A stretch of 23,197 nucleotides of DNA from Paramicrosporidium saccamoebae KSL3 (GCA_002794465.1 MTSL01000192.1:3510-26706), one strand, 5' to 3'; counted from the first letter of the stretch, positions 1 through 23,197 are shown. The notes: generated by a model not told the origin, from the sequence alone. Translations and numbers: made by a program.

Positions 1-1923
1 TGAGCCATCTTCGTGTGGGGTCCAGTTTGGATTGTTACCGACGAAACTGATAAATGACTTTTCCATCTTGCCCTGACGAGTATGTTGACGCTTGTCAGTG
101 CCAGCGCCGCCATACTTTTTGTTTCCATGGCGTTGAAAATCAAACAGAGCAAAGGAGCAGACATATCCGATTCCATCCACATGCACTGAAAATTCTCTAA
201 AGAATTCCACCAACTGATCAGTGCACTTTGGTAGGGTGACTAGCAGAACAAATGGCGTAGTAACTACGCTGACAAGTTCTTTAAACAGGATCGTAAACTT
301 GTAGTTGAACATGGTTCCAAATTCTTTTCTGATATTGTCAGTGTGTAGCTTCCCCTTCCAACTCCTCGGCATGTAGTGTGTATATTCTGCTATGTCGTTC
401 ATCAGCTTTTCGGGATCGCTACTTTTGGTTGAATCTGGTATCATTGACCGACAAATGGTCAGAACAACACCGAGTAGTCCAACATACCAAATGACACTTT
501 TGCCCAAAGTAATTTCGAAATGCATCAGTAAGTCTTCATTGGCAATGGTAATACCAATGAGGACAACAGCCAACGAACCAGCAATGAAAGAAACTAATCT
601 GGCAAACGGGTCGAAACGGCTAATTTGGAATTGATCTATGTACTTTGTAGCCTTTCTGTGGCTGTTGGCAAGCCGTCGGTTAAAGTAATGAGGGAGTTCA
701 TTGAACTCACGAAGCTTCCACCTCGCTGCCGTCGTATACTGCCGCATCCCTATACTTTTGGGATTCCTATAAAGCTCCTCTCCATAGCGAAAGATAAAAT
801 AGGCAAGCAGAAAGACAAATATAAAAGGCGCAAGAAATAGGTTGATCAGTCCCATAATAAGGAAACGTTTCTGCAGACCTTGTGATAGCTTTTCTCTCCT
901 AACATCTTTTAGAAACCCACGACGAATCGAACAACTCTCATCAAAGACAAAGTTAAGAATGCAGAATGACAGATTCCACTCGAGTGTTTTTGTCAATCCA
1001 AAAGACTGCCCAAACATGGGCACTTCAGTCTGGATCACCTCCTTGTTAAACAAAGCAATCAAGTAATTCTCCCTCCGCATAATGCGATTGGAGACGTCAT
1101 AGGCATTTAGACGATCGACTGAAACTGGGTGCTTCTTTTGAATTTCAACAACTTTGTCAATAATTTCACTAAATTCCGTAGTGCTGATGAGCTCCTCAGG
1201 GACTGTAAGCAACTTTCCATAAAACCTCCTCATCCTTGCCAGATTCGGAACATCTTGCACGAGACGAATGAATTGCCAAATCAAGACTCCGTAAAAGGAA
1301 ACAACAGAAATCATTGCTAATAATGGCATCCTATAAGTGAGTCACTCCAGCACAATGTTTACTGCAAGAGGCCATACAGACTTGTGACTTGGGAGAGAGT
1401 CGGATGGGAAGCTGCCGTTGCCGGCCTATGTACAAAGGTCCAGTCCACACAGTATATCAGAAAGACAGAAAACCCAATTAGAAATCCAAGGATTAGTAAA
1501 TTGCACATTCGTCCCAGGAGAATCCCGTAGAAGCCGTTCCCCTGATAATAGGCATACATCTAATAATAGTAATGAGAACAAAAATAAGGTTACCTGCTCC
1601 AGAAAGGTATCGACATTGCCAATCTGCTTCCATTCCCGCAGTGCACGCTCTCTTTCCGGGTCATTGTCCTCTTCATCGGGTCGCTCCACCAAGTGCTGCA
1701 TCTCAATGACCGCAGTGGGTGTTTCGTGCTCATCATCGGGACTCATCCGAAATGGCGGTGGTTGTCTCGCATCAGCGCCCACCCAGTCACTCACAAACCG
1801 CAGAATTGACCCGATCATGGGTCGGGACTCATCCTCCATGCTATCTGCCATGTCCACAGGCTCGACGGCTCGTCCACTAATCTGCGACACTCCGTACGCT
1901 GAGGGCCAATCATGCTGGCTCAT
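1..1923 (-). CDS. ATG9: Autophagy protein Atg9 (3' end runs off the window); introns 1560-1593 (34 nt) and 1331-1362 (32 nt)
   Basis: Spliced translation gives ERALREWKQIGNVDTFLEQ|MYAYYQGNGF, LNAYDVSNRIMRRENYLIALFNKE, LTKTLEWNL, ARWKLREFNELPHYFNRRL, HVDGIGYVCSFALFDF and GKMEKSFISF, all Atg9-family motifs. The frame is open from 1330 to base 1. The start Met (1923) is a best guess; downstream Mets are possible. Confidence 0.95.
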
Positions 1924-1986
1924 CCTTTTGAGCCAATTGGAGCAGTTGAAAATTACCATATTTGGTAGGTGGATGGGTCGTTCCGA

Positions 1987-2636
1987 ATGCACGAACTGGT
2001 AGCCGTGGTGGACATTGCTGCTTGGAGGGGAACAGATGTCTGCAGTGAGCTCCAAAAGAAGGGCTGGTCCGTATCGAAATGTAGCGGAGCTCTGAGGGTA
2101 TATTGGGTGGGTTGGAGTAATGGATAGTCAGTATTTCTTCCCAAACACAAAATTTCCATTGTCACCAGCACACTTGAGCCCGAATGTGTAGAAAAGGCAA
2201 TTGAGCGGTAAACTCTCAGTGTGTCAGTTTGATGAATTGTAGTCGAGACATGATTCAAGAAAAGTGTGACAATGTTTACATTGTTCTAGCATTTGAAGAT
2301 CGAATCGACAACCTTTCAGCTGCTCTTAAAATGTGCGAGGGACGTGCATGTGTTGTCGATAGTGCCAAGCTCCTTGCTGATTTTGTTTGCAATGTTACCA
2401 AGAACGAGCCGCTATCAGACACAAAGGACACTGATTTCAAGAAATTAATTCAGATAATGTCTTGGCAGAGTGAAGGCCTAACCACGCTCCAAGTCGATCT
2501 CCTAGCATCGCATTATTCCTCTATTAAAGAGCTTGCCCATGCGGCCCGCCATATATCCAGCCAGCAGCCAGAACCACTTGTAGAGGCACTTTCTGCCATA
2601 TCCCAGTTCCTCGATCAAGACTACTACGTAGAATAA
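1987..2636 (+). CDS. Non-catalytic XPF/ERCC4-family subunit with HhH-like C-terminus (FAAP24/ERCC1/SPO16-like), 194 aa; introns 2098-2127 (30 nt) and 2208-2242 (35 nt)
   Basis: Two GTA...TAG introns join MHELVAVVDIAAWRGTDVCSELQKKGW to the 2229-2636 ORF in frame. AWRGTDVCSELQ recalls FAAP24 KWRGSQLAQEMQ, and LLASHYSSIKELAHA recalls FAAP24 LLQKFPSIQQLSNA and ERCC1 LLTTFGSLEQLIAA. Family call is from memory of those sequences. Confidence 0.55.
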
Positions 2637-2719
2637 ACATGATTGGCCGATGGCACGACGTATCCCATTGGCTTTTTACGCACACTTAAATGGTCCAGCG
2701 CAGGGCGATGTATCACATA

Positions 2720-3478
2720 ATGAGATTCTCACCACTCTGTGTAGTCTTACTACTACATGCGTCGGAGGGAGCAAAAAGTCCGGCGGAATGGGTCACGACA
2801 ATCCAAGAATTGAAGGACCCGGACATTCCGGATGGCATCCGCCTGGATCTTGATGGAATCCTGGTAAAGTTAAATAGAGTGTCGGAAGATGGATTCCCTC
2901 CGCCAGGAATCTTTTGTAGTCATCCGCCAGCAATTTTCAATGCATTTGATCCGCTATTGAATGTAAAACCTGTCGTATCTGCGCAAGGAAACATACCGCC
3001 CACTGCCCCTAAACCATCTGTGGGTAACGGACCACCATCCACGGGTAATGGGGTGCCGTCAGTAAATAATGGACCACCTCTGCCGCCATCTGGAGGACCT
3101 CCTCCGCCACCATCTGGAGGGCCACCTCCACCCCAAACTGGGGGACCACCTCCGCCGCCATCTGGAGGACCTCCCCCTCCTCGAACCGGAGGGCCGCCTC
3201 CACCGCCGTCTGGAGGACCACCACCCCCATCTACCACTAAACCTATAACGCCACAACAATATGCCGCCAAGAACGTCCAGCAAACGAAATCGCAACCAGT
3301 AGATTTACTTAAACAGATTCAAGGCGGGATGAAATTGAAAAAAACGGGGCAAGGTCTCGCTCCGAAGAGTCCCACGTCACAGAAAGATGTTCTTGTTCAG
3401 GCACTCGATAAAGTAATTGGCCCGCCAACTGATACAAAGGAAGACACGCTTACAGATACTGACGTATGGAGCGATTAG
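2720..3478 (+). CDS. Predicted secreted proline-rich protein with C-terminal WH2-central-acidic (WCA/VCA) module, 252 aa (in-frame Mets also at 2690 and 2708)
   Basis: Intronless ORF. N-terminus MRFSPLCVVLLLHASEG|A is signal-peptide-like. It has six PPPPP(S/T)GG-type repeats, the WH2 DLLKQIQGGMKLKKT (3302-3346), an amphipathic KDVLVQALDKV and the acidic tail DTKEDTLTDTDVWSD with Trp third from the end. Confidence 0.85.
   Translation: MRFSPLCVVLLLHASEGAKSPAEWVTTIQELKDPDIPDGIRLDLDGILVKLNRVSEDGFPPPGIFCSHPPAIFNAFDPLLNVKPVVSAQGNIPPTAPKPSVGNGPPSTGNGVPSVNNGPPLPPSGGPPPPPSGGPPPPQTGGPPPPPSGGPPPPRTGGPPPPPSGGPPPPSTTKPITPQQYAAKNVQQTKSQPVDLLKQIQGGMKLKKTGQGLAPKSPTSQKDVLVQALDKVIGPPTDTKEDTLTDTDVWSD
3074..3232 (+). 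repeat. 24-nt coding tandem repeat, 6 copies plus a partial copy (PPLPPSGG/PPPPPSGG/PPPPQTGG/PPPPPSGG/PPPPRTGG/PPPPPSGG/PPPPS)
   Basis: Read directly. Units vary mainly at third codon positions, consistent with selection on the peptide. Confidence 0.95.
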
Positions 3479-3524
3479 GAGTTGAATTCGAGCTGATCTA
3501 CAACAACGTATGTTACAGTAAATA

Positions 3525-5009
3525 TCAATTGTTATTTGAGAACTTTAAAAAATCCCTAATTGATTTTTGTCCAGAATCCAAGGGCTGCGAGGAAGCCTTT
3601 CCGTGTTTTTTGCTTTTTGAATATGCCGTATAGGGGAGGGCGAGTTTTTCTGTGCTATATGCAAATGAACGTGCTTTTACCTGCAACGGTGGACAATTCT
3701 CCTGGCCCAATGAGGTGGAGAAGGAGCGTTTAAGCGAGACTCGCGCGGCGTTGATGGCGTCGGTGCGAAGATTGAGCGTCGAGTTTTTACCCTTGTCAAG
3801 ATGAATTTCAAAAGGCAAGACGACAGCTTCGGGCGGAGTGGGGGATTCAAAAATTACCTCGGGAACAGGATCAGCCCTTACAGGTGGCAATCGTCTAAAT
3901 GGTTCCAATGTGTTGGGACACAACTCTCCTTCACAAATTCCCTGTGCATGTGTGTCAGCCACCGGTGGACCCAAAAAACTCCACTGATCGCCGTGAAAAT
4001 CTTCTGCCTGAAGGGGGAGCGGGTTTAGGAAACAAATTCTCCTTTTCTCCCCGTCATACACTCTTTGATGAAGAAAGGTCATCTCCGCCTTGGCAAATTC
4101 CGACTCGTAATCAACGGGCATTTTTGTAGGCATTTCAGCCCTCAATACTTGCAAAACCTATGGAATGAATAAATTGGCAGATGGTACTCTGGAAATATTC
4201 TGGTACTTTGACAGATATTTGTAGGCAGTCTTCAAACCCATCCCGTGTATTGATGGCAAGTAGTCGCACCCCGACAGCATGCACATGTGACGAAACTACC
4301 ATATTAGGCAGAGCAAAGCTACGAACCTTTTGATAGGAAAACATGCTCAGATCCAGTTCGGTTGCGTCGGAAAGCCTGTCAATGCAAATCTCATCAGTGT
4401 TTCCGTCCTTGTCCAGTTTAAACAATACCCGCTTGCATCCAAATAACAGCAAATCAGAGTCCTCTGTAATCACAGCCGACACAGTTCCCATGAGACTCAA
4501 GTAGGCCATTTGCGCATCGGCCTCATACGGCGCCACCACGTAATCAATTCCTGTGCGTTTCAGCTCCTCGATCAGACGAGCGGCCATCCTCGGAGTGACG
4601 TCAACACTCTTTTGGATATGGATATAGGCGGCTGATGCATCGCCAGCGTCGATCAGTTGATGCGCCTTTAGTCGACTGTCTTTTCTCGTCTTTGAACGGA
4701 GCAATTCTTGATGTGACTTCATCGGGAGATGGGCACCATCAAATACCAAAATGGGACGCACATTATAATAAAGAAGAAGACGGACCTTGTTCATACAAAA
4801 TTCCACAAAACTACCAATCAGAAATCAATGTATCCGAATGAATACCTGTCATTTGAACGTCCGTGAAAATGGTCCACAGCACAAGAACCATACACTCCCT
4901 TGTGAAGCCACGAGTAGGCGTCTATGGCAACCGCCTGGCCAGCCAGTTGCTCCAAGTGCACACGTCTGGTGATCGACCGGAGCAATGGCAAGAGTCCATT
5001 AATACCCAT
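3525..5009 (-). CDS. EXO1: Exonuclease 1 (XPG/Rad2 family), 462 aa; introns 4811-4845 (35), 4296-4326 (31), 4158-4187 (30)
   Basis: [53 protein letters not shown], spliced [19 protein letters not shown] and FLHQRVYD. Splicing restores one frame. Confidence 0.95.
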
Positions 5010-5143
5010 TCCCGCTACCGAACAATCGACGCGCGGAAATTTTAACAAATTGCCTATTTGTCTTTAATACTACCATTGGACTACTATTGTACTAGTGGCC
5101 TAGTTTTACATTACTACTGCATCACGATTGCGCTACCATTGCA

Positions 5144-6013
5144 TTAGTTTTGCTTCTTATCCTTGTTGACTGACAGAGCAACGGCTTCACGAAGCCCACG
5201 TAGACCAAAGATCAGAGTGGGCATGACCAGCACAGATCCTACTTTGATGGTTCTGAATGTGTCAAGAAAGATCCAGTTCGCAACGACTAGGCCCAACCAA
5301 GACAAAAAGAGCAAGTAAAAGAGTTTCTGACTGATTGTAAGTGAGAGTATCTTTTTTGCAGGCGATCCGAGAACACCGAGGCGATTCCAAGCGGTAAAGA
5401 GGTACACCAAGGGAAAGAGAGTGATTGCAGTAAACACGGCAGAAATGAGCAAGCCAGTGTCAGGTTTGATAACATTGGAGAAGGGAGGTCGGTTCTCTGG
5501 CTCCCTCTTTTCAAAGATATCCTCGAGCTGATCAGCAGTCCCCTTCTTGTCTCCACTTGCCACATTTGCTCCTGTGAAATCCACAATTCCCATATTCCAT
5601 TCAAACACCCGTGTCGTCGCGTCTGCCTTTTGCGACACAATGATCAGCTTTATTTCGTAGTTGGCAGCATCCAGCAAGGCGTCTTCGGCAGTGAATGTGA
5701 CGCGGCAGAGGTCGCTAGCATCTCGGCCACATAGAAGGGGAAAGTATCCGAAATGCTCCGCATCGGTGCGAGTGAGCACAAAGTTGCTTTGGACGAGCTG
5801 ACAATCGCCTTCCAAGGAAACGGAATACTTGATGGCATCATTTCCCAACACCCTGCGGGCTGGAAGTACTTCTGGATATTTGACTCTATCAGTCAGTTGC
5901 CACACTGAACATTACGACTCAATGGCATTACTGCCCACCCTGACACGCGCCTCTTTGATGGAACATCCAAACGCTGAGCCAGCCAGCGACAACAGTAGAG
6001 GGACGAGCCTCAT
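5144..6013 (-). CDS. SWP1: Oligosaccharyltransferase subunit Swp1/ribophorin II, 279 aa; intron 5886-5915 (30 nt)
   Basis: Spliced signal peptide MRLVPLLLSLAGSAFG. C-terminal ENRPP..SAVFTAITLFPLVYLFTAWNRLG and three hydrophobic helices ending G.RGLRE match the ribophorin II C-terminal pattern. Confidence 0.8.
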
Positions 6014-6111
6014 TACCACTCTACCACCCCTGAAAATGCTCGAATTAAACACTCAATGTTCTCAGGACTTTATAACCCATTCCGTTTATGTACATAATTG
6101 ATACAAGGACC

Positions 6112-6432
6112 CTACTTTTGCGGTGATCTTGGCTTCTTCTTCCTATCTCGGTCTACTCATTAGCCTCATTTTCTCATGTCATGTACCGTGGTTCTTAATT
6201 GCTGCGGCAAAAGACTCGATGACCTGCGACTCGTCTTCTGGTGGGGGCAGCTGTGAAAAGTGCTTCGAGAGCACTTCGGCCAGCTCGTGTTTGTTGGTTG
6301 TGGGCTTCATCCGCACGCGATGCGTCTTTTTGTACTTTCTCAGCGAAGACAGGGCCAATTTCGAAAAATCCACCTAGAATTAGCGTTCAAAATTGACTGT
6401 ACTTTGGGAGCGGCACCCTTCTTAGCATTCAT
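6112..6432 (-). CDS. SAP30: Minimal SAP30-like Sin3-binding protein, 85 aa; introns 6374-6402 (29) and 6153-6186 (34)
   Basis: VDFSKLALSSLRKYKK...KHELAEVLSKHF...ESQVIESF matches the SAP30 Sin3-binding domain pattern. Both introns have CTAAT branch motifs. The spliced end DRDRKKKPRSPQK is NLS-like. Confidence 0.75.
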
Positions 6433-6487
6433 GGCACACGGCAACTCCGACGACGACAAGGGTCGCTTATTGGTTTCGCCGCACTGA

Positions 6488-6500
6488 TGCTGATTGGCTG
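6488..6500. promoter_or_regulatory. CCAAT box (CAGCCAATCA on minus strand) in the SAP30/URA7 divergent promoter
   Basis: tgattggctg at 6491-6500 is a full NF-Y/HAP consensus; a second ATTGG lies at 6469-6473. Confidence 0.5.
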
Positions 6501-6557
6501 ATGGACTAATTTGGGTTTACAACAGCCGGAGCCCGGCTAGAGGTGAGGAACGAAAGG

Positions 6558-8247
6558 ATGAAATACGTAGTGGTTACGGGAGGAGTCATTTCGGGAGTTG
6601 GAAAGGGAATAATTGCCTCGTCCACGGGCGTCTTGCTAAAGGCGCTAGGGATGAGAGTGTCGGCTATCAAAATTGATCCGTATCTCAACATTGACGCGGG
6701 AACCCTAAGTCCGTACGACCATGGTAAGGTCTGGTAATTGAATTGACGGGTTAGGTGAAGTATTCGTTCTTAATGATGGAGGCGAGGTGGACCTCGATCT
6801 GGGAAACTATGAGCGCTTCTTGGATGTAACCCTGACTCGTGACAACAATATCACCACTGGCAAGATATATCAACAAGTCATTGAGAAGGAGAGACACGGT
6901 GATTATCTTGGAAAGACGGTGCAAGTCGTTCCACATGTAACCGATGCTATCCAGGATTGGATTGAACGGGTGGCTGCCATTCCAGTGGATGACTCTGGTG
7001 AAGAACCCGACGTGTGCATCATTGAACTTGGTGGAACGGTAGGAGACATTGAATCAGCTCCGTTTGTGGAAGCGCTGCGGCAGTTTCAGTTCCGCGTCGG
7101 ATTGTCAAGTTTTATGGTGATTCACGTGAGTCTGGTCCCAGTTGTAGGATCCGTTGGCGAGCAGAAAACCAAGCCAACCCAGGCATCGGTTCGTGATTTA
7201 CGCGGGCTTGGTCTTTCTCCTGATGTGATTGCCTGCCGCAGTTCCGATAAACTGGATGCGTCAATTAAGGAAAAGCTGTCCATGTTCTGTCACGTCCCGA
7301 CTGATCAAATATTTGCTGTCCACGATTGCCAGTCCGTTTATCATGTCCCTCTTCTTCTTAAGGAGCAGGGACTTGGAGAATTCGTCAAAGAACGATTAGG
7401 GCTGACTCCTAGAAATAGCAGTGATTATTTTTCACGCTGGACCAATCTTGCCGAGAGTCTTGCCAATCCAAAAGGCACTACCTCAATTGCCGTAGTTGGC
7501 AAGTATACCTTTCTCCAAGATTCTTACCTGTCCATTGTCAAATCACTCAACCATGCAGCCATGGCATGCTCACTAAAGGTCGAGATTAACTGGATCGAAG
7601 CATCGGATCTGGAAGAGAATGAGACAACGCCGGAAAAGTATAAGGAAGCGTGGGCCTTGTTAAAGTCTTCCCAGGGTATTATTATTCCCGGAGGATACGG
7701 AGAGCGTGGAAGCGAGGGAAAGATTTCGGCGTGCAAATATGCGCGTGAGAGTCGTGTCCCCTTGCTGGGACTCTGTTTTGGGTTCCAACTTTCAGTCATT
7801 GAACATGCACGAAATGTGCTTGGAATGAAAGACGCCAACTCTGAGGAACTAGACCCCACCACTCCAGATCCAGTGATCATTTTCATGCCCGAAGTGGACA
7901 AGTCTCAAATGGGAGGAACGATGCGCCTGGGTTCGCGTCTCACCAATTTTGTTGTCAAAGAGTGCAAGTCAAAGACATTGTATTCTGAATTTGCGGGAAA
8001 ACCGATGGAATCTGTGCTCGAGCGTCATCGCCATCGCTACGAAGTGAATCCTAAGCTGATTGCTGATCTCGAAAAGAATGGGCTCTGCTTTGTTGGCAAG
8101 GACGAAACTTTGACTAGAATGGAAATTCTTGAACGCCAAGATCATCCGTTCTACGTTGGCACGCAATTTCACCCCGAATTCTTGTCTCGTCCTCTCCACC
8201 CATGTCCATTGTTCGTCGGCCTCTTGCGAGCATCTTTATCGCAATAG
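6558..8247 (+). CDS. URA7: CTP synthase, 552 aa; intron 6724-6754 (31 nt)
   Basis: [29 protein letters not shown], spliced HG|[21 protein letters not shown], glutaminase motifs [18 protein letters not shown] and QFHPEF. Confidence 0.98.
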
Positions 8248-8373
8248 AAAATAGTAAGGGAATAAAACCACTGATTATCGCAATAGAAAATAGTAAGAGA
8301 ATAAAACAACTGATTATCGCAATAGAAAATAGTAAGAGAATAAAACAACTGATTATTGCAATATAAAATAGTA
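8236..8373. repeat. 39-nt tandem repeat, 3 copies plus a partial fourth (ttatcgcaatagaaaatagtaagagaataaaacaactga)
   Basis: Copies at 8236-8274, 8275-8313, 8314-8352 and a partial at 8353-8373. The first copy includes the last codons and stop of CTP synthase. Confidence 0.97.
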
Positions 8374-8404
8374 GAGATACATATACAGAACAATTGGTTT
8401 GCTA

Positions 8405-9641
8405 TTACAGCTTTTCAATAATCATGGCTGATGCGCCTCCACCTCCATTGCAAATAGCAACACATCCCTTTTGTCCTTTTTGCAGTTGGTGCAGCAAAGT
8501 TACCAACAACCGACAGCCGGAGGAACCGATGGGATGTCCTAAGGAAACACCCCCACCAAATGCATTAACTTTGGCTGGGTCCAGACCCAGCAACTTGATA
8601 TTTGCCAGCGCCACCACACTGAATGCCTCGTTAATTTCCCAAAGATCCACATCTCCCGTCTTCAAGCCCGCCATCTCTAGACACTTGGGTACCGCCAGTG
8701 AGGGTGCGATAGTAAAAAACTTTGGGTCACATTCGGCATCGGCCATGGCTAGGATCCGTGCCAATGGTTTAGCAGGTGTGGAGGCGTGAGCAAGAATAAC
8801 TGCCGAGGCACCATCATTGAGGGTGGATGCATTTGCAGCAGTGATCGTGCCGCTGGGACTGAACACTGGCTTCAGGGATGGGACCTTGGAAAAGTCTACT
8901 TTGTTGTATTCTTCGTCCTCGCTGACCGTCACGGTTCCCTTTCTGCCAAGATCAATGGTTACTGAAGCAATTTCAGTCTTGAAACGGCCGGAAGAGACGG
9001 CACTGCTGGCCCGCTTATACGATTCCATTGCGTAGGCATCTTGTTCTTCTCGACTAATGTTGTACTTTTGGGCAGTCTCTTCGGCACACTCTCCCATGTG
9101 GCTTTTATACTTTCCACATGTGAGGCCATCGTACAGAATGCTATCTAATACTGTTTGATTTCCATAGCCAGCACCCTTCCGCAGGGACGGCAAATAATAG
9201 GGTGCATTGCTCATGCTTTCCATTCCACCCGCCGCCACACTACCCGCCATTCCCAGCGCAATGCTTTGCGCACCCAGCATGACGGCCTTCAATCCCGATG
9301 CGCAAACCTTATTAACTGTCGTGCATATCGTCGATTCGGGAAGACCAGCAAGAAGAGCTGCCTGGCGGGCGGGAGCCTGGCCGACAGAAGCAGATAACAC
9401 ATTGCCCATGATCACTTCATCGACGGTGGGAAGAGCGGAGCGGCTGAGGGCGGATTGAATGGCCACAGAGCCCAGACGTGGCGCGGTAATGCTCGACAAG
9501 GTGCCACGAAAGGAGCCAACGGGTGTCCTTGAGGCACCTACAATAATTACATCCTACATGTTTGCGTTGCTACAAAAGAGTCGGTACTTTAAAGGTGGAA
9601 TACGACCGGTTGAAAATCATCCACTGTTGTTGCGTCAACAT
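8405..9641 (-). CDS. ACAT1: Acetyl-CoA acetyltransferase (thiolase II), probably mitochondrial ACAT1-type, 400 aa; intron 9554-9587 (34 nt)
   Basis: TTVNKVCASG (catalytic Cys), NEAF, GHPIGSSG and AICNGGGGASA. Spliced first exon MLTQQQWMIFNRSYSTFK|DVIIVGASRTPVGSF carries an RSY|S presequence-like motif. Confidence 0.92.
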
Positions 9642-9811
9642 GATTCGTCAACAAAGCATTTATATATTCTCAATGTGACCAAGGGCAGACCGGAAAACTA
9701 GAAATTGTCTCCTTGATTGGGAAACGCGATACTACCGCAATAAAACTGATCGCTCTAGGTAATAGTGGAGTGGTTGATTGACCAACTAGGAAAGCAGAGC
9801 CAAGTGGATCC

Positions 9812-9856
9812 TCAAGCTCTATGCACTCATTGCATCAGTGTCTTGACAATACAGCT
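9812..9856 (+). ncRNA. Possible H/ACA guide-like hairpin
   Basis: Lower stem TCAAG/CTTGA, internal loop, upper stem ATGCA/TGCAT, and an ACA (9851-9853) 15 nt after the upper stem. Lies in a 418-nt non-coding gap. A second hairpin and H box are unconvincing. Confidence 0.2.
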
Positions 9857-10059
9857 TTAGTAGCATCCCATCCGAGGCTATAGTTCCAGAGATTTATGAC
9901 ATGCAAAATAGACAGATCAATTTAATAGCCCGACTCCTAAAAGTGCTCGGAATAACAATTGTCGGATTGACGAATCAGAATTGTTCGACAGTAGAGGGGC
10001 GCTCCAGGGCAACGCTTCCTCTGCGTCTATAAAATCGGCCTCCAGTTGCCCTATGCCCC

Positions 10060-10548
10060 ATGGAAGACGACAAAGAGCTGCTCGGAGATGAGGAACCTAC
10101 TTTGACTCCTGAAGACGACCTGTCTCTCCCCAAGGCAACTGTGTACAAACTAATAACCGAGATGCTACCAACGGGTGTCGCCTGCCCTAAGGAAACGCGT
10201 GACCTTTTAATATCTTGCTGCGTCGAGTTTATTCACCTCCTCTCTTCCGAGGCCAACGAAGTATGCGAACGGGCCAGCAGAAAGACTATTAGTCCGGAAC
10301 ATGTGATGGATGCGCTCACCAATCTGGGCTTCACGGGATATGTGGAGGAGGTTGGTGCGGCCTACGAGGAGGCCCAGAGTCAGGCCAAGGAAAAGGAAAA
10401 GGTGAGGGGAAACAAGCTGGAAAAGAGTGGGTTGACGGAGGAAGAGTTGTTAAAGCAGCAAGAAGAGCTGTTTGAGAGTGCGAGGAAAAAATATTTGGAG
10501 AGTCAAAACAGGCCACCAAGCGATTCTCCAACTATGCAAGGTAACTAA
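10060..10548 (+). CDS. NCB2: Negative cofactor 2 beta subunit (Dr1/Ncb2), histone fold
   Basis: DDLSLPKATVYKLI, KETRDLLISCCVEFIHLLSSEANEVCE, KTISPEHV..AL..LGF. A GTA...TAG 31-nt candidate intron at 10541-10571 would move the stop to 10585. Confidence 0.95.
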   Translation: MEDDKELLGDEEPTLTPEDDLSLPKATVYKLITEMLPTGVACPKETRDLLISCCVEFIHLLSSEANEVCERASRKTISPEHVMDALTNLGFTGYVEEVGAAYEEAQSQAKEKEKVRGNKLEKSGLTEEELLKQQEELFESARKKYLESQNRPPSDSPTMQGN

Positions 10549-11047
10549 GTAAACATTTTGTTGGCATGTAGTATATAATGTGTGATGTGTGGTGCGGTTT
10601 GGTATATTGTGTGGTATAGCGTAGTGTTATTTGATATGGTGGAGCAGCCATCAAAAGAAATGATGGCGTGTAAATTAGTCATAAAGTATCAAATATCAAA
10701 CATCAAGTATCAGGGAGGGCAGTGGTTTGATTAATGAATCAGCAAGGAAATTATCATCGTTCATGAACCAGGTTCGCGATAACTAGGAAGACAATGAAGG
10801 TCAACTTTTGTATCAGATTGCTAACATTTACAAAACAGTCTCCCCCAGTGCTTGGCGGTCCCAATTCAAATAGCAACTCAATCATCCAGAATTACAACAC
10901 GCACTGCCTATATTAGATACACCACATTTGTCAAGTTCATGAACAGAGATTAACGGCCAGCTACTTTAAAACGCTTCACGCTGAATGCAGGAATCAACTC
11001 ACAGAGTATCTTTAATTATTTCCACCTTCGAATACTACTTTGCGGAA

Positions 11048-11939
11048 CTAGCAACGGAACCGGATGACCAAAACAGAAAGATTATCGTAGCTGTCATTTT
11101 TGATGGCATATTCAACTAACATTTCTGCCGCTTTCTGAGTGTCTGTCACATCCTTGATATGATCGCATGCTTCCTGATCACTGCACACATCCCATAGTCC
11201 ATCACACGCCAAGATTAGTATCGAATCCTTTGTTCGGTCAATGACAGTCTCTGTAGTGTAGGGCCTTCCCGCAATATAATCCTTCATTTCTGCATCGCCA
11301 AGGGCCCGAGTGATGGCCAGCATTCCATTCACCCGGTCGTTCAGGATGAAACCGCCAGCGTCCTTGACGCGCTGCTGCTCAATTACATCCGAACCTTTGT
11401 GATCGTAAGAAAGACGGATGGCCTTTCCTTCCCGATACAGCACGGCACGTGAATCGCCCGTATTTCCAGTGTACAGCACAGTGACATCTTGTCCGTCTCG
11501 TTGCTCGTGTCGATATAATGCCACAATTGCAGTGCAGCCAGAGAATATTCCATGTGCTGCATTAAGAAAAGAGTCTGCCTCAGCAAATGTCTGGTCCAGT
11601 ACTTCTGGAACTATCCCGCCTGGTAGGTTCTTAAGCAGTAATTCAGGGAAATGCTCGCCACACCAAGCGGCAGCGGACTTGCCGCCGTGGCCATCAAATA
11701 CGGCAAAAAATCCTTGGTCTTTGACTTCACCAAAGTCATAAAAGAAGCAATGGGCGTCCTAAAGATCAAAGCCAGCGGGGTAATACTTCCATTTTTCGAC
11801 GGCGAGGCGCATTCCGGTCTTCATGGAAGCCAAAGTAAAAGGTGCTGTGCTCGGGGGCAGTCGGAATGATGATTGCATTATCCTTACTACCTTCCTTTTC
11901 GCCTCGTCTCCGTCTAGGACGCTCAACTTCTGCTGACAT
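11048..11939 (-). CDS. PTC1: PP2C protein phosphatase Ptc1-like, 287 aa; intron 11759-11786 (28 nt)
   Basis: Spliced RRKME|DAH, FAVFDGHGG, NTGDSRAVL, LSYDHKGSD, RVNGMLAITRALGD, LILACDGLWDV and DNLSVLV. Confidence 0.93.
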
Positions 11940-12200
11940 TGGCAACCGATGAAGCAAGAATAACTGTCATTTATTTACGTAGATTTAAGAGCATAATCCT
12001 ATTAAGATACCCTCGTGAAATTGGGCTTTCAGTAACAATCGAAAAAGATCTGTATGATGCTTGTAGTAACGGCCAAAGAATTTGAATTTAAAAGTCTTCT
12101 CATAGTACTGGCGACCCGTTTAGTAGATGCTACAATACAATTTTTGAGGCTAGAGGTTCCTGGCCCTGGCCTTGCCTATTAGATACAACTCGCAGCTTTC

Positions 12201-12548
12201 ATGTTGATTGTTCTGAGGAGGACTTTTTTGACAAAAACACCTGCTGCACCACGCCCCAAAATTCGTACCGCCGCACCCGCAATTACACGCACCTACCGCG
12301 AAGAACTCTACGCTGGCCGGCGTATTGACCTCACCACCACTCGCACACCATTCCCTGCCGCCATGTCCCGCATCTTTGATACTATGCAATCGGAGGGAGT
12401 GGTGGCACGTGTAAAAAAGGGGCGGGAATGGACTAGACCTGGACTGGCGGCAAGTCTGGGCCGGATGCGGAGGAGACAAGCAAGGTTTAATACTATGGTC
12501 GCGGAGACGATAAACGAGATTAAAGATGTTTATCGGAGAATAAAATAA
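12201..12548 (+). CDS. MRP21: Mitochondrial ribosomal protein bS21m (Mrp21-like), 115 aa
   Basis: Basic, acid-poor presequence-like N-terminus. GRRI...AMSRI...EWTRPG....RMRRRQARF..V..I resembles the fungal Mrp21 C-terminal S21 domain, though divergent. Confidence 0.65.
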   Translation: MLIVLRRTFLTKTPAAPRPKIRTAAPAITRTYREELYAGRRIDLTTTRTPFPAAMSRIFDTMQSEGVVARVKKGREWTRPGLAASLGRMRRRQARFNTMVAETINEIKDVYRRIK

Positions 12549-12751
12549 ATGGAGCTTGAGGATTTCGCGTAGCGAGTGTGGGGTGGTAGAGAATGAATAA
12601 TAACTATGGATGGGAGAAAAATCGTTTATTACTAATTTGACGCTATGCCGACGAGTCCATAAAAGATGGTTGATAACAAACAGTTCCTTGCCACCCATTT
12701 TACCTTGCATTGACACTGGTCATACTCTCATCACACAACACCATCATTGTT

Positions 12752-14054
12752 TCACAACACAAAGTGATGCTGTAGATGGAGGGGCCACCAGGACAAGCGC
12801 TGCATTTCGTTCAGACGGGATACAGTCCTATGGGTGGCAAAAACTTCTTCCTCTCCACTGGCCAGCGATGTTTTACCCTGTGAAGATTAAACAACAATAG
12901 CCAAGCCATACTAGGGCATGATTTGACAATGCAAGCTCATCGGCCAATACCCGCATGGATTCTGCAGCCGAAACGTCTTGCTTCTCAAGCTGGAACAGCT
13001 CGTCAATGGGTACCTCTGACTGTAGGATGAGCTTAATCTTATGGTCATAAAAGACATCGATCATGGTGATGAACCGTCGAGCCTCATCTCGGTGGGAGAT
13101 TGTCAATTTTGGCACATCTGTGATAATAATGACGGGAAAGGCATCGGCTATGCAAAGATAGTCGGCGGCGGACATGGGACGACTACAAAGTTCCTCAAAA
13201 GTAAACTTTGCAACGTCTCCGCGACACGCTGCTACATGGATCGGCCTGCCGTGGGTATAAATTGTCCTTGGCCCCACTACAAAGATTAGATCAAGACTTG
13301 CCGAGAGCATACTCTTCTCTCCCTCACACAGTGATGCGAGAAGCTCATTTATGCCCTCACTAGTCTCGTCATTTATTGGGGCGTAGAATAAGCTGTTGCC
13401 CTTCCTCCTTCTCCGATAGTCCTGTTGGCCCGTCAAATTGACAACGTCCAGCCTTTTCTCCAATAACTCAATACACGGCACAAATGCCGCCCTCTGTATG
13501 CCATTCAAATAAAGCTCCTTTGGAGGGCGATTCGAAGTCAGCAGGAGATACATTCCTCGATCCATCAGACCGCGCAACAGATTTCGCCAGAGCATTGCAT
13601 CAGCCACATCAACGACCTGAAATTCGTCCAGGCAAAGAAGTTTTGTTTCGGCCGCAAGGTGATTGGCAACAGTGCGGACTGGATCCTTTTCCGACTTGAG
13701 CTTATGCAATCCTACGCAATGAAAATTGGAATCTCAGCCGATACGGGCGTGGACATTTAGCATGAACGAGTTATAATGAGTACGACGTTTCAACGGGACG
13801 TTGCAGTGAGAAAAGAACAAGTCCATCAACATAGTCTTTCCGCTCCCCACACCTCCATACAGATACATTCCCATGAGCTGCTCTTGATGTTTTTGGAAGA
13901 AACGGTGCCAGAGCCGCACACTGGATTCAGCCGGTTGGGTCTGACTGATTATGTTACAGAGTGCTTGCAGTTTTTCAACTACCTGTACTTGTCCTTGGTC
14001 GCATTTGATTAGTCCGCTCTTCACTATTGACTCGTATTTAGAAAGTAGCGTCAT
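12752..14054 (-). CDS. AFG1: AFG1/ZapE-family AAA+ ATPase, 399 aa; introns 13712-13744 (33), 13277-13312 (36), 12878-12911 (34)
   Basis: GMYLYGGVGSGKTMLMDLFF, LCLDEFQVVDVADAM, LTSNRPPKELYLNGIQR, ARRFITMIDVFYD and spliced GEEEVFATHRTVSRLNEMQ. Confidence 0.95.
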
Positions 14055-14125
14055 GTGCAAATCTTTATGACAACTTGTATTTTTGATCAGAATCTTTACA
14101 GAAATTTTAATACGCTCACCCACAG

Positions 14126-14211
14126 CTCGGGATAGCTCAGCTGGTAGAGCGGAGGACTGTAGTGTGTTCGCAGCCATCCTTAGGTCGCTGGTTCAATTCC
14201 GGCTCCCGAGA
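14126..14211 (+). tRNA. tRNA-Tyr(GUA) with a 13-nt intron (14163-14175) at the canonical 37/38 position
   Basis: Acceptor stem CTCGGGA/TCCCGAG, D-arm TAGCTCAGCTGGTAGAGC, anticodon GTA at 14159-14161, T-arm GGTTCAATTCC, discriminator A. Confidence 0.97.
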
Positions 14212-14212
14212 A

Positions 14213-14219
14213 TTTTTTT
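14213..14219 (+). terminator. RNA polymerase III terminator (T7)
   Basis: A run of seven T begins two bases after the tRNA discriminator. Confidence 0.85.
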
Positions 14220-14220
14220 A

Positions 14221-15430
14221 TTATGGCCAATTAAGACACTCTGGATCTAATAATGTAAACTTTTTGTTCTCAAACGGCTTCAGGAGGCCCTCGAGCACCT
14301 TGGGAGCCATATTAAGGACTTTTTGTCCACGGTACTGTCGCATCAAGCCAAGCTCGGTGAGGGTCTCGTTTATATCCTCCTCCTTGAAACCAGTCAGGAA
14401 TGAAATCTCCTTAAGAGAGGGGATGGTCCTTGACCCAGCCCTAAGTCTTGTCAACAATTCAAATGCCCAGAAGCTAGAATAGCTCAGCCTGCCAAGATCA
14501 GACAGAGGCTTTTCCGGGGACCCCGTCTTGCCCTCTCGTCTGGTGATTTCGTAGCTGAGTTGGATTAAAAATCTTCCATATCCGCGTTTCTGATATGGGG
14601 GGAGGATCATAATACAGGCCAAATTATAGTCATCCGGAGATGCCTTTTCCTTAGAAAAGTACCCAACGGGGTGCACACCGCTCTCGTCCACCTCGCAGAG
14701 CACGTAGAAGAAGAACGGCGAGACGTCATAGTAGAGGGTCTTGTGGTCCAAAAACAGCTTTGCCAAGAGACACAAATTTTGACAGTACAATTTCGCCACC
14801 TCCCCCTCGAGCTCAAAGATGGCCAGACCCTCTTTCAGATAGATCAACTTTCCCGGCGGACCCGTATATTCGCAGCGATGATAATGTGATTGATACGTGG
14901 CTTCGCTCTTCATATATTTCAGACACTTTTCACAAATGAACAACAGGTCAATGTTCTCTGAATATTCATCTGGATATGGCGAGAAATACCAGCAATCAAT
15001 GCCATAGCGTCCCAGGATAATTTTCTGAATGTTCTTCACTTTGGTCGCCTCTTCATGCTCGCGTTCCAGCTGCTCGTAGGCCGGGTCGTGAGGCAGACTA
15101 GGACGGCCACGACGACGACGCGGCTCCTCCTCAGGAAGCGACAAGTTGGCGGGGAATTTGCCCTCGGATTTCAAGGCTTCCAATTGAGAATTTGAAATGA
15201 ATCGATCTTCACCCACCCACTCATCCATCCTCTTGTCAAAGTTTTTATAATGTACATAGAATTCGCACTCTGTCCCTTTGTCTCTGACCTTGATAATCTC
15301 TGCCAAGCCTACAATTTAAATCACCCAATGAGTTACATGGAAATTCACGTCGATAATTGACCCAATGTACAGTGCCCACCTCCAGAGGCGCCTCTTCCTC
15401 CTTCTCCTCCCGCGCCCTCTTCCGTCCCAT
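14221..15430 (-). CDS. MYST histone acetyltransferase (chromobarrel/Tudor-knot + C2HC finger + MYST), MOF/KAT8-like, 393 aa; intron 15309-15336 (28 nt)
   Basis: FYVHYKNFDKRMDEWV, LEREHEEATKVKNI, WYFSPYP, ICEKCLKYMK...H...C, YCQNLCLLAKLFLDHKTLYYDV, GYFSKEK, LPPYQKRGYG and GSPEKPLSDLG. Ortholog identity (KAT8 vs Esa1/Tip60) is not settled. Confidence 0.93.
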
Positions 15431-15643
15431 ACACACAGCCGCTCTCGGTTCCACCAATCACGGCCCCTATAAATATCGTCGGCCCCTGCCGGGGAGAAAC
15501 TGTGACGCGTCTTGTTCTGTGACAGCCTCCATAAATGGGCCAGTCACTGGAAAGGACGCGGAGAGTAAGGACAGTAAGACGAGTATTGGGACACTACTGT
15601 CCCGCATGCTCCTCTTATTGCCGACAGATATAACAAAAAATAA

Positions 15644-16336
15644 ATGAAACTGCTGGTGCTTGGAGGCACTGGGTTCGTCGGACGGGCCGTTTGCAGAGAG
15701 GCGGTGCGGCGAGGCTGGAATGTCACGAGCCTAAGTAGGCGGGGTGTTCCGGAGAGTATGGATGGATTACTGGAAAAGGTTGAATGGCGGACGGGAAGTG
15801 CTCTGGACCGCAAAGTGTACCCGGAATTAATGTCAGACCGTGACTACGTGGTACATTGCATTGGGACGCTCTTCGAGTCCAATCCAGTCTACAATTTGTA
15901 CAAAAAGCAGCCCATCAACTACGAGTCTAGCTATAAAGCCCTCATCCGGGATACGCTGGAACTGGCTGTCGAGTCTGCCGCTAGTGCCAAAGTCAAGGCG
16001 TTCGGTTATGTGAGTGCCGCAAGATATGGTGCCATTGGAAAGACAGTCCTTCCTGGATACATGGAGATGAAGGGGCAGGCCGAGGAATTGCTACTGAAAC
16101 GTAACGAGTTTCGCAAAGTGATTATGCGGCCAGGATTCATGTACGGGTCAGATCGCTGGGCGACCATTCCCATGTCCCTTGGCGTCACTTTTACCTCACT
16201 ATTCACTGCGGGAATGATGCCCAAGGCGCTATGTGTAGACACGGTGGCCCGTGCGCTACTCACAGAATTAAATGATTCCGAAACGGAGAGCAGCACTATG
16301 GAAGTTTCCGACATTGCCAGAATCGGATCGCTTTAA
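15644..16336 (+). CDS. COQ11: Atypical short-chain dehydrogenase, Coq11-like, 230 aa
   Basis: LVLGGTGFVGRAVCREA..RGW.V.SLSRRG, VVHCIGTLFE, FGYVSA, GYMEMKGQAE (YxxxK) and IMRPGFMY match the yeast Coq11/YLR290C pattern as recalled. Confidence 0.75.
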   Translation: MKLLVLGGTGFVGRAVCREAVRRGWNVTSLSRRGVPESMDGLLEKVEWRTGSALDRKVYPELMSDRDYVVHCIGTLFESNPVYNLYKKQPINYESSYKALIRDTLELAVESAASAKVKAFGYVSAARYGAIGKTVLPGYMEMKGQAEELLLKRNEFRKVIMRPGFMYGSDRWATIPMSLGVTFTSLFTAGMMPKALCVDTVARALLTELNDSETESSTMEVSDIARIGSL

Positions 16337-16547
16337 TAAATAGTCACGGGGATTTTGTAATGTTCTGTAAAGCTCGGTGAGATTTGTAGTAACGGCTCAT
16401 TTAAAAGTTTGATTGCGTGGGTCATAAACATGTTGGCTTGTTGGAATCCTTGATCCGCTGATATGCTACCTCGCAGTTCCTGGCTAGTAAATACGCTCTT
16501 TTATTTACTATGCTTTTTGGAGCCCTCGATCTGTTAATAGATTCTCT

Positions 16548-16715
16548 CACAGTTTCAATACACTCTTCCACAGTTTCAATACACTCTTCCACAGTTTCAA
16601 TACACTCTTCCACAGTTTCAATACTCTCTCTCTCACTTTCAATACACTATCCCACACTTTCAATACACTCTCTCACAGCTTTAACGCACTCTCTTATAGC
16701 TCCAATACACCCTTT
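16548..16715. repeat. 21-nt tandem repeat, 8 copies (cacagtttcaatacactcttc), plus a degenerate copy at 16527-16547
   Basis: Three identical copies at 16548-16610, followed by progressively diverged copies to 16715. Confidence 0.95.
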
Positions 16716-16785
16716 CACGTACTACATTTTATTGGAAACCTTGGACTGTAATCCACCAACCTTTACATAATTGCTTTCATCGTCA

Positions 16786-17548
16786 TTAAATCTGTTGATA
16801 TCCTCCGGAAGAGCCAAAGAGACGAGCACGGATATTATTAAAGAGTTCGGCAAAGAAATCGAGAATGTCCAACATTAGTCCACTGTGAGGGACGGCCTCC
16901 TTTCCACTCTTCCCCTTCACAGCGACATTGAAGATGGTTCCACACACCAAATACAAGATCAGTCCAACGAAAACCATCCAGAAGAACGATATTGCCGTAC
17001 TCGTTTTCGTTGACACTGGACACGCAGCTCGCGTTTTCCAGATCAGGGCGTATTTTGATCCGTCGGAAGCAGGCTCTATCGGCCCTGTTTCTTTTGATTT
17101 TGGATCACACTCAAAGCGCACCAGAGCAGTAAAAGGAAACCCATTCATATCAAAGGATCCCCGTGAGTACAATATCACCAGATCATCTACCATTAATAGG
17201 CGGCTCAAGGGTACTGCTGCTCGGGTTTCGGTAGAGCTCAATGGGGCTGCCAACATTTGCGCGGCCAAGCTCTGGCTTGGTTGGATCCATGACGCACATA
17301 TAGGAGCCGTGGGGGCATGCGTCATTGTAATAAGTTATCGGGCCACACGGGTTGTAAAGAAGCGGGTTTCGAGACCCCACTTTCCATTCTCTGCACTGAG
17401 AACTGGGCCCGATGGCTTACTGATTGAGAGCAGATAGATCGTAACGGTAGCCGTCCACTTCAATGTTGGAACACTGGAAGGGAGGATTCACGCTCACGGC
17501 AGAGACTCCGCACGCCGCGACTGCCAACAGTTGCATATGCACTCGCAT
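16786..17548 (-). CDS. ATG27: Atg27/mannose-6-phosphate-receptor-like type I membrane protein, 234 aa; introns 17391-17420 (30) and 17187-17214 (28)
   Basis: Signal peptide MRVHMQLLAVAACGVSA, then C..I.VDGYRYDLSAL, YNPCG, FECDP and WKTRAACP. TM FFWMVFVGLILYLVCG, then GKSGKEAVPH and a C-terminal YxxPhi motif (GGYQQI). Confidence 0.75.
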
Positions 17549-17630
17549 TAATGAAATATTGACCAATCAAAGCAGAGGGTACAAAGTGCTCCCTAAATAA
17601 ACAGTTTACTTTAGTCTAGCTACACACTAC

Positions 17631-18056
17631 TTACTGGGTGAGACACATGCACTTGGCCGGGTCGCCACTAGTGGCGTTGGTGGAGGTGACTAGTTGCTGC
17701 TCACCAGTCGCTGTGGTGACTGTAATGCACGGCTTGCCGTCATCCTTTGCAAGAGTAGACGGTTGTTGGGAAGGATTTGCGCCAGCTACTACCGCTGGAG
17801 CCTTAGTTGGGGCGTCTGCTACAATACTGTCCTTGGCCAATGACTGCGATTTTGGCGGCGATTGAGACTTGGACGGCGATGGCTGACTACCCGTTGCATT
17901 ATTCAATGGCGATGGATTGGCCTCTACTGTTTTGTTGACGGGTGCCGGACTGCTGGTGTCTGAACCTGTTGTGCCGGCACTGTCTGAAACTGACAGACTA
18001 GGCGAACCGGTTGAGGACGGTTTCTTCTTTCCTCCCTTTTTCTTGTTCTTGCTCAT
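17631..18056 (-). CDS. Orphan low-complexity protein, 141 aa, with polybasic N-terminus and C-terminal CxC-CaaX-like end (KCMCLTQ)
   Basis: Single ORF from MSKNKKKGGKKK with an S/T/P/A-rich body. It fills the slot between ECT1 and ATG27 and has a CAGCCAATCA box 30 nt upstream. Confidence 0.7.
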   Translation of the reverse strand: MSKNKKKGGKKKPSSTGSPSLSVSDSAGTTGSDTSSPAPVNKTVEANPSPLNNATGSQPSPSKSQSPPKSQSLAKDSIVADAPTKAPAVVAGANPSQQPSTLAKDDGKPCITVTTATGEQQLVTSTNATSGDPAKCMCLTQ

Positions 18057-18085
18057 CGTCCCCAAGTCAAGACAAGCCACACCAC

Positions 18086-23197: not shown

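Follow-up and report, generated by a model that had tools for sequence, protein, structure and literature searches.

A Paramicrosporidium saccamoebae gene joins a signal-like leader to a WASP-type polyproline–WH2 module: a candidate for export towards host actin

Results

Gene structure of the locus

The window analyzed in this study is a stretch of 23,197 nucleotides from Paramicrosporidium saccamoebae (accession MTSL00000000), corresponding to positions 3510-26706 of contig MTSL01000192.1 (GCA_002794465.1), and coordinates are counted from its first letter. On its plus strand, an ORF at 2690..3478 encodes 262 aa from the first ATG, with an in-frame TAA (2687-2689) immediately before this ATG and a TAG stop at 3476-3478. 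The in-frame Mets of the ORF are at 2690, 2708, and 2720, the next being found only near residue ~205. The GenBank model is a single-exon CDS (2708-3478), which starts from Met 2708 and encodes a protein of 256 aa (P0001). Thus, the intronless ORF from Met 2720 that had been described in the first-pass annotation is real, with the annotated product being longer than the 252 aa counted from that Met. The GenBank annotation, the in-frame TAA, and the codon-position pattern of the repeats described below all indicate this reading frame. After a leader, the protein consists of an orphan region of 78 aa, a proline-rich region of 80 aa, a 17-aa linker, a WH2 motif, a 12-aa linker, a C-like helix, and a tail. 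Its overall composition is 22% Pro and 11% Gly, and the mature part contains one unpaired Cys and is without an N-glycosylation sequon.

The upstream gene (2250-2636, plus strand) is annotated as a separate gene, and its ORF weakly matches residues 99-163 of the 200-residue isochorismatase-like "MAR1" structure (E=0.083). By this match, it looks like the C-terminal half, with its natural end, of another protein that is isochorismatase-like. On the downstream side, an EXO1-like gene lies on the opposite strand with its end at 3525. The introns that can be reconstructed from the neighboring gene models are 49-83 nt in length. A fusion with the upstream ORF by a stop-skipping intron was considered and rejected, because the in-frame GT..AG pairs (e.g., 2628-2698 and 2628-2767) are merely combinatorial, the donors are unlike the six local donors, the upstream ORF ends naturally, and the annotation gives two genes. 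An intron inside the leader was rejected as well, the sole candidates being 26-33 nt long as compared with the local range above. Because the upstream gene ends at 2636 and no fitting intron was found, the start must lie within 2637-2720, so that the protein includes the hydrophobic leader. An upstream exon replacing the leader, which had been raised as a danger to the interpretation, is therefore implausible as judged from the gene models and introns.

A minus-strand ORF at 2920..3270 (116 aa) was also considered as a coding candidate and rejected, because it is a poly-Gly mirror of the proline repeats and the codon-position pattern favors the plus frame. The GC3 of the gene is 0.38 (0.42 without the repeats), as compared with 0.43-0.62 for its neighbors, and this is not decisive for horizontal transfer. 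Taken together, the locus is best explained as a lineage-specific, single-exon gene of P. saccamoebae.

A signal peptide-like leader followed by an orphan region

The protein begins with a signal peptide-like leader, MRFSPLCVVLLLHASEG (2720..2770, plus strand), recognized by its hydropathy, an Arg in the n-region, and small residues at -3/-1. By inspection, the n-region contains Arg2, the hydrophobic core is LCVVLLL, and S/G occupy positions -3/-1 before Ala18; when the start is taken at Met 2690, the n-region is MVQRRAMYHIMR, with a charge of +3. The 7-residue Kyte-Doolittle peak of the leader is 3.73 (LCVVLLL). The leaders of SWP1 (Ribophorin II; MRLVPLLLSLAGSAFG) and ATG27 (MRVHMQLLAVAACGVSA), encoded in the same window, have peaks of 2.43 and 2.81, respectively, and we take both to be proteins that must enter the ER. 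The signal peptide-like start reported in the first-pass annotation is thus present, and its hydropathy peak exceeds those of the two local ER leaders. Furthermore, the highest peak among the N-termini of 21 complete, canonical WASPs is 2.37, which is below that of the leader. No second hydrophobic segment was found by hydropathy in the whole protein, indicating that it has no membrane anchor, either as a transmembrane segment or as a GPI signal. All features of classical Sec61 signal peptides, that is, a positive n-region, a hydrophobic core of 7-15 residues, small uncharged residues at -3/-1, and the absence of a downstream anchor, were thereby observed by inspection and hydropathy. We infer on good grounds that the leader is an ER-type signal peptide.

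The orphan region that follows (residues 18-95 in the 252-aa numbering; 2771..3004, plus strand) is about 78 aa in length, with a net charge of -4 and one Cys, and has no database relatives. An exhaustive phmmer search of 1.84 billion (1.84e9) representative proteins with the N-terminal 104 aa returned only the protein itself and two artefacts, which were long repeat proteins whose scores were summed chance matches; no WASP was among the relatives. Two scans of metagenome contigs for relatives found none. In the Pfam search of the protein, WH2 was the only match at E<=1, a threshold below which remoter similarity may lie, and none was found in the N-terminal region. Specifically, WH1 (PF00568), CRIB (PF00786), and the N-terminal domains of SCAR/WAVE, WASH, and WHAMM (WHD, WAHD1, and WMD) gave no Pfam match at E<=1. 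These results agree with the earlier description of an unrecognized domain, then estimated at ~70 aa, and with the claimed absence of WH1, WHD, and WAHD.

As a further candidate, we considered that the orphan region might be a decayed WAID, on the basis of a resemblance of PAEW...ELKDP to PAEW/PPEW...E[IL][EK]D in P0002 and P0004. This was dismissed, because the CRIB/WAID profiles built from 27 WASPs did not match (no match for the GBD profile, and E=0.12 with a negative score for the WAID profile) and BLASTP was non-significant. An AlphaFold2 prediction from the single sequence was uninformative for the fold, with a mean pLDDT of 45.8 and values of <50 in the orphan region. A word-indexed search for orthologues with the full-length protein was swamped by polyproline and gave just weak WASP-like matches, and that with the C-terminus alone found nothing. 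Accordingly, no orthologue in which the leader and WH2 are kept together was found in the protein and metagenome searches. Such orphan status is typical of fast-evolving exported parasite proteins.

Proline repeats and a WH2 motif of the WASP type

The proline-rich region (3005..3244, plus strand), containing 46% Pro and 21% Gly over 80 residues, aligns to the proline regions of WASPs in a comparison with a full-length WASP profile. It includes seven 8-residue units (3068-3235, plus strand), NGPPLPPS followed by six units of GGPPPP[PQRS][ST], so that the six GGPPPPP repeats counted at first reading were recovered together with one degenerate NGPPLPP unit. Tandem Repeats Finder gave a 24-nt unit with 6.3 copies at 3071-3222. 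Pairwise differences among the units amounted to 24, 23, and 101 at codon positions 1, 2, and 3, respectively, and the codon differences comprised 75 synonymous and 39 non-synonymous ones. This concentration at third positions indicates that the plus frame is translated and that the repeat peptide is under purifying selection. By motif, the repeats would belong to the profilin/SH3-binding class known from WASPs and formins.

The WH2 motif, PVDLLKQIQGGMKLKKTG (3296..3349, plus strand), consists of a predicted amphipathic helix followed by LKKT. The segment DLLKQIQGGMKLKKT matched Pfam PF02205 with 17.2 bits and E=0.004, the curated cut-off of 23.1 not being reached. The best matches among solved structures, obtained with the last 81 residues as the query, were the N-WASP WH2 constructs 3m3n and 2vcp (E=0.009). 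In addition, a VCA profile based on an alignment (A1) of 27 WASPs, most of them amoebozoan, from which the proline regions had been removed, matched residues 199-235 of P0001 with p=3.4e-6. The WH2 with its LKKT motif, as proposed in the first-pass annotation, thus withstood the check. Furthermore, the full-length WASP profile aligned with the protein from the proline region to the final W-S, with 37.8 bits and an E value of 2.2e-10, the latter being for a proteome of 3750 proteins. The Pfam, solved-structure, and VCA-profile matches are independent of one another and each significant, so that the predicted WH2 is a genuine actin-monomer-binding motif. Both the polyproline and the WH2 can be regarded as solid, and their binding to actin and profilin would be expected from established biochemistry.

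These results also bear on the idea of a PTP1-like structural role, in which the gene product would be secreted to form part of the spore wall or polar filament and its resemblance to WH2 and CA would be irrelevant. The leader, the Pro and Gly contents given above, and the central repeats are in line with it, as is the fact that the species has a polar filament although a profile search for proteins of that filament found none (PMC5701793). However, the WH2 match is far beyond chance, the repeats are of the GGPPPP(P) profilin-binding type of WASPs, and the mature part contains only one Cys. Polar tube proteins depend on disulfides. We therefore consider a structural role of this kind to be very improbable.

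A degenerate region at the position of the Arp2/3-contacting elements

At the extreme C-terminus, WH2 is followed by a C-like amphipathic helix, DVLVQALDKVIGP (3386..3424, plus strand), which has an L-x3-L-x3-I spacing and is predicted as a helix with low confidence, and by a Thr-rich, weakly acidic tail, PTDTKEDTLTDTDVWSD (3425..3475, plus strand), with 6 acidic residues, a net charge of -5, and Trp at -3. The C domain is defined by three large hydrophobic residues spaced by three, followed by a doublet or triplet of Lys/Arg and finally by a hydrophobic residue, and the C element is the best-conserved part of the WASP family (PMC3298513). In the present protein, the L-x3-L-x3-I spacing is observed, and GPP stands in place of the Lys/Arg cluster. 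The Lys/Arg doublet, which is missing here, is present in 21 of the 25 WASP tails compared. For the acidic residues in the last 17 positions, the same 25 tails have a median of 11 and a minimum of 6, the latter being the number found here. The two caveats that had been attached to these elements, namely a C helix without the following Arg/Lys and a tail of moderate acidity, were accordingly both warranted. The WSD ending is shared with 14 of the 25 WASPs, which are mostly amoebozoan.

To compare these features with chance, the last 45 residues were shuffled 5000 times with the composition preserved. The CA-only profile score was -0.2, and 857 of the 5000 shuffles (17%) scored as well. An A-like end arose in 1.6% of shuffles, and the C-like and A-like features occurred in the right order in 0.3% of shuffles, the latter being a post-hoc motif test that required Trp in the last four residues, at least three acidic residues before it, and C-like spacing upstream. 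Therefore, of the earlier proposal of a C helix (KDVLVQALDKV) and an acidic tail (DTDVWSD), the presence and order of the two elements hold, but the CA profile does not raise them beyond chance. The putative CA region is recognizable by position, yet degenerate. Arp2/3 activation is possible but would probably be weak, because the basic cluster of C is missing and the acidic stretch is thin, and strong activation by the tail is doubtful.

It may be considered that the exported protein is a full mimic of a nucleation-promoting factor, activating host Arp2/3 by a functional W-C-A in the way of ActA, RickA, BimA, and baculovirus P78/83, which is the strong version of the first-pass proposal. This is a subset of the explanation by export discussed below and requires all the steps of the latter too. 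The canonical order and spacing of the W, C-like, and A-like elements at the extreme C-terminus, together with the Trp at -3 and an ending common among WASPs of the host's lineage, would be in accord with such a mimic, and phosphorylation of the Thr-rich tail could add charge. With a non-significant CA profile, no basic cluster, and an acidic count at the family minimum, however, we regard full mimicry as unlikely.

Actin machinery of the parasite and a possible endogenous role

P. saccamoebae belongs to the Rozellomycota, as a "short-branch microsporidian," and lives inside the nucleus of the amoeba Saccamoeba, which it infects via a polar filament to grow as a naked protoplast in the host (PMC5701793). 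Classical microsporidia no longer possess Arp2/3 or any WASP protein (PMC3298513). In the published presence/absence matrix of actin genes (Torruella et al, 2018; PMC6299283, Supplementary Data 4, column Par_sa), the species has one profile match each for ARPC2, ARPC3, ARPC4, profilin, cofilin, and WASP, and none (0) for ARPC1, ARPC5, and verprolin. The parasite thus keeps ARPC2/3/4, profilin, and cofilin, so that an endogenous target for the actin module exists. The single WASP match may correspond to this gene, given that the protein scores strongly with a generic WASP profile (E=2e-10).

A close rival to export is, therefore, that the protein regulates the actin of the parasite itself. It would be a reduced derivative of WASP/Las17 that has lost WH1 and CRIB and acts in the parasite cytoplasm or at a parasite membrane, together with the profilin, actin, and Arp2/3 of the parasite. 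The hydrophobic N-terminus could then be left uncleaved, as a membrane-associating helix or a chance feature. The zero counts for verprolin, the partner of WH1, and for ARPC1, the contact of CA, fit a co-loss of WH1 and a co-divergence of CA, respectively. It had been stated that endogenous members carry WH1, WHD, or WAHD domains; these domains are indeed absent here, but a lack of WH1 has precedents in the WASP relatives WAWH and WAML (PMC3298513). On the other hand, the leader surpasses those of the ER proteins SWP1 and ATG27 in strength and is unlike any of the 21 WASP N-termini, and in an essential activator one would expect retention of the C element (PMC3298513), which is degenerate here. 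Moreover, Rozella has WASP and SCAR, and metchnikovellids keep Las17/WAS homologues with WH1, CRIB, and WH2. These lineages bracket P. saccamoebae with canonical, WH1-bearing WASPs, so that a canonical copy is expected there too and this gene is perhaps an extra one. The last homology search for relatives of P0002 returned mostly amoebozoan WASPs, and the two NCBI-sourced matches that were checked for a canonical P. saccamoebae WASP (P0027 and P0012) were from other assemblies. On balance, we consider an endogenous role to be a serious possibility, though not the favored one.

Discussion

The best single explanation of the present findings is that the gene encodes a WASP-derived polyproline–WH2 protein that may be exported towards host actin, to which we assign a rough probability of 0.45. 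Inside the ER lumen, an actin/profilin module would serve no purpose, and the naked parasite lies directly in its host, which makes export to host actin the best reading. According to the mechanism proposed from the sequence, the leader would send the protein into the secretory pathway and, with no membrane anchor, the protein would be released by the wall-less intracellular stage into the host (intranuclear) compartment. There, WH2, identified as a motif, would bind host G-actin, and the proline units would bind profilin-actin or SH3 proteins, as the known biochemistry of WH2 and polyproline suggests. The outcome could be local sequestration of actin monomers or the feeding of monomers into filaments, with a possible, probably weak, activation of Arp2/3 by the tail.

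Several points count against export. To our knowledge, every characterized polyproline–WH2 protein of eukaryotic cells is cytosolic. The case for export is weakened by the parasite's own ARPC2/3/4, profilin, and cofilin, and it could also suffer from the possibility that this is the only WASP-like gene of the parasite. The insignificant CA score, the missing basic cluster, and the minimal acidic count are held against it, as are the unpaired Cys and the lack of an N-glycosylation sequon in the mature part, and the failure of the searches to find an orthologue that keeps the leader together with WH2. The degenerate CA cuts both ways, however, because it argues not only against potent mimicry directed at a conserved complex of the host but also against an essential endogenous activator, unless CA has co-diverged with an undetected ARPC1. 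The first-pass annotation had proposed a candidate secreted effector that hijacks Arp2/3. Of this, the anatomy in WASP order at the extreme C-terminus stands, but the elements that would contact Arp2/3 are degenerate, and this weakens the effector idea, because one would expect their retention in a mimic that targets a conserved complex of the host.

It is improbable, though worth stating, that this protein would be the first case, in a eukaryotic intracellular parasite, of a secreted actin assembly factor of the WASP type. In that event, the wall-less intranuclear stage would export a WH1-less and regulator-free polyproline–WH2–CA protein directly into the amoeba nucleus, where host profilin-actin and host Arp2/3 would be recruited by it for the building of nuclear actin. 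If true, the nuclear actin could serve, for example, nuclear enlargement, parasite positioning, or spore release. No paper on a secreted WH2 actin protein of microsporidia was found in the literature searched. Because the GGPPPP repeats and the WSD ending agree with those of a mostly amoebozoan set of WASPs, the module may be an imitation of the host WASP or may have been captured from it.

The significance of the gene depends on the leader. If the leader works, it would represent a eukaryote-to-eukaryote case of the actin hijacking known from bacteria and baculoviruses, sited in the lineage leading to microsporidia and inside a host nucleus. For Arp2/3-dependent actin in the nucleus, natural probes are few. 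With a non-working leader, the gene would still be informative, as a minimal WASP that lacks both WH1 and CRIB and has a decayed CA, from a parasite that has gone part of the way towards the Arp2/3 loss of classical microsporidia.

With respect to known systems, close in functional idea, and likened here to the present protein, are the nucleation-promoting mimics of pathogens that are exposed to the host cytoplasm or nucleus, namely Listeria ActA, Rickettsia RickA, Burkholderia BimA, and baculovirus P78/83, of which ActA and BimA also begin with export signals. Common to both sides are parasite-encoded proline repeats combined with WASP-like elements for the binding of actin or Arp2/3. Theirs are bacterial or viral and have well-kept Arp2/3-contacting residues, whereas the present protein is from a eukaryotic parasite, is predicted to be soluble with no anchor, and has a degenerate CA.

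Like microsporidian PTP1, the protein has a signal-like leader, is rich in proline, carries tandem repeats in its central part, and comes from an organism with a polar filament, but it differs in its WASP/formin-like repeats, significant WH2, and single Cys in the mature part; the genome's authors detected no sequence similarity to polar filament proteins in the proteome (PMC5701793). With verprolin/WIP, it shares the proline richness and a WH2 with a GMKLKK-type core. It is not a verprolin, however, because the order is reversed: the WH2 of verprolin lies at the N-terminus, ahead of a long proline region and a WASP-binding C-terminal segment, whereas the C-terminus here is WASP-like. The WH2 presumably resembles that of yeast Vrp1, which we take as a lead only.

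WASP-type output modules without WH1 are also found in WAWH and WAML, which occur in Amoebozoa, the lineage of the host (Kollmar et al, 2012; PMC3298513). WAWH retains a GTPase-binding domain and WAML has IMD and WAID, whereas none of these is detectable in the present protein, which is thus not a WAWH, and a signal peptide is in neither description, in contrast to the signal-like leader here. Finally, at its extreme C-terminus the protein shares with WASP, N-WASP, and Las17 the GGPPPP(P) region, the WH2, the amphipathic helix, and an end that has Trp at -3 and is acidic, though weakly so, but it is without WH1, the basic region, CRIB, and WAID, and has a C without the Lys/Arg cluster and a thin A. 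As a member of the family, it thus falls short in WH1, GBD, and the basic part of C, and what its predicted elements make up is the output half of WASP, placed behind a hydrophobic, signal-like N-terminus that is found in none of the 21 WASPs compared.

Results

The C-terminus of the protein predicted from the target ORF (2690–3478, + strand) was found to be WSD (3467–3475), and a WS[DE] ending was common to 14 of the 25 mostly amoebozoan WASP tails compared with it. The closest non-self match of the target, the WASP-like database protein P0002, was grouped with dictyostelid and other amoebozoan WASPs in an alignment of 27 mostly amoebozoan WASPs. Because the host, Saccamoeba, is itself amoebozoan, it is conceivable from these sequence comparisons that the module of the target mimics, or was captured from, the host type, the WSD signal being short and spotted post hoc.

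Another WASP-like protein, P0004 (301 aa), derived from a JGI metagenome, was predicted to begin with a CRIB domain and proline repeats and to end in an acidic tail containing Trp; between the repeats and the tail lie an SMN/Tudor-type domain (PF06003) and, after it, a WH2 that is degenerate. With PF06003 inserted ahead of WH2, the architecture is unusual for a WASP.

Two ATGs were present between the stop codon of the upstream gene and the first ATG of the target (2639–2689): one at 2639, in the frame of the target, opening 16 codons closed by a TAA at 2687, and the other at 2650, out of that frame, opening 67 codons. As judged from the sequence, the 5' UTR of the target must be very short, or else the transcripts must overlap. 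The upstream gene (2229–2636, + strand) encodes a 128-aa product, for which a Pfam search gave no match, and the product showed a weak similarity (E=0.083) to residues 99–163 of 200, in the C-terminal half, of the isochorismatase-like "MAR1" structure 1x9g. The 290 nt separating the gene from ATG9 may contain an exon, missing from the annotation, for the N-terminal half.

The GenBank gene model at 5144–6432 (- strand; 325 aa), in which SAP30_Sin3_bdg and Ribophorin_II_C domains occur together, is probably a merger of two genes. It requires a 282-nt intron, whereas neighbouring introns are far shorter (49–83 nt), and a separate ribophorin II/SWP1 leader, MRLVPLLLSLAGSAFG, was found in an ORF (5912–6052, - strand) within this supposed intron. 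The ORF at 17631–18092 (- strand; 153 aa) was of low complexity and Ser/Thr/Pro-rich, with a Lys-rich N-terminal patch and a C-terminal CMCLTQ that represents a CaaX-like prenylation box.

Discussion

In the presence/absence matrix published by Torruella and co-workers in 2018 (PMC6299283, Supplementary Data 4, column Par_sa), P. saccamoebae scores 1 for each of ARPC2, ARPC3 and ARPC4 but 0 for each of ARPC1, ARPC5 and verprolin, which suggests that its Arp2/3 system is partly reduced or divergent, lying between those of Rozella and classical microsporidia.
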